From Chloroflexota bacterium (GTDB lineage Bacteria > Chloroflexota > UBA11872 > VXOZ01): a stretch of DNA of 64,000 nt. The DNA is taken from the NCBI GenBank assembly GCA_965221905.1, contig OZ244922.1, positions 3,040,001-3,104,000 of the forward strand, given 5' to 3'. The translations under genes and the position numbers were made by a program. Shown in pieces: positions 1 through 64,000 of the stretch. Positions within the stretch are counted from its first letter, which is position 1; every line of letters begins with the position of its first letter. The notes under the pieces were generated by a model. It saw only the letters and a list, made by a program, of their open reading frames with translations, did not search any database and was not told the DNA's origin.

Positions 1-53
1 AGCTGCTCTTGGGGCAGTTGCTACCCGGGCAGGCATAGACCACCCTTGGCCTC

Positions 54-263
54 TTAGGCTCCCATCGTCCTTCGGACTTTAGCCTCGCGTCTACGCTGAC
101 GGCGAATAGCCCTTTGTAGTGCCAAACGCTCTTTTTCTGATTTCGAGCGATAGAACCGCCGCAAGCGGACTTCTCGCATTACTCCGGACCGGTTTATAGA
201 TGAGCGAAAACGCTGCAAGAGACTATCAAAGCTCTCACCGTCGCGCAAGGACACTGCTGACAA
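54..263 (-). CDS. rpsU: 30S ribosomal protein S21
   Basis: V-x-L-R-D-G-E-S-F-D-S-L-L-Q-R-F...R-R-F-Y-x-x-K-S-E, Arg-rich tail typical of bS21. Start moved to TTG at 263, 10 nt after a GAGGAG SD; the ORF track starts at 329. Confidence 0.9.
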   Translation of the reverse strand: MSAVSLRDGESFDSLLQRFRSSINRSGVMREVRLRRFYRSKSEKERLALQRAIRRQRRREAKVRRTMGA

Positions 264-412
264 ATCAACCACACTCCTCTTGACGTATCTGCACTTTGCA
301 AATAAGAAACATGCGTACGTTCGCATCAAACCTAACCTAGGCTAACTACAATACCATACTTCGCGCATTGCAACAATCCAAGAACTACACTACCTTCCCG
401 ACAATCCAAGAA

Positions 413-1387
413 TTACACCACCTCCCTGACGGCGCTCTCTTGCTTCAAATCGCTATCCACCATCATCTTAATGAGACCTGGAAAGTCTACGGTTGGCATC
501 CAACCCAGCTTCTCTTTTGCTTTCGAGTTGTCGGCGATCAAGAGGTTGACTTCTGCCGGGCGGAGGAACCGCGGGTCTTTGCCCACAAATTCCTGCCAGT
601 CCAAGCCAACGTGATCGAATGCCACCGCGCACATCTCCTGGATCGAGTGCGTTTCGCCGGTGCCGACCACATAGTCGTCAGGCTCGTCCTGTTGCAGCAT
701 CAGGTGCATCGCCTGCACGTAATCACCGGCGTATCCCCAATCGCGCTTCGGCGACAGATCGCCCATTAGAAGGCTATCCTGCTTGCCAAGCTTGATGCGC
801 GCTGCCGCGTTTGTCGTCTTGCGCGTTACAAATTCCAGGCCGCGGCGCGGCGATTCATGATTGAAGAGAATCCCTGAGCAAGCAAACATGTCGTAGCTCT
901 CGCGGTAGTTCACCGTAGTGTAGTGCCCGTACGCCTTGGCCACGCCGTAAGGGCTGCGGGGATGAAAAGGCGTCGCCTCGCTCTGCGGCATTTCGCGCAC
1001 CTTGCCAAACACTTCACTGCTCGACGCTTGGTAGAAACGGATGTCCCGGTTTACCATGCGGATAGCTTCCAACAGTCGAATGACTCCCAATCCCGTAATC
1101 TCACTCGTGAGCACCGGCTGGCGCCACGACAATGGCACGAAGCTGATCGCACCCAGGTTGTAAACCTCATCCGGTTGCGCGCTCTCCACGGCGGCGATGA
1201 GTGAACTCTGGTCTAAGAGGTCTCCTTCAATGAGTTCCAGATCGGGGACGAGCCGCTGTACGGCCTCCGCTTTGGGGTTGTTCTGGCCCCGAATGAGGCC
1301 GTATACGCTATACCCCAAGCCGATAAGATACTCGGCAAGATAGGTGCCGTCCTGCCCGGTGATTCCAGTAATTAGTGCTGTTTTCAC
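413..1387 (-). CDS. gmd: GDP-mannose 4,6-dehydratase
   Basis: [42 protein letters not shown] and RDWG motifs. Likely GTG start at 1387. Confidence 0.95.
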
Positions 1388-1961
1388 ACGCGATCCCCCA
1401 CAAGCGACTGGTGACAAAACCGTAGGGCACACACAAGTTTCAAAAGCTCAATTCGTGTTTCTCAGTGAAGAGCCCGCCGCTATGCACAAGCCCCTCCACG
1501 CTTTGGCCTTGCCTCGGACCCGAATTCTACAGCGCACAGCATCGCGAGTAGAGAGAGAAGGGAGGCCGAGCGAACGACACCGCTAGCACCCCAGCGCACA
1601 AACGAATGCACCTGCTTGCGCCCACCTATCCGGCCAACAGGCGCGGCTGGAAGCCCCTGGAGGTCGACTCTTCAAGACTACAATCATGCTATATATTCTA
1701 ATGCTATCATAGGAGCGAAGACATGCGCATTGGGCCCACCACGTGCGGCAATCAGGGCGAAGGCGCCGCTGTGTAGTGCGCAATTAATTGCTGGAGTGTA
1801 AGCTGTGTCATCGCGAAGGTACGGCCGCATTGCTTAGACTGAATGGATTTGTGCCGCCATGCTAGCGTCCAGCCAACACAGAATTCGATTGTTTCGCTGA
1901 CCAACGCAAGAATGTCCGGCAAGTCACGTGCCTGCCGCTGGAAGCCCCCAGGGAGAAGAGA

Positions 1962-2216
1962 ATGGCCGAAGAACGGCAGCCGCTAACGCTAAAAGTGGAA
2001 ACTGCGCGCGGCGTGCGCACGCTCACCTTTCCCGAAGAAATCGTCGCGCAGGGACGCGGTGTGCCGCGCACTGTTAGATGCTACGCCATGTCGGACGAGG
2101 TGCGCATGATACGCATCGAAGCACGGCGAGCAGACGGTCTGCGCTTCAACGTGCTCGACGAGTACAATCAGCCGCTCAATGACGCCCCGGTGCAATGGGA
2201 AATTATCTGGCGCTAG
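1962..2216 (+). CDS. small hypothetical protein (84 aa)
   Basis: ATG preceded by GGGAGAAGAG; plausible beta-rich composition; no family recognised. Confidence 0.6.
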   Translation: MAEERQPLTLKVETARGVRTLTFPEEIVAQGRGVPRTVRCYAMSDEVRMIRIEARRADGLRFNVLDEYNQPLNDAPVQWEIIWR

Positions 2217-2342
2217 TATTCATCCGGCAGTGAGCGGTCACGCGCCGCAACCTGTGTACAAATCACTCCTATCGCCTTGCCGTGAAGGGCGAGATTGTTA
2301 CACTTAAAGCGGCAAGCGTCGTTCGAGAGGATCGGATAGGCA

Positions 2343-2672
2343 ATGAGAAAACGGGACGAGTGCCGCGATATGCAGGACATTCGCGCAGAGATCGACAGGA
2401 TAGACCAAGCGGTCATCCGGCTGCTCAGCGAGCGGTTCGAGTATGTGCAGCAGGCATCTCGGTTCAAGACCAGTGCCACCTCGGTGCGCGCACCGGACCG
2501 CTTCAAGGCCATGCTGAAGCAACGTCGGGTCTGGGCGCAGGAAGCCGGCCTGGACGCTGACGTTATCGAAAGCATGTACCGCGACCTGGTGAACTACTTC
2601 ATCGAGGAAGAGTTGAAGCGGTGGCAAGCGGAAAAGAGTGGAAGTGATCCAGCGCCTGATGCCACCGCCTAG
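2343..2672 (+). CDS. pchB: isochorismate-pyruvate lyase / AroQ chorismate mutase family
   Basis: C-x-D-M-Q-D-I-R-A-E-I-D-R-I-D, R-F-K-T-S...V-R-A-P-D-R-F...R-R-x-W-A, closely PchB-like. Confidence 0.8.
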   Translation: MRKRDECRDMQDIRAEIDRIDQAVIRLLSERFEYVQQASRFKTSATSVRAPDRFKAMLKQRRVWAQEAGLDADVIESMYRDLVNYFIEEELKRWQAEKSGSDPAPDATA

Positions 2673-2768
2673 GGCAGTTGCACACAAGCTACTTTCATTC
2701 AAGTAGTCGCCGCCCTTAGTCATGATTCAGCACAAAGATTAAACGCCGCTCCCTATTGATCGATATCT

Positions 2769-3757
2769 ATGCCTTACGTAGACGATGCTCTTCTCTTGCC
2801 CCTCGGCACCAGCCTCCTGCTCTTGCTTTGGCTCTCTTTCTGCGGCGCCGTCCTCGTCCGCTTCTGCTGCTCTATTCGCAGTTGGACGCTGCTGCCTCCC
2901 CTCGGCCTCGCTGCCGGTTGCGCTATCTTCCTCGTCTGCGCCAATCTCCTCGGCAAGGTCGGCGCTCTACCTGAGGGTTCCGGAATCGCCGTCCTTGTCG
3001 GCACAGTCGGCACTGTGCCTCTGGCCTTCGGCGGCGCCTTCCTCTTGCTCAGCGCCCTCGGCATCTTCGCCTCTTTCCAATTACGGCCACACTCCTGGCA
3101 GCTACCCTCCCGTCGAACGCTCCTCGCAGTCTGCGGCTATTCCCTCTTAGCTCTCGTGCTCGCCTACGTCTGTCTCGCCATTCGCAACCAGTCCTACTTC
3201 TATGACTTCCCTACCCACTTGGCATTCGCGACTACCATCGCACGCGACAACCTGCCCGTGCGCAACCCCTACTCTCCGGTCTCCCCCTCCGGCTACCACT
3301 ACGGCGCCGCTCTCCTCGTCGCTGCCCTCTCCCGCGCCGCCGGCCTGCCCGCTGTTACCGGTTATCAACTCCTCGCTGCTTTGCAAGGCGCAGCACTTCT
3401 CCTGCTCGTCTTCGCCTTGGGCCGCGAGGCCGGTAAACTCTTCCTCTGGGGCCTTGCCTGCCTCCTCGCCGCTCTCTCCATGGGAAGCTTGGTGCTCTGG
3501 CGGCCTTTCGCCGCGTTACCTCCTGCTCTCTCTCATTTGCTTGGCGGCAATCTGTCGCTCGATGCCCTCCTCCAGTTCCCCAGCCTCCGCCAATATATCG
3601 AACTCGTCTATCCCATCGTCTCTTTCTCTTCCGACCTCCACTGGCTCTTGATCTATCCCCATCGACTCGCGGCCTTCTTCACTGTCGCCGCGTTGGCCGT
3701 GTTGCTTGTCGGACCAGGGCGCCGACGTTGGGGCCACACCACTATGGCCTTATCTAT
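2769..3757 (+). repeat. direct repeat, copy 1 of a ~990-bp identical block (copy 2 at 6136-7124)
   Basis: Same sequence at offset 3367; the ORF track shows identical shadow ORFs in both copies. Confidence 0.9.
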
Positions 3758-5927
3758 TACCATCGCTGCTGCCATCGCCCTCTATGATGAAACTATGCTC
3801 CCCCTTGCTCTCATGGCCCTCGCTTGGCCTCTGCTCTCCCTCCGCCGTAATCCCCAACGCCTCGCCATTTGGTCGGGCGGCATCATCGCCACTATCGGCC
3901 TCATTGCACTTCAAGGCGGCTCTGTCACCGACGCGCTATTTGGCACTTCCGGCTCGCGACCCCCTTTTTCCCTTTACTCCCCTGCCGAATTCTCCCGCTC
4001 GCTTATCTTTACCAAAGCGTTGCCTGAGGGGTGGCTCTGGATACTCCCTCCCCTACCCCTCGCCGCCTCCGCCCTCATCTTCATCTGGAAACGCTGGTGG
4101 CTGGGGCTCATGCTCTGCGGCTTCGGCTTCGCAGGCTACCTCGGCTTTCATATTGTGGATTACCAGGGAGCCATCGGTTCTGGCCAATGGGCCCGTGTCG
4201 TGAACCTCTCATTTCTCACACTCGCTTTGGTAACGCCCTTGGCGGTTGCCCGTCTTCTCCGTGATGCACAGCCGTGGCGCACAGCGCTTGTCGCCTTCTT
4301 ACTGATGCCCGTTGCATTGCCTACGCTCTTGCAGCCAGTGGCAAGCGTCTTATCCGAGCTCCCCCGTGAAATTTCACTCCACGATCCAGATCTCCCGGGC
4401 CTAGCTTATACTCCCCAAATCACCGACCCTTACGTACACCAAGAGCTTGTCAACTTTCACGATGTCTATCGGGACGTCGGGCAGTTGCTTCCCGATGACA
4501 GCGTCGTGCTGACGCAGCATCCCGTTTCATTCGCAATTGCCACGGGCCTCACCACAGCCTATGCCCCGACCTCCGGTCTCACACTGTTTCCTTCTCACCG
4601 CTACATTCCGGATCCGGCGTTCTACGATGCTTTCTGGCGTCTTGATCCCGCTGCCTGGCGCGCCTTGGGCGCGACTGCCGTCCTCTATCACCACAATACC
4701 TACCACTCCCTCCCACTAGCAGCTCGCAGACTGGTCGAGGACAGTGGCTGGTTCATTACGCACTACGATGAGAGCGACTTCTTGCTTCTAGCGCCTAACG
4801 AAGCCTTCTTCCGCTATGGGAATGCGTCTCCCAGTACCTTCGCCTCGTTCCGCGCGGCCCTTACTCCCAGGGATACCGTATTTCTTTCGCCTAATCTGCC
4901 TTACGGCGTCGGACAAGCACTGGTGCATCTCCTGAGCGACCATCCTGTTGCGGGCCTAGGGCCCGACCTCAGTTCACACCACTGGATGGAGCTCATGCGG
5001 CCCCCAGGGCTTGATGCGGCGTCCGCCGTGTGGCACGCGCGCAGCCATATGGATACGCGGCTTGCCGGCGTCTTTCCAGAGGCTGCTCTTTGGGAGTGGC
5101 GGGCGCCAAGCGAAAGCGCGGGCGTGTACCCCAATGCTCCGATTCCCGCATTCGCTCCCCTAGAGCTTTCCGCCGGCCAGTCATTGGCCTTGCAAGCTAA
5201 TCACAGTAGACTTGCCTTGGACGACGCGCCCGGCATGGCCACATCCGTTCACTTCCGCTCACTCTCTCTCGTGCTTGCCGGGCACCCTGGAAGCGTGGTC
5301 CAGATCTGTGCGCCCGCAGGATGTGCGCAGCGCGACCTGGGCGGCGCCACATGGACGTACAGCCTGCCCTTGATCGCAGAAAACACCCAATTCACGCTCT
5401 CGGTACTGCACGGCCGGGCCTTTGTCGCCGGCACGCTTGGCTTCTCCGACCGGCTCGCCGCGGTCCGCACTACCGGCGTTGTCATTCGACCCCGGCAAAC
5501 TGACAATGCCATTAAAGTAGACGTGAGTTACTTCAACTTTCAAGGATGGACACTTGGCAACGGCATAGCGTGGCAACTTGTGCGCGTTGACTCTGAGCAG
5601 GAGCGTCGGGTGCTTTCCCGCCCCAGCCAACTCATCATCTTTGGTGAGCTCGGCGACGTAGTCTACACGCTTGGTCCTGACGGGAGCCACGCTGAGCACA
5701 ATTTCACTGAATCGCCGCCGCTGTTCGAGCAGGCTCGGGCACTGACCGATGGCGAGTACCGCCTCTTCCTCAGCTTCTTCATCGATCAATTTAAGGCCGC
5801 CGATTGGATACCTGCCGCTCACTTTCGCGTGCAAGAGGGTACCATAGTATCGTTCACTCCACTGCCCCAGATTGCACGCCTGAGTTTTGGCGCGGAACAC
5901 ACGGAAACTGTTGTCTTGGAAGAATGA
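2769..5927 (+). CDS. large polytopic membrane protein, GT-C/YYY (DUF2298)-like, with extracytoplasmic C-terminal domains (copy 1)
   Basis: 1052 aa; more than 12 hydrophobic segments in the N-terminal half; YDFPTHL...NP...GYHYG loop and IATGLT motif resemble GT-C/YYY proteins. Confidence 0.7.
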   Translation: MPYVDDALLLPLGTSLLLLLWLSFCGAVLVRFCCSIRSWTLLPPLGLAAGCAIFLVCANLLGKVGALPEGSGIAVLVGTVGTVPLAFGGAFLLLSALGIFASFQLRPHSWQLPSRRTLLAVCGYSLLALVLAYVCLAIRNQSYFYDFPTHLAFATTIARDNLPVRNPYSPVSPSGYHYGAALLVAALSRAAGLPAVTGYQLLAALQGAALLLLVFALGREAGKLFLWGLACLLAALSMGSLVLWRPFAALPPALSHLLGGNLSLDALLQFPSLRQYIELVYPIVSFSSDLHWLLIYPHRLAAFFTVAALAVLLVGPGRRRWGHTTMALSITIAAAIALYDETMLPLALMALAWPLLSLRRNPQRLAIWSGGIIATIGLIALQGGSVTDALFGTSGSRPPFSLYSPAEFSRSLIFTKALPEGWLWILPPLPLAASALIFIWKRWWLGLMLCGFGFAGYLGFHIVDYQGAIGSGQWARVVNLSFLTLALVTPLAVARLLRDAQPWRTALVAFLLMPVALPTLLQPVASVLSELPREISLHDPDLPGLAYTPQITDPYVHQELVNFHDVYRDVGQLLPDDSVVLTQHPVSFAIATGLTTAYAPTSGLTLFPSHRYIPDPAFYDAFWRLDPAAWRALGATAVLYHHNTYHSLPLAARRLVEDSGWFITHYDESDFLLLAPNEAFFRYGNASPSTFASFRAALTPRDTVFLSPNLPYGVGQALVHLLSDHPVAGLGPDLSSHHWMELMRPPGLDAASAVWHARSHMDTRLAGVFPEAALWEWRAPSESAGVYPNAPIPAFAPLELSAGQSLALQANHSRLALDDAPGMATSVHFRSLSLVLAGHPGSVVQICAPAGCAQRDLGGATWTYSLPLIAENTQFTLSVLHGRAFVAGTLGFSDRLAAVRTTGVVIRPRQTDNAIKVDVSYFNFQGWTLGNGIAWQLVRVDSEQERRVLSRPSQLIIFGELGDVVYTLGPDGSHAEHNFTESPPLFEQARALTDGEYRLFLSFFIDQFKAADWIPAAHFRVQEGTIVSFTPLPQIARLSFGAEHTETVVLEE

Positions 5928-6135
5928 CGGAGGCCGGTCAGCCGCTTCCCTTTGGCATGGGCTTGCGTTCTAACGTTTTCCATTGCTGTCTAGTGCTGTC
6001 TAGCCGACCGGTCGAATTCGTAGAACAGCGAAAAATTCTAATACCGAAAATTTCGAGAATTCCCTCGCCTTGTGAAAGACTGCGAAACTTAGAACCAAGG
6101 GCGGCCTTTCGGCCGCCTACTGCAAAGTAATGCCC

Positions 6136-7124
6136 ATGCCTTACGTAGACGATGCTCTTCTCTTGCCCCTCGGCACCAGCCTCCTGCTCTTGCTTTGGCT
6201 CTCTTTCTGCGGCGCCGTCCTCGTCCGCTTCTGCTGCTCTATTCGCAGTTGGACGCTGCTGCCTCCCCTCGGCCTCGCTGCCGGTTGCGCTATCTTCCTC
6301 GTCTGCGCCAATCTCCTCGGCAAGGTCGGCGCTCTACCTGAGGGTTCCGGAATCGCCGTCCTTGTCGGCACAGTCGGCACTGTGCCTCTGGCCTTCGGCG
6401 GCGCCTTCCTCTTGCTCAGCGCCCTCGGCATCTTCGCCTCTTTCCAATTACGGCCACACTCCTGGCAGCTACCCTCCCGTCGAACGCTCCTCGCAGTCTG
6501 CGGCTATTCCCTCTTAGCTCTCGTGCTCGCCTACGTCTGTCTCGCCATTCGCAACCAGTCCTACTTCTATGACTTCCCTACCCACTTGGCATTCGCGACT
6601 ACCATCGCACGCGACAACCTGCCCGTGCGCAACCCCTACTCTCCGGTCTCCCCCTCCGGCTACCACTACGGCGCCGCTCTCCTCGTCGCTGCCCTCTCCC
6701 GCGCCGCCGGCCTGCCCGCTGTTACCGGTTATCAACTCCTCGCTGCTTTGCAAGGCGCAGCACTTCTCCTGCTCGTCTTCGCCTTGGGCCGCGAGGCCGG
6801 TAAACTCTTCCTCTGGGGCCTTGCCTGCCTCCTCGCCGCTCTCTCCATGGGAAGCTTGGTGCTCTGGCGGCCTTTCGCCGCGTTACCTCCTGCTCTCTCT
6901 CATTTGCTTGGCGGCAATCTGTCGCTCGATGCCCTCCTCCAGTTCCCCAGCCTCCGCCAATATATCGAACTCGTCTATCCCATCGTCTCTTTCTCTTCCG
7001 ACCTCCACTGGCTCTTGATCTATCCCCATCGACTCGCGGCCTTCTTCACTGTCGCCGCGTTGGCCGTGTTGCTTGTCGGACCAGGGCGCCGACGTTGGGG
7101 CCACACCACTATGGCCTTATCTAT
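6136..7124 (+). repeat. direct repeat, copy 2 of the ~990-bp identical block
   Basis: Matches 2769-3757. Confidence 0.9.
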
Positions 7125-9288
7125 AGCCATCGCCGCTGCCATCGCTCTCTACGATGAAACTATGCTCCCCCTTGCTCTCATGGCCCTCGCTTGGCCTCTG
7201 CTCTCCCTCCGCCGTAATCCCCAACGCCTCGCCATTTGGCTCGGCGGCGCCCTGGCCGCTATCGGCCTCATTGCACTTCAAGGCGGCTCTGTCTCATACG
7301 CACTGTTTGGCAATGCCGGCACCGGCTCCCTCTTATCTCTGCGATCTGTGCCGGACGCCGCCCGCTCTGTCACCTTGACCAGAGTGCTCCCGGAAGGGTG
7401 GCTCTGGATACTCCCTCCCCTACCCCTCGCCGCCTCCGCCCTCATCTTCACCTGGAAACGCTGGTGGCTGGGGCTCATGCTCTGCGGCTTCGGCTTCGCA
7501 GGCTACCTCGGCTTTCATATTGTGGATTACCAGGGAGCCATCGGTTCTGGCCAATGGGCCCGTGTCGTGAACCTCTCATTTCTCACACTCGCTTTGGTAA
7601 CGCCCTTGGCGGTTGCCCGTCTTCTCCGTGATGCACAGCCGTGGCGCACAGCGCTTGTCGCCTTCTTACTGATGCCTGTATTCCTACCCACGCTTACCCA
7701 ACCAGCGGCCAGCATCATCTCCGATCTCCGTAAGGAAGTTACGTTTCACCACCCGGAGTCTCCAGGGCTGGTTTACACCCCCCAGATCACCGATCCATGG
7801 GTCACGCGCCGGTTATTCGAGAATCGAGATGTCTACAGGGATATCGCCCAAGTGCTGCCCGATGACAGCGTCGTGCTTACTCAACATCCCGTCTCATTCG
7901 TCATCGCAACAGGCCTACCTGCCGCCTATGGATCTATCGACGGCATTACCCTATACGCTTCCCACATCTACTTTCCCGGCCCAGCCTTCTACGATGCTTT
8001 CTGGCGACTTGATCCCGCAGCGTGGAGCTCATTAGGCGCTACTGCGGTTCTCTATCACCAAAGAATGTACTACTCACTGCCACAATCGGCGCGGGAACTC
8101 TTAGAAACCGATGGCTGGTTTTTACGCCGCAACGACGACCGCCAACTTCTGCTCTTCACTCCTACCGAGGCATTCCTCCAGTATGGCCCAACCCCTGCGA
8201 ACACTCTATCCGCATTGATGACGTTACTACCGTCTACAGATACGCTCTATCTGTCGACTGACTTACCCTTTGGGATGGGACAAGCACTTGTGCGGAAACT
8301 TAAGGATCGCCCAACGGTTGGCCTCGGGCCAGAAAATAGAGTACACCAGTGGATAACGGTAAATAGACCTGTATGGTTAACAGAAGCTGAGGCGACATGG
8401 CACGTGCGCAAGGATTCGGAGGTGCGGCTATCCGGAACACTCCCTGAGGCCGCGTTGTGGCATTGGCGCGCGCCAAGCGAAAGTGTAGGGGTCTACCCAA
8501 ACGACACGATACCGGCCTTTTCTCCCAGACTGCTTGCGGCCGGCCAGTCCTTACGCTTGCACGCAAGCCGCCAAGACCTTGTTTTGGAAGATGGGCCCAC
8601 CGTCACCTCGCCTGTGCAGTTCCGCTCACTCTCTCTCGTACTTGCCGGGCATCCTGGTAGCGTTGTCCAAGTCTGTGGCCCGACAGGATGTGCGCAACGA
8701 GACTTGGGTGGTGGGACGTGGGTCATTGGGCTGCCACTGAATGCTGATCTTTCGCAGTTCACGCTCTCCGCAGTACAAGGCGAGGCTTTCATCGCTGGTA
8801 CGCTCGGCTTCAGTGAACACCTCACTGCGGTTCGCGCACCCGGTGTCGTCCTTCGATCTCGGCAAACTGGCAACACTATTGAAGTGGATGCCAATTACTT
8901 TAATCGCCAAGGGTGGACCCAAGGGGATGGCGTAGCGTGGCACCTTGTCAAAGCAAAAACCAGTAAGGGCGAGGGCGGACTGTGGTGGCCCAGCCAGCTC
9001 ATCATCCATGGTGAGCGCGGTGACGTTCGCCTTACCCTGGACCCGTCCGGCACATTCGCCGAATATAACTTCACGACTCCCCCGTCGCTAAATCAAGTCG
9101 AAGCGTTGACTGATGCAGAATATCAGCTATACCTCGCCTTCACCATTGATCCCTTTGGGGTTGTAGATCGGGTACCTGCAGCGCGGTTTCTTGTTAGTGA
9201 GGGTTCTATCGTAGCGTTCACCCCGCTACCGCAAATAGCGCTCCTGAGCTATGGTACGGAACACGTCGAGCCATTTATTTTAGAGTAG
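6136..9288 (+). CDS. large polytopic membrane protein, GT-C/YYY-like (copy 2, tandem paralogue)
   Basis: Same architecture as copy 1; the 5' ~990 nt are identical to it. Start is 6130 or 6136. Confidence 0.7.
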   Translation: MPYVDDALLLPLGTSLLLLLWLSFCGAVLVRFCCSIRSWTLLPPLGLAAGCAIFLVCANLLGKVGALPEGSGIAVLVGTVGTVPLAFGGAFLLLSALGIFASFQLRPHSWQLPSRRTLLAVCGYSLLALVLAYVCLAIRNQSYFYDFPTHLAFATTIARDNLPVRNPYSPVSPSGYHYGAALLVAALSRAAGLPAVTGYQLLAALQGAALLLLVFALGREAGKLFLWGLACLLAALSMGSLVLWRPFAALPPALSHLLGGNLSLDALLQFPSLRQYIELVYPIVSFSSDLHWLLIYPHRLAAFFTVAALAVLLVGPGRRRWGHTTMALSIAIAAAIALYDETMLPLALMALAWPLLSLRRNPQRLAIWLGGALAAIGLIALQGGSVSYALFGNAGTGSLLSLRSVPDAARSVTLTRVLPEGWLWILPPLPLAASALIFTWKRWWLGLMLCGFGFAGYLGFHIVDYQGAIGSGQWARVVNLSFLTLALVTPLAVARLLRDAQPWRTALVAFLLMPVFLPTLTQPAASIISDLRKEVTFHHPESPGLVYTPQITDPWVTRRLFENRDVYRDIAQVLPDDSVVLTQHPVSFVIATGLPAAYGSIDGITLYASHIYFPGPAFYDAFWRLDPAAWSSLGATAVLYHQRMYYSLPQSARELLETDGWFLRRNDDRQLLLFTPTEAFLQYGPTPANTLSALMTLLPSTDTLYLSTDLPFGMGQALVRKLKDRPTVGLGPENRVHQWITVNRPVWLTEAEATWHVRKDSEVRLSGTLPEAALWHWRAPSESVGVYPNDTIPAFSPRLLAAGQSLRLHASRQDLVLEDGPTVTSPVQFRSLSLVLAGHPGSVVQVCGPTGCAQRDLGGGTWVIGLPLNADLSQFTLSAVQGEAFIAGTLGFSEHLTAVRAPGVVLRSRQTGNTIEVDANYFNRQGWTQGDGVAWHLVKAKTSKGEGGLWWPSQLIIHGERGDVRLTLDPSGTFAEYNFTTPPSLNQVEALTDAEYQLYLAFTIDPFGVVDRVPAARFLVSEGSIVAFTPLPQIALLSYGTEHVEPFILE

Positions 9289-9590
9289 TAACATTTTTGA
9301 ACGGCAAGTGCCACGCAAGTAAGCGCCCGAGCTCTTCACTGGTGCCCATCGCAATTGCAACGAAGGAGCGAAGCAAAGGCATACCCAGGTTCGCCCAATG
9401 CCCAGATTTTACAACTGCATTCGCGCCAGATACCTAGCTCAATTGGGAGTGGTGGACGGCACTGACCGACTGTGTGCGCGGACAGGCGTGCATCCACGCC
9501 GTGGCCGAGACTAATACGGTAAAATCCATGTGTTTGAGCGGCCTTCGCTCGCCGGATTAAGATACCCTCATCTGGGAGTAAGATCACTCT

Positions 9591-10085
9591 GTGACACCCT
9601 CACAACTCATGGGCCTGCTCCACCGGCACATCGCGGCGGGCCTTGCCTCCCGGAATGAGACACTCGCGTGCGTTGAAATCGGAAGCGGCGGGCAGGTCTC
9701 CTCCTTCCTTACGTCAGAGCCGGGAAGTTCAGCCTTCTTCGCCGGCGCACTGATACTTACTGCGGATGCTTCCGTTTGGCCCCGGTCAATCATGGGCCGC
9801 TGCGGCTGGCGACATGACCCGTTGGAGAGTCTCGATCGCTTGTGCGGGCTTGCTGCAATTGCACAAAGTGAGTTTGGCGCGGATTGGGGACTTGCGGTGG
9901 TTTGCAAGGCTGCTGCAGCCCGGCACCCCGCGCATTTCGCGCTGCGTTCCCCAAGTGGCAATGCAACCCTTGAGACCGCGTTACTTTCGGAGGAAGTGCT
10001 GCAATTTGGCGGGGCACAACTGGTACATTACGTCCTACAGCACGTGGCAGAGCGCCTAACAGACTACCGTGAGGATCCACCATGA
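9591..10085 (+). CDS. CinA C-terminal / PncC-like protein (divergent)
   Basis: ETLACVEIGSGGQV...PGSSAFFAGA and FGADWGLAV resemble the CinA C-terminal domain; the canonical AES-CTGG and S-x-TG-x-AGP motifs are degenerate. Confidence 0.6.
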   Translation: MTPSQLMGLLHRHIAAGLASRNETLACVEIGSGGQVSSFLTSEPGSSAFFAGALILTADASVWPRSIMGRCGWRHDPLESLDRLCGLAAIAQSEFGADWGLAVVCKAAAARHPAHFALRSPSGNATLETALLSEEVLQFGGAQLVHYVLQHVAERLTDYREDPP

Positions 10086-10354
10086 TGCGCGCCCCCCATG
10101 ATCGCGCCGCACTCCTACTGCAAGTCGAAACCTACGACCTACAGGGAGTCGATCACTACAAACTAATGCTCGTCTGGCGAGAGGACCGTCACACCATTCA
10201 CGAAGTGCATCTTCCTGCGGATTCGGTCTACGCCGACCCCCAAGCCGGACACCGCATAGCAATCACGTACTTAATGGATACGCCCCTGCGTGTCAAACCC
10301 CTTTCAGATCCTCCAACCGACGTTTCCCCTAACAACTCGGATGCGCAAGTATAG
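10082..10354 (+). CDS. hypothetical protein (90 aa)
   Basis: ATGA overlap with the upstream stop; GAGGA SD. Confidence 0.6.
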   Translation: MMRAPHDRAALLLQVETYDLQGVDHYKLMLVWREDRHTIHEVHLPADSVYADPQAGHRIAITYLMDTPLRVKPLSDPPTDVSPNNSDAQV

Positions 10355-10451
10355 GCGGGTTCGGTACTATAGCAAGAGAGTTTTAGTATTTGCTGGAAGG
10401 CGCAGGCAGTGCTCTAGACTCTGGCAACCCGCCGCTAACCAAGGAGCAAGT

Positions 10452-11582
10452 ATGCCGACAATAGAGAACGTAGAAGTTTTCTCATTTACCCTCCCTTTCA
10501 AGGGACTGTTCCGCACGTCGCGGGGGACCGTGGGCAGTGCCGCAACCGGACGTCCCATCGTGTTGACGAAACTGACCGCCAGTGACGGCACCGTCGGGTG
10601 GGGTGAAGGTTCGCCTTCCCACACGTGGTCGCCGGAGACTCGCGAATCGGTGGTGAGTGTACTCAATGATCACTTCGTTCCCGCTGTGATCGGCAAGCCG
10701 CTCGCCGATCTCGATGGCCTTCATCAAGCCATGAATGGCGCGATCGCACCCCTCTGGGGCCTGAGCATGCCAATTGCCCGCGCCGCGATTGATGTTGCGG
10801 CCCACGATGCCCTGGCGCGGCACTACGGCGCGCCCCTCTCCGACCTGCTCGCGCACCGCCGAGCGGACCGCATTCGCCTGAGCTGGACCGTGACCGGAAG
10901 CACCCCGGCTGAAGTGGAAGAAAGTCTGCGCGAGGCTGAAGAGCGCGGCTATCGAAGCTGCAATGTCAAGGTAGGTGGCTCCATGGAATGGGACCTTCAA
11001 CTCTGTGCCTTGGTGCGGAGCGCCTTTCCCGAAGGCTTTCTTTGGGCCGACGCCAATGGCGGCTTTCCGCCTCATGAGGCGCGCCAGCGGATGCATGCGC
11101 TCGTAGACACAGGCGTTGCACTGCTCGAACAGCCCGTTGCGCCGGACCGTCCCGACGTTGCAGCGCGCATTACGGCAGAATCGCCAATTCCCGTGGCGCT
11201 GGATGAGTCCATTTCCGGGCCGGTACCGTTGCTCACCATGATCAAGCAAGAAGCGCTCACAGCCTACACGTTCAAGGTCACGCGCACCGGCGGACTTTGG
11301 CCGTCCCGAATCTGTGCGTCGCTTGCGGACGCCGCCGGGCTGATGCTGGTGTGCAGCGGCCTTACCGAGTGCAGCGTGGCGTTCGCCGCCAGCGTCCATC
11401 TTGCCGCGGCATGGGGCATAGTGCACCCGTGCGCGCTAAACGGCCCACAGTTTCTCACCGACGACGTGGCAGCCAAGACCCTCCCCCGTGAGGGCGACGC
11501 GGTGCTCGTCACCGATGATCCGGGACTTGGTATCGAAGTAGACGAGGACAAAGTCCGGCATTTTGCCGCGCAGGAGGCTTGA
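10452..11582 (+). CDS. mandelate racemase / muconate lactonizing enzyme (enolase superfamily)
   Basis: GWGE, metal ligands DANG / EQP / LDES and KVTRTGG. Start at ATG 10452 after AAGGAG. Confidence 0.85.
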   Translation: MPTIENVEVFSFTLPFKGLFRTSRGTVGSAATGRPIVLTKLTASDGTVGWGEGSPSHTWSPETRESVVSVLNDHFVPAVIGKPLADLDGLHQAMNGAIAPLWGLSMPIARAAIDVAAHDALARHYGAPLSDLLAHRRADRIRLSWTVTGSTPAEVEESLREAEERGYRSCNVKVGGSMEWDLQLCALVRSAFPEGFLWADANGGFPPHEARQRMHALVDTGVALLEQPVAPDRPDVAARITAESPIPVALDESISGPVPLLTMIKQEALTAYTFKVTRTGGLWPSRICASLADAAGLMLVCSGLTECSVAFAASVHLAAAWGIVHPCALNGPQFLTDDVAAKTLPREGDAVLVTDDPGLGIEVDEDKVRHFAAQEA

Positions 11583-12598
11583 CCGACATGACTGGGCAAG
11601 ACCCTATTCGTACTATTCACGTTGGTGTCGGCCGCCGCGGCCGCTGGCCGCTGGAAGTGCTTACCGCCGATCCGCGATTTCGGCCCGTGGCCCTAGTCGA
11701 CGTTTCCCCCGATTTGCTCGCGGAGGCGCAGGCGCTTACGGGACTCGATGAGTCAGTTTCGTTTTCGCATCTGGAAATAGCACTCGCAACCGTGCAGGCC
11801 GACGCCGTCATCATCTGTACACCCACGGCTTTCCACGCCCCTTTGGCGAGGCTGGCGTTTGATGCGGGCAAGCACGTGCTGGTTGAAAAAGGCATGACGA
11901 CCAATTGGCAAGATGCAGTGGGTCTCGTAGCCGAGGCGGATCGCGCGGGCGTAAAGTTCTGCGTCTCGCAGAATTACCGCTATCGGCCTGAGGTGCTTAC
12001 CCTGAAATCCGCTATCGAAAGCGGCGACCACGGTACGCCGCATCTCATCGACCTGGTTCATCACCGCTTCCGGCCCACGCCCCGCACGCTGGACTATCCC
12101 TTTGCCATGGTTTGGGACATGAGCGTGCACCATCTGGATAACCTGGTCTTCTGCTTTGGGCCGGTTGCTGAAGCCACGGCAAGGAGTTTCACTGCGCCCT
12201 GGTCGCAGTACTCCCACGACGCGGGCATCTCTGCGGTGCTGCACTTTGCAAGCGGGCCCGTTGCCACGTACGCCATGACTCACATCGCCAGCTACAACGA
12301 CTATCGCTTTGTGGTGCAGAGCGCCGAAGGCGTGTTGGCCTGGGACGGTGCCGACTGGCAATGGCAGGAAACACCTGCGTTGGATTTCGGCAAGGCGCAG
12401 CCGCCCCGGGCGGTACCCCACGCGCCGGCGCCACATCGAAGCGAGCAGGGCGTTATCGACGACCTCTACCGGTACATCGTGGATGGCATCGAGCCCGGCA
12501 TCAGCGGGCGCAATAACCTGGAAATTCTCCGCGCCTGCGAGATGCTCTGCCGCTCAAGCCAAGAACAGGGCACCGTGCACAGAGATGAGGTAAGTTAG
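11579..12598 (+). CDS. Gfo/Idh/MocA family oxidoreductase
   Basis: GVGRRG Rossmann loop, DAVIICTP, GKHVLVEK and DMSVHHLD. Confidence 0.85.
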   Translation: MTDMTGQDPIRTIHVGVGRRGRWPLEVLTADPRFRPVALVDVSPDLLAEAQALTGLDESVSFSHLEIALATVQADAVIICTPTAFHAPLARLAFDAGKHVLVEKGMTTNWQDAVGLVAEADRAGVKFCVSQNYRYRPEVLTLKSAIESGDHGTPHLIDLVHHRFRPTPRTLDYPFAMVWDMSVHHLDNLVFCFGPVAEATARSFTAPWSQYSHDAGISAVLHFASGPVATYAMTHIASYNDYRFVVQSAEGVLAWDGADWQWQETPALDFGKAQPPRAVPHAPAPHRSEQGVIDDLYRYIVDGIEPGISGRNNLEILRACEMLCRSSQEQGTVHRDEVS

Positions 12599-12725
12599 CG
12601 ATTTGCAGAGGGGCGCTACCGCGTTGGGTTGAGAGGTAGACCACACTGCTTAGCACAATGACTTAGAATCAAATACAATACGCCGGTCGTAATCGTAGAA
12701 AAGCAATCGACGGTATCGATTTGTA

Positions 12726-13316
12726 ATGAAAACTCGCTTTTTAGTATTGTTGGCAGCGCTCATAGCAGTCATGGCTTGCGAATCCCCGGCTGAATCCACT
12801 CTGGTTTACACGCCGGAGCGGCAGCCTACGGTTGCTCCATCGGCCACGCCTCAAAACGCGATCCCAACTCCATCTCCTGAGAGCCTCATCATGCTGCGGG
12901 ATCCGCTCGACGAGCCGGAATTCTATTGCGTAGACGTTGCGGGCTTTGGCAACAATCTAAATCTGAACAGTCCGCTCCAGGCCCACACGTGCAAGCCAGG
13001 GGCCGACGACGAACTCTTCATCTTCAACCATCCCACACCAGGTCAGTTCTACATGGACGCTTACGCTGTCTGTCTCGAGGCGGCGGAAGGCTTGCTCTAC
13101 GTGCGAGCATGCTCGGAATCACCAAACCAACGATTCGTCTTGAGCGACGACGGCGCAATTCGTTTGGGTGACTCCGATCTATGCCTCGCGGTCAAGTCCG
13201 GTGACGGTCAGCCCGCAGGCGGCAGATCGCACGTGCGCCGCGACTTGCTGCTGCAAAGCTGCGCCGACGCGGAGCAGAGCCTCACCCGTTGGTCACTGCC
13301 GGGACCGAGTCCTTAG
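12726..13316 (+). CDS. lipoprotein with ricin-type beta-trefoil domain
   Basis: Lipobox VMAC, Pro/Thr linker, and three Cys-paired repeats (YCVDV...HTC, VCLEA...ACSESPNQRF, LCLAV...SC...RW). Confidence 0.7.
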   Translation: MKTRFLVLLAALIAVMACESPAESTLVYTPERQPTVAPSATPQNAIPTPSPESLIMLRDPLDEPEFYCVDVAGFGNNLNLNSPLQAHTCKPGADDELFIFNHPTPGQFYMDAYAVCLEAAEGLLYVRACSESPNQRFVLSDDGAIRLGDSDLCLAVKSGDGQPAGGRSHVRRDLLLQSCADAEQSLTRWSLPGPSP

Positions 13317-13407
13317 CAGCAATTCTTACCCTGCTTGCCGGCCCCGCACTTTCCCAAGTACTCACCGGCGTGGTGAGTAACGCGCCCAATCTGAGTGAAT
13401 TGCGCCG

Positions 13408-13625
13408 CGGAATTAGTAGATTTAGGCTTACATGGGTCACATGCAAGACACGTGGCCGTACCCAGGCCAAAGCCAGATTCTCAAACTGTCATTCCGAGGA
13501 GCGCAGCGACGAGGAATCTAGAGTCAGGAGCTTTCTAAATTCCTTGAACTCTGGTTCGCCGCTACGCTCGGAATGACAAGAACCGCTGCCTCGCAAAAGC
13601 TTCAAGCCTATATCTACTAATTCCG
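13408..13625. mobile_element. MITE (218 bp) with 22-bp TIRs, 8-bp TSD and internal REP pair
   Basis: Left end CGGAATTAGTAGATTTAGGCTT, right end AAGCCTATATCTACTAATTCCG (21/22 complementary); TTGCGCCG duplicated at 13400-13407 and 13626-13633. Confidence 0.9.
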
Positions 13626-13638
13626 TTGCGCCGCTAGT

Positions 13639-13668
13639 TTGACACGCTCATTTGCCGCCTGTTATCAT
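13639..13668 (+). promoter_or_regulatory. sigma70-type promoter for the aroF leader/operon
   Basis: TTGACA (13639-44), 18-nt spacer, TG-t-TATCAT (extended -10, 13663-68). Confidence 0.65.
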
Positions 13669-13723
13669 GCCTCAGTATTTGCAGCGTGCCATGCACGCTT
13701 GGCAGTGCAACAAAGGAATTAGT

Positions 13724-13783
13724 GTGGTAGTCGCAGCTCTCAACTATTATTATCTGTTTATTGAGCCGGAGGGTCCGGCTTAA
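13724..13783 (+). CDS. attenuation leader peptide MVVAALNYYYLFIEPEGPA
   Basis: AAAGGA SD 6 nt upstream of GTG; three consecutive TAT codons plus TTT; lies upstream of a terminator and DAHP synthase. Confidence 0.75.
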   Translation: MVVAALNYYYLFIEPEGPA

Positions 13784-13839
13784 GCAGATTTGCTTTGTCC
13801 CAGCGGACAATACGAGAGCAGACGACACCCTCCGGCGAT

Positions 13840-13873
13840 AGCAGAAAGTGAAAGACTTTCTGCTTTTTCTTTT
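13840..13873 (+). terminator. intrinsic terminator (attenuator) in the aroF leader
   Basis: AGCAGAAAGT-gaaag-ACTTTCTGCT stem followed by a T-rich tract (TTTTCTTTT). Confidence 0.8.
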
Positions 13874-14018
13874 ATAGAAGGGAGTAGGTGGCAGCATAGA
13901 TTCGCTAGAGCGACAACCACCGCGGAACCAGTTGTCAAAGACGTTGTGCATATAAGGCAGCCTCACACAACGAAGGCGCAATGCAGCAACTATGCAAAGG
14001 AATGAAAGGTAGAGCGAC

Positions 14019-15068
14019 ATGATTGTGATAATGCGACCCGAAGCAACACCGGAGCAGATCGCTGCCGTACGCCAGCGCATTGAAGACGAGGGCTTGGAGT
14101 CGACCGTCAGCCAAGGTGTTAATAAGGCAGTGATCGGCCTCATCGGCAAACGTCCTCCCGGCATGTTGGAGCGCGTACAGGTGCTGCCGGGAGTGGAGAT
14201 GGTCATTCCGGTTGACAAGCCGTACAAGTTCGCAGCCCGGGGTGAGGGCGGCGATGATACGCAAATTCGCGTTGGCAACGTGACCATCGGCAGCAATGAA
14301 ATTGCCGTGATTGGCGGTCCGTGCAGCGTGGAGAGTGAGGAGCAAATCGTCGCTACGGCAGAGGCCGTGAAGGAAGCGGGCGGGCACATCCTGCGGGGCG
14401 GCGCCTTCAAGCCGCGCTCCTCTCCATACAGCTTCCAAGGCAAGGGCAGAGAGGGCCTGGAGCTACTCCGCACTGCCGCAAATGCCACCGGTCTGCCCCT
14501 CATTACGGAGGTCATGGAACCCGGTAGAGTGCCGCTGGTAGCCGAATACGTCGATATCCTGCAGATCGGCACCCGCAACATGCAAAACTTCCCCCTGCTG
14601 CAAGCTGTCGGCAACACCGATAAACCGGTGCTGCTCAAACGCGGCATGGCGGCAACCATCGAAGACTTGCTGATGTCCGCGGAATACATTATGGCCGCCG
14701 GTAATATGCGCGTGATCCTCTGCGAGCGGGGCATTCGCACCTTTGAAACGGCCACCCGCAACACACTAGACCTGAGTGCCATACCGGTGATAAAAGAACA
14801 ATCTCATCTGCCGGTGATCGTCGATCCCAGTCATGCCACGGGTATGTGGGAGCTGGTAAAGCCGATGTCGCTAGCTGCTGTCGCCGCCGGAGCTGACGGT
14901 GTGATGATTGAGGTGCACCCACATCCGGAGCTGGCGCTTTCAGACGGGCCCCAGAGCGTCACACCGGCACGTTTCTTCGACATCATGGATGCCATTCGCA
15001 AAGTGGCGGCCTCGGTAGGTCGGGAAGTACCCGCCGCCACAGCCGAGATGGAAGCCGCCACCCCGTAA
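14019..15068 (+). CDS. aroF: 3-deoxy-7-phosphoheptulonate (DAHP) synthase, type I-beta with N-terminal regulatory domain
   Basis: MIVIM N-terminal ACT-like domain; [34 protein letters not shown] and DPSH motifs. Confidence 0.95.
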
Positions 15069-15083
15069 CCGGAACACGCATGC

Positions 15084-15650
15084 TTGCATGGGAAGAAAAA
15101 CGTGAACGCCTGGGTGCAGATGATAGCGGAGGACAAAGCAGAGGGTCAGTTACGCGCGGTCTACCAAGAGCTTCTCGGTGAAGGAAGGCAGGGCAATGTC
15201 CCTGACTTCCTTCGTTTGCACAGCCTCGTGCCCGGCGCGATTGCTCCGCTGGCCCAACTACACAGAGCCATAGCGTATGGCCCTGGCGAATTGTCGCGCG
15301 TACAACGCGAGTTGATCGCCACAGTGGTGTCAGTCATAAACGGCTGCGCACTCTGCCAGGAACTCCATAGCCGCCTGCTTCTCCATCGCACACGTGACGA
15401 AGCGCTCGTGGCGCAAGTCCTACGCGACTTTCGCAGCGCGCCGCTCTCGGCGGCGGACCGCGCATTGCTAGAGTATGCGGCAAAGCTCACGACTTCACCG
15501 GCCGCCGTAACCCAGGAAGACGTTGGCCGCCTGCGCCGGATCGGCTTTAGCGACGCAGCTATCGTCGAGACGGCTACGCAAACCGCACTCTTCAATTACC
15601 TGAATCGCGTCATTCAAGGTCTCGGTCTTGGAGAACCTGCCCTACCATGA
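15084..15650 (+). CDS. AhpD-like peroxidase-related enzyme
   Basis: RELIATVVSVINGCALCQELH, LLEYAAKLT and FNYLNR. The start may be GTG 15102. Confidence 0.8.
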   Translation: MHGKKNVNAWVQMIAEDKAEGQLRAVYQELLGEGRQGNVPDFLRLHSLVPGAIAPLAQLHRAIAYGPGELSRVQRELIATVVSVINGCALCQELHSRLLLHRTRDEALVAQVLRDFRSAPLSAADRALLEYAAKLTTSPAAVTQEDVGRLRRIGFSDAAIVETATQTALFNYLNRVIQGLGLGEPALP

Positions 15651-16936
15651 AGCGAATCGATCCTATCGATCACCCCGTAAACGCGACCGTTACCCTGCCG
15701 GGATCGAAAAGCTATACCAACCGAGCGCTCATCATCGCCGCCATGGCCGCCGGGACGTCGCAGTTGCGACAGGCCCTCTTCAGCGACGACACCGTCTACA
15801 TGGCCCAAGCGCTCCGGGAGCTTGGCATTCCCGTAACGGCGGATGAGACCACCAATACGTTCACTGTGGAAGGCCGGGGCGGCTCCATTCCCGCCAGCCG
15901 GGCCGATCTCTTCGTCGGTCTTTCCGGTACAAGCTCCCGCTTTCTCACGGCACTCGCCGCTTTGGGCCACGGTCAATACTGCATCAATGGGGTCGCGCGC
16001 ATGCGCGAGCGTCCGATGCAACCCTTACTCGCAAGCATCCGTCAGCTTGGCGGCACGGTTCGGTCCCGTCATGACAACGACTGCCTGCCCATTGAGATTT
16101 CTGGGCACGGACTGCGTGGCGGTGCTGCCGTGATGGCCGGCGACCAGAGCAGCCAATACTTCAGTGCTCTCCTGATGGTAGCGCCATACATGACACAAGG
16201 ACTTGATCTCTCTGTGGAAGGGCGCCTGATTCACGGTCAGTACATCACGATGACGATGAAGAGCATGGCGGACTTCGGGGTTGTGGCAACCGGCGAGGAA
16301 AACAAGCGCTTCCGCGTGGCGCCCGGGCAACGCTATCAGGCCCGCACGTACGATATCGAACCGGACGCCTCAGCCGCTTCGTACTTCTTTGCTGCCGCTG
16401 CGCTTACGGGAGGTACCATGCGCGTGGAGAATCTCGGCGCTGACTCTGCCCAGGGAGACTTGGACTTTGTCGACGTGCTGTCAGAGATGGGCTGCAACGT
16501 TGAAAAGGGCGCCGATCACGTGAGAGTAACTGGGCCCGGAAAACTACGGGGCGTGGACGTTGACATGGGATCGCTCTCCGATACGTTCATGACTCTTGCC
16601 GCCCTTGCGCCGTTTGCGGACGGCCCGACCGTCATTCGCGGCATAGCGCACACCCGGCTGCAAGAAACCGACCGTGTCCATGCCACCGCCCAAGAGTTGC
16701 AGAAGCTCGGGGTTGCAGTTGAAGAATTCGAAGACGAACTACACATCAGGCCCGGCCCCATGCACGGGGCTACCATCGATCCCCACAACGACCACCGCAT
16801 TGCCATGAGCTTTGCGCTGGTGGGTCTACGGCAGCCTGGTGTTGTAATCGGCAATCCCGCTTGCGTAGCCAAGACATTCCCCGATTTCTTTGACCGTTTG
16901 GATGCGGCAACATCCCCCACCAGCGCGCCGGTCTAG
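15647..16936 (+). CDS. aroA: 3-phosphoshikimate 1-carboxyvinyltransferase (EPSP synthase)
   Basis: PGSKSYTNRAL, SGTSSRFL, RMRERP, SSQYFSALLM, QETDR, NDHRIAM and KTFPDF. Confidence 0.95.
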   Translation: MKRIDPIDHPVNATVTLPGSKSYTNRALIIAAMAAGTSQLRQALFSDDTVYMAQALRELGIPVTADETTNTFTVEGRGGSIPASRADLFVGLSGTSSRFLTALAALGHGQYCINGVARMRERPMQPLLASIRQLGGTVRSRHDNDCLPIEISGHGLRGGAAVMAGDQSSQYFSALLMVAPYMTQGLDLSVEGRLIHGQYITMTMKSMADFGVVATGEENKRFRVAPGQRYQARTYDIEPDASAASYFFAAAALTGGTMRVENLGADSAQGDLDFVDVLSEMGCNVEKGADHVRVTGPGKLRGVDVDMGSLSDTFMTLAALAPFADGPTVIRGIAHTRLQETDRVHATAQELQKLGVAVEEFEDELHIRPGPMHGATIDPHNDHRIAMSFALVGLRQPGVVIGNPACVAKTFPDFFDRLDAATSPTSAPV

Positions 16937-17296
16937 CGTGTAATGCCGCCATTGCGCCTGCGATCGGCTTGGGTCTGTCCGGTATTTCGGAGGGATGTGC
17001 TATTAACGTGGTTTCATGCGCCTTTGGCTGAATTCCTCCCGCTTGCTTCTCGCTCAATGTGCTGCCGCTCAGTCCAGGAGCGGGCCTCCCTAACGCAGTC
17101 GCAAGAGCGTTGGCTGTAAAGCTCACGGTCGGAAGGACACTAGTGCCGCGCGGTGAAGGGGAAGGACTCAACTCGCACAGGGCTGCGGAAAATTCCATTG
17201 AGACCGGTCGTAATCGCGTTGTTGCAGAGGCGCTCTGCCTAGCGTAGAGTGAGGTTATCCCGTTAGGTAGCAAGCAACTATATACGAGAAACACGC

Positions 17297-18043
17297 ATGC
17301 CCAGGCAAGAGAGCATCTCTGTCTTTTTTCCCGCCTACAACGATGAGCACACGATTGGTACCCTCGTAGAGCAGTCCATTTCCGTGATTGAACGGCTGGG
17401 ATTCACTGACTATGAGGTCATCGCCATCAATGACGGCAGCGAAGACGGCACAGCGGCAGTGCTGGCGCGGTTGGAAAGCGATCTACCGCAATTTCGCGTG
17501 ATTACGCACCCAAAGAATCGCGGCTATGGCGGGGCGCTCCGCAGCGGCTTCAGCGCAGCCTGTAAAGACTTGGTCTTCTACACTGACGGCGACGCCCAGT
17601 ATGACGTGGAAGAGCTACCATTGCTCTTGGAAAAACTGGCGGATGCCGTTGACGTTGTGAACGGCTACAAAATTTCACGGAAAGATTTCTGGGTTCGAGA
17701 TATTGTTGGAAAGCTGTATCGCAGCACTATGCGTTTGTTCTTCAAGACACCGATTCAAGACATTGACTGTGATTTCCGCCTCATCCGGCGTCGGGCATTG
17801 GACTCAATTCACCTTACTATGAATAGTGGCGCCATTTGCTTAGAGCTCGTCGCAGAGCTAGCTGCTAGTGGCTCCCGCTTCGCCGAGGTAGGCGTGACAC
17901 ATCTTCCCCGTCAATATGGCCGCTCACAGTTCTTTCGTCCGCGCCACATCATTCAGACGTTGGCGGATGATTTTCGCTTTTGGTTTCGCTTGCGCCAGGC
18001 GCGCCGATCCTACATCGCGCGGGAAGAGCAAGATACCCCCTAG
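17297..18043 (+). CDS. GT2 glycosyltransferase (polyprenol-P-sugar synthase-like)
   Basis: SVFFPAYND, INDGSED, NRGYGGAL, YTDGDAQY and DIDCDFRL. Confidence 0.9.
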   Translation: MPRQESISVFFPAYNDEHTIGTLVEQSISVIERLGFTDYEVIAINDGSEDGTAAVLARLESDLPQFRVITHPKNRGYGGALRSGFSAACKDLVFYTDGDAQYDVEELPLLLEKLADAVDVVNGYKISRKDFWVRDIVGKLYRSTMRLFFKTPIQDIDCDFRLIRRRALDSIHLTMNSGAICLELVAELAASGSRFAEVGVTHLPRQYGRSQFFRPRHIIQTLADDFRFWFRLRQARRSYIAREEQDTP

Positions 18044-18344
18044 GCACGCTTTCAACCTCGCCTGTGCTCTCCAATTGCGGCTAAGACTCTCTCCCAGTTC
18101 GCCCTAGAACCATGCTGCCCTAAGCCCAATCTAAACTGAAGGCAACCTGTCAAGAGACATGGACTGCGATCGGGGATTTTGGCAATCCTTGCCACGTATT
18201 TCCCAAACCAGCGAGAGTTTCCAGGCCAAATTCTAGTACATACGAAGTCGTTCGCAGCCGAGCGCCTTGGCTGAGAATACCACCACTGGCCGACTCCTTC
18301 TAAGCCAGGCACCGTCTACATAGCGTGTTTGCTACAGTGCGCGA

Positions 18345-20642
18345 TTGCCTGCTACTATCGCTTGTATGAGGCGCTTTCACTCTACTCATGCGACACCGCT
18401 CGCAGGATTCCATCCCTCCCTGGAAGACGCACCGAAGCACACACTGCGGCTGCTTGGCGTAATATTCCTCTTCTTTTTCTTGGTGTACGTCTTGACTGCA
18501 GGCGGTCATGAGTATAGCCCTGACGGACGCTTTGCGTACAACATGGGGCAAAGTCTCATATTGGACCCCGATCACGCCTACTTAAGGCAAGAATATCGCG
18601 GTCTGGCGTGGTGGGGAATTGGGTTACCCTTGCTCTTCCAACCTACCTTGGTCTTGGGCGGCATGATCAGCCCCTTGCTGCCGCAGAAGGACACTTTTGA
18701 GCACGAGGGGCGCACGTATGTGCTCGGAGACTATCCTGTACTCGCATTTAGAGGCACTCCCAATAGGGTGGAGACGTTCTACATTCCTATTAAGGACGTG
18801 CGCGCCAGAGGTCTTGTTATTTTTTCCTACCTGGCGTCGTCCTTAGAGATCAGTGAAGGTACACGAGTCGCCACAGTCACGTTAGATACCGTTCCGACAG
18901 GCAGATTCTTTGGAGAGATGATAGCTGGGCGAGACACGGCGGAGTGGGCATACGACCGCCCGGACGTGCGCGGTAAGGTGGCACACGGCAAGGCAAGTGC
19001 CGCGGCGAGCCGTATTGGGATCCCAAGTTCCAGCATTTACGTTTCCGAACTGCTCTTTCCGCAGAGCGTGACCGTAAAGAGCGTGACCATCCAGTATCTG
19101 GCTAACGAAGGCAACTTGCACATTTCATCCCTCAACCTCATCGATGCCGAAACTGACCAGCCGATAATGATCGGCGCCCGAGGTAGGGTCTGGTCCGAGC
19201 GGGAAAACAGCGGCTTCTTCACGCGCTTGTTTGCTCTATTCACCAACGCCTGGGTAACGGCCCTGAACGCCGTACTGTTATTTCTCATTGCGCGTCGACT
19301 TGGGTATCACGGCCACGTTGCACTTTCCTTGACATTCCTATTTGGTTTTGCAACGCTTGCGTGGCCGTACGCAAAATACGACTTCGCTGAACCAGGCGTT
19401 ACGCTAGCGCTTCTTGGCACAGTCTACTTCCTGCTGCGCGGTCTCCAAGACCAGCAGTTAGGCTGGCTGCTTGTTGGTGGATTTACAATACTAGGCGGCA
19501 TCGCCATAAAATACGTAACGGCCATGAATCTTGCTATACTGGCAGCTATCCCGGCACTTGTCACTTTGCAAAGCGCCAACCGGTCTCTGCGAACCCTTGC
19601 CCGGGCCCTCGCACGCACCATCGTGTTTTTGGCCCCAGCAGGCGTACTCGGTTCGGCAGCACTTGCCGTACTCGTATTCGTTCTTAACATACGGCCTCCT
19701 GTGCTGACGAATTTCGCTGACAGGTTTGCTGCCTGGCTTGACCTCCCAATCTGGATCGGCCTCTACGGCAACCTGCTGAGTCCGGGAAAGAGCGTCTTCC
19801 TCTATGCGCCGCCCCTGATCCTGGCCCTATTCGGCAGCCTACCCTTTATTTCACGGCACAAGTGGTGGGCGCTGCCCTTTATTGGAATACCGCTGCTTTA
19901 TTTGCTGGTCTATAGCGCCAAGGGTGTCTGGTACGGAGGCAGTAGCTGGGGGCCGCGCTATCTGGTTCCGGCGGTACCCCTCTTCCTCGTCATGGCCTCT
20001 CCTATAATCGAGAAAGCCATCTTCGACAATGGCATCAGGGAGCTTCGGGCAACTCTAGTGCTAGGTGCTACCGGAATCGGCATCCAGATTCTTGCAATTG
20101 CCAATCACTTCGACTGGTACTTCGGCCTGTTGCGCTCCCAGATCCTCCCGCAAGTACCGGAAAGCGGTGCTTTTCTCGCCGGTCGAGTGGGTCAAGCCTA
20201 TTTTGCCCACCCTACGAACAACCCTTGGGATCAAGAGAATGTCCTATATCTTTTCGCGGCTCCGTTTTCACCCATCTTTGCCCATGTCTGGATGCTGGCA
20301 GCAGACTTCGCAAAACTCTTCTTGCCGACACGACCCGACCTCCTCCTCGGTATACTCGGTCACCCGCCCTGGTCTATTCTCGGCGTTGCCATATGGCCGC
20401 AGAATCCAGAATACCTCCTGGGCCTTGACTTTTGGTCTATGATTCTCTGGCGGGAATATTCCAATCACATGTTCTTTCTGGCGATCGTGCTGATCGTTGT
20501 CTTGGCCGTAGAAGCGGCAATCCTCTATTGCTGGTCCTGGCTGTGCCGGAAATTTGAACTGCCCCTGCGTCTCTATTGGGGCGGGATTGCCGGCTTGGCG
20601 GCGTTTTTCATTCTCTTCGACATGGCTCACATCCTGCAGTAG
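18345..20642 (+). CDS. polytopic membrane protein, GT-C/ArnT-like with inserted soluble beta-domain
   Basis: N-terminal TM plus SPDG, ~190-aa soluble insert (AGRDTAEWAYD), then many TMs with WPYAK..FAEP and WGPRYL. The start is uncertain. Confidence 0.65.
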   Translation: MPATIACMRRFHSTHATPLAGFHPSLEDAPKHTLRLLGVIFLFFFLVYVLTAGGHEYSPDGRFAYNMGQSLILDPDHAYLRQEYRGLAWWGIGLPLLFQPTLVLGGMISPLLPQKDTFEHEGRTYVLGDYPVLAFRGTPNRVETFYIPIKDVRARGLVIFSYLASSLEISEGTRVATVTLDTVPTGRFFGEMIAGRDTAEWAYDRPDVRGKVAHGKASAAASRIGIPSSSIYVSELLFPQSVTVKSVTIQYLANEGNLHISSLNLIDAETDQPIMIGARGRVWSERENSGFFTRLFALFTNAWVTALNAVLLFLIARRLGYHGHVALSLTFLFGFATLAWPYAKYDFAEPGVTLALLGTVYFLLRGLQDQQLGWLLVGGFTILGGIAIKYVTAMNLAILAAIPALVTLQSANRSLRTLARALARTIVFLAPAGVLGSAALAVLVFVLNIRPPVLTNFADRFAAWLDLPIWIGLYGNLLSPGKSVFLYAPPLILALFGSLPFISRHKWWALPFIGIPLLYLLVYSAKGVWYGGSSWGPRYLVPAVPLFLVMASPIIEKAIFDNGIRELRATLVLGATGIGIQILAIANHFDWYFGLLRSQILPQVPESGAFLAGRVGQAYFAHPTNNPWDQENVLYLFAAPFSPIFAHVWMLAADFAKLFLPTRPDLLLGILGHPPWSILGVAIWPQNPEYLLGLDFWSMILWREYSNHMFFLAIVLIVVLAVEAAILYCWSWLCRKFELPLRLYWGGIAGLAAFFILFDMAHILQ

Positions 20643-20911
20643 CTACAGCGTGCGCTGTAACGGGCTCTGGGCGGCCCGTGCCGGAGCCACTTGAAGAGGT
20701 GGGCTTAGTAGCGGCCGCCCTGCCTATTCAATCACACAGCAGCGGCGGCACTCGACTATGCGGCAATGCAGGTACGGTTTGGTGAGAATCGCCCGCCGCA
20801 GACACGCCTCAGATAGGAATTGAAGCCTGAATGAAGTGCCGCTTTAACTCAATGAGACGCAGCGAGAGACAGTCCACAGGGGTGGTGGAACTCAAGAGAC
20901 AAGAGCGAGAC

Positions 20912-21316
20912 CTACACGTTGCACGGAATTATTTGCACTGCCACTGTGCGCCGCGGGCGCGGCCCGTCAAGCTCCACGAAGAAGACGCTTTGCCAGGTCC
21001 CCAGAACCAAACGGCCTTCATGGACCGGGATCATAAGATTGCTCCCTACGATCCCTGCGGTTAGGTGTGACCGCGCATTGTTGTCCAGGCAGTCATGCCG
21101 ATAATGAGCTTGCGGTAACAGTGCTTCCACAACGGTTTCGAAGTCCTGCTTTAGGCCATGCTCGTTCTCGTTGACAATCAAGCAAGAGGTAGTATGCAAA
21201 CAGAAGACACTGCATACACCTTCATGTATGCCGGATTCCCCTACAGCGTCGTGAAGATCGCTGGTTATGTCGAGGAGTTCAGTTGATTGTGTGGAAGCAA
21301 GAGTAATCGTCTTCAT
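20912..21316 (-). CDS. yjbQ: YjbQ / UPF0047 family protein
   Basis: HTT..LIVNENE, NARSHL and LGTWQSVFFVELDGPR. Confidence 0.9.
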   Translation of the reverse strand: MKTITLASTQSTELLDITSDLHDAVGESGIHEGVCSVFCLHTTSCLIVNENEHGLKQDFETVVEALLPQAHYRHDCLDNNARSHLTAGIVGSNLMIPVHEGRLVLGTWQSVFFVELDGPRPRRTVAVQIIPCNV

Positions 21317-21812
21317 AGCTCTAATCTCACAATACCACACGCTTCCGCACCCAAACAAAGACGCAAGGTAAGATTTCTCTCAGCTTGCTATGTGCACAGA
21401 CTCAGTCTTTTATTTCCAAATAGTCGGCCCCCCACGGAGGAAATCACAAGGAGAGATTCTTCTTCCTTACCAAAGCCGTCATTCGGCCCCGTACATTCTC
21501 TTCGACCAACGTAGTTTCGGGCGCAGTTTGTGCTCACGTGCAGGATGTTTCGCGAGCTCTTGCACACGCCTTCACTCCTGCCCGTTCATCCAGGAAGGAC
21601 GACAAGAAGTGGTCCGAAAGCCACTTCTTATGCCCTCGTTGCACTACATAGTACGAGACGTCCATCGCGACAAAGCAGTCAGGTCGCAGGCGGCCGGCTT
21701 TACTACTCCAGAATCTCAGTCCTGTCACACGGACTACTGCCACGATGGGCACTACAGGTGACGCGGCGCCGCTGTTATTCAAGACATTTGCAGAGACAAG
21801 AATGAGTCATGC

Positions 21813-24800
21813 CTACCTCCCCGCATCACTCATTCCTACAGTTCGCGACTGCGTTCGGGTAGTCGCATAAATGAGAGCGCACAACGCTGCAGACAACCAG
21901 AACCAACTTGCCAAGTCCGGCAGGAAATAGTAATTATCCAACAGCCCATGGCTCACTGCGGCGAGTTGGCTCCCAGCGAGACCAACGCCCATGGCGCGAG
22001 CCGCTCCTTCGTCGCTGCTATAGACTATGCGGTGTGTGAACAGGAAAAATCGCACGAGATAACCGACTATAAAAACAAGACCCACTATTCCAAGGCGTAG
22101 CCAAAAGTCGAGGAAGAGGTTATGGGGGTGCGAGAGGTTTGGTTCACGCCAGGCTGCCGGGTTCAAGTACTGCGCATGGACATAGAGGAAGTTGTCCAGT
22201 CCGACGCCCGTAATTGGGTAATCTGCGATCATTCGGAGTGAAGACTGCCCTTGAATTAGCCGCGTATGCGTGGTCGTGCCCGGCTCCAGACTCAGCAGCG
22301 AGCGCACGCGCTCCGGGCCGAAGGAGACGCCTCCAGCTACCAGCAGCACTGTCACCAGCACAACGCCCCCCACGATACGAACCCGTTGTCTGCCAGCCGG
22401 AATGAGCACCCAAATGATGAATAGCAGCAATACGAACCCGGCTATCCAGCCTGCGCGCGAAAAGCTGCCCAGTAGCGTGAGCGCCAGGATACCTGCAATC
22501 GGCCACGCCACCCGGGAGGGCCACAGCTTGAATATGCCTGCAGCGACCACAAAGGGCAGTGCGCGCTCCACTATCATTGCCAGATGATTTGGCGAGGGAT
22601 AGAAACCCGTAAGCCGCATCACTCCTTCCGCCCTTACCACGGAGCTGGGAGCGAGGATCGGCTCTGCGAGTGCTGCGACGGCCGCAATTACGGCCCCCGC
22701 CACAAATGCCTGTATCAACCACCAGGCCTGTTGGCGATTTTCCAAAAGCCAGCTCGCCACCAGAAACAAGAGAACCGGCACGATGATCGTCTGCCGTAGC
22801 TCACGCAGGCTAAAGACCGCGTAATGCGAAAACAGAAGGGAAACCGCCCCGATCCCGATCAGACCGATTGCCCACCATGAGAACTCGCGCCGCGGGAACG
22901 GTAAGCGCTGTTGAATGTACGCGTGCGCGATGAGCGATCCCGTAAGCAGCACCGCCAAAGTCTCGCTAACCGGCAGTGTCAGACGGCCAGCGGCGGGTAT
23001 CAGCACGGTAAAGGGCAGTGTTAGCGCTAGCACGAACAGCAGCGCACGAGGCCAAACGAGCGCACCGAGGGCGAGCAATGCCACAACCAGAATCTGTGGC
23101 CCCGTTCCCGGTGCCATCCAGAGCACCACGGACATCGCGAGGAGCAACGCAAACCTAGCCCGTTCAAATCGCCATACGCCGCTCGCGGTCCATCCCACGG
23201 CCCTCTGGAAAATCCGGTGCGCCCAGCGCCGCTGCCGCAGCCATCCGGTCAGGACCCAGCCCAACGCAGCAAAGAAACCCACGTAGAGTCCGCCCAGAGT
23301 GACATAGGGCCACAGCGGTCGTTCGCGAACCACTACCACCGCATCGATGTCTATGCCGGAGGCGCTAGACTGCGGGCTGTGCTCGCCTTTCACCACAACT
23401 TCGACGTCGTGCACGCGGTCCGGGAGTCGATCTGCCAGCAACACCTCTTCCTGCCATCGGTCCTCGGGAGCATAGAGATCAAGAATGGCCTGTCCACCCG
23501 CGTCTTTGTCCAACCGGTGTGCCAGCGACTGTGTGCCGTTGATGCGAACAAGCGCGAAGCCTTTGTCCGGCCCTTTGTTCACCACCAGCGAAACCGCAGT
23601 ACCCCGAAAGTGAAAGCGCAGGCGGGCGCCCGCCAGCGGACTGCCCCGCGCCTGACCCAACGAATAGCGTTCGTGCTCGATGTCAATCCATTCGCTCTCC
23701 CAATTGAGCGCCGGATGCGTTTCCTGATGGTAGCCGGGACCCAGGACGGGTGGCGCGCGCATCAACTCCTGCATTGCCGTAAGCACCGGCCGCGGCGCAA
23801 AGTTCGCATCCACAATGCCGAAGTACTGTGTGGGGTCATCGGGGTCGGCTTGGGCCCAATAGAAGTGCCAGAGGTTAATCATCGGCATCCACGGCCACTC
23901 AGCCTGTGCGCGCTGCATCCCCTCTACGGTATAGCGCGCCTGTGTCTCCTCCGACACATTGCCCCACGGCGAAGGCTTGCCCTGCCAGTCCGGCGGCAGC
24001 GCAACCCACCCGTACTCACCGGCCCAGACGGGTTTTGCCGCGTCGCCATTTCTCACCATAACTTCACGAAAAAGAACCGCCCGCGAGAGATTGGTGCGGT
24101 GCGGTGCGACGTAACGGTCGTCCGGGGCATGCCACAACCCATAGGCTGCGCTACTCGCCACGTCGAAGTAGGGTGCACCGCCATGCTCATACATCCCCTG
24201 CAGGAAGATAAGTTCGCTGAGGTTCTTTGGGCCGGTCTCAATGGTAGGCGCGAGTACGGCGGCGACAATAATCGCCTCCGGATTCGCCTCCCGAATCCGC
24301 TGCGAAGCAACTTTCAGCATCTCAACGTATGCCGCCGGATCCGGGTTGTGCGGCCACCATTCTCCATAGAGATTGGGCTCGTTCCAGACCTGAAAGATCT
24401 GCACGTCCCCGCGATACCGCTGCGCGAACGCATACGCGAAGTCGCCAAAGTCCTCGAGTCGCTCCGGCGGCCCTTGGTTACGCCCATCATCCGGCGGTTG
24501 GCGATTAGGATACGCCCAGGGCGGCGGCCGTTCGAGGCGGGCGATGATGGTTAGGTTGTGTTGCTTGGCCAGTGCTACCAGCCGGTCGTACTTCTTCCAA
24601 CTGCTTTCCTGCAGAAGGTCGTTCCAGTACCTGCCCTTCAGCGGGCGCTCGATGTCTTCCCAGGGAAAGACCTGCCGAATGTAGGTAAAGCCAGCTTCCT
24701 CCAAGAGCGCCATGCCGCGCTCCACTCGTTCCCAGTCCGGCTCCTGGTCGAAGCGCGTGTTGATGCCGTAGCGGTATACGGCGGCATTCTGGATCGGGTA

Positions 24801-24917
24801 AATCAAATCGCGTCCGTAGGCAACACCGGTTTCAAACCAAAAGCGGAAACCCACCAGTGCAAGCGTCGCCCCGACAAGCAAGATGAGGTAGCCAATTAAA
24901 AAGTAGAATCGCTTCAT
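21813..24917 (-). CDS. fusion: clan GH-A glycoside hydrolase (GH39/GH5-like) + beta-sandwich + O-antigen ligase (Wzy_C) domain
   Basis: QVWNEPN and VWAGEYGW catalytic-Glu motifs; C-terminal multi-TM region with RLTGFYPSPNHLA, SFSRAGW, PITGVG and HPHNLFLDFW. Confidence 0.8.
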   Translation of the reverse strand: MKRFYFLIGYLILLVGATLALVGFRFWFETGVAYGRDLIYPIQNAAVYRYGINTRFDQEPDWERVERGMALLEEAGFTYIRQVFPWEDIERPLKGRYWNDLLQESSWKKYDRLVALAKQHNLTIIARLERPPPWAYPNRQPPDDGRNQGPPERLEDFGDFAYAFAQRYRGDVQIFQVWNEPNLYGEWWPHNPDPAAYVEMLKVASQRIREANPEAIIVAAVLAPTIETGPKNLSELIFLQGMYEHGGAPYFDVASSAAYGLWHAPDDRYVAPHRTNLSRAVLFREVMVRNGDAAKPVWAGEYGWVALPPDWQGKPSPWGNVSEETQARYTVEGMQRAQAEWPWMPMINLWHFYWAQADPDDPTQYFGIVDANFAPRPVLTAMQELMRAPPVLGPGYHQETHPALNWESEWIDIEHERYSLGQARGSPLAGARLRFHFRGTAVSLVVNKGPDKGFALVRINGTQSLAHRLDKDAGGQAILDLYAPEDRWQEEVLLADRLPDRVHDVEVVVKGEHSPQSSASGIDIDAVVVVRERPLWPYVTLGGLYVGFFAALGWVLTGWLRQRRWAHRIFQRAVGWTASGVWRFERARFALLLAMSVVLWMAPGTGPQILVVALLALGALVWPRALLFVLALTLPFTVLIPAAGRLTLPVSETLAVLLTGSLIAHAYIQQRLPFPRREFSWWAIGLIGIGAVSLLFSHYAVFSLRELRQTIIVPVLLFLVASWLLENRQQAWWLIQAFVAGAVIAAVAALAEPILAPSSVVRAEGVMRLTGFYPSPNHLAMIVERALPFVVAAGIFKLWPSRVAWPIAGILALTLLGSFSRAGWIAGFVLLLFIIWVLIPAGRQRVRIVGGVVLVTVLLVAGGVSFGPERVRSLLSLEPGTTTHTRLIQGQSSLRMIADYPITGVGLDNFLYVHAQYLNPAAWREPNLSHPHNLFLDFWLRLGIVGLVFIVGYLVRFFLFTHRIVYSSDEGAARAMGVGLAGSQLAAVSHGLLDNYYFLPDLASWFWLSAALCALIYATTRTQSRTVGMSDAGR

Positions 24918-25060
24918 ATTTGGATAGTCTGCATCTGAATGCCCGCGCTCACGCGAGGCAACGGCACGCGGCATTGAACCACGAGGCGGCCGTTTGCTCG
25001 CGTGCCTATGGGCGCCTGCTGATCGACGCCGGCACTACTCCGGCCGGGAGCCTGAAGGCG

Positions 25061-26026
25061 TCAACTCGATACGTCCGCAAGCATCTCACGTTTGTACCAC
25101 TCCACGAAGCGCCCGACGCCCTCACTAAACGTGATCTTAGGTGCGAATCCAAGCAACTGCTCTGCCCGGTGAATGTCGGCATACGTCCGTGGCACGTCGC
25201 CCGGCTGCGGCGGGAGCATGATTCGCTCCGCCGTCACACCCAGCACCTTCTCAACTGTAGCGATCATGTCCCGTAAGAGCACGGGATGATTGCCGCCTAG
25301 ATTGATCACCTTGTGAGGGAATACGTTGTGCAGCGCCGCCACGACGCCATCGATAATGTCGTCAACGTACGTATAGTCCCGCCCGCTGGAACCGTCGCCA
25401 TAGAATGGGATTGGCTCATTCTGCAACAAGAGACGGACAAAGGTGTAGACTGCCAAATCTGGGCGCTGTCGCGGCCCGTGCACATTGAAGAACCGCAGAC
25501 ACGTCATTGGCAGGTCATAGTTATGTGCGTAGGCGTAGCAGTAAAGCTCCGCGGCGCGCTTGCCGGCTGCATACGGCGAGATGGTGGTACTGATTGGATC
25601 GTCTTCGGAGAACGGCACCTTGGCATTAAGACCGTACACCGATGACGACGATCCCAGAATGAACTGCTCCACGCTGAATTCCCGCGCTTGTTCCAGCACA
25701 TTGATCGTACCTTCGCCAAGCACCCGAGCATATGCTGCCGGTTCCTTAAGCGCCAGGCGCGCGTTGGCGCGCGCCGCAAGATGGACTACGCGCTCAGGTC
25801 TTGCTTCCTTGAAGACGTGGTGCAGTCCGCAGCTATCTAAAATATCCGCATCAAACAGGTGAAATCGAGGGTGGTTGTTGACCGCGGCAAGATTCCGACG
25901 CTTGCGCCGAGGATCATAGAACGAATCGAAGTTGTCCACCACGGAAACATCGTGATCTTCATGCAAGAGCCGTTCCACGAGATGCGAGCCAATGAAACCG
26001 GCCCCGCCGGTAACGAGAATCTTCAT
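25061..26026 (-). CDS. NAD-dependent epimerase (UDP-glucuronate 4-epimerase-like)
   Basis: GGAGFIG, SSSSVYG, YAAGK, RFFNVHGPRQRPDLA and PGDV. Confidence 0.9.
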   Translation of the reverse strand: MKILVTGGAGFIGSHLVERLLHEDHDVSVVDNFDSFYDPRRKRRNLAAVNNHPRFHLFDADILDSCGLHHVFKEARPERVVHLAARANARLALKEPAAYARVLGEGTINVLEQAREFSVEQFILGSSSSVYGLNAKVPFSEDDPISTTISPYAAGKRAAELYCYAYAHNYDLPMTCLRFFNVHGPRQRPDLAVYTFVRLLLQNEPIPFYGDGSSGRDYTYVDDIIDGVVAALHNVFPHKVINLGGNHPVLLRDMIATVEKVLGVTAERIMLPPQPGDVPRTYADIHRAEQLLGFAPKITFSEGVGRFVEWYKREMLADVSS

Positions 26027-26283
26027 GTTGCTTGGCTAGACTCCTGCATGACTCTACAATTTGCGCTTATTATAGCGAGGTTTGTTACAAGAGACTCACG
26101 CCGGGGCTCAGCCATGACAGCGCAATGCTTGCATCACCATCTAGAAAATGATTTTCCGTGACCACGCAAAGCTCTTGCGTGGAGGGATTGACAGAAGACC
26201 GCAAGGAGAGACCGGAGCAAACAGTCGTCCCTAAGCTCTGCCGGGCGCCCGTCACGAAGAAGACGTTCGTTCCGGAGAGGATG

Positions 26284-27426
26284 TCACACCGCAGTTGCAA
26301 GAGATTCCTGCACCGGGCTGAGAGCATGTTCAATGCGCCCGCCGCCAATCACCTCGTCGTCCTGATAGAACACCGCAGCTTGACCGGGCGCAACCGCGCG
26401 TATTGGCTGCGCGAACGCAACCTTCGCTTCCCCGTTCTCCGTCGGCTCCACGGTTGCTTCCACTTCCGCCATGCGGTAGCGGGTGCGCACGCTCACGCGC
26501 ATGGGCTCTCGCGGAGGAGTATCCGCCACCCAGTGCACGTCAACGGCCTGCAAGGCATGCGCATAGAGGTCTGCCTCTTCACCGACGAATACGGTGTTTG
26601 CTTCCGGGTCCAATGCAATAACGTAAAGTGGACGCGGCCACGTCAAGCCCAGCCCTCGGCGCTGCCCAACCGTGTAGTTTACGATACCGCCATGCTCACC
26701 CAGCACCTGTCCGTCCTTGTAGCAAATGGGGCCGGAGCGCGCGATACCGGGCTGCCAAGACTCCAAAAACTCGCGATAATTGTCACTGGTCACAAAGCAA
26801 ATCTCGAAACTATCCGGCTTATCCGCCACGTGGAGGCCGTATCGCCTTGCCAAATCTCGTGTCTCAGACTTCGATTGGCCCCCCATTGGAAACAGAGTCT
26901 GCGCCAGTTGGTGCTGACCCAGCATATAGAGCACGTAGGACTGGTCTTTCTGGGGATCGAGCGCGCGAAACAGGCGATAGCTCCCCGATTCCGCATCCTG
27001 CTGGATGCGCGCGTAGTGGCCGGTAGCGAGGTAGTCGGCGTCAAGCTCCTGCGCCCGCTTGAGAAAGGCCGCGAACTTCACGAATTGGTTGCAATCGACG
27101 CACGGGTTCGGTGTGCGACCTGCGGCGTACGAGGCGACAAATCGCGCCATCACCTCCCGCGCAAATATCTCGCGAAAGTTCAGCGAGTAGTGGGGAATGC
27201 CGATGCGGTCCGCTACCCTCTGGGCGTCGTGAGTCGCGCTCATCGAGCAGCATGCATGCAGGCGGGTATCTACCATGCCTTTCTGCCAGACATTGAGGGT
27301 AATGCCGATCACCTCATGTCCCTGGTCGGCAAGCATGGCAGCCACCACAGAGGAATCAACGCCGCCGGACATCGCGACCACGATGCGCAGCGGTTTCGTC
27401 GTTCGTGAAAATGCATTAGCTAACAT
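26284..27426 (-). CDS. mnmA: tRNA-specific 2-thiouridylase
   Basis: AMSGGVDSS, TPNPCVDCN, ATGHYAR, KDQSY and PGQAAVFY. Confidence 0.97.
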   Translation of the reverse strand: MLANAFSRTTKPLRIVVAMSGGVDSSVVAAMLADQGHEVIGITLNVWQKGMVDTRLHACCSMSATHDAQRVADRIGIPHYSLNFREIFAREVMARFVASYAAGRTPNPCVDCNQFVKFAAFLKRAQELDADYLATGHYARIQQDAESGSYRLFRALDPQKDQSYVLYMLGQHQLAQTLFPMGGQSKSETRDLARRYGLHVADKPDSFEICFVTSDNYREFLESWQPGIARSGPICYKDGQVLGEHGGIVNYTVGQRRGLGLTWPRPLYVIALDPEANTVFVGEEADLYAHALQAVDVHWVADTPPREPMRVSVRTRYRMAEVEATVEPTENGEAKVAFAQPIRAVAPGQAAVFYQDDEVIGGGRIEHALSPVQESLATAV

Positions 27427-27583
27427 AGCATATTAAGTGTAGCACACCTCCCTTGCCACTCCCTTTTGGAGACCCTTGCAAAACCGGGGCCGGAGGTTCA
27501 TAATCCCCCTCCACTGAGGAGACCATCGTATAAATTAAGTCGTAGGTAGAAGACTCCCTCAACCACTGCATATCTATCTGAAA

Positions 27584-27754
27584 CCCCTTCCCCCTTGATG
27601 GGGGAAGGCCGGGATGGGGGTGAAAGGTTGTTTGACGGCGCACAACCGCGAACTACCCACACACCTCTGGATTCCGGCTTTCGCCGGAATGACTGGTTAA
27701 TGCAAAGTTCCCTTAGAGAAAAAGGGTTAGAGCTTGCCCCGTATCGAGTACGGG
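27584..27754. repeat. cluster of three different REP-like palindromes
   Basis: CCCCTTCCCCCTTGATGGGGGAAGG.. (27584), CTGGATTCCGGCTTTCGCCGGAATGAC (27667-93) and GCTTGCCCCGTATCGAGTACGGGG (27732). Confidence 0.7.
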
Positions 27755-27921
27755 GATGAGTAGGAATCCTCGCCATTGTGCCCCGACCCCGCTCGCTTGC
27801 TCGACGTAGGCAATAGTCTTCCTTGCCGCAGACCCGCGTTCATTGGTCGCATGTGGCGCATACGCTATACTGATAGCAGCGGGAGCCAAGCACAAATATA
27901 CACACGTCCAGCACGCAGCGC

Positions 27922-28359
27922 ATGACACTCGACGTCCCAATTCGCGTTCGCTATGCCGAGACCGACGCCATGGGCGTGGCGTATCACGGGCATTACTTTA
28001 CGTGGTTCGAAGTAGCCAGAGTAGAACTTATGCGCGCGTTGGGGTTGCGGTATCGAGACCTGGAAGCGGAGGGCATCTACCTGCCGGTAGTGGATTGTCG
28101 GGCGCGCTTCCTCGCTGCCGCCCGCTACGATGCTCCCCTACAGGTGAGCACGGCCCTGATGGCGGCAACACGTGCCAAGATTGTGTTCGGCTATCAAGTG
28201 CGTGAACCTGAGGCTTCACCCGCGCTCCTCGCATGCGGCCAAACAACCCATGCGTTCACCACGCGCGTGGGCCGCGCCACGCGCCTGCCCCAAACCCATC
28301 CGCTTTGGCAGGGCATGCGCCAAGTCGCCTACATGCCTGAATTCGTATCCTTTGACTGA
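27922..28359 (+). CDS. acyl-CoA thioesterase, YbgC/4HBT family
   Basis: RVRYAETDAMGVAYHGHYFTWFEVAR. Confidence 0.9.
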   Translation: MTLDVPIRVRYAETDAMGVAYHGHYFTWFEVARVELMRALGLRYRDLEAEGIYLPVVDCRARFLAAARYDAPLQVSTALMAATRAKIVFGYQVREPEASPALLACGQTTHAFTTRVGRATRLPQTHPLWQGMRQVAYMPEFVSFD

Positions 28360-28378
28360 CCGGGAGGAACCGCCACCA

Positions 28379-28543
28379 ATGACCCCCCGCCCCCAGCGGC
28401 AGACGCCTTCCACCTTACGGCTTGCTCTCTACGCGCTCGTGCTCGTCATGCTTGTCGTAGCGTTCCTCTACGCGTACGAACTCCTTGGCGGGCCGGTCGA
28501 CGCCTTGCTGGACGCTATCGGCGACATCATCGGCCAGTTCTAA
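28379..28543 (+). CDS. small single-TM membrane protein (54 aa)
   Basis: GGGAGG SD then ATG; basic N-terminus plus one long hydrophobic helix. Confidence 0.6.
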   Translation: MTPRPQRQTPSTLRLALYALVLVMLVVAFLYAYELLGGPVDALLDAIGDIIGQF

Positions 28544-28734
28544 CATCACAAGTTGCCATCATCGCCGCAAGCGCAAGCTCTGAGGCGGCGGCTGGGCGAT
28601 GTCCTACAGGGATTGCAGAGACCTACGCTCGCCCAACGATTGAAAGAAGCCATAGCCCGCCCGTCTCAGCACTTACTGGGCAAGATGTACTCACTACGAC
28701 TCGAAAGAATGAAGGCAATACAAGGCGAGGAGGG

Positions 28735-30144
28735 CTAACTCTCCGGCACGGGCGTGGGCGGCGGCTTGGGGGTGAGGTATTCTTCGATGGCCGCCTGGGC
28801 GTTTTGCGCCGCCTCTTCTACCGACACTTGGCCGCGGGCCAAGGGCAGCGTGAGCCGACTAAAGAGCAGCCAGCTCAGTTGGGTTGCCGTGGCCAAATGC
28901 GATGGTACGCTGTGCAACAGGAGATCGAGCAACACGTCGCGCGCCACGGGGTCCAGAAGCAGCGACATGTGCGCGCCGTCCGGCTTAGCAATGTAACCCT
29001 GCGCTTCGTAAACGGCCGGTACCAGTCGCGTGCGACCGACATGATGGGCTAAGTGGAGCATTGTAGTATAGCCCACATCGCCATTCTGACTGCCCGCGGG
29101 CATGACAAGCGCCTCTTGCAGGCCCAGAGGCGTGCCGCTCCGATCTTCAGTCGGTATCACCGCCGGCATGCGGTCCGCCCGCAAGCGGCCAAAGAACGGG
29201 TTGAAAACCATCGCCGCCTGCAAGCGCTGACCGTTAACGGTGCCGCGCAAAGTATTCGAATCGACTTCCGGCCCGTGGGGCATGGCTTGATGCGTGCGGC
29301 CAATCTCCTGCCAGAACGTCAGTCCCCGCAACGCCGGCCGCTCGGTAATCTTGATAGTCCCGGTATCCAGGTCTACAGCGTCGCCGCCTTCTTGCAGGAC
29401 GAAGGGCAGCCAACCGGGTATGCGCCATTCGGAGTACCCCCAAAAGTCGATCGCAGTATCGCCGTCAACGTCACGCGTCAGCGATTTAGCAGTGAAGACG
29501 AAGTCCTCGTGGTTCCAGGTGTTCGTGGGAGCCGCTACTTTGAACTCATTGAACTTGGTGCTGTTGTACATCACCATGGCGGGCAGCACGGCTACCGGCA
29601 CGCCCATGAGCTGGCGCCGATAGCGCATGAGCTGAACCGCGCTGGGCGCAAAGGATTCAAGGACGTCACTCTCATCGGTCTGGGCATAGCGATCCAGCGG
29701 CGAGACGATTTGGTGGGTAAACGTGCGCGGGAAGTCTAGAGCGGAATGCATCCACGCGATGTCGAGCGGCACACCGCTTGCGTCACGCACCACTACGAAC
29801 TCGGTAAAGCTGTCCCGCCACGACTTATTGCTCTGGCGGGCGATTTCTACGGCCTCTAGCTGGGAGCGAGGGCTCGGACCGGGAATCTGCTCTTGATTCC
29901 AGGCGGCGATGGCATTGGTGGCCTCATTCGATATGCCTGCCAGACGTCCCATGAAGACAAACGTCAGGGTCACCAATTCGGCAGACTGCCTGCCACTGGA
30001 TGATTTGGGAGCGTCGCGAAACGGCGCTTTGCCTTCCAGTTCAGGCCGCCCAGGCGCGCGCTCCGGGCCTCCGCCGCACGCTGCCAGCGCAACCGTACTG
30101 CCGCATAGGGCGGCAAGAGCCACAACACACTCTCGTCTAGTCAT
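28735..30144 (-). CDS. extracellular solute-binding lipoprotein (family 1-like, Tat)
   Basis: TRRE signal plus LAAC lipobox; PLDRY, YNSTKF and WNHEDF..AKSLT motifs. Confidence 0.8.
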   Translation of the reverse strand: MTRRECVVALAALCGSTVALAACGGGPERAPGRPELEGKAPFRDAPKSSSGRQSAELVTLTFVFMGRLAGISNEATNAIAAWNQEQIPGPSPRSQLEAVEIARQSNKSWRDSFTEFVVVRDASGVPLDIAWMHSALDFPRTFTHQIVSPLDRYAQTDESDVLESFAPSAVQLMRYRRQLMGVPVAVLPAMVMYNSTKFNEFKVAAPTNTWNHEDFVFTAKSLTRDVDGDTAIDFWGYSEWRIPGWLPFVLQEGGDAVDLDTGTIKITERPALRGLTFWQEIGRTHQAMPHGPEVDSNTLRGTVNGQRLQAAMVFNPFFGRLRADRMPAVIPTEDRSGTPLGLQEALVMPAGSQNGDVGYTTMLHLAHHVGRTRLVPAVYEAQGYIAKPDGAHMSLLLDPVARDVLLDLLLHSVPSHLATATQLSWLLFSRLTLPLARGQVSVEEAAQNAQAAIEEYLTPKPPPTPVPES

Positions 30145-30189
30145 TTGGCATTCTCTTGTACGAAGTGCCTCCTGCCCGCTCTTCCAGTA

Positions 30190-31521
30190 CTAGCTCGGCG
30201 GTGAACCAAGCCAGTCACGCACTGCGGCTGCTCCTCTTTCAAGGGCGGCAGCGGCTGTGAGATTGCCGCGGAGCGCAGGCAAGGCCATCTGCTCTGTTAA
30301 AGATATCCCTAATCCACTATACAACGAGAGCGTGGTGCCGACACTATACGAGAGGCTACGCAAAACGACATCAGCGCGATCCAGCCCCAGGGCCAGATCG
30401 GCGTGCATCCGATTGGGACGCCGAACAAACTCGATTGCGTTGTTTCGCGGCGGTACGAGCAATTGAGAACCCAACTGCGCGGCCAGTGGCTTGGCAGCGG
30501 TATAGGCCGCGTCAAGGTCCGCGCTGTTTGCGGAAACACCGACCATATCGGTTACCAACATGGGCACGGCTTGCGCCGGCCCGCTTGGTGTTCCAACGAA
30601 GGCGTACGGCAGCGACGACGGATCCGTATTGTGCCAATTGATGAGTTCTAAGCGCAGCGGCGCGTTCGCTGTACCGGTGCGCCGCCGCAGGATGGAATCC
30701 ACGGTCACTTGCGGCCCACTCTCAAGCGCCCCGTATTGGCGGGCCAAATCCAACCAAAACTGAAACCCGCGCCGCGCCTCAGACTCATCGAGCGTAGTTC
30801 TCCCGGCGCCGAGGTCTGCCACACGCCCGCCTGCGCCGATAGTGAACAGCAGCCAGGCGGGAACCGTCCTCGTGCCAAACCCCCACACAGTAGCGCCATT
30901 CGCGGTGTGCGTGAGCGCCGCAGCTTTTGCGGCAAATTCATCCCATGTCCAACTTGACACCGGCGGCGGCACCTCGCGCGCAGAGAGCATGTCAGTATCG
31001 TAACGCACGGAAAGCACACCCAATGCGGCGGGGAGCGCCATCTGCTGTCCCCAATAACGCAGGGCGTGCAGAGATTCGGGATGGTAGCCTTTGAGCGTGT
31101 TGTCGGAATCGTTGTCGAGGAAGGGATTAAGGGGACGCAGCAAGTCGCCGCGCAATATCTCCGGCAGGTCGTCCTGCAGACTATACCAGACAATGTCCGG
31201 CGCCTCGCCCGCCGCAATGCGCTGACGCACGGCAGCCACAAACGAACGCTCCGGCCTAGGCACGATTGGGATTTCCGTGATGGTGGGCATCCCGCCGCGT
31301 CCGCCGGGCGCCATCCCATAGCGAACGAAGGGCAACACCTTCTCCAGCACAGCGCTCACCCGCTCGCCCGCTCGCACCGCAACGGTTACGTTGACGTCCC
31401 TTGGTTCCGGAGTCGGCGCATCGGAAGCGCCGCGCTTGCCGCAAGCAAGCAACAAGGCGCTGCCCACCACTGCACTTCCCGCCCGTAACAGGTCACGTCG
31501 CGTCATATTCGCAACCGCCAC
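30190..31521 (-). CDS. extracellular solute-binding lipoprotein (family 1-like, Tat)
   Basis: TRRDLL plus LLAC; AAGEAPDI, WTWDEF..A..LT. Confidence 0.8.
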   Translation of the reverse strand: MAVANMTRRDLLRAGSAVVGSALLLACGKRGASDAPTPEPRDVNVTVAVRAGERVSAVLEKVLPFVRYGMAPGGRGGMPTITEIPIVPRPERSFVAAVRQRIAAGEAPDIVWYSLQDDLPEILRGDLLRPLNPFLDNDSDNTLKGYHPESLHALRYWGQQMALPAALGVLSVRYDTDMLSAREVPPPVSSWTWDEFAAKAAALTHTANGATVWGFGTRTVPAWLLFTIGAGGRVADLGAGRTTLDESEARRGFQFWLDLARQYGALESGPQVTVDSILRRRTGTANAPLRLELINWHNTDPSSLPYAFVGTPSGPAQAVPMLVTDMVGVSANSADLDAAYTAAKPLAAQLGSQLLVPPRNNAIEFVRRPNRMHADLALGLDRADVVLRSLSYSVGTTLSLYSGLGISLTEQMALPALRGNLTAAAALERGAAAVRDWLGSPPS

Positions 31522-31595
31522 AAAGAGATGTCCTTAGGCTACATATTCCCACTGCGCTTCAAATGTGTCAATAGCCTGACTTGATTCCCTCCGCC

Positions 31596-32264
31596 TTATC
31601 CTCGCAGAGCATACTTTGCGAGCGTCCAGAGCGCGCGCGGACCATCGGTCCACATGTTCAACTTGCGTTGATTCTGACTGCGCGGCGCATACGAAATAGG
31701 CACTTCGACAATGCTGTAGCCCAGCCTCAGCACCTTTGCCGTAATCTCAGGCTCCAATTCGAACCCTGATGACTCTATCGTGATCTGATCGACGACCTCC
31801 TTGGCCATCATCTTGTAGCAGGTTTCCATGTCGTGTATAGGCGCCCGAAACAGAATCCGAGTCACCAGAGTAAGAAAGAGGTTGCCGAGACGCCGAAAGA
31901 ACTCCTGGTGCTCCAGAGAGCGCACGCCGTAGACGACCTTGGTCTCACCCCGCGCAATCGGCTCCAGCAGCACCGCGAAGTCTGCCGGGTCGTATTCCAG
32001 ATCGGCATCCTGTATGACAACTACGTCGCCCGTTGCGGTCGCCAAGGCGGTGCGAATAGCAGCGCCTTTTCCTCTGTTTTCAGGGTGGTAGACGATATGG
32101 AAACGCTCATCCTCTAGGGCTTCAAGCACTCCGGTTGTGCCGTCCGATGAACCGTCGTCAACAACGACGATCTCTTTTTCCATAGACACGGCTGCCACGC
32201 GCTCCAGAACCGCGCGCACTGTTTCGCACTCGTTATAAACCGGAATCAGAACGGAGAGCTTCAT
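31596..32264 (-). CDS. GT2 glycosyltransferase (DPM-synthase-like)
   Basis: MKLSVLIPVYNE, VDDGSSDGT, QDADLEYDP and DMETCYK. Confidence 0.9.
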   Translation of the reverse strand: MKLSVLIPVYNECETVRAVLERVAAVSMEKEIVVVDDGSSDGTTGVLEALEDERFHIVYHPENRGKGAAIRTALATATGDVVVIQDADLEYDPADFAVLLEPIARGETKVVYGVRSLEHQEFFRRLGNLFLTLVTRILFRAPIHDMETCYKMMAKEVVDQITIESSGFELEPEITAKVLRLGYSIVEVPISYAPRSQNQRKLNMWTDGPRALWTLAKYALRG

Positions 32265-32555
32265 TGTGGTCGCTACTTCAGTCTCAAGGGTAGACAAATC
32301 GGTTGCATCAAGATTTGCGGTAGAGTTCAGAAGGCACAGTGAGGGCAATAGTCATGAGTGAATCCGCAAATCCAACGAAATCTTGAATGGGTTGGTTTAG
32401 AGGCGTCCCTACTATATCATTGGGTCTGAAGCCAAGTAAATACCTACTACGCCACCGCTCGCCAGTGACAGCCCGTTCTATAAACGCGATACATGCGAGC
32501 AAGAATTGCCCAGTGCCAAAACCCGCACCCTCTCTTCAGCGCCAAGGAGCACACC

Positions 32556-34268
32556 ATGGCCACGCCGCCGTTTACCGTAAGTATGGATCGCAATGTCGCC
32601 GTGCCCATGCGTGACGGCGTTACTCTCCGCGCCGATGTGTACCGACCGCAGGCGGAAGGACCGTTTCCGGTCATTCTCACGCGCACGCCTTACAACAAGG
32701 GCGCTCTGGATGGCGGCCCTTCACCGACGTACGAAGCCCTAGCCGCGGCGGGATACGTGGTAGTGGCACAGGACGTGCGCGGGCGCTACGCCTCCGACGG
32801 TGAGTTCACACCGCTCTTTGCTTTTGGCTATCCGGACATCGAAGACGGCTACGATTCGGTTGAGTGGTGCGCGCAGTTAGCGGATTCGAATGGCGACGTT
32901 GGCATCTTTGGCAACTCCTACGGGGGCTTCACCTCATACTGCGCCGCATTCAGCCAAGCCCCCAGCCTCCGCTGCGTCTTCGCCGAGGGCATGACTCAGC
33001 GGCTAACCGACTTTGAACCCCTCTTCCGTCCCGGCCGGCGCTTCGCCTGGTCTATGGGCACCATCGCGCCTGATATTCGCCTTAAGAAGGGCCTTCCCGG
33101 ACCGCACGCCAAGGATGCAGCCGATCAGCTCTGGGAGCGCGAACGCCACAAGTGGCTCTGGTACTTACCGCGCAAGGACATTCCCGACGACCGTTATGGC
33201 GGCTCCGTACAGGCCCGCTACTATCGCACGCTGATGACGGAAGCCGGCGTCGACACATTTCAATGGCAAGAACGCCACCAGGACGTCCGCGTACCTGTTT
33301 ACCACCGCACCGGCTGGTACGACCGGTTCGTGCGCGCAATCGATGGCTATACGCTAATGGCACAAAAGGCCGCTACGCCGGAAGCTCGCGCCGGGCAACG
33401 AGCTATGATCGGGCCGTGGGGTCACACCAGCGCTTTGCACGCCTACGAAGGCGAGTTGGATTTTGGGCCGGATGGTCTCGTGGAGCACGCCGACCTCCTG
33501 CTCCGCTGGTTCGACTATTGGCTCAAGGGCCGCGATACGGGCATCATGGACGAGGGGCCGATTAGTCTCTACATCCTGGGCGATAACACTTGGCGCAACG
33601 AGAATGAATGGCCGCTGGCGCGCACCGAGTATACCGACTACCACCTGCATAGCGACGGCAACGCCCAGACGCCCCACGGCGACGGCAGCCTTTCTCCCGC
33701 TCGGTCGGCTGAAGGAACGCCCGATCAATTCGTCTACGATCCCCGCGATCCGGTGCCCTCTTGTCATCTCATGCACGACCAAGACGGCGTCTTCGATCAG
33801 CGCGTTTTGGATTCACGCCATGACGTGCTCGTCTACCAGACTGAGCCCTTGACCGAGCCGCTGGAGGTGACCGGCGAACCGACCCTCAGACTCTACGCGG
33901 CCTCCAGCGCTGTTGACACCGACTTCACGGCCAAATTGGTAGACGTCCACCCAGACGGATTTGCGCAGAACCTTTGCTACGGGATCGTGCGCGCCCGTTA
34001 CCGCAACGGCTATACAGCGCCGCAATTGCTCACGCCGGGGCAGGTCTACGAGTTTACCGTCTCGCTCAACCCTATCGCCAATGTCTTTCAACCCGGCCAC
34101 CGCCTGCGCCTGGACATCTCCAGCAGCGATTTTCCCAATTGGGACCGCAACCTGAATACCGGCAGCGACGGCTACGCGGACGCCACAATGGTCAGCGCCC
34201 GCCAGACCGTGCTCCACGATGCAAGTCACCCGTCACGCATCACTCTGCCGGTGATCCCAAGAAAGTAA
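32556..34268 (+). CDS. CocE/NonD family hydrolase
   Basis: PMRDGVTL, RTPY, QDVRGRYASDG, nucleophile GNSYGG and IGPWGH; AAGGAG SD. Confidence 0.92.
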   Translation: MATPPFTVSMDRNVAVPMRDGVTLRADVYRPQAEGPFPVILTRTPYNKGALDGGPSPTYEALAAAGYVVVAQDVRGRYASDGEFTPLFAFGYPDIEDGYDSVEWCAQLADSNGDVGIFGNSYGGFTSYCAAFSQAPSLRCVFAEGMTQRLTDFEPLFRPGRRFAWSMGTIAPDIRLKKGLPGPHAKDAADQLWERERHKWLWYLPRKDIPDDRYGGSVQARYYRTLMTEAGVDTFQWQERHQDVRVPVYHRTGWYDRFVRAIDGYTLMAQKAATPEARAGQRAMIGPWGHTSALHAYEGELDFGPDGLVEHADLLLRWFDYWLKGRDTGIMDEGPISLYILGDNTWRNENEWPLARTEYTDYHLHSDGNAQTPHGDGSLSPARSAEGTPDQFVYDPRDPVPSCHLMHDQDGVFDQRVLDSRHDVLVYQTEPLTEPLEVTGEPTLRLYAASSAVDTDFTAKLVDVHPDGFAQNLCYGIVRARYRNGYTAPQLLTPGQVYEFTVSLNPIANVFQPGHRLRLDISSSDFPNWDRNLNTGSDGYADATMVSARQTVLHDASHPSRITLPVIPRK

Positions 34269-34415
34269 TCAGGAGGATTTATCAATGGGCGCAGGTTTGA
34301 AACCTACGCTACCGTTCCGGTAAGGACTTCGCCGGAACGACATAAAAGGAGACACAGTCGAGGCACGCCTAAGAGAGGCGCGGTTAAGAACAGGATTCTG
34401 TTTACGACCGGGCTA

Positions 34416-34820
34416 TTATGTCGGCGCAACTCGGGTAAGACCCTCGATCTTGTCAAAATCCGTATCCCAGCTATAGATCTCAGTAATTTCGCGGGCATTA
34501 ATGTGCGCCACCGTATAGGCATCGGCAAAAGAGACGCGGTACTGGACAAACAGCTCAAGTGCCTTAAGACACAGTCGCTTCTCAGCGAACTGGATGCCCG
34601 GCAAGGAGATTATGTCACCTACCATTGCATGTACTTCCTCTCTGGACACGCCATACGTGCGCTGGAGCGTAAAGACAGTTTCGAAGACAACCAGCGCTGA
34701 GGTGACAACTTTCTCCTCGCCTCGCTCTATTGCCGCCAGCAGCCGCCGCGCCGCCTCCGCCATTTCCGGTTCGCTGCCCGTGAAATAGCGTAGCAGGACA
34801 TTTGTATCAAGAAAGCGCAT
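34416..34820 (-). CDS. vapC: PIN-domain toxin VapC
   Basis: FLDTNVLLR, FE, SFADA and SWDTDF acidic tetrad. Confidence 0.9.
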   Translation of the reverse strand: MRFLDTNVLLRYFTGSEPEMAEAARRLLAAIERGEEKVVTSALVVFETVFTLQRTYGVSREEVHAMVGDIISLPGIQFAEKRLCLKALELFVQYRVSFADAYTVAHINAREITEIYSWDTDFDKIEGLTRVAPT

Positions 34821-35088
34821 CGTCTGCCCGTTGCACGTTAGTCTCTGAGTCTTTTGCTACGCCTTCCTCAAAGGCGGCGCGCTCTTCTTGCCGGGAGAGA
34901 GCCGCTTGCGACTTTGCCGCCCCGCCAAAATGCCTCTCCACCCTGGACGGGACCGGCAGCAGGCGAACACCATCCGGCGTGGACTCGAACCTGACTAAGT
35001 CTCGCGGCTTGATGCCTAGCTTCTCTCGTATCTCAGCCGGAACGGTCACCTGACCCTTCTGCGTTACTCGAGTTTCGTAAATTCGCAC
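34807..35088 (-). CDS. vapB: AbrB/MazE-type antitoxin
   Basis: TRVTQKGQVTVPAEIREKLGI; overlaps the vapC start. Confidence 0.85.
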   Translation of the reverse strand: MRIYETRVTQKGQVTVPAEIREKLGIKPRDLVRFESTPDGVRLLPVPSRVERHFGGAAKSQAALSRQEERAAFEEGVAKDSETNVQRADDALS

Positions 35089-35366
35089 GGTAATACTCCT
35101 ACACTCATTCTTACTAGTTGCTAAAGTAATACTATATTAAGAGTAGTACCATTGCCAAGGGTGCAACGACCGAGAGTCTGCTGGATTCAACGGCGAACGA
35201 CTGCAACTACGCTCATTCCTACGCGCCTGTGCACACACTTTGCTCTAACGCATATTGCGAAGTTGCGCTCTGCCGAATCCCTCTGCATTCGGTACAATAG
35301 ACGTTACTACCCTAAACTCGCTGCTCTATGGCGAATCCCGGACCGTTTGCGAGGCAAGATTACACC

Positions 35367-38042
35367 ATGCGCACTGACGAAATACGCCAAAGATTCCTCG
35401 ATTTCTTTGAGGAAAAAAGCCATCTTGTCATGCCCGGCTCATCGCTTGTGCCTCAGGGCGATCCCAGCGTGTTGCTGACCTCCGCAGGCATGCAACAGTT
35501 CAAGGACTATTACCTTGCGCTTGCCGATCCGCCCCGGCCTCGCATCGCCACCGTGCAGAAGTGCCTGCGCACCGATGACATTGACGAGGTGGGCGACCAA
35601 TCCCACCTCACCTTCTTCGAGATGCTGGGGAACTTCGCCTTTGGCGACTACTTCAAAGAAGAGGCCATTGCCTTCGCCTGGGAACTCGTGACAGAACGAT
35701 TCCCCTTTAAGAAGGACCAGATTTGGGCGACCGTATTCGGCGGTGAAGATGATGTCGGGCCCGATGAAGACGCCGAGCGCGCCTGGCTGGCGGTGGGCGT
35801 ACCGCCGGAGCGCATCGTGCGTTATTCGGGTTGGAAAGAAAACTGGTGGGGCCCTACCGGCGACTCCGGCCCCTGCGGCCCGTGTTCGGAAATCCACCTT
35901 GAGCTGGCGCCGAATACCGATGGCCACGACTGTCTCGGCCCGGCCTGCCCCTGCGGCCGTTTTCTCGAAATCTGGAACCTCGTCTTTAATCAATACTACT
36001 CGAGTATCAGCAACAGCCAACTGCATGCCGGCGCGCTCACGCCACTAGAAAAGGTTGGCGTGGATACCGGCGCCGGTCTGGAACGCTGGGCAGTAGTGCT
36101 CCAGGGCGTTGCCACGCCTTACGAAACAGATCTATTCAAGCCTGTCGTGCAGGGAGCCGCAGAGATGCTGGGCTGCTCGTACGGCGAAAATTCAGATCAG
36201 GACGTTAGTATCCGCATTATCTGCGAGCACGCCCGCGCCGCTGTCTTTCTCATTAGCGACGGCGTCTCGCCGGGTAACGTAGGGCGCAGCTATGTGCTGC
36301 GGCGCTTGATACGCCGTGCCATGCGCTACGCCTACCTACTCGGCCGCCGCGAACCCATGCTAGCCGGCCTGGGCCAGACTGTCATCGCGCTCATGGGGGC
36401 AGCTTATCCCGACATCCTTGCGCGCAAAGACTTCATCCTGCGCACGATTACGCAGGAAGAAGAGCGCTTCTTGCGCAACGTGAGCCAAGGTCTGCCTACT
36501 CTCAACGCGATGCTCGATAACGTGGCGTCTTTGGCGAAGTCAGCGCAAGCAGGCGGCGGAACCCTACCCGGTGCGGACGCGTTCCTGCTCCACGACTCGT
36601 ACGGCTTCCCCATCGAACTCACCAGAGAGGTCGCCGCCACGCGCGGCATTGCGGTGGATGAGGAAGCTTACCAGGCCGCGCTCCGCGAGCAGCAAGAGCG
36701 CAGCCGCCAGAGCGCCCAGTTCGAAATCGTCCAGAACCTCCCCTCGGACTTCCAAGGCGTAGATTTCACCGGCTATGAAACGACCGCCGATACCGGCATC
36801 GTCGTCGGCATTCAGCAAGGAGATGAGCGCGTCGGCAGGTTAGAGAACGGAGAACAGGGATTCATCGTCCTTGACCGCACGCCCTTCTATGCGGAAGGCG
36901 GCGGCCAAGTGGGTGATGTCGGCCGCATTGCAAGCGCCGACGGCGTATTTTGCGTCGATAACACCTACTCCCCGCAACCCGGCCTCATCATCCACCGAGG
37001 CAGCGTCGCGGAAGGCGCCATTGTTGCCGATTCTCCAGTGACGGCAACGGTAGACGATGAACGCCGCGCCAATACTGCCCGCAACCATACGACTACCCAC
37101 CTCTTGCATGCCAGCCTCCGTAGCCTGCTTGGTGACCACGTCCGGCAATCAGGTTCGCTGGTCGCGCCGGACCACCTGCGCTTTGACTTTGCCCATCCCG
37201 AGGCCCTCTCGCGTCAGGAGATCGAGGAAATCGAACGCCGCATAAACGCTCACGTCCGGTCGAATTTGCAACTTAAGACTCAGCACTTGGAAACGTCGGA
37301 AGCGGTTGCCGCCGGCGCCCAAGCGCTCTTTGGCGAAAAATACGGCGAAACCGTGCGCGTCGTCAGCATCGATGACGTGAGCAATGAGCTCTGCGGCGGC
37401 ACCCATGTGCCGGCCACCGGCACTATCGGCCTCTTCGTCATTCAGAGCGAGTCGAGCATTGGCGCCGGTCTGCGGCGCATTGAGGCGCTCACCGGCCCCG
37501 CCGCAATCCGCCACGTCCAACAACAGCATGCGCTCTTACTCGACCTTGCGAACACCTTGGAAACACCGCCCCAGGGACTTGCCGACCGTACCGCCGCCTT
37601 GCGTGAGGAACTCGCTCAACAACGGCGGCAGATCGCGCGCCTGGAGCGCGGCCAAGCGGGGCAGCAGGTGGAGCAACTCATCGCCGCTGCCTTGGACGTA
37701 GAAGGCATGAAACTCGTCGTAGGCCGTGTGGACATTCCCAACGTTGAAACCTTCCGCGAGCTTGGCGACAGAGTGAAGGATCGCCTCGGCGGCTCCGGCG
37801 CGCTGCTGCTGGGCACTGTCCTCAACGACCGCCCGCAGTTTCTCATTATGACAACCAAGGACGTGTCAAAACAGGGAGTCCATGCCGGCAATCTCGTGCG
37901 CGCGGTGGGCAAAGTGGCAGGCGGCGGCGGCGGCGGGAGTCCAGAAACGGCCCAAGCCGGCGGCCGCGACCCCGGAAAACTGGACGAGGCCCTGCAGAAG
38001 GGCGCACAGCTCATCAAAGATGCTATGACCAACATGCAGTAG
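35367..38042 (+). CDS. alaS: alanine--tRNA ligase
   Basis: TSAGMQQFK, FEMLGNF, GPCGPCSE, IWNLVF, NHTTTHLL, ELCGGTHV and GGGGG. Confidence 0.98.
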   Translation: MRTDEIRQRFLDFFEEKSHLVMPGSSLVPQGDPSVLLTSAGMQQFKDYYLALADPPRPRIATVQKCLRTDDIDEVGDQSHLTFFEMLGNFAFGDYFKEEAIAFAWELVTERFPFKKDQIWATVFGGEDDVGPDEDAERAWLAVGVPPERIVRYSGWKENWWGPTGDSGPCGPCSEIHLELAPNTDGHDCLGPACPCGRFLEIWNLVFNQYYSSISNSQLHAGALTPLEKVGVDTGAGLERWAVVLQGVATPYETDLFKPVVQGAAEMLGCSYGENSDQDVSIRIICEHARAAVFLISDGVSPGNVGRSYVLRRLIRRAMRYAYLLGRREPMLAGLGQTVIALMGAAYPDILARKDFILRTITQEEERFLRNVSQGLPTLNAMLDNVASLAKSAQAGGGTLPGADAFLLHDSYGFPIELTREVAATRGIAVDEEAYQAALREQQERSRQSAQFEIVQNLPSDFQGVDFTGYETTADTGIVVGIQQGDERVGRLENGEQGFIVLDRTPFYAEGGGQVGDVGRIASADGVFCVDNTYSPQPGLIIHRGSVAEGAIVADSPVTATVDDERRANTARNHTTTHLLHASLRSLLGDHVRQSGSLVAPDHLRFDFAHPEALSRQEIEEIERRINAHVRSNLQLKTQHLETSEAVAAGAQALFGEKYGETVRVVSIDDVSNELCGGTHVPATGTIGLFVIQSESSIGAGLRRIEALTGPAAIRHVQQQHALLLDLANTLETPPQGLADRTAALREELAQQRRQIARLERGQAGQQVEQLIAAALDVEGMKLVVGRVDIPNVETFRELGDRVKDRLGGSGALLLGTVLNDRPQFLIMTTKDVSKQGVHAGNLVRAVGKVAGGGGGGSPETAQAGGRDPGKLDEALQKGAQLIKDAMTNMQ

Positions 38043-38303
38043 GCAGCGGGTACGCAAAGTCTACCAGCCTCAGTGTGTCGCGCTGCCATCCGAGCCGGGA
38101 GACTCGTGCCGCCGCGAACGATTGCTATAGAAGTCTCCGAGGTATTGTCGGCAAACCATGGCACACACATCCACCAGCGCGGCACAATGGAACAAAGGCA
38201 CGAGCATCCAATCGACACGAGGTTTCTTGTCAAAACCTCCCCCTTTCAGGCATCGTATAGAGTAAGTTGAGTGAGCAGCACTTCGTTTACAAGGAGTAAC
38301 AGC

Positions 38304-39524
38304 ATGGCACTGTCTGCAGAAGAGCAAGCGTTGTTGAATGGCGAAAAGCGCAATCTTCCCTTCCTACCCGCCCTTGGCGGCTGGTACAACGAGGAAGAAG
38401 TGGAAGCGCTGACCCAAGCGCTACGGGAGAGCATGGAATGGCGGGTGGGCTTTACCGGCAACGACATTGCGGAATTCGAGCGGGAATTCGCCGAGTATTG
38501 CGACGTCAAGTACGCATTCGCGGTCAATTCTTGCGGTACCGGCCTCGATGGGGCGATGCAAGCGCTGAATCTCGGTCCTGAAGACGAGGTCATTTTGCCT
38601 GCCATCACGTATATTGCAACCGCCCAGGCAGTCGTGGGCGTGGGCGCAAAGATCGTGCTTGCCGAGTGCCACCCCGATACCTTCAACATCGACCCTGCCG
38701 ACGTGGAGCGCCGCATGACGGCGAATACACGCGCCATTATGCCAGTGCACAACAACGGGCTCTCCGCCGACATGGACGCCCTAGCCGACATTGCCGAGCG
38801 GCATCCGCACGCAGTTCACGGCCCGGCACCGGTAGTTGGCGACGCCGCCCGCGCCGCTGGCGGCGGTTACAAGGGCACGCGCGTGGGCAAGAGAGGCGCG
38901 ATGAACATCTTCAGCTTCCAGACCACCAAGAATATGACCACCCTCGGCGAAGGCGGCATGGTAACAACGGATGACGACGACTATGCCGCCTACATCAACA
39001 GCAGCCGTTCCTTCGGCTGGGGGCTGAAAGGCTGGGGCAGCAATTACCGCCTGACGAAGCTGCAGGCCGTCGCCGGTAGGATCCAGCTTGCACGGCTCGA
39101 TGAAATGAACGACTTGCGCCGCGACCGCGCGCTGCTGCTTTCAGCGTGTTTGGCTGACGCGCCCGGCGTGATTGTTCCCCAGACCCCAGCGGGCTACGAC
39201 CACGTGTGGTACGGCTATACGGTCATGCTGGAATCAGAGTGGGCCGGTGAGCCGCGCGATAGGGTTACAGAACACATGCAGTCCGAGTACGGCGTCGGCG
39301 GCGGCGTCATGAATGCCGCGCTTCCCGACTACGACTCTATTCTTAACAAGCTCGGCCATACGCCGGAGGACGTTCCGGTCTCTACCGATATTGGTCGCCG
39401 GCTCTTCTGCCCCTCGCTCCATCCCTTGATGAGCGACGACGACGTGCGCTACGTCGCCGCATCTATCAAGGCAAGCATGCAGGAAGTCTCGGCAACCGTC
39501 GGTGTAGCAGCCGCTGCCGGGTAG
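38304..39524 (+). CDS. DegT/DnrJ/EryC1/StrS PLP aminotransferase
   Basis: AVNSCGTGL, DAA, FSFQTTKNMTTLGEGG and GSNYRL; AAGGAG SD. Confidence 0.9.
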   Translation: MALSAEEQALLNGEKRNLPFLPALGGWYNEEEVEALTQALRESMEWRVGFTGNDIAEFEREFAEYCDVKYAFAVNSCGTGLDGAMQALNLGPEDEVILPAITYIATAQAVVGVGAKIVLAECHPDTFNIDPADVERRMTANTRAIMPVHNNGLSADMDALADIAERHPHAVHGPAPVVGDAARAAGGGYKGTRVGKRGAMNIFSFQTTKNMTTLGEGGMVTTDDDDYAAYINSSRSFGWGLKGWGSNYRLTKLQAVAGRIQLARLDEMNDLRRDRALLLSACLADAPGVIVPQTPAGYDHVWYGYTVMLESEWAGEPRDRVTEHMQSEYGVGGGVMNAALPDYDSILNKLGHTPEDVPVSTDIGRRLFCPSLHPLMSDDDVRYVAASIKASMQEVSATVGVAAAAG

Positions 39525-39827
39525 AACACTATTCGCGGCGTCGCGCGAATCGACAACGGGAAGAACGTTCAATACATGGCTGGGTGGGATGCGCTTAGTG
39601 TTGCGCACACCACCCAGCCCTTGTTTCCCTACGTTATCCTGCCTTAAGAACCCTCGGCGACCGTGCCCGCGCCCCCTCCCGCAGTTGCGTCCATGTTCCG
39701 ATTGCTCTACATTTGGAGAAAAGAGTGAATCTCCCCACATAGTCTTTTGTGTGCGGTTCGGGAAGCAGCATGGCAATAGTCTCGTCTAACCGCCGCATTC
39801 AAGCCTTAGTCAGGATGGCATAGCTCG

Positions 39828-40589
39828 GTGTTGCTCGTTTTCAATGTCTGGCGCAGAGCGCTTGGCATGCATTACTATGACTTCTTCACCATCATCAGAG
39901 GCAACATTCTCTGGGCGCTGCTCTGTTTGCCATACGCGCTCTATACCTACGTTGCCCTTGTGCCGATTATTACGGACTCCGCTGAGACTGCGCGGGACAC
40001 GTCACCGATCTTCCTGGGTATCTCCTATTTGATCGCCTCGCTCGTACTGCTTGCACTCGCCGGACCGGCCACTGCGGCCCTCTATGATTACGCCGCTAGG
40101 TCACTCGCCAGCGAGGCCGTGGACATGCGGACGTACGTGCAGAGCCTCCGCACGCACTTCATCAAAGGGTACCTGCTCGCAGCGCTCGACCTCTTGATCC
40201 TCGCTGCGCTCGTGCTCAACACCTGGTTCTATCTGACGGCGGACATTCCCCAGCTCATGCGCGCACTTAGCATAATCTTCTTCTGGGGCATTGTGTTCTG
40301 GGTCGCAATTCAACCGTATCTCTTCTCCGTAATGATTAGGCTCGACACCTCCGTGCTGCAGACGTTTCGCAACGCCGTCTTGTTGGCGCTCGACAATCTC
40401 GGCGTTACTATCGGCCTTATCGGCGTGCAACTCGTGATGCTTTTCTTCTTCGTCCCGCTCTTCGCCATTGCGTATCCGGTTTTGGGCGGCTCTATCTTTG
40501 CCCATACCCACGTGGGGGTGCTGAACGAGCTCCTTGACCAATACGAGGAAAAGCGCGGCGGCGCAAATCCAGTGCAAAGAGACTCTTGA
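39828..40589 (+). CDS. YesL/DUF624-like membrane protein
   Basis: GNILW...GPATAALY pattern with multiple TMs; adjacent to a sugar ABC ATPase. Confidence 0.65.
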   Translation: MLLVFNVWRRALGMHYYDFFTIIRGNILWALLCLPYALYTYVALVPIITDSAETARDTSPIFLGISYLIASLVLLALAGPATAALYDYAARSLASEAVDMRTYVQSLRTHFIKGYLLAALDLLILAALVLNTWFYLTADIPQLMRALSIIFFWGIVFWVAIQPYLFSVMIRLDTSVLQTFRNAVLLALDNLGVTIGLIGVQLVMLFFFVPLFAIAYPVLGGSIFAHTHVGVLNELLDQYEEKRGGANPVQRDS

Positions 40590-40599
40590 GGAGGAACGG

Positions 40600-41772
40600 A
40601 TGGCAAACCTCACTCTTGAAGGAGCGACCAAATCGTACAAGAGGCCAAAACCTCAATCTTGGAGGAACATATTCTCGCGAATCCGCGGTGGAGAAGCGTC
40701 CGACGTAGCGGTCGCTGACACTGCTGATACTGAAGAAGACCTGATCTACGCACTCAACGGGCTCGATCTCCAAATCGATGACGGAGAGTCGGTGAGTGTG
40801 CTGGGACCGTCGGGCTGCGGCAAGACTGCTCTGCTACGAATCCTGGCCGGTCTGGAATACTTGGATGGGGGCAAGGTCTTCTTCGATGGGGAAGATATGA
40901 CGACTGTGAGCCCCCAAGACCGCAATGTCGCCATGGTTTTCCAGGACTACGCCCTATACCCCCATTGGGCCGCGCAGGATAACCTGGGATTCTTCTATAA
41001 AACACACCAACGCAAGGACGAGATTCCCGAGCGTGTGCGCTTGACCGCACGGGTCATGGGGCTTGGATTTGAAACGCTCCTCAGCCAGAAGCCGCCCAAA
41101 CTCTCCGGCGGCCAACAGCAGCGTGTGGCTATCGCGCGCGCGATCATTCGCGATCCGCGTGCATTCCTTTTCGATGAACCGCTTTCGAACCTGGACGCAA
41201 CAGTACGCGCGCGTACCCGCGTCGAGATCAAGCGTCTCATCCAGCGATTCGGCATTACCTCGGTCTATGTGACCCACGATCAGGCCGAAGCCTTTACCAT
41301 GGGCGACCGCATCGCCGTGATGCATAAAGGCCGGATTTTGCAGGTAGATAGTCGCAGCCAACTCATCGAACGTCCGCTCAGCCTCTTCGTCGCCGACTTC
41401 ATCACAGTGCCGTCCATGAACTTGCTGCCCGGCGTCGTGTACAGAGAGTACGTGGATACACACGACCGCAAGGTGATACCGCCGCCAATTGTGCTGCATC
41501 AGCATCAGGCCGAGAGAGTAACTATTGGCATTCGCCCTATGGACGTGGTGCTGCGCCCCGAGAACGAAGAGGACACGATTCCCGCCAAGATCGAGACTGT
41601 GGAACCGCTGATGAGCGACCGCGCGGTGCTACTTACGGTGCGCGTTGGGCGCTACACCTACCGTATCCAGCGCCCGCAGACCGAGCATCACGAGCCCGAC
41701 TCGCTCATCTTCATGGAGATCCCCGCCCACTGCCAGCACGTCTTCGATAGCCAGGGACGACGGGTGAATTAG
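40600..41772 (+). CDS. sugar ABC transporter ATP-binding protein (MalK-like)
   Basis: GPSGCGKT, VFQDYALYPH, LSGGQQQR, DEPLSNLD and YVTHDQ. Confidence 0.92.
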   Translation: MANLTLEGATKSYKRPKPQSWRNIFSRIRGGEASDVAVADTADTEEDLIYALNGLDLQIDDGESVSVLGPSGCGKTALLRILAGLEYLDGGKVFFDGEDMTTVSPQDRNVAMVFQDYALYPHWAAQDNLGFFYKTHQRKDEIPERVRLTARVMGLGFETLLSQKPPKLSGGQQQRVAIARAIIRDPRAFLFDEPLSNLDATVRARTRVEIKRLIQRFGITSVYVTHDQAEAFTMGDRIAVMHKGRILQVDSRSQLIERPLSLFVADFITVPSMNLLPGVVYREYVDTHDRKVIPPPIVLHQHQAERVTIGIRPMDVVLRPENEEDTIPAKIETVEPLMSDRAVLLTVRVGRYTYRIQRPQTEHHEPDSLIFMEIPAHCQHVFDSQGRRVN

Positions 41773-41872
41773 CGCTCTTGCCATTTAAGGCTGTTGCGTA
41801 AGCCTGATTGAGCACAAGAGTTCCCTCTGACTGCGAAGTGGGATCGATTCTCTTCCTCAGAAGTACTTGGGT

Positions 41873-41900
41873 GTAGGGGCACGACATGTCGTGCCCCTAC
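41873..41900. repeat. GTAG-type REP, perfect 28-bp palindrome
   Basis: GTAGGGGCACGACATGTCGTGCCCCTAC between convergent genes. Confidence 0.8.
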
Positions 41901-42095
41901 CGTTCAACCCTTTCCTCCAAAGGACACCACCGCGCGAGGGTGAAACCTCGAGTATCACAGCCAATGTCGCTTGCTGGGCGGAGATGTGCGGGCCTCCACT
42001 GGAGATGCGCTCGCTCAATCTACTTAGGCGAACTCCCGTTGAATAAGCCCAAGGGAGCTAACGCATTTGCGAGATTAGCGAAAAACCCACGCACA

Positions 42096-43082
42096 TTACT
42101 GATACTCCAAGAGCACGCCGAGGTACTCATCTTTGCGGTCGCGCAGGCCCTCGTACGCCGTTTGTCCCTCGGTGTACGGCAGTACGTGTGTGATGAGCGG
42201 CTCCACGTTGATGCGGGCCTTCGCCAGCAACGACCACAGGAGCGGTATGTCACGTTCACGCGTAGCGGCGTCCACCGTACCGGCATGGGCTCCAATGAGG
42301 TGCACGCCCGTGCGGTGAATGTCGAAGTAGGGATCGAGTTCCAACTTATCCCGTGGACTCCCCAGCAGCACGACGCGCCCGTGGTCCGCTGCCGCTTTGA
42401 TAGCTAAGTCAATCGTCGGCCCGCTCCCCACGGCCTCAACCACGAAATTCGCACCGCGCGGGCCGAGTTCCGGCAGCCATTCAGCCAGCGGCTTTTCGCT
42501 CAAGTTGAACGCCAAGTCCACGCCGCACGCCTGCGCTTGCGCCAGACGAGGCACCGCGAGATCCGCAACGGCTACCTGGCCTGCTCCCGCCAAAGCGCAG
42601 AGCTGCGCACAGAGATTCCCCACCAGACCCATTCCAATCACGAGCGCGTTTTCGCCAAAGTAGACCGGCGCTTGGCGGATTGCCGACAACGCAATTTGCA
42701 ACATCGCAATAAATGGCACGTGTGAATCGGGCACACCCTCCGGCACCGGCAGCAGGACATCGCGACTGTGGAGCGCGTGCGTTGCATGGCGGCCACGGTG
42801 GAAAACGCGAACACCGGGCACCAGGTCAGTGACGCCGTCGCCAACCGCCAGCACCTCGCCAACCGCCGCGTAGCCGGGATAGAACGGATACTTGGCATAG
42901 GAAAATTCAGGTTCATCGAAGCCGCGATGCGTGCGCGTGAACATGGCTAGCTCAGTTCCCGCGCTGATCAACGAGAGCCGATTCTCAATTAGCGCCTCAC
43001 CGGGCCCAGGCACAGCCGGTAGAGTGAGAGACTCTGTAACGCACCGGTCTTTGCCCGGGAAAACCAGACGTTGAATTTCCAT
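42096..43082 (-). CDS. MDR-family (zinc-binding type) alcohol dehydrogenase
   Basis: SLISAGTE, YPGYAAVG and GMGLVG; the structural-Zn lobe is absent. Confidence 0.85.
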   Translation of the reverse strand: MEIQRLVFPGKDRCVTESLTLPAVPGPGEALIENRLSLISAGTELAMFTRTHRGFDEPEFSYAKYPFYPGYAAVGEVLAVGDGVTDLVPGVRVFHRGRHATHALHSRDVLLPVPEGVPDSHVPFIAMLQIALSAIRQAPVYFGENALVIGMGLVGNLCAQLCALAGAGQVAVADLAVPRLAQAQACGVDLAFNLSEKPLAEWLPELGPRGANFVVEAVGSGPTIDLAIKAAADHGRVVLLGSPRDKLELDPYFDIHRTGVHLIGAHAGTVDAATRERDIPLLWSLLAKARINVEPLITHVLPYTEGQTAYEGLRDRKDEYLGVLLEYQ

Positions 43083-43298
43083 AGCGCATGCAGCCTCCCC
43101 TTCCTGCAGCCGCGCGTTCTCCAATGCCGCTATCGCTCCCATTATCGACCCAACGGCGCTCGTGCACAACACGCCGCCGGGCCGCCAGCTACCAGCGTCA
43201 GCGGCTATGAGGAAACCGGAATCCACGTGTCTGCCGGGCGTTATCGCGGTTTCCGCCAAGGAAATATGACAAGTTCACATTTCCTTGCACTTTAAACC

Positions 43299-43326
43299 TT
43301 GACAAACTGAAATGCTGTGCAATACT
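43299..43326 (+). promoter_or_regulatory. candidate sigma70 promoter for the mauE-mauD-peptide cassette
   Basis: TTGACA (43299-304), 16 nt, TG-c-AATACT. Confidence 0.4.
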
Positions 43327-43413
43327 AAAGGCAATGACACGGAGTACGGGTTGGGTAAGGGTAAGTGAAGGTGCTCTCGGAAGAGCCTTCACAGTGAGGT
43401 GGAGGGTAGCCCA

Positions 43414-43957
43414 GTGCTTGAAAATAGCGTTCTTTTCCTCCAACTGCTGGTAGGCGGCGTTTTTCTCCTGGCTGCCGCCGCCAAGTTGCTGCACTTGTCC
43501 GAGTTCAAAGCGGCGGTGCGGGGATTTGGTCTCGTGCCGGCGCCCGCGCTCCAGCCGGTGAGTGGCGCAATCCCTCTGTTTAGAACTCCTCTGTGGCACA
43601 TTGCTCATCACGGGCATTGCCGTGGCATGGGCCGTGTGGTTGTCCATCGGCTTGGTAACCGTCTTCATCGTCGCTTCCTCCGTTGCCTTGGCTCAGGGCC
43701 GGGGCGGGATCGACTGCTACTGCTTTGGCGCGGGCGGCCAACCGCTGGGCACGGCCACCATCATCAAGCAGGTCATTATCCTCGCATTGCTCACACTCCT
43801 GGCGCCCACTGCCGGTTCCACCTGGTTCCTGGATAGCGGATCTACCGCCAACGTAAGCGGCGCGCTCGGGGCCGTCGTGTTTGTAATCGGCGCTTGGGCT
43901 ATTGCCTTTGTGGCCGCTGAACTGCTGCGGCTGCGCACTATTTCACAATCAAACTGA
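43414..43957 (+). pseudogene. mauE: MauE/DoxX family membrane protein, split by a +1 frameshift at ~43580
   Basis: Frame A (VFLLAAAAKL...F...V.GF.L.P...AIPL) continues in the +1 frame as LELLCGTLL...IDCYCFG (MauE has CGCFG); the joined product is ~180 aa. Confidence 0.8.
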
Positions 43958-43992
43958 GGGAGAGAAACGCGCCCTGAGATGGCGAAACGATC

Positions 43993-44020
43993 CGTCATTC
44001 CGACGCAAGCCGGAATCCAG
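43993..44020 (+). repeat. CGTC-type REP
   Basis: CGTCATTCCGACGCAAGCCGGAATCCAG; same family as 27667, 49381 and 51484. Confidence 0.75.
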
Positions 44021-44086
44021 AGAAACCGGTAGCGTAGGTTTGCAACCTGCGCGCGGTCTCCGGTGAGCGTAGGAGGCACAAGAGGC

Positions 44087-44659
44087 ATGGAAGGCATCTG
44101 GCTGGCATCGTACCTGTTGCAATGGGTCCTCATTGGGCTGCTCGCCTTCGTCGTCATCGGCCTCATGCGGCAGATCGGGGAGTTGCGCCTGCGCGTGGGG
44201 GAGGAGCGTGAGAACGGTATCGCGGTCGGTGACAAAGCGCCGCTCTTCCAGGGAGAGGGTCTCAATGGGGCGGTTGACTTGGAGACCATGGCTGGCGAAC
44301 GGCTGCTGGTGCTCTTCGTCCATCCCACCTGCCCGCCCTGCAAGGAACTCTTCAAAAGCCTCAACGGAGAGCCGGAGCACATAGAACAACAAGGCGTGAG
44401 GATGGTGCTCGTAAGCGGCGGCAGCCGTGAGCAGAACCGGGAGATGATTGCAGAATTCAAGCTCTCGTGTCCGCTGGTGATCCAGCAGGAGCATGAGATA
44501 GCCGACCTGTACGGCAGTAGTTGGACGCCGTACGGCTTCGTGGTCGATGCCGATGGCAAAGTCTCTGGAAAGGGGGTGGTAAACGATGTGCATGTGCTAG
44601 GCGAGCTGCTCGCTACTGATGTGACGACCGGCAGCTTGCCAAAGAATGAGAGCGTGTGA
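44087..44659 (+). CDS. mauD: MauD-like membrane-anchored thioredoxin/redoxin
   Basis: LQWVLI...LMRQIGEL N-terminal anchor, G..VGDKAP.F, CPPC, TPYGFVVD..G.V..KG.VN as in MauD. Confidence 0.8.
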   Translation: MEGIWLASYLLQWVLIGLLAFVVIGLMRQIGELRLRVGEERENGIAVGDKAPLFQGEGLNGAVDLETMAGERLLVLFVHPTCPPCKELFKSLNGEPEHIEQQGVRMVLVSGGSREQNREMIAEFKLSCPLVIQQEHEIADLYGSSWTPYGFVVDADGKVSGKGVVNDVHVLGELLATDVTTGSLPKNESV

Positions 44660-44762
44660 CATCCGCGCACAGAGCGTGGAGCCCGAACACCAAGTGTAAA
44701 GATGTCCCACGCGATAGTCGCATCACAGACGCAATGCATGCAAAGCATGGGAGGTAAAACCC

Positions 44763-45107
44763 ATGGACAAGCTTATTGCGAACGCGAGTGTTGGCCTAGC
44801 AAGAGCCAGCATGAACCGGCGTGGTTTTTTGGGCAGGCTGGCCCGAGCAACAGGTGGCGCTGCCGTTCTTACCGGTCTCGCTGCCGTAACGGTGTCTGCC
44901 AGCAGTCACTGTTGGGGGCCTTACTTCTGCGAGACGCATTCCGACAATTACTGTGGGGCGTGTGGCGAGAATTGCTCCCCTAGCAGCAGGCCGTATGTCC
45001 GGAGGCACCACGGCGTACATTGTCTCTCGGGAGAGAGGTGCCCATCATGGACCTCTTACGAGGGCTGTGGCTGCACTATTCCCAACCATCCTTGCCCTGG
45101 TGAATAG
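44763..45107 (+). CDS. Tat-exported small Cys/His-rich protein (114 aa precursor)
   Basis: GGAGGT SD; NRRGFLG Tat motif, hydrophobic region, VSA cleavage site; mature ~68 aa with 10 Cys, 6 His and 2 Trp. Confidence 0.85.
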   Translation: MDKLIANASVGLARASMNRRGFLGRLARATGGAAVLTGLAAVTVSASSHCWGPYFCETHSDNYCGACGENCSPSSRPYVRRHHGVHCLSGERCPSWTSYEGCGCTIPNHPCPGE

Positions 45108-45152
45108 GGTTTCTTGGTGTTGACCGCACAACCGCAAGCCGGGTAAGCGATA

Positions 45153-45200
45153 TGCAGAGCGCCTTCGGAGAGGAAACCTTCTACTGTCTGGGGCGCTCTG
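45153..45200 (+). terminator. stem-loop downstream of the Cys-rich peptide gene
   Basis: GCAGAGCGCC ... GGCGCTCTGC 10-bp stem with a long loop and no clear U-tract. Confidence 0.4.
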
Positions 45201-45267
45201 CGGTATCCAATCGGTTTGAGTGTGTTTAGGCGATTGTCGCGAGAACCGATACGAATGGAGTAGTGCG

Positions 45268-46515
45268 ATGCTTTCACGCCGAACGTTGATTGTAGGAACA
45301 GCGGCAATAACGGCGGGGTGTGGCTTTCTCAAGTCTCCGCTTACAGCGCCGGGGTCACCACAGCCCACTGCATTGAACTGGGTGTCGGGCGCGCATCTCG
45401 GTCTCAGTGACAGACTTGGAACATTACGCCCTAAGGAGATACTCCAACAGTCTATAACTGCCCTACAAGATGACGAAGAAAATCCGCATGGCCCCAAACG
45501 CGGGCGATACGAATTAACCCTGCGTTACGTAGAGTATTCAGCGATCCCGAACGACTATCCGGCGTGGCTCAATGAGATCGAAGCCGACCTTGTCACCGTC
45601 CATGCCGGAAACGCGAAGGCGCTGGCGGAAAGCGGCCTCTGGCTGCCCTTGGACCAGTTCCTAGGCGCGGCTGACCCGGAGCTTGAGGCGGCATTCTTTC
45701 CAGGCGCGGTCGAGCAGTTCCGGCACGGGGCGCTCTACGCTCTGCCGGTGGATGCCCGTCCGCTGATGCTCTACTACGACGCTGAGCACTTTGCTCGGGA
45801 GCAAGTCCCTCCTCCGACTGACGGTAGCTGGAACTGGGACGACTTAGTAGAGAATGCAGTGAAGTTGACAAGGCGACGGGAGGACGGGACCCCGGCCCGC
45901 TGGGGCTTAGGTGCACACAGCAATCAAGTCTGGTGGGCGCTGTGGCAAAACCAGGCGGAGGCGGTAGATCCGGACACCTTGCAGTGCCGGTTGCAGGAAC
46001 CGGAGGCGATTGAAGCCTTGCAGTTCATTCACGGGTTGATACACTCGCACCGCGTCTCGCCGCCAAAGGTGAATTGGGCGTCGCCGCCGGCAATGGTATA
46101 TGGGGTACCCCCGGCGCGCCCAAATTACGGCGACTATCGGTTGGCGGCGCTGCCTCGCGGCAAGGTGCAGGCTGTGCCCGTGTTCGGCGACATGGGAATT
46201 GCGATTGCCGCCCGGACGGAGAATGCGGAAACGGCGTACACGGCGCTAAAAGGACTGGTGCACGCCCTGCAACCCCGCGTGGGCGTGCCAGCAGAGAGGG
46301 AGGCAGTGGCGCGGCTTGGGGAATATCGGACCGACCTCCGACCCGAAGAGATCGCGGCGCTCCAGCGTTCAATGGAACATGGGCGCGGCATGCCGCAGAA
46401 TGTGCCGGCGTTGTTCGCCATGCAAAGTGTCGTCGAGGGTCTCGTGCGCGGTGACGACGTGGCAACCGTGGTCAACGAGGCCTGTTCCGTTGTTCGTGAG
46501 TACCAGCAGGCCTAA
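45268..46515 (+). CDS. extracellular solute-binding lipoprotein (Tat), paralogue 1
   Basis: MLSRRTL...TAGC; PLDQF, LYALP, WNWDDL..A.KLT. Confidence 0.8.
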   Translation: MLSRRTLIVGTAAITAGCGFLKSPLTAPGSPQPTALNWVSGAHLGLSDRLGTLRPKEILQQSITALQDDEENPHGPKRGRYELTLRYVEYSAIPNDYPAWLNEIEADLVTVHAGNAKALAESGLWLPLDQFLGAADPELEAAFFPGAVEQFRHGALYALPVDARPLMLYYDAEHFAREQVPPPTDGSWNWDDLVENAVKLTRRREDGTPARWGLGAHSNQVWWALWQNQAEAVDPDTLQCRLQEPEAIEALQFIHGLIHSHRVSPPKVNWASPPAMVYGVPPARPNYGDYRLAALPRGKVQAVPVFGDMGIAIAARTENAETAYTALKGLVHALQPRVGVPAEREAVARLGEYRTDLRPEEIAALQRSMEHGRGMPQNVPALFAMQSVVEGLVRGDDVATVVNEACSVVREYQQA

Positions 46516-46588
46516 GAGCCGGCACGGGAGTAGACGTGAATCCTTGGCTAATTCTGATTGTCGACACAATCCCGCCATTTCACCAATC

Positions 46589-46612
46589 GTAGCGCGGGGG
46601 CTTTCCCCCCGC
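46589..46612 (+). repeat. GTAG-type REP-like palindrome
   Basis: GTAGCGCGGGGGCTTTCCCCCCGC. Confidence 0.55.
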
Positions 46613-46729
46613 TTCCTCGCGCAAGCAGCGTAAACCCACTGGAAAAGCTGTTGAGAGGTGAACTGGTTATTGGTCTAGGGAGCACGCTGCAGACTTGAGA
46701 ATGTAGGATTCACGGCAAGGAAGGAAGTC

Positions 46730-47985
46730 ATGCTTTCACGCCGAGCGTTGACAGTCAGCGCGGCAGCCCTATGTGCCGTTGGCTGCGGTCAGCTTGAGTC
46801 GCTAGTGTCCGGACCGGTCACGCTCCACGAGACTGAGCTCGTGTGGGTCTGGAGGCCATTCCTCGGCATTGGCAATCAGCAGCAAATAGTCGACGCCCTA
46901 AATGAAGACCCAGCGAATCCGCTTGGCCCGCCGGGCGGGCGTTACCGTCTCCAAGTTCGCGCTATACAGCAGGCGCCCCGCTGGGACGACGTGGATGCAT
47001 GGCACGAGCTCAAGGCGGACCTGCTCACAGTGTCCGTGGAGGAGGCAAGGTTACTGGGGAAATGGGGGTGTTGCATGCTCTGGATCGGTTCAGCGACGCC
47101 AATGAAAGTGCGCTCAACGCGGTGTTCTTTCCGGGGGTACTGAATCAGTTTCGGGCGCAAGGGGCGCTCTATGCGCTGCCGGTTAGCGCCTTGCCCGTGA
47201 TGGTCTATTACGACAGAGTGTATTTCGCACAGCGGGGAGTGCCGCCGGTTGACAGCAGTTGGGGCTAGGACGAACTGGCAGAAAATGCGGCGAAGCTAAC
47301 TAATCGCGGGCAAGACGGCGTAGTGCGGCGTTGGGGATTGCGGGCGCATAGTAAGCTCTGGTGGGCGCTGTGGCAAAACGATGCGGACGTAGCGGACCCG
47401 GCAGCGTTGCAGTGTCGTTTGCAGGAACCGGCCGCAATCGAAGCGCTGCAATTTGTGTGGAAACTCCTGCACACCTTGCAGGTGTCGCCACTTGCTCTCG
47501 GCATGGATTTGATGAAGGTGACCCCGCCACCGGCTATGGTCTACAATAACCCGCCGCTGCGCCCGAGTTTTGGCTCGTACGGTTTGGCTCAGATTCCCCA
47601 AGGCAAGACGCAGGCCGTGCCGGTGAGGGCAGGCGTTGGGCTTGCTATCGCCGCGGGAACACAAAGTCCTGAGACGGCCTATACGGCCCTCCAGGGTCTG
47701 GTGCACGCCATGCAGCGGCATGCCACCGTGCCCGCAACCAGGGACGGAATCGAACGGCTCGGAGAATTTCAGCCCGGCATCCGCTCCGACGAAATCCAGG
47801 CAATTCAGCGTTCCATGGCGGCTGAACGGGAGATGCCGCGACTGCCGCAAGGCAAGCCGGAGTTGTACGCCATGAGTGCGATAGCAGAGGGTCTGGTACG
47901 GGGCGAAGACGTTTCAACCGTGGTCAACCAGGCCTGTTCCGTTTTGCGGGAGTACCAGCAAACAGGTGGTCCATCGGGTGGGTGA
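46730..47985 (+). pseudogene. solute-binding lipoprotein paralogue 2, pseudogene
   Basis: One G missing in a G-run at ~47056-59 and TGG>TAG at 47266-68 (paralogues have W here); the three pieces align to the neighbouring SBPs. Confidence 0.85.
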
Positions 47986-49319
47986 CTATGGAACTTCGCC
48001 GGAGAATCAGGCTAACACGCCGAACGCTGATAGCAAGCACAGCGGTGCTTGCGGCCGGGTGTGGCGGGCTGGATATTCCATTTCCGGTGCTGGGCGCTCC
48101 GAAGATTACCCCATTGACCTGGGTTTCGCACATAATAACCGGTCTCGTTCCTGGGCACCTTGTGGCGTCGCCTGAGGAAAAACTCCGGCGGATAGAGCGA
48201 GAACTGGCGGAAGACAGTGACAGCGCCTTCGGTCCCACGCGCGGGCGCTACAGCCTGACGCTGCAATACTTTGAGCGCTACGCGGGCCCCTACTCGGATC
48301 GCGATGCTGAGGAGTACCTCAAGCCGGAGTACTTGGCGTCGTGGCTAATGGAAATTGGCGCGGACCTCGTAACCGTCTGGCCTCAGGAGGCGCGCGCATT
48401 AGGGGAGCGGGGCATATTGCTGCCTCTGGACCGGTTCAGCGGCGATGGGTCTGGGCTCAGCGGCGAATACTATTCGTCTGTGCTCGACAATTATCGAGAG
48501 AAGGGCGCGCTCTACGCGCTGCCGGTAGGCGCGGACCCGCTGATGCTCTCTTACGATGCGGACTACTTTGCAAGCATGGGGCTGGCGCCGCCAAACTCTA
48601 CGTGGGACTGGGATATCCTGGTGGAGAACGCCCTGAAGCTGACGCAGCGGGAGGAGGACGGCACGGTATCGCGCTGGGGGTTGATAGCGCACAATAGTTC
48701 TATTTGGTGGGCTTTGTGGCAAAATGAAGCGGAGCTAGCCGACGCGCTCACGGCGCAATGCCGCTTGCAGGAACCGGCCGCCGTCAAAGCGCTAGAGTAC
48801 ATTTGGGATTTGATGCACACCCATGGCGTCTCGCCCGCGGCCGCCGGAAATGATCTGGATAGGTTTGTCTATGGTGAAGTGGACTCCCCGCCGGCTATGA
48901 TATATTTCCCTGTGCTCTACCTCTCGGGGGGCGCCAAATATCGTAGAGCAGAGCTGCCCCGGGGCAAGGTGCCGAGCACGCAGGTCAATCCCTACCCGGG
49001 GATTGCGATTGCCGCGCGAACCGCCAATCCCGAGGCAGCCTACACCGCGCTCAGGGGACTCGTGAAAACTATGCAACCGCATGTCAGAGTGCCTACCGAG
49101 CGAGAGGCGGTGGCGCGTCTTGGGGAATTCCGGTGGGACCTCCAACCGGAGGAAGTTATCGCGATACAACAGTCTATGGAATACGGACGCGTGAGGCCGC
49201 AGGATGAGGCCCAAGTTCGCGCCATGTTCCGCTTGGTAGAGGCGCTCGCACGCGGCGACGACGTGACCTCCGCGGTCAATCAAGGCTGCTCAGTCCTCTA
49301 CGAGAACCAGCGGACGTGA
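47982..49319 (+). CDS. extracellular solute-binding lipoprotein (Tat), paralogue 3
   Basis: TRRTL...LAAGC; WWALWQN and CRLQEP shared with paralogues 1 and 2. The start may be ATG 47988. Confidence 0.8.
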   Translation: MTMELRRRIRLTRRTLIASTAVLAAGCGGLDIPFPVLGAPKITPLTWVSHIITGLVPGHLVASPEEKLRRIERELAEDSDSAFGPTRGRYSLTLQYFERYAGPYSDRDAEEYLKPEYLASWLMEIGADLVTVWPQEARALGERGILLPLDRFSGDGSGLSGEYYSSVLDNYREKGALYALPVGADPLMLSYDADYFASMGLAPPNSTWDWDILVENALKLTQREEDGTVSRWGLIAHNSSIWWALWQNEAELADALTAQCRLQEPAAVKALEYIWDLMHTHGVSPAAAGNDLDRFVYGEVDSPPAMIYFPVLYLSGGAKYRRAELPRGKVPSTQVNPYPGIAIAARTANPEAAYTALRGLVKTMQPHVRVPTEREAVARLGEFRWDLQPEEVIAIQQSMEYGRVRPQDEAQVRAMFRLVEALARGDDVTSAVNQGCSVLYENQRT

Positions 49320-49380
49320 GGGTCTGTCCGCGCTACGGTGTTACTGCATTCGTTCCACTTTTGCAGCAATAAAGCAGAGG

Positions 49381-49408
49381 ATGGATTCCCGCTTGCGCGG
49401 GATTGACG
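49381..49408 (-). repeat. CGTC-type REP
   Basis: ATGGATTCCCGCTTGCGCGGGATTGACG. Confidence 0.7.
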
Positions 49409-49592
49409 GCTAGTGATCTGCCCTACTATGGTAGTGATGGGCTGTGGTTCCTGCCCCATGCGTGGGACAAGCTACGGTGCTACGCTGCTCCGTCTACTTT
49501 CATAGCCATGAAGACCGCTACGCCTGCCCGCGTGGAGCAGCGGTCTTTCCTCCACCGCCGGGCCGCGCTTGCCCGCACAGAGCAACACGCAC

Positions 49593-51398
49593 CTAGTGCA
49601 CCACACTCTCCATATACTCCAAGGACTGGTGCCTAAAGTACGTGTCGTAGAGTGCTGCGTAGTGGCCGCCTGCGGCCAGCAGCGACCGGTGGGTGCCTTC
49701 TTCCAGGATGCGGCCGCTGTCCAGCACCAGAATGCGGTCGGCTTGCTGCACGGTATAGAGGCGGTGCGCGATCACTATTGAGGTGCGGTTGCGCATGATG
49801 GCTTCCACACCGTCTTGAATTTGCACCTCGGTAAAGGGGTCAACGCTCGCCGTTGCTTCGTCCAAGATGAATACCGCCGGATCGTGCAGCATCACGCGTG
49901 CCAGGGCCACAAGTTGACGCTGACCCATAGAAAGCCGTCCGCCGCGCTCGCCGACGTCGGTATCCAGCCCGTTGGGCAAGTCGGCAAGCCAATTGCCCCC
50001 CGCAATGTGTTCCACTGCACGCAGTACGTCTTCCTCAGTGGCTTCCGGCTTGCCGTACCGGATATTCTCGCCCACGGTGCCGCTAAAGAGAAATGGCGAC
50101 TGCGGCACGATGCCAATCTGACGGCGGTACGAAGCCAGCTCAAAAGTGCGGATATCGCGCCCGTCCACGAGCAATTGTCCCTCTTGATACTCGTAGAATC
50201 GCGCTACAAGCCGTACGATGCTCGTCTTGCCGGAGCCCGTATGTCCAACCAGCGCGATGGATTCGCCCGGTTGAATCTCTAGGTCAAAATCCGGCAACAC
50301 AATCTCACTGGGCTGGTAGCTGAAGCGCACCTTCCGAAACTCGAACCCTCCTTGCAGGTCGTCGGCAGGAACATCACCGGTCTGCACGACGCGGGGCTCA
50401 GCGTCGATCAGCCCAAACACCCGCTCACTGGCGGCGAGCCCATTTTGAAACTGACTCCAAAACGAAGCGATCTGCGTGAGCGGAAACCAGAAGAACATGA
50501 GCGCTTGAATGAAGAGATACCAATCGCCCACGCTCATAGCGCCGGAGGCTGTTTTCAGACCGCCGAAATAGACGACGACTGCGGCGCCAAGACCGGCTGT
50601 GGCGTTGAACACCGGGAAGAAAGTATTGAGCACGATCCCTTGCCGGAAGTTTACACGGTACGCTTGCTGGTTGATGCGAACGAAGTCATCATGCACCGCC
50701 TTCTCTTGGCGGAATACCTTAGCTACGGCGATACCGCTAATCGACTCCTCGATGTGGGCGTTGACCTGCGCCATGATGCGCCGCGAATGCAGCGAGGTCT
50801 CACGGGCAATGCGTCGGAACAGGAGCGAAATAGCTGCTATAAACGGCGCCATCGCCACCGTAATCAACCCCAGTTGCAGATTGATAACGAGCAACACGCC
50901 TCCCATCAGCAGCACCAGCATCACCTGACTGATCAAATTCATCGTAAGAGAGACCGTCTCAGCGAATCCATCCGTGTCCGAGGAAACACGGCTGACGAGT
51001 TTGCCGGTCGGCTGATCGTCGAAGAACGAGAGGTCGTGCCCCATGGTTGCATTGAACGCGTCCTCCCGAATCTTCAGAATAACGTTGCCAATCGCGACGG
51101 CGCCGAGCCATTGACGGAGAAAATTGAGGCCCCATGAGACGCTGCTCAAGAGCAGGATAAAAATTATGAGGAGCACCATCGTCTGCGCGACGGGATTGTC
51201 GACGACCTGGTCAATGCCGCGGGAGATGAGGATCGGCACCGCCGTATCGGTCAGCGAACCGACAAAGACAGCGCCTGCCACCAATAGCATTGGACGCAAT
51301 TGCGGACGGAAGTATTTCACAATACGACTTAGGAGCGCCCGATCGCTGTACTCGCGGTCGTACGCGTCTGCGTCCAGGCCGTCCATCACAAAACCCAT
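49593..51398 (-). CDS. ABC exporter, fused permease/ATPase (heterodimer subunit B)
   Basis: Six TMs plus GHTGSGKT, LSMGQRQ, LDEAT and AHRL. Confidence 0.92.
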   Translation of the reverse strand: MGFVMDGLDADAYDREYSDRALLSRIVKYFRPQLRPMLLVAGAVFVGSLTDTAVPILISRGIDQVVDNPVAQTMVLLIIFILLLSSVSWGLNFLRQWLGAVAIGNVILKIREDAFNATMGHDLSFFDDQPTGKLVSRVSSDTDGFAETVSLTMNLISQVMLVLLMGGVLLVINLQLGLITVAMAPFIAAISLLFRRIARETSLHSRRIMAQVNAHIEESISGIAVAKVFRQEKAVHDDFVRINQQAYRVNFRQGIVLNTFFPVFNATAGLGAAVVVYFGGLKTASGAMSVGDWYLFIQALMFFWFPLTQIASFWSQFQNGLAASERVFGLIDAEPRVVQTGDVPADDLQGGFEFRKVRFSYQPSEIVLPDFDLEIQPGESIALVGHTGSGKTSIVRLVARFYEYQEGQLLVDGRDIRTFELASYRRQIGIVPQSPFLFSGTVGENIRYGKPEATEEDVLRAVEHIAGGNWLADLPNGLDTDVGERGGRLSMGQRQLVALARVMLHDPAVFILDEATASVDPFTEVQIQDGVEAIMRNRTSIVIAHRLYTVQQADRILVLDSGRILEEGTHRSLLAAGGHYAALYDTYFRHQSLEYMESVVH

Positions 51399-51483
51399 TG
51401 GCCGGACCTCATTTGCGGTGCAGAACGGTAGTTTCCGCGTTCACAGCCCCCGCTCCTTCTGCCGTGCTTGTGACAAATTGAAG

Positions 51484-51511
51484 ATGGATTCCCGCTTTCG
51501 CGGGAATGACG
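51484..51511 (-). repeat. CGTC-type REP
   Basis: ATGGATTCCCGCTTTCGCGGGAATGACG between the two ABC genes. Confidence 0.75.
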
Positions 51512-51576
51512 GATTGCTAATCCGCTTCTCTTCATTGCAAGAGTCCTGTCTTACATGCTGCAAGGGTCACTGTCCA

Positions 51577-53379
51577 CTACTCTCCAACCACCGTCGCAGG
51601 CATTGCGGCAGCGTAGCGTTCGTCCCGGTGGGCAAAGATATTGCGGTAGGCCGGACTGCGAGCCATCAATTCCTCGTGCGTACCTTGATCCTCTAAAGCC
51701 CCGCCGCGCAGCACAAGAATGCGGTCGGCCCAGCGAATCTGCGATAGGCGGTGCGTTATTATGAATGTCGTCCGCCCGTGCAGGATGTTGCGCAGAGCGC
51801 GTTGAATCTGGTCTTCAGTCGCGCTATCGATTGCACTGGTCGAATCATCGAGCACCAGAATACGCGGGTCGGCCAGGAACGCGCGCGCAATGGCGATGCG
51901 TTGACGTTGTCCGCCGGAGAGCGTCACGCCGCGTTCACCCACCACCGTGTCGTACCCATCCTTAAAGCTCGTGATAAAGTCATGGGCTTGGGCCTGCTTT
52001 GCTACCGCTTCAATTTCCTCGCGGGTGACCGGTCGGCGCACCCCGAAGGCGATATTTTCCGCCAGCGTGCGCGAAAAGAGGAAGACATCCTGATCGATGG
52101 TGGCAATCTGCGAGCGCAGCGACTCCATCGACCATACGCGCACGTCCACGCCGTCGATCAACACGCGCCCTCCCGAGACCTCGTAGATGCGGTTGATGAG
52201 ACGGGTGAGCGTAGACTTGCCGGAACCGGTCTGTCCCACAATCGCTATCGTCTCACCCGGCTTAGCGCGAAAACTAATGTCCTTGAGTGTATTGGAGTCG
52301 TGGTAGGCAAATGAAACGTTGTCGAACTCCACCTCACCGTCAATCGGCTTCTCAATGCCGGCCCGGTTCTCGTCTATCTCCGTCTCTGCGTTAAGTATGG
52401 CAAGGATGCGTTCCGATCCTGCCGTGCCGAGTTTGACGAGAGAGAACGCAAAAATGGAAACGAATGTTGGAAATCGCAGCATGCCGAGCAAGCCCATGAA
52501 TGTAATAACCTGGGCGATTGACAGAGCGTCATTTGTAAAGAGATAGAGCGCGTGCGCGAGGCCGAGCGCCAACGTAAAGGAAAACATGAGCAGCGGCAGG
52601 TAGAGTGCCTGGATCTTGCCCTGTTTGACGAAGAGATCGCGGTAGTTTTCCGCCTTGACACGAAAACGGCCGTATTCCTGCTTTTCCTGGGCGTTTGACT
52701 TTACCACTTCAATGCCGGCAATCGACTCTGTGAGTGTAGCGTTCATCACGCCAAACTGCGCCCGCAGCCCGCCGGCAACCGGGGTGAGCCGTCGCAAGTA
52801 CCCACGCAAGGCAATGAGAAAGAGAAGGAGGAATAGTATCGGAATGGGCAAGAGTGCTGTATGCACGATTAGGCCGATAGCAACAATGGGAGCCACCATG
52901 TTGACGAGCCACTCCGATAGCAAGAGGAGGCCGGGATTGACCATATAGTTGAGTTGCCGCACGTCGTTGGTAGCACGCGCCATGATGTCGCCAACACGCT
53001 GTCGTCCGTGATAGGTCTGACTTTTGCCCAGCAAGTTTACGTAGAGTTCGTCGCGTACATCCCGTTCGATACGCAGCGCAACTATCTCAGCCGTATAGTT
53101 CGCGAAGAGCTGCATTACGCCTCTGAGCAGACTGATGCCGACAATAGCCAGGGCGAAGCCAAGCAGCTCGCTGACCTGGGCATCTGCCTGCGCGACGGCA
53201 CCGAAGGCATTCCCCATTAAGATCGGCACCTGCACTGCGGCGACCACGACTCCCGCGCGTAAGACGGTACCTACCACCACGTGCACCGGGTAACGCTTGG
53301 CATGACTGACGAGCCAACGCAGAACGGAAGAGCGATCATACGTATGTTCGGTATCAGGCGTAAACTCGCGATTCTTCAC
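51577..53379 (-). CDS. ABC exporter, fused permease/ATPase (heterodimer subunit A)
   Basis: GQTGSGKS, LSGGQRQ and Walker B LDDST (Asp in place of the catalytic Glu, a degenerate site typical of heterodimeric exporters). Confidence 0.92.
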   Translation of the reverse strand: MKNREFTPDTEHTYDRSSVLRWLVSHAKRYPVHVVVGTVLRAGVVVAAVQVPILMGNAFGAVAQADAQVSELLGFALAIVGISLLRGVMQLFANYTAEIVALRIERDVRDELYVNLLGKSQTYHGRQRVGDIMARATNDVRQLNYMVNPGLLLLSEWLVNMVAPIVAIGLIVHTALLPIPILFLLLFLIALRGYLRRLTPVAGGLRAQFGVMNATLTESIAGIEVVKSNAQEKQEYGRFRVKAENYRDLFVKQGKIQALYLPLLMFSFTLALGLAHALYLFTNDALSIAQVITFMGLLGMLRFPTFVSIFAFSLVKLGTAGSERILAILNAETEIDENRAGIEKPIDGEVEFDNVSFAYHDSNTLKDISFRAKPGETIAIVGQTGSGKSTLTRLINRIYEVSGGRVLIDGVDVRVWSMESLRSQIATIDQDVFLFSRTLAENIAFGVRRPVTREEIEAVAKQAQAHDFITSFKDGYDTVVGERGVTLSGGQRQRIAIARAFLADPRILVLDDSTSAIDSATEDQIQRALRNILHGRTTFIITHRLSQIRWADRILVLRGGALEDQGTHEELMARSPAYRNIFAHRDERYAAAMPATVVGE

Positions 53380-53615
53380 CTAAGTCTCCTGGATACCCTA
53401 ATCATTGCCGTCATTTCACTATAGCATCCTGCATTAAATGTGATGGTCTTCAACTGCTGAGCAGTGAGAAGCATCTTGGCAGTACAAGCGTTTTCTCACG
53501 ATCGAGGCACAATGCCGCCGCAAATCGCTTGTTCTATTGCATAGATACTAGGTACATTAGACAGTAAGAAGACAAAAAACATGTTACGTGCAAAATATGG
53601 GGAACGGGGTGAACA

Positions 53616-54191
53616 GTGATAGGATCGGACGTGAGACTCTACTGGCTGCAGTCGTGGCAACTCTTTGTAATTGTAGCCCTCGGCGTCCTCTGCTTGAGCG
53701 GGTGCATCGCGCAGCCGCAAGGTGTGATTATCAACACGAAGCCAACCCCCACACCCACGCCAGTCGTCGGTAACCCCAATGACCCCAAGATTATCGAGGT
53801 CACACTATCGGATAACACAGTGCCGCCTTCCGGTGTCGGCATCATCTGGGTCAATCGGAGTGTGGGCTGGGCGCCGTATGAGAGTCCGGGAGACGGTCGC
53901 TTGCCTCCCGATGAGTACGGCGTGCAGGTTTACATCGACGACGAGCGCATCGGCGTCTTTTGGCCCGACGAGACCGGCGGCATGGGCCCCCGGCCCCTCG
54001 CCATACCCCAGAACGTGTGGGGGTTTGGACTGGGTGAGCACACCTTGAAATTCGTGCAGCAGGGACCTGAGGTCTGGCGGGAGTCGACCCCAGTCATCAT
54101 CGTGGTAACGCAAGAATTCAAGCCCACACCCACTGTTCCTCCCAGCCCCACACCGCTGCCGCCACCGACTCCTTCTCCCCGGCCCGCGTAG
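53616..54191 (+). CDS. Pro/Thr-rich lipoprotein, unknown function
   Basis: LSGC lipobox; PTPTP linkers flank a small beta-domain. Confidence 0.7.
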   Translation: MIGSDVRLYWLQSWQLFVIVALGVLCLSGCIAQPQGVIINTKPTPTPTPVVGNPNDPKIIEVTLSDNTVPPSGVGIIWVNRSVGWAPYESPGDGRLPPDEYGVQVYIDDERIGVFWPDETGGMGPRPLAIPQNVWGFGLGEHTLKFVQQGPEVWRESTPVIIVVTQEFKPTPTVPPSPTPLPPPTPSPRPA

Positions 54192-54194
54192 TCC

Positions 54195-55478
54195 ATGCCA
54201 GTTTCCCATCACGATGGCATCGGCATAGTGCTGCTCGCTGCGGGAGAGTCGCGGCGCATGGCGACTTCGTTAGAGACGGAGATTTCGTCGCAGGCGACCC
54301 CCAAAGCGCTGCTGCCGTGGCTTGGACGACCGCTAATCCAGTACCAGCTTGAGCAGATCACGGCGCTCGGTGCAGCGCAGGGCGCAACACACGTCGTCGT
54401 CGTCACCGGGTTTCATGCCAAGCGCCTCGCGCCCTACATTGAGTCTTTCGCGGGCGTACGCATTGTGGAAAATCCCGACCCCGCGCGAGGCAGAGCTTCT
54501 TCAATCGTGCACGGCGTGAGTGCTCTGCCGGAGACGCTGACGGCCCTTGCTGTAATCAACGTCGACCAGCCCTGTGCCGCACCGATTCTCAAACAACTCG
54601 TGGCGGCGCAGTCTACGGGAGACAAGCTCATCACTATTCCCCGGTATAAGGGGGTGCGAGGTCACCCGCCGCTCTTCTCGGGCAGGCTACGGCGGAAACT
54701 GCTGCAAGTACGTGAGGAGACCCAGGGCTTGAAGGCCGTCACCCGCGCCCACCGGGCCGATACAAAGTATCTGGACGTTGACGACCCCGGTGTCATATTG
54801 AACCTCAATACGCCGACTGACTATCAGCGGGCCCAGCAACAGCACGTCCTGCTTGCCACTACTAACCCGGCCAAGGCCGCGCATCTCGCTTGGCTGCTGG
54901 CGGGCATACCGCTGCGGCGCGTAACGCTGGCAGAGGCGAATCTGCCCCAAGCGTCTGCCCCACCGGAAACTGAATCGACATTGGAAGCGATCGCCGCGAA
55001 CAAGGCGATTGCCTGGTCGCGGGCATTTGGCGGTTTGGCGATCGCATCAGACGGCGGCATTGCTATCCCGGCGTTAGGCGACCGTTGGGAGGAGCGGCTG
55101 ACTGCGCGCTTTGCGGGGAGTCATGCCACCGACGAGCAGCGCGTCCGGGCGCTGCTGGCGCTACTGCAGCCTTATCGGGGGGAAGACCGCCGGGCCTTCT
55201 TTCGCGAGAGTGTGGCGCTCGCTAACAACGGCACGCTGTTGCAGACGTGGAGCGCGCAAAGTACGCCGGGCTCGATCGCCGATTCCTACCACCCCGATCA
55301 GCTAGTCCCAGGATTCTGGCTGCTAACACTGTGGTGCGATCTGAATACCGGCGAGCGCGTCGGCGCGCGTACGCCCGAAGACCCCGCCTATCCGGACGGT
55401 GCTTGGGCGCGCATGAGGCCCTGGGTCCAAGAGTATGTGGCAGCCTACTATGCGCGTTGCCTTACTCCGGCAATGTGA
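54195..55478 (+). CDS. fusion: MocA/MobA-like NTP transferase + Ham1/RdgB-like pyrophosphatase domain
   Basis: LLAAGESRRM, PKALL, DQP, GHP and NTPTDY, then LATTNPAK, E..T...A..KA and ASDGGI..PALG. Confidence 0.8.
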   Translation: MPVSHHDGIGIVLLAAGESRRMATSLETEISSQATPKALLPWLGRPLIQYQLEQITALGAAQGATHVVVVTGFHAKRLAPYIESFAGVRIVENPDPARGRASSIVHGVSALPETLTALAVINVDQPCAAPILKQLVAAQSTGDKLITIPRYKGVRGHPPLFSGRLRRKLLQVREETQGLKAVTRAHRADTKYLDVDDPGVILNLNTPTDYQRAQQQHVLLATTNPAKAAHLAWLLAGIPLRRVTLAEANLPQASAPPETESTLEAIAANKAIAWSRAFGGLAIASDGGIAIPALGDRWEERLTARFAGSHATDEQRVRALLALLQPYRGEDRRAFFRESVALANNGTLLQTWSAQSTPGSIADSYHPDQLVPGFWLLTLWCDLNTGERVGARTPEDPAYPDGAWARMRPWVQEYVAAYYARCLTPAM

Positions 55479-56457
55479 GCACTGCTCCGGACCGATCACT
55501 CCAATCGCCCTTGATGATTACGAGGCCGTCGCGCTCCAAGTCCTGCGCCAGTTCCCACACCCGCGCTGCCGGTAACTCTGCGGCAGTCTGGTCTTGCACG
55601 CAGCTTACCAACACGGCGAATGGCAGCGCGCTGCCCGGCGGCCGCTCCCGCAACGCGGCGATGATGCGCCCGCGATAGTAGCGTCGAGAGCCGCTGAACT
55701 TCCCCTGGCCCTTCGGACGCAGCGAAGGTAAGTCTTGGACTGCTCCTGCCCGTCCCGCTTGGCACCACGTGAGGAGCGGACAATGCGGACAATCCGGCCG
55801 ACGGGAGGTGCAGACCGAAGACCCCAGGTCCATCAACGCCTGATTCCAACGCGCGGATTGCTCACTGGGAACGAGACTGTCGGCCAGTCCCTGAAATTGC
55901 CGTTCCGTCGGCCCCTCGATTCCAAAGACTGCGGCAAGATCGCGTTGGTAGACCCGACCCAGCACCCGCCGCACGTTTGTATCTACCACGGCAACCGGCG
56001 CATTGCTGACAAAGCTTAAAATCGCCCGCGCCGTGTAGGCCCCGATACCGGAAAGGCCGAGCAGCGCCTGCAAAGTCATGGGAAACGTGCCGCCGTGTTC
56101 CTGCACAACCGCCTGCGCCGCGCGGTGGAGATGCACGGCCCGCCGGTTATAGCCAAGTCCGGCCCAAAGGCGGATAACCTCTGCCAACGGCGCTGCTGCC
56201 AGTTGCCAAACTGTGGGAAAGCGGGCAAGGAAGTCTTGGTACTTCGGAATTACGCGCTCTACCTGAGTCTGCTGCAGCATCATCTCGGCAAGAAAAATGC
56301 GATAGGGACTCTTCGTCTTGCGCCACGGCAAGGCCCGCCGGTGCGCGCGGTACCATCCCAGCAGCGCAACCTGAATGCGCTGCACGGTCTCATCAGTCTG
56401 CACGTGCAGCGTACCGTCATCCGCAACCGAGAAATACTCGCTACGCTGTTTTTCCAT
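55462..56457 (-). CDS. mutY: A/G-specific adenine glycosylase (HhH-GPD, Fe-S)
   Basis: LPWR, EMMLQQTQV, WAGLGYNRRA, VVDTNVRRV and C-x6-C-x2-C-x5-C. The start is uncertain. Confidence 0.9.
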   Translation of the reverse strand: MEKQRSEYFSVADDGTLHVQTDETVQRIQVALLGWYRAHRRALPWRKTKSPYRIFLAEMMLQQTQVERVIPKYQDFLARFPTVWQLAAAPLAEVIRLWAGLGYNRRAVHLHRAAQAVVQEHGGTFPMTLQALLGLSGIGAYTARAILSFVSNAPVAVVDTNVRRVLGRVYQRDLAAVFGIEGPTERQFQGLADSLVPSEQSARWNQALMDLGSSVCTSRRPDCPHCPLLTWCQAGRAGAVQDLPSLRPKGQGKFSGSRRYYRGRIIAALRERPPGSALPFAVLVSCVQDQTAAELPAARVWELAQDLERDGLVIIKGDWSDRSGAVLTLPE

Positions 56458-56595
56458 ATTGACGTTGGGTTTGCATGTGCGAGATGAATTGTTCTTTTTA
56501 GTGGGTCGGTCGCAACCATGCCGGATGTGCAGGGCCGCCCCCATTCCTCAAGCGCGCTTGAGGAAAGTCGCAAGCAGCATCGCTTAGGAACGAGT

Positions 56596-57492
56596 ATGCC
56601 ACAGGCGCTCTATGAAGAAGTACACTGCAAGACCGCACTCACGCGAGTGCAGGGCATGGCGTTTGGCTGGAGCCTCAATCCCTATCGGGGGTGCACCCAT
56701 GGCTGCCACTACTGTTTCGCCCGCAGTACGCACTTCTACTACGATCTGAACGCGGACGATGAGTTTTCTTCCATAATCTTTGTCAAGACAAACATCGCCG
56801 ATGTTCTGCGCATGGAGCTCTCGTCGCCACGATGGCAGCGCCCGCGCGTCGTGATCGGTACGGCCACCGACCCTTACCAACCGATTGAGGGTAAGTACCG
56901 GCTGACCCGCGCCGTGCTTGAAGCCTTCCTCGCCTTCCGCACGCCGGTCTCCATCATCACAAAGTCATCTCTTGTAATCCGTGATGTGGATCTCCTGGCC
57001 GAAATAGCGCTACGCCTTGGGTGCACGGTGAATTTCAGCATTACTACCCTTGACCGTTCGCTGTGGAGGCAACTTGAACCCGGCACGGCCCCGCCTCTGC
57101 AGCGGCTTCGTGCCATGCAACGGCTCGCAGCCGCCGGTGTGCATGCCGGCGTGCTGCTTGCCCCTATCATACCGGGCCTAACGGCGACGAAAGACAACCT
57201 CGAAGATGTCGCGCGCGCCGCTGCGGAACACAATGCTTCCTTCCTGGCTGCGAACGTGCTCAACCTGGGCGTCGGCGTCAAGGAACACTTCTTGGAGTAT
57301 CTCAGGAGCGAGTTTCCTTGGCTCCTCGGCACGTATCGCCAGCTCTATCCGGGCCGGTATGCGCCGGAAAGATTCGCAGAGCCGATTTATGATTATGTAA
57401 ACATACTGCAGCAGCGGTACGCCTTGGATAATAGAGAGCCCTCACACTCACCCGAGCCCGAACCGACGCAACTCTCTCTCAACATCATTTAG
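56596..57492 (+). CDS. Rv2578c/SplB-like radical SAM protein
   Basis: NPYRGCTHGCHYCFAR, GTATDPYQPIE, TKS and LEPG. Confidence 0.9.
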   Translation: MPQALYEEVHCKTALTRVQGMAFGWSLNPYRGCTHGCHYCFARSTHFYYDLNADDEFSSIIFVKTNIADVLRMELSSPRWQRPRVVIGTATDPYQPIEGKYRLTRAVLEAFLAFRTPVSIITKSSLVIRDVDLLAEIALRLGCTVNFSITTLDRSLWRQLEPGTAPPLQRLRAMQRLAAAGVHAGVLLAPIIPGLTATKDNLEDVARAAAEHNASFLAANVLNLGVGVKEHFLEYLRSEFPWLLGTYRQLYPGRYAPERFAEPIYDYVNILQQRYALDNREPSHSPEPEPTQLSLNII

Positions 57493-57591
57493 TACGCCAG
57501 GCCGGTCAATCTGATTCTCTTCGCGTTGCGCGAGACTATCAGTTCAGAGTTGGACAAGCCTGCTTTGACCGCCACTGGGTGAAGAGTTGTA

Positions 57592-57830
57592 CGGAATTAG
57601 TAGTTCTAAGCTTAGGCTATGCGACATGTGAGATGTAGCGAGCAGCCAACGGAGTGTACCCCTCTTGTCATTTCGAACGGAGCGCAGCGTAGTGTCGAAC
57701 CTTGTTCGCGGAATCTAAAGTGCTGAGCCTATTGGACTGCGCACGGCATGGACCCTAGATTCCTCGCTGCGCTCGGAATGACAGGCACTTCAGCGCAACG
57801 AAGCAGGTAAGCCCAAATCTACTAATTCCG
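57592..57830. mobile_element. MITE (239 bp), same TIR family as 13408-13625, 8-bp TSD
   Basis: Ends CGGAATTAGTAGTTCTAAGCTT and AAGCCCAAATCTACTAATTCCG; GAGTTGTA duplicated at 57584-91 and 57831-38; internal TGTCATT...GGAATGACA REP pair. Confidence 0.9.
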
Positions 57831-57833
57831 GAG

Positions 57834-57862
57834 TTGTATGCATACGACAAGGCTGCTATAAT
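57834..57862 (+). promoter_or_regulatory. sigma70-type promoter for argF
   Basis: TTGTAT, 17 nt, TATAAT with TGn extension; the -35 lies largely within the MITE target duplication. Confidence 0.65.
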
Positions 57863-57948
57863 ATGTCTACTAATACTCCTCCCCGCGCATTCTTTACTGA
57901 GTCCCCTAGTCCCGCTTTCCCTCCCGCAGATGAAAGAAGCAACCAGCC

Positions 57949-58911
57949 TTGAAGGGTCGAGACCTCCTTACGCTTGCTGACCTCTCCGCGTCTGAAGTCC
58001 ACCAAATACTTGAAACCGCTAAGACTCTGAAGTCTGCCGGAAGCGAGCTATCGGATTCTACCGGCAGGGCCGACTATAGTCCGCTGGCGGGGTATACGCT
58101 CGCCATGATCTTCGAGAAGCCTTCCCTGCGCACCCGTGCCACTTTTGCCATCGGCATGCAGCAATTGGGCGGTCAGGTGGTGGACCTGGCGGCGGAGCAC
58201 TTGCAGATGGGAGTGCGTGAAACGGTCCCGGACGTTGCCCGGAATTTGGAACGCTGGGTAGACGTCATCATGGCGCGGGTATTCGCGCATTCCACCCTGG
58301 AAAACCTGGCAGAGCACGCCGGCATTCCCATAATCAACGGTCTTTCCGATTACAGCCATCCGTGCCAGATCTTGGCCGATCTCCTTACCATGCAGGAACA
58401 CAAAGGAGACCTTGCCACACGCAAGATCGCCTACGTCGGCGATGGGTACAATGTAGCCAACTCCCTCCTCTTTGCCGCCGGCAAACTTGGCTACCACCTC
58501 GCCGTAGGCTCTCCGAAAGGGTATCTGCCGCCTGACGACGTCAGCGAGCGCGCGCGCAACCTGGCTGTAGAATCAGGCGCCACGCTTGAGCTTTGCACGG
58601 ATCCGATAGCTACCGTTCAAGACGCAGATGTTATCTATACAGACTCCTGGATTAGCATGGGCCTAGAGGCAGAAGCAGCCGACCGCGAACGAGTATTCCC
58701 ACCGTACCAGATAAATGCAGATCTCTTGCGTCATGCGCGACCCGATGCAATCGTTATGCACTGCCTTCCTGCGCACCGCGGCATGGAAATCACCGACGAG
58801 GTGATGGACGGCCCGCAGTCGGTCGTATTCGATCAAGCCGAGAATCGCCTCCACGCCCAAAAGGCCGTGTTACTGGAACTGCTGGTTGGTGGGAGCCTCC
58901 AATCTCACTAG
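57949..58911 (+). CDS. argF: ornithine carbamoyltransferase
   Basis: FEKPSLRTR, HPCQILAD, YTDSWISMG, HCLP and QAENR. Confidence 0.95.
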   Translation: MKGRDLLTLADLSASEVHQILETAKTLKSAGSELSDSTGRADYSPLAGYTLAMIFEKPSLRTRATFAIGMQQLGGQVVDLAAEHLQMGVRETVPDVARNLERWVDVIMARVFAHSTLENLAEHAGIPIINGLSDYSHPCQILADLLTMQEHKGDLATRKIAYVGDGYNVANSLLFAAGKLGYHLAVGSPKGYLPPDDVSERARNLAVESGATLELCTDPIATVQDADVIYTDSWISMGLEAEAADRERVFPPYQINADLLRHARPDAIVMHCLPAHRGMEITDEVMDGPQSVVFDQAENRLHAQKAVLLELLVGGSLQSH

Positions 58912-58999
58912 CGAGAGTTTCCTCCTGCGGCCTCGGCCAGCCATCACCACAGCGCGAACAGGGATCCGACACATAGACACGTTGTCTTAGAGGTGACGC

Positions 59000-59857
59000 G
59001 TGGTAAACGACCTCCGTTGGCTCCTTTCCCAGATAGACTTTAGTGCGGCGTTCGATATTCTTCTCGTCGCCAGCATCATTCACATCATCTTCACCATCGT
59101 GCGTGGGACTCTTGCGGACCAATTGGTGCGCGGGATTGCCGTTCTGCTCGTCTTCGCGTTCATCATTGGCAACACATTGCAGCTCCTGGTCTTCGATTGG
59201 TTGCTGCGAAGCGTCTTGTCCGCGCTGGTAATCGCTATTCCCATCATCTTTCAGCCGGAGCTCCGGCGCTTCCTGGAGCAGGTCGGCCGCCAAGGCACCC
59301 ACCCGCTTGCCCGCTATATACCCATAAGTGAAGGCGTCTCACGCGCCCTCGAAGTGGTCGCCCACGCTGCCGGCCGTCTCTCGCAGAATCGCTGGGGCGG
59401 CCTCATTGTAATCGAGCGCGAAACCGGCTTGGAAGACTTCGTTGAAACAGGCCACCGCATCGACGGTCAAGTGAGCGAAGACTTGCTGCTGACCATCTTC
59501 TATCCAAACTCCCCGCTGCATGACAAGGCCGTAATCATACGCGGGGGACGCATCATCGCCGCTTCCTGCATGCTGCCGCTATCTGAAAACGTGCCCCAAG
59601 GTGAAGGCCTTGGCACTCGCCACGCGGCAGCCGTGGGCGTGAGCGAAGTTACCGACGCCATCTGCATCGCGGTCTCAGAGGAAAGCGGCATCATCTCGGT
59701 TGCGCGGGGCGGAACGCTTCTGCGGCACTTGGACGAGGGAAAGTTACACACGTATCTCCAAAGCCTTTTTCGCGAAGAACGTGGATCGAGCATGCTGCCT
59801 TGGTTGACGTTCCCCACCCTTTCACGTAGCCGCCGCCGGCGCAAAGTCTTGAAATAA
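59000..59857 (+). CDS. cdaA: diadenylate cyclase CdaA
   Basis: Three N-terminal TMs, IFQPELRR.LE, PLHDKA and GTRHAAA. Confidence 0.92.
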   Translation: MVNDLRWLLSQIDFSAAFDILLVASIIHIIFTIVRGTLADQLVRGIAVLLVFAFIIGNTLQLLVFDWLLRSVLSALVIAIPIIFQPELRRFLEQVGRQGTHPLARYIPISEGVSRALEVVAHAAGRLSQNRWGGLIVIERETGLEDFVETGHRIDGQVSEDLLLTIFYPNSPLHDKAVIIRGGRIIAASCMLPLSENVPQGEGLGTRHAAAVGVSEVTDAICIAVSEESGIISVARGGTLLRHLDEGKLHTYLQSLFREERGSSMLPWLTFPTLSRSRRRRKVLK

Positions 59858-59865
59858 TCTTCCGT

Positions 59866-61173
59866 ATGAATAGAATTCGCTCGCTCATTCCCCTCCTCGG
59901 GCACTTCATTACCCATACGCTGGGTGTGCGTTTTCTCTTTGCCTTGGCGATTTCCGTCATCTTGTGGGTTATATTCACTGCGGAAGAAAACCCCGTACGC
60001 GAGGACTTCTTTGGCGCGGAGATCCCGGTTGAAACGAGCCGACTTGGCGACGGCTTGGTAGTTAGCCGCACGTCGCCGAGCACGGTACGCTTGCGGATTG
60101 CGGCACCGCGGGATACGTGGGACTCACTTAGCACCGACAACTTTCGCGTGGTAGTGGACCTCTTTGCAGTGGGCGTCGGCTTGCATGAACTTCCCATTAC
60201 CGCCATAAGATCAGACTCCAGCGTTCGCATCCTCGCTACGGACCCGGAATCCGTGACCGTAGCACTGGAAGAGCGCAAGGAAAAGGAGGTGCCGGTGCGC
60301 GTAAACCTGGCAGGGTCCCCACCGCAAGGCTATGAATATCAACCGCCCAAGTTCCTGCCGGACATCGTGACAGTGATAGGTCCCGCCTCCAAAGTGGAAC
60401 TCGTCGATGCGGCCTGGATCGACGTGGAAGTGGATGATGCTCGGAGTACCATGAATCTCACGCAAAGGGCAGTCCCCCGCGACGCCCAGGGTCAAGACGT
60501 AAGCGGCGTTCAGCTCGATCCCGCCGTCGTTCAGGTTACGGTGCCGGTAGAACAAGAGATTTCCTACAAGGACGTGCCCGTTCGCGTAAGCATCGAGGGC
60601 CAGCCCGCAGCGGGCTATTGGATCGCGCGGTACCTTGCTTCACCTCCCTCGGCAACACTCGTCGGCTCGCCCGAGGAACTCAAAGGGATGGAATTTGTAT
60701 TCACCGAAACTGTCCCCGTAGATGGAGCCACGCAGACGTTTACGACGACTGTAGAGCTAGAGAGACCGCCGGACATTGGCATCACCGGCTCCGATCAGGT
60801 TGAAGTCACCGTGGAAGTCCTGCCAATTCAGTCAAGTGCGGAAACTCGGGTCGTTGTAACGTACGTCAACCTGCAACCGGGGATGGAGGCTTTGGTGGAA
60901 CCCACCACGGTTCTTGTCTTGCTCAGCGGCCCGGCGCCGGTGCTGCGAGCTTTACAAGCAGGTAGCGTGATTGTCTCGCTAAACTTGAGCGGGGTGGGCG
61001 CTGGTTCATACGCGTTGACTCCGAATACTAGTGCGCCGCCACAAGTTAAGGTGGAGCGCGTCAATCCACCGCAATTGCAGGTTGTCGTGAGCGTCCGGCC
61101 CACGCCAGAGCCTACGGCAACCCCAACGCCGACAGAAGATACGCTCCCCGCTTCGCCGACACCGCTTCCCTAG
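59866..61173 (+). CDS. cdaR: CdaR / YbbR-domain protein
   Basis: N-terminal TM plus repeated P..V.V.G YbbR units; directly after cdaA. Confidence 0.88.
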   Translation: MNRIRSLIPLLGHFITHTLGVRFLFALAISVILWVIFTAEENPVREDFFGAEIPVETSRLGDGLVVSRTSPSTVRLRIAAPRDTWDSLSTDNFRVVVDLFAVGVGLHELPITAIRSDSSVRILATDPESVTVALEERKEKEVPVRVNLAGSPPQGYEYQPPKFLPDIVTVIGPASKVELVDAAWIDVEVDDARSTMNLTQRAVPRDAQGQDVSGVQLDPAVVQVTVPVEQEISYKDVPVRVSIEGQPAAGYWIARYLASPPSATLVGSPEELKGMEFVFTETVPVDGATQTFTTTVELERPPDIGITGSDQVEVTVEVLPIQSSAETRVVVTYVNLQPGMEALVEPTTVLVLLSGPAPVLRALQAGSVIVSLNLSGVGAGSYALTPNTSAPPQVKVERVNPPQLQVVVSVRPTPEPTATPTPTEDTLPASPTPLP

Positions 61174-61213
61174 AAGACCTTCGCTGCAAATCTAAAGGAA
61201 CTGCAACCTCACC

Positions 61214-62689
61214 GTGGTCAAGTGGTCATACACGCCCCAGGTACAGATCGTCGGGCGGGCGGCAAGAAATCCTGAAGCCATAACGGCTGGCATGGCGCGC
61301 ATCAGTCGCGACCCCACGCCCCTGCCGCAACTCATCAAGGAAGTACGCGACAATACCGCCCTGGCGCGTCAGCGCAACCAGCGGGTTGTCTATGAATACG
61401 GCCACAATAGCGTCGCGGAGCACGGCTGCTTCAGTGCCGCAATCTGGGACATTCCCCGTCTGCTTTCGTTGGAAATCGTGCGGCATCGTCTGGCGGCCTA
61501 TACCCAGCACAGCGGGCGATACATTCCTTTCGAAGAAGTGACGCGCCAGTTCTACTTGCCAAGAGCGTATCGCCGCGGCAAGGCCCGGCGCCTGGTTGAG
61601 GAGGCGGTAGGCGAAAGCTACGACGCGTACCGCACCATGTACGCGGGCTGCACCGCCTATCTTCTCGACAAATTTCCGCGCATGCGCGCTTCTTCTGCCG
61701 AACGCCGCGCCACCGAGGATGCACGCTACGTCTTGCCGCTGGCACAGACCACCCAGGTGGGTGTGACCACGAACGCCCGGGAATTCGCCCTTATGATGAC
61801 CCGGCTGCTCTCCTCACCGCTACCGGAATTTCGAGAAACCGGTGAGAAACTCTTTGCGCAGCTCCATCCCATCGCGCCCTCGCTCTTTCCGGAGAAGTAT
61901 ATCCACGCGCTACCGTTTCCCCAGAGCGGGTTGGATGCGGTTCATGCTACAGCCGCTGCGCTTGAAATTGGCTCGGCACAAACAGACCGCAACACATTAG
62001 ACGGCAGCCGATCGTCTGGAGCGAATGCGAGTGAAGCGGTGCAGCTCGTGCGCTTCGACCCGGACGGCGAGCGTCACCTGGCAGCGGCCCTGCTTTTTCG
62101 CTGCTCTCAGATGACGCTTACCGCTGCGCAACAAGCCGTGGCACGTCTGGATACCGACCAGGTAGGCCGACTAATTCGGTCCGCCTACCGTGGCTTGCAC
62201 GCTCACGACACGCTGCTGCGCGAGTTCGAACTCCTGCATTACCAGTTCGAATTGGTCATGTCAGAAGCCGCCTATCACCAATTCATACGCCATCGGATGA
62301 AATCCGAGGTCGCACAGGCTCACAGCCCCGCGCATGGGCGCACGCTGCCGCCGCTCGTCCGGAATGCCGGATTTTCGGACCTGTATCATCACACGCTTGA
62401 TCTCCTAGAGGAGACCTACAACGCCCTCGGCGGCAATGCCCGCGCCGAAATCCTGCTCGCCAACGGGCACAATCTCCGTATCCTGGCCGATCTCAATGCG
62501 CGCGAAATCGTGGAATTTTCACGTATTCGCAGCGACGGTCATGCGCAGTGGGACATTCGCAACATCTCCGACGCCATTGTCGCCGCGGTGACGCGCGTCC
62601 ATCCGCACGTCGGCTTGGCATGCGGCGGTCGCGACACCTTCAAGGACGGCACGGCCGCAGTACTGCCGGATATTGATTTTCCAACGTAG
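61214..62689 (+). CDS. thyX: FAD-dependent thymidylate synthase, tandem-domain form
   Basis: YGHNSVAEH, RHRLAAYTQHSGRY, EDARYVLP and NARE; the second half has RHRMKS, NARE and HAQWDIR. Confidence 0.85.
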   Translation: MVKWSYTPQVQIVGRAARNPEAITAGMARISRDPTPLPQLIKEVRDNTALARQRNQRVVYEYGHNSVAEHGCFSAAIWDIPRLLSLEIVRHRLAAYTQHSGRYIPFEEVTRQFYLPRAYRRGKARRLVEEAVGESYDAYRTMYAGCTAYLLDKFPRMRASSAERRATEDARYVLPLAQTTQVGVTTNAREFALMMTRLLSSPLPEFRETGEKLFAQLHPIAPSLFPEKYIHALPFPQSGLDAVHATAAALEIGSAQTDRNTLDGSRSSGANASEAVQLVRFDPDGERHLAAALLFRCSQMTLTAAQQAVARLDTDQVGRLIRSAYRGLHAHDTLLREFELLHYQFELVMSEAAYHQFIRHRMKSEVAQAHSPAHGRTLPPLVRNAGFSDLYHHTLDLLEETYNALGGNARAEILLANGHNLRILADLNAREIVEFSRIRSDGHAQWDIRNISDAIVAAVTRVHPHVGLACGGRDTFKDGTAAVLPDIDFPT

Positions 62690-62878
62690 GCGCAACAACG
62701 ACCTCGAGGCCCGGAGATAAACTCTCAGGCCGCGCCAATCGGCAGTCGTACCTGCGCGCTCCCTGCAAGTTCCAATTAGGCTTCATTACCGCATTTGCCT
62801 ATAATGGAGGATACGGAATTATAACTACACGAGAGAGAAATCACCGGACCCCACAAACCAAGGAGTGGGCACACTACC

Positions 62879-63964
62879 ATGGCTACGCGAGCAAAGAAAT
62901 CCGAAGAGAACAGTGTAGAAGGACGCACTCAGGCATTGCAGGCCGCCATCGGCCAGATTGAGCGCCGCTATGGCAAGGGCTCAATCATGCGCATGGGCGA
63001 AGAAGTCGCGGTGCCTGTCGCCGTCGTTCCCACGGGTTCGCTCTCGCTAGACCTAGCATTGGGAGTGGGCGGCTTGCCCCGGGGTCGCGTCGTCGAAATC
63101 TACGGTAACGAGGGCAGTGGCAAGACAACCCTTGCCCAGCACGTAGTGGCTGAGGCACAGAAAGCCGGAGGAACCGCTGCTTTTGTGGATGCTGAGCACG
63201 CGTTTGACCCCACATATGGCGCCAAGTGCGGCTTGAACATAGAGGACTTGCTCGTTTCGCAGCCGGATAACGGCGAACAAGCGTTGGAAATCGCCGAAAT
63301 GCTGGTGCGCAGCAATGCCGTAGACGTAATCGTGATCGATTCCGTGGCCGCCTTGGTGCCGAAAGCCGAAATCGAAGGCGAGATGGGCGATGCCCACATG
63401 GGATTGCAGGCCCGGCTCATGTCCCAAGCGCTGCGCAAGCTCACGGCCGCCATCAGCCGCTCCCGCTGCGTCATCATCTTCATCAACCAAGTGCGCGAGA
63501 AGATTGGCGTGGTGTTTGGGAATCCGGAGACCACGCCGGGAGGCCGGGCACTCCGCTTCTACTGCTCGGTACGCATTGACGTGCGTCGGGTTGACTATGT
63601 GAAAATTGGGCAAGAACAGGTTGGCATTCGCGTACGCGCCAAGGTTGTCAAGAATAAAGTTGCGCCGCCCTTCAAGACCTGCGAATTCGACATCCTCTTT
63701 GACGAAGGCATCTCTAAGCTGGGCGACCTCATCGACCTCTCCACGGAATTCGGCATCGTGCGCAAGGCCGGCGCGCACTACTCCTATGGCGACACGCGCC
63801 TCGGCCTAGGACGCGAAAACGTCCGCAAGTTCCTCAAGGAAAATACCGACATCGCGGAGGAAATTGAGTTAGCCGTGCGTACCCACGCACAGGCAACTCT
63901 TGATGCCACCCCCGCAGGCGAAGTAGTCGAAGCGATGGCTGGGGCTGACACCGGAAAACCATGA
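62879..63964 (+). CDS. recA: recombinase RecA
   Basis: [31 protein letters not shown] and KNKVAPPF. Confidence 0.99.
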
Positions 63965-64000
63965 ATCGACGCTACTTCATCACACTGGCAGTCATCGTTG
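63961..64000 (+). CDS. 5' end of a downstream gene (partial)
   Basis: ATGA overlap with the recA stop; [13 protein letters not shown] resembles a signal peptide. Confidence 0.45.

Follow-up and report, generated by a model that had tools for sequence, protein, structure and literature searches.

The window that we analyzed, 64,000 nt of a complete Chloroflexota genome (positions 3,040,001–3,104,000 of the contig), contains a compact cassette of genes on the plus strand (Table 1). As the initial annotation had described, the first three, at 43399/43414–45107, share one orientation and encode a MauE-like membrane protein, a MauD-like thioredoxin and a small cysteine-rich precursor. Genes for lipoproteins of the solute-binding type follow.

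Table 1. Features of the cassette (window coordinates)
Feature	Position	Strand	Remarks
Promoter-like site 5′ of mauE	43299..43326	+	TTGACA, 16 nt, AATACT, TG extension
mauE-like gene (MauE/DoxX)	43399..43957	+	CYC-FG motif; broken by a 1-nt insertion
mauE–mauD spacer	43958..44086		two short dispersed (REP-like) repeats
mauD-like gene	44087..44659	+	membrane-anchored thioredoxin fold, CPPC motif; open from GTG at 44063
5′ leader region before the precursor	44660..44762	+	RBS (GGAGG); conserved (20 upstream regions aligned)
Precursor, 114 aa	44763..45107	+
Tat leader of precursor	44763..44900	+	residues 1–46
Mature core and stop codon	44901..45107	+	68 aa, 10 Cys; predicted three-stranded sheet
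First lipoprotein gene (SBP_bac_1 type)	45268..46515	+	Tat signal, MLSRRTLI...TAGC lipobox; open from 45220
Second SBP paralogue	46730..47985	+	frameshifted; ORFs of 137 aa and 220 aa
Third SBP paralogue	47982..49319	+	PF01547, 38 bits (cut-off 26)

The mauE-like gene has the expected CYCFG motif and matches PF07291 in two pieces (30.4 bits over profile positions 5–55 and 39.9 bits over 54–126; cut-off 27), but its reading frame is not intact. The N-terminal part lies in frame 1 (43399–43581) and the C-terminal part in frame 2 (43562–43957), because the window gene carries one extra base, near 43575–43582, relative to three other copies with which it was aligned (L013, L012 and L011). Study P1 (runs X1 and X2) and study P2 (run X3) have contigs with the same frameshifted sequence, at 0 differences. 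Thus, the initial description stands for the identity of the genes and the residues of the precursor, but not for mauE as a single open reading frame. Two of the three mauE copies in this genome are broken: the L011 copy carries an in-frame TAA, which leaves the copy at 2.716 Mb as the sole intact one.

The surroundings of mauE vary. The genes on its 5′ side are not the same across the three paralogous loci, and a second cassette of this genome is located at 2.711 Mb. The promoter-like site is what chance would give, since one such site was found and 1.0 is expected in shuffled sequences. The spacer between mauE and mauD yields 122 blastn-short matches in the genome, with a per-base coverage of up to 71, and contig depth there is 2e4–3.5e4 compared with about 100 in the flanks. 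A search of sequencing runs listed no RNA run with the locus.

Directly after mauE, the product of the mauD-like gene combines an N-terminal anchor and the CPPC motif with matches to AhpC-TSA (59.3 bits) and Redoxin (46.5 bits) in Pfam, in agreement with its initial assignment. Its best NCBIfam match is TIGR02661 (MauD) at 65.8 bits, below the equivalog cut-off of 188.6; the alignment pairs residues 13–187 with positions 2–179 of the 189-position model. The best plasmid matches, annotated as MauD, show 28–33% identity over 87–95% of the protein.

The genome is a single contig of 3.52 Mb with 99.6% completeness, and it has no match to PF02975, the model of the methylamine dehydrogenase light chain MauA, nor to PF06433 or PF03150, used here for the heavy chain MauB and the TTQ-forming MauG. 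When eight Paracoccus mau proteins were used as tblastn queries, relatives were found for MauE and MauD only, and MauB and MauG gave no match at E ≤ 0.01. The earlier observation that no mauB, mauG or amicyanin gene lies nearby can therefore be extended to the whole genome, which is devoid of relatives of MauA, MauB, MauG, MauF, MauJ and amicyanin. [quoted passage not shown] The same part presents MauE as an analog of DsbB, and the CYCFG motif in the window fits its CXC-F-G active-site logo. DsbB itself is also encoded in the genome studied here.

The precursor and its comparison with MauA

Translation of the precursor gives exactly the ten cysteines originally listed (residues 50, 56, 64, 67, 71, 87, 93, 102, 104 and 111), together with the six histidines (49, 59, 82, 83, 86 and 109) and two tryptophans (51 and 96). 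Its leader consists of an 18-residue near-invariant n-region, the RRGFLG sequence, an h-region and V-S-A ahead of the presumed cleavage site, the position of which we infer. Along with the twin-arginine motif, a TIGR01409 (TAT_signal) match of 16.3 bits, just under the cut-off of 16.7, agrees with its reading as a Tat leader. The near-invariance of the leader reflects selection at the protein level, since it has diverged strongly at synonymous sites (pooled pS 0.52 against pN 0.155); the same pS rules out gene conversion as the source. The 5′ leader region, together with the final ~105 nt of mauD, recurs before every internal precursor in tandem arrays.

The precursor belongs to a small, unnamed family. 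We matched 37 homologues, and the 38-row alignment shows a conserved leader followed by a variable core with 8 or 10 cysteines, which is the pattern that had been predicted. Of 55 unique cores, 52 have an even number of cysteines (8, 10 or 12), and 43 of 55 mature cores carry a net negative charge. The number of histidines per core ranges from 1 to 10 among the 55, and both number and position differ widely by type; His 49, beside the presumed mature N-terminus, is nevertheless at least 90% conserved in the 38-row alignment. Nei–Gojobori dN/dS for the core is 0.1–0.4 in eight of the ten close pairs listed; of the other two, one has a value of 0.99 and one is undefined. Positive selection was not detected in this set. 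Structure prediction with AF2 gave a confident fold (pLDDT 87–91) with strands at residues 55–64, 77–86 and 92–102. The homologues, dN/dS values, confident fold and even cysteine counts mark the 114-aa ORF as a real gene rather than a chance reading frame. A few matches were discarded: the long ones from the exhaustive search (P0038, P0041 and P0042) are low-complexity or repeat artefacts, and P0039, a response-regulator fragment fused to a core, is probably a gene-calling artefact. An ESM Atlas search with the mature core returned no usable match, and tblastn found no match to the precursor in plasmid or phage collections.

Is the core related to MauA? It has no PF02975 match at E ≤ 1, and no MauA chain appears among its PDB profile matches to E = 10. 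An hhalign comparison of the precursor with P. denitrificans MauA aligned 19 columns around the twin-arginine motif only, with a probability of 0.9%. We therefore rejected the core as a MauA homologue: Pfam, NCBIfam, PDB profiles and hhalign show nothing outside the Tat motif, as the proposal of a client other than MauA would have it. Moreover, MauA has two conserved tryptophans that form tryptophan tryptophylquinone (TTQ), whereas here neither Trp 51 nor Trp 96 falls in an invariant or at least 90% conserved column; position 51 is occupied by W, S, D, G, E and others in the 38 rows. Fold comparison was equally unproductive. Foldseek of the core model against PDB gave 0 matches at E ≤ 0.001, and the wide VIA-align search found 0 chains at Z ≥ 5; its highest Z was 3.1, and the 50 rows shown contained no MauA. 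Laterosporulin3, at Z 2.4, scores too low to carry meaning.

The resemblance to mauBEDA lies in the layout of the locus. As in the cluster on plasmid 1 of Paracoccus denitrificans PD1222 (NC_008688.1), genes for a MauE-like protein, a MauD-like protein and a small Cys-rich Tat-exported protein are found together, a long n-region precedes the twin arginines in both MauA and the precursor, and the cluster also includes the gene of a far larger partner. All six canonical clusters that we fetched read B-E-D-A, so the likeness in gene order noted at the outset is genuine. On the other hand, the large partner in the window has a solute-binding fold and is encoded downstream, whereas the canonical one is a beta-propeller protein encoded upstream; the small protein in the window differs in having neither a conserved Trp pair nor any MauA similarity past the RR motif; and the host genome differs in its lack of the remaining mau genes listed above. 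The likeness in leader style turned out to be unspecific. The n-region scored 9.5 (null 7.64 ± 1.69), which 700 of 5000 shuffles equalled or exceeded, and we discarded the notion of a MauA-like "address tag". Nor does the precursor classify as a RiPP precursor: the cassette holds only mauE, mauD, precursor and lipoprotein genes, and the leader is a Tat signal.

The downstream solute-binding lipoprotein

The constant partner of the precursor is the gene for an SBP-type lipoprotein downstream of it, which the initial annotation had left out. Such a gene lies directly downstream in 25 of 25 precursors examined, that is, 22 found by regular expression and three by tblastn (L014 2460, L021 and L033). 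For each of the 22, it is an SBP ORF on the same strand, no shorter than 380 aa and 43–203 bp away. In L014, L015, L016 and L022, units made up of a mauD 3′ remnant, a precursor and an SBP gene are tandemly repeated. The first lipoprotein in the window matches PF01547 with 54.8 bits (cut-off 26). Its profile matches are sugar-binding proteins (6rjy, 9.9e-19), and the nearest solved relatives are AraN (6rjy) and a trehalose/maltose-binding protein (1eu8). The core and the first ~100 lipoprotein codons are 97–100% identical to those of L013, compared with 48–92% in the flanks, a contrast that suggests recent exchange or constraint. As for the other two paralogues, the 137-aa ORF of the second is letter-identical in the 2.711 Mb cassette, where the ORF after it matches too. 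The third belongs to a clade that in other genomes pairs with "GSHHC...VVDCYTRE" cores, a core type absent from this genome.

With its PF01547 match, Tat signal and lipobox, the first lipoprotein resembles carbohydrate-type ABC solute-binding lipoproteins (Pfam SBP_bac_1). Unlike for these, the cassette includes no permease gene. Genome-wide, there are 105 SBP_bac_1 matches and 18 BPD_transp_1 matches; none of the 18 falls within the window, and the nearest listed are at 2,891–2,893 kb. ORF lists around five other arrays, inspected by eye rather than by Pfam scan, also contained no recognizable permease. At E ≤ 1e-60, with five candidates scored per genome, the lipoprotein subfamily was found in nine of nine sampled genomes of the genus and in 0 of 292 others.

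The lipoproteins outnumber the precursors, with about 24 paralogues against three precursors in this genome. Precursor-less genomes (n = 5) have 3–11 copies each, and across five related genomes an in-frame stop interrupts 10 of the 31 lipoprotein matches. In a quick tree, precursor-adjacent and "orphan" copies interleave (16 label changes; 174–187 of 500 shuffles are as low), ruling out a separate clade of precursor-adjacent lipoproteins. It follows that the lipoproteins do not need the mini-protein.

Within the genus, the precursor is patchy, occurring in 12 of 17 genomes, and its pairing with the lipoprotein was encountered in no group other than this uncultured Chloroflexota genus. All ten genomes that have MauE also have the precursor, and all five that lack the precursor lack MauE, consistent with the suggestion that MauE and MauD have been redeployed for another client. 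This support does not reach as far as necessity, however. Because mauE is broken in two of the three copies of this genome and missing from two of the 12 precursor genomes, which keep the precursor–lipoprotein pair all the same, maturation does not strictly require it. Given that DsbB is present as well, both MauE and MauD look dispensable. The generalist MauE, as characterized in the available part of the above preprint, shares with the window protein the CXC followed by F-G, a thioredoxin-fold partner and the absence of MauA. Unlike that generalist, as far as this part of the preprint describes it, MauE in the genus accompanies only the mini-protein cassette (10/10 genomes), and here it is multi-copy and often broken, beside DsbB.

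We modeled the mature core in complex with the first lipoprotein. The individual runs gave ipSAE values of 0.88, 0.86 and 0.85, while the best of three controls, which did not include a non-cognate paralogue, reached 0.07. The models have 109–110 contacts, a partner pLDDT of at least 85 and at least 88% of contacts common to the runs. Of 80 solved complexes, 58 attain the mark used to judge such models, as do two of 110 mismatched pairs; these counts hold only roughly because custom alignments served as input. The mature core is thus predicted to dock onto the downstream lipoprotein. On the core, the predicted contacts coincide with the most variable loops (residues 61–74, 94–99 and the 106–113 tail), and residues 49 and 51–52 also lie within the interface. 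On the lipoprotein, the contact segments are spread over the whole chain and comprise its most variable columns: entropy is 2.12 bits for the 46 interface columns and 1.09 bits for the remaining 351, which were taken regardless of surface exposure (Mann–Whitney p 2.6e-13). Judging by the residue ranges, the predicted interface would correspond to the solute cleft, and the ligand predicted by the model is a 68-aa protein, not a sugar as in carbohydrate-type relatives. In addition, indels in the lipoprotein interface segments 90–97 and 375–386 track core type; core type and lipoprotein clade may vary together simply because neighboring genes are inherited jointly.

Proposed mechanism and alternatives

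We favor the interpretation that the locus produces an acidic mini-protein, the partner of which is the downstream Tat-lipoprotein rather than MauE/MauD, and put the probability of this reading, including the mechanism below, at roughly 55%. The precursor would give rise to an acidic Tat-targeted mini-protein of roughly 58–69 residues with four or five disulfides. Both the mini-protein and the lipoprotein would be exported via Tat (TatC and Lgt are encoded in the genome), and the leader would be cut after a V-S-A/A-x-A site. The MauD-like CPPC thioredoxin may introduce the disulfides and may in turn be re-oxidized by the MauE-like CXC membrane protein, with the DsbB system of the genome as a possible back-up. 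The mature mini-protein is predicted in silico to dock through its variable loops onto the membrane-tethered lipoprotein. The outcome would be type-matched ligand/binder pairs, duplicating and recombining as units that consist of the mauD 3′ end, leader, core and lipoprotein. Compared with the initial interpretation, this one retains the non-MauA client, but adds the lipoprotein partner that had been missed and assigns MauE and MauD a part that looks dispensable.

A free secreted peptide, such as a defensin- or knottin-like antimicrobial or a host effector matured by the redeployed MauE/MauD, with the lipoprotein as a mere neighbor, seems to us unlikely. The conserved leader with its variable Cys-rich core, the joint presence of MauE and precursor in 10/10 MauE genomes, the even cysteine counts and the patchy occurrence (12/17 genomes) in a single genus would all suit such a peptide. 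However, lipoprotein adjacency in 25/25 cases and units that duplicate together fit a chance neighbor poorly, and the complex model passes its controls. The prevailing net negative charge of the mature cores (43/55) sets them apart from cationic defensins and argues against the five-disulfide defensin-like peptide that had been envisaged. Comparison with defensin/knottin folds yielded nothing beyond the best VIA Z of 3.1 and the 0 Foldseek matches given above.

In a metal relay, the mini-protein would act as a Cu/Zn/Ni metallochaperone that passes its metal to the adjacent lipoprotein. ZinT with ZnuA and Pht proteins with AdcAII provide analogies, and the Tat route is suited to proteins that are folded or loaded ahead of export. 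The conservation of His 49, the 1–10 histidines per core and the location of residues 49 and 51–52 in the predicted interface could be read in this way. Yet the even cysteine counts (52/55), coupled with a dedicated thiol oxidase pair upstream, point to disulfides and not to thiolate ligands. Moreover, the solved relatives of the lipoprotein bind sugars, not metals, and the histidines vary widely in number and position between core types, which makes a relay quite improbable.

It might also be that the window cassette is a pseudogenising copy with no current function. Decay is visible in the frameshifts of mauE and of the second lipoprotein gene, in the in-frame TAA of a second mauE copy and in the stops that interrupt 10 of 31 lipoprotein matches in the five related genomes. 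Nonetheless, the reading frames of mauD, precursor and first lipoprotein are undamaged in this cassette, the identity to L013 is far higher in the core and first ~100 lipoprotein codons than in the flanks, and the intact mauE at 2.716 Mb could act in trans, leaving this explanation only a small chance of being correct. Finally, a degenerate quinoprotein, in which a much-diverged MauA-type light chain would pair with the SBP-fold lipoprotein, in the place of MauB, as the heavy subunit of a redox enzyme, would account for the E-D-small subunit order of the 6/6 canonical clusters, the MauA-like long n-region and the predicted complex with an adjoining large partner, but it is very improbable given the lack of a PF02975 match, an hhalign alignment limited to the RR region, two tryptophans outside conserved columns, a genome without MauG, a non-significant n-region similarity (700/5000 shuffles) and a core too variable for a catalytic subunit.

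If the mini-protein and lipoprotein do form a pair, what might the pair do? The role that comes first for us, at a little below even odds, is strain-level competition or protection, where the mini-protein would act by blocking or as a toxin, and the lipoprotein would either neutralize it by binding or be its target. Somewhat less probable is that the mini-protein serves as a stable accessory "small subunit", capping the binding protein or re-tuning it, and a signal with its receptor is a still weaker candidate. A broader proposal can be offered only tentatively: an ABC-type solute-binding fold may have been recruited as a specific binder (immunity protein, decoy or receptor) of disulfide mini-proteins, forming a polymorphic, recombining set through which co-resident members of the genus would compete with or recognize one another at the strain level, with MauE/MauD as a private oxidative-folding kit.

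Polymorphic toxin–immunity loci with orphan modules, such as CdiA-CT/CdiI and Rhs arrays, offer a parallel. By analogy, the cassette appears to share with them a conserved export part joined to a variable C-terminal part, with a cognate binder next door. Similar, too, are the tandem modules that retain a piece of the upstream conserved gene, the extra binders without partners, the patchy distribution among close relatives and the mosaic module boundaries. Unlike in those loci, neither a toxin domain nor toxic activity is known here, the extra modules keep complete precursors, and export is by Tat. The binder also differs, as an SBP-fold lipoprotein of 430 aa that all examined genomes of the genus encode.

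The mini-protein/lipoprotein pairing appears to be undescribed, as our literature searches returned no description of a solute-binding lipoprotein paired with an encoded disulfide mini-protein. Should the predicted complex exist, it would be the first example we are aware of in which a carbohydrate-type solute-binding lipoprotein has a genetically encoded disulfide-rich mini-protein as its ligand. MauE/MauD, for which a general role in disulfide formation was recently proposed (bioRxiv 10.64898/2026.03.05.709764, accessible part), would also gain a clear non-MauA client with a testable partner. In addition, the complex would provide a lead to the imbalance between the 105 SBP_bac_1 and 18 permease-domain matches. 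The type-matched recombining modules could represent a new strain-level interaction system in as yet uncultured bacteria.

Genes of the cassette

The cassette comprises mauE, mauD, the precursor gene and one or more lipoprotein genes (see table), as the genes 5' of mauE are unlike among the three cassettes of this genome. The residue positions that the initial annotation gave for the 114-aa product are exact throughout; the mauE copy, however, is split over two frames. In the window copy, PF07291 profile positions 5–55 and 54–126 fall in different frames (Pfam), and alignment with three other copies places one surplus base near 43575–43582. Three public runs, belonging to two studies, have contigs with the identical frameshifted mauE (0 differences), and a fourth public run has indel variants at 43575–43579. 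Since one of these runs may be the source sample, the observations support a real frameshift rather than prove one. The mauD-like product scores 65.8 bits against TIGR02661, under the 188.6 cut-off, and is 28–33% identical to annotated MauD over ~90% of its length.

The mauE–mauD spacer contains two short dispersed repeats (~31 nt and ~27 nt) with 122 blastn-short matches in this genome and per-base coverage up to 71; its contig depth in metagenome runs is 2e4–3.5e4 versus ~100 in the flanks. These repeats look like REP-type elements. Of the two genes scanned upstream of the cassette, neither is a permease.

Features of the cassette region (window coordinates)
Feature	Position	Strand	Evidence or remark
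DUF624 membrane protein and lone MalK-type ABC ATPase	39828-41772		upstream of cassette
mauE-like gene, broken	43399/43414-43957	+	PF07291
mauE–mauD spacer	43958-44086		two short dispersed repeats
mauD-like gene	44087-44659	+	CPPC motif; AhpC-TSA 59.3 bits; TIGR02661 MauD top NCBIfam match
Conserved 5' segment	44700-44762		precedes precursor
Precursor ORF, 114 aa	44763-45107	+	translated ORF
First SBP_bac_1-type gene	45268-46515	+	Pfam
Second SBP_bac_1-type gene	46730-47985	+	frameshifted
Third SBP_bac_1-type gene	47982-49319	+	Pfam

MauE and MauD without methylamine dehydrogenase

The genome, a single 3.52-Mb contig rated 99.64% complete, encodes no methylamine dehydrogenase (MADH). PF02975 (MauA), PF06433 (MauB) and PF03150 (MauG) gave 0 matches each across it. 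Concordantly, tblastn (E ≤ 0.01) with eight proteins of the canonical P. denitrificans mauR-F-B-E-D-A-amicyanin-J-G cluster found relatives for MauE and MauD only, which extends to the whole genome the earlier remark that mauB and mauG are not nearby. TatC, Lgt and one DsbB are encoded in the genome, and VKOR was not found in it.

The E-D-small-protein order, previously likened to that of mau clusters, is indeed shared with 6/6 canonical clusters fetched. There, however, the large-subunit gene lies upstream, whereas here a lipoprotein gene lies downstream of the precursor. The suggested resemblance to the MauA leader survives in part: both leaders have a long n-region before the RR, but the n-region profile comparison was not significant, 700/5000 shuffles attaining the score. 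Sequence-profile and fold searches revealed no relation of the core to MauA or other solved folds, and the proposal that the client is not MauA is borne out to that extent. The absence of MADH and these negative searches support the reading that MauE and MauD serve a different client. According to a 2026 preprint (bioRxiv 10.64898/2026.03.05.709764), MauE substitutes for DsbB in E. coli and works via a CXC motif followed by F-G, which the CYCFG of the window fits; of the species with MauE, just 10.2% also have MauA. MauE/MauD without MADH is therefore expected.

The precursor family and its lipoprotein partner

Among 5.8 billion proteins, a word-indexed search retrieved 37 relatives of the precursor, all unnamed or 'hypothetical', with Chloroflexota as the named sources; exhaustive HMMER against 1.84 billion cluster representatives gave 12 matches at E ≤ 0.001, four of them artefacts. 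The anticipated pattern of a conserved leader and a variable Cys-rich core is evident in the alignment. The leader is near-invariant (consensus MDKLIANASVGLAKAGMNRRGFLGRLARA), and its pooled pS of 0.52 against a pN of 0.155 indicates protein-level selection, not recent conversion. The core varies around Cys kept at window precursor positions 50, 56, 71, 87, 93, 102 and 111. Past the presumed cleavage site, 52 of 55 unique precursors have 8, 10 or 12 Cys, putatively disulfide-bonded, the three exceptions being truncated or frameshifted variants; 43/55 cores carry a net negative charge. In close pairs, core dN/dS is mostly 0.1–0.4, which marks the ORF as a coding gene under constraint; the same comparisons found no positive selection on the core. 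AlphaFold2 (38-row alignment) predicted three strands in residues 47–114 (pLDDT 87–91), with the leader below 50. ESM Atlas gave nothing usable for the mature core. Every precursor in the window and in the compared loci L011–L026 is preceded by a strongly conserved segment, AGTCGCATCA.AGACGCAATG followed by a short palindrome and lastly GGAGG, which may be a regulatory RNA or promoter element.

Synteny was compared in the window, both further cassettes of this genome and 14 loci taken from MAG records of Chloroflexota. All 22 precursors found by regex have an SBP_bac_1-type gene (415–438 aa) on the same strand, 43–203 bp 3' of them, and three more found by tblastn are likewise followed by a lipoprotein gene, giving 25/25. 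The precursor-adjacent lipoproteins all start ML[ST]RR...LAAGC, a Tat motif plus lipobox. This invariant partner was overlooked when the initial annotation centred the system on MauE/MauD and the precursor. A mauD-like gene, or at least its 3' end, lies directly 5' of the precursor in 24/25. Tandem units consisting of the last ~105 nt of mauD, the conserved 5' region, precursor and lipoprotein(s) occur in loci L014, L015, L016 and L022 with a common sharp junction. Our literature searches brought up no account of a solute-binding lipoprotein that has a Cys-rich mini-protein as its partner.

The second lipoprotein gene of the window is frameshifted and recurs in the genome's 2.711-Mb cassette (L012, 3464–4719), where its 137-aa ORF is letter-identical and the ORF after it also matches; these matches, defect included, speak for recent duplication of a segment between the two arrays. 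In another locus (L020, 4103–5896), the mauD-like gene is matched in two pieces (query 1–114 and 91–190) ~1.1 kb apart, as if split by insertion or partial duplication.

The complex was modeled from lipoprotein residues 19–415 (22-row alignment) and mature core 47–114 (38-row alignment). The ipSAE was 0.88, 0.86 and 0.85 in the three runs and at most 0.07 in 3 controls; in the tool's calibration, 58/80 solved complexes and 2/110 mismatched pairs attain the mark, counts that are approximate here as own alignments were used. The models have 109–110 contacts with partner pLDDT of at least 85, and at least 88% of contacts are common between runs. They support the prediction that the mature core would bind the adjacent lipoprotein. 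Predicted core contacts (49, 51–52, 61–74, 79, 81, 83, 92, 94–99 and 106–113) are variable loops plus the C-terminal tail, and those of the lipoprotein are spread along the whole chain (42–55, 90–97, 111–124, 164, 218–220, 270–289, 306–308 and 356–386). From these residue ranges, we interpret the predicted site as the inter-lobe cleft. Predicted lipoprotein interface columns have an entropy of 2.12 versus 1.09 bits for the rest, exposed and buried alike (p 2.6e-13). Insertions in lipoprotein segments 90–97 and 375–386 go with core type, although such tracking could arise from mere co-inheritance of adjacent genes.

Compared with its closest relative, L013, the window is 97–100% identical in nucleotides from ~44840 (leader end) to ~45500, a tract that stops ~100 codons into the lipoprotein gene and has flanks 48–92% identical. 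Elsewhere, identity is 48–78% in the leader and 5' region, 72–98% in mauD and 80–98% in the remaining lipoprotein gene. Because the tract begins at the leader/core junction and dS is 0.58 in the leader versus 0.02 in the core, the alignment suggests a recombination boundary near that junction.

Distribution and independence of the lipoprotein family

Seven of 401 phylum-sample genomes encode the precursor, all from one genus; outside it, the count is 0/390. Within the genus, it occurs in 12/17 genomes (1–8 copies each). MauE is present in 10/17, all ten with the precursor, and missing in all five precursor-less genomes. Two genomes have the precursor–lipoprotein pair without MauE, one retaining only a mauD 3' piece. 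At E ≤ 1e-60, with only 5 candidates scored per genome, the lipoprotein subfamily was detected in 9/9 sampled genus genomes and 0/292 others. The five precursor-less genomes carry 3–11 copies each, and this genome has ~24 paralogues in arrays versus 3 precursors. A quick maximum-likelihood tree built from 51 lipoproteins has precursor-adjacent members interleaved with orphans; its 16 label changes are not below what shuffled labels give. Near-identical orthologues adjoin a precursor in one genome and are orphans in a second. We conclude that the lipoprotein family is independent of the mini-protein, and that the mini-protein/MauE/MauD part is an accessory element.

In this genome (G000), lipoprotein arrays lacking precursor and mauE/mauD lie at 943–948 kb, 1096–1103 kb (an orphan-only clade of its own), 1565 kb and 3501 kb, and one such array adjoins a sulfatase-like ORF. 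The genome has 105 SBP_bac_1 matches versus 18 for the BPD_transp_1 permease domain, so that binding proteins outnumber translocators to an extreme degree. An in-frame stop interrupts 10/31 subfamily matches (G080, G404, G310, G143 and G214, all of the same genus); the family therefore turns over quickly.

The core of the system is the mini-protein/SBP-lipoprotein pair, to which MauE and MauD appear helpful yet dispensable. The data establish the gene structure, synteny and distribution as well as the lack of MADH; mini-protein binding, cleavage site, disulfide state and biological role are inferred. An exported Cys-rich client with MauE/MauD is of a kind already known. That the mini-protein and lipoprotein would form a polymorphic ligand/binder system of a new kind is a tentative reading, with a probability of 0.3.
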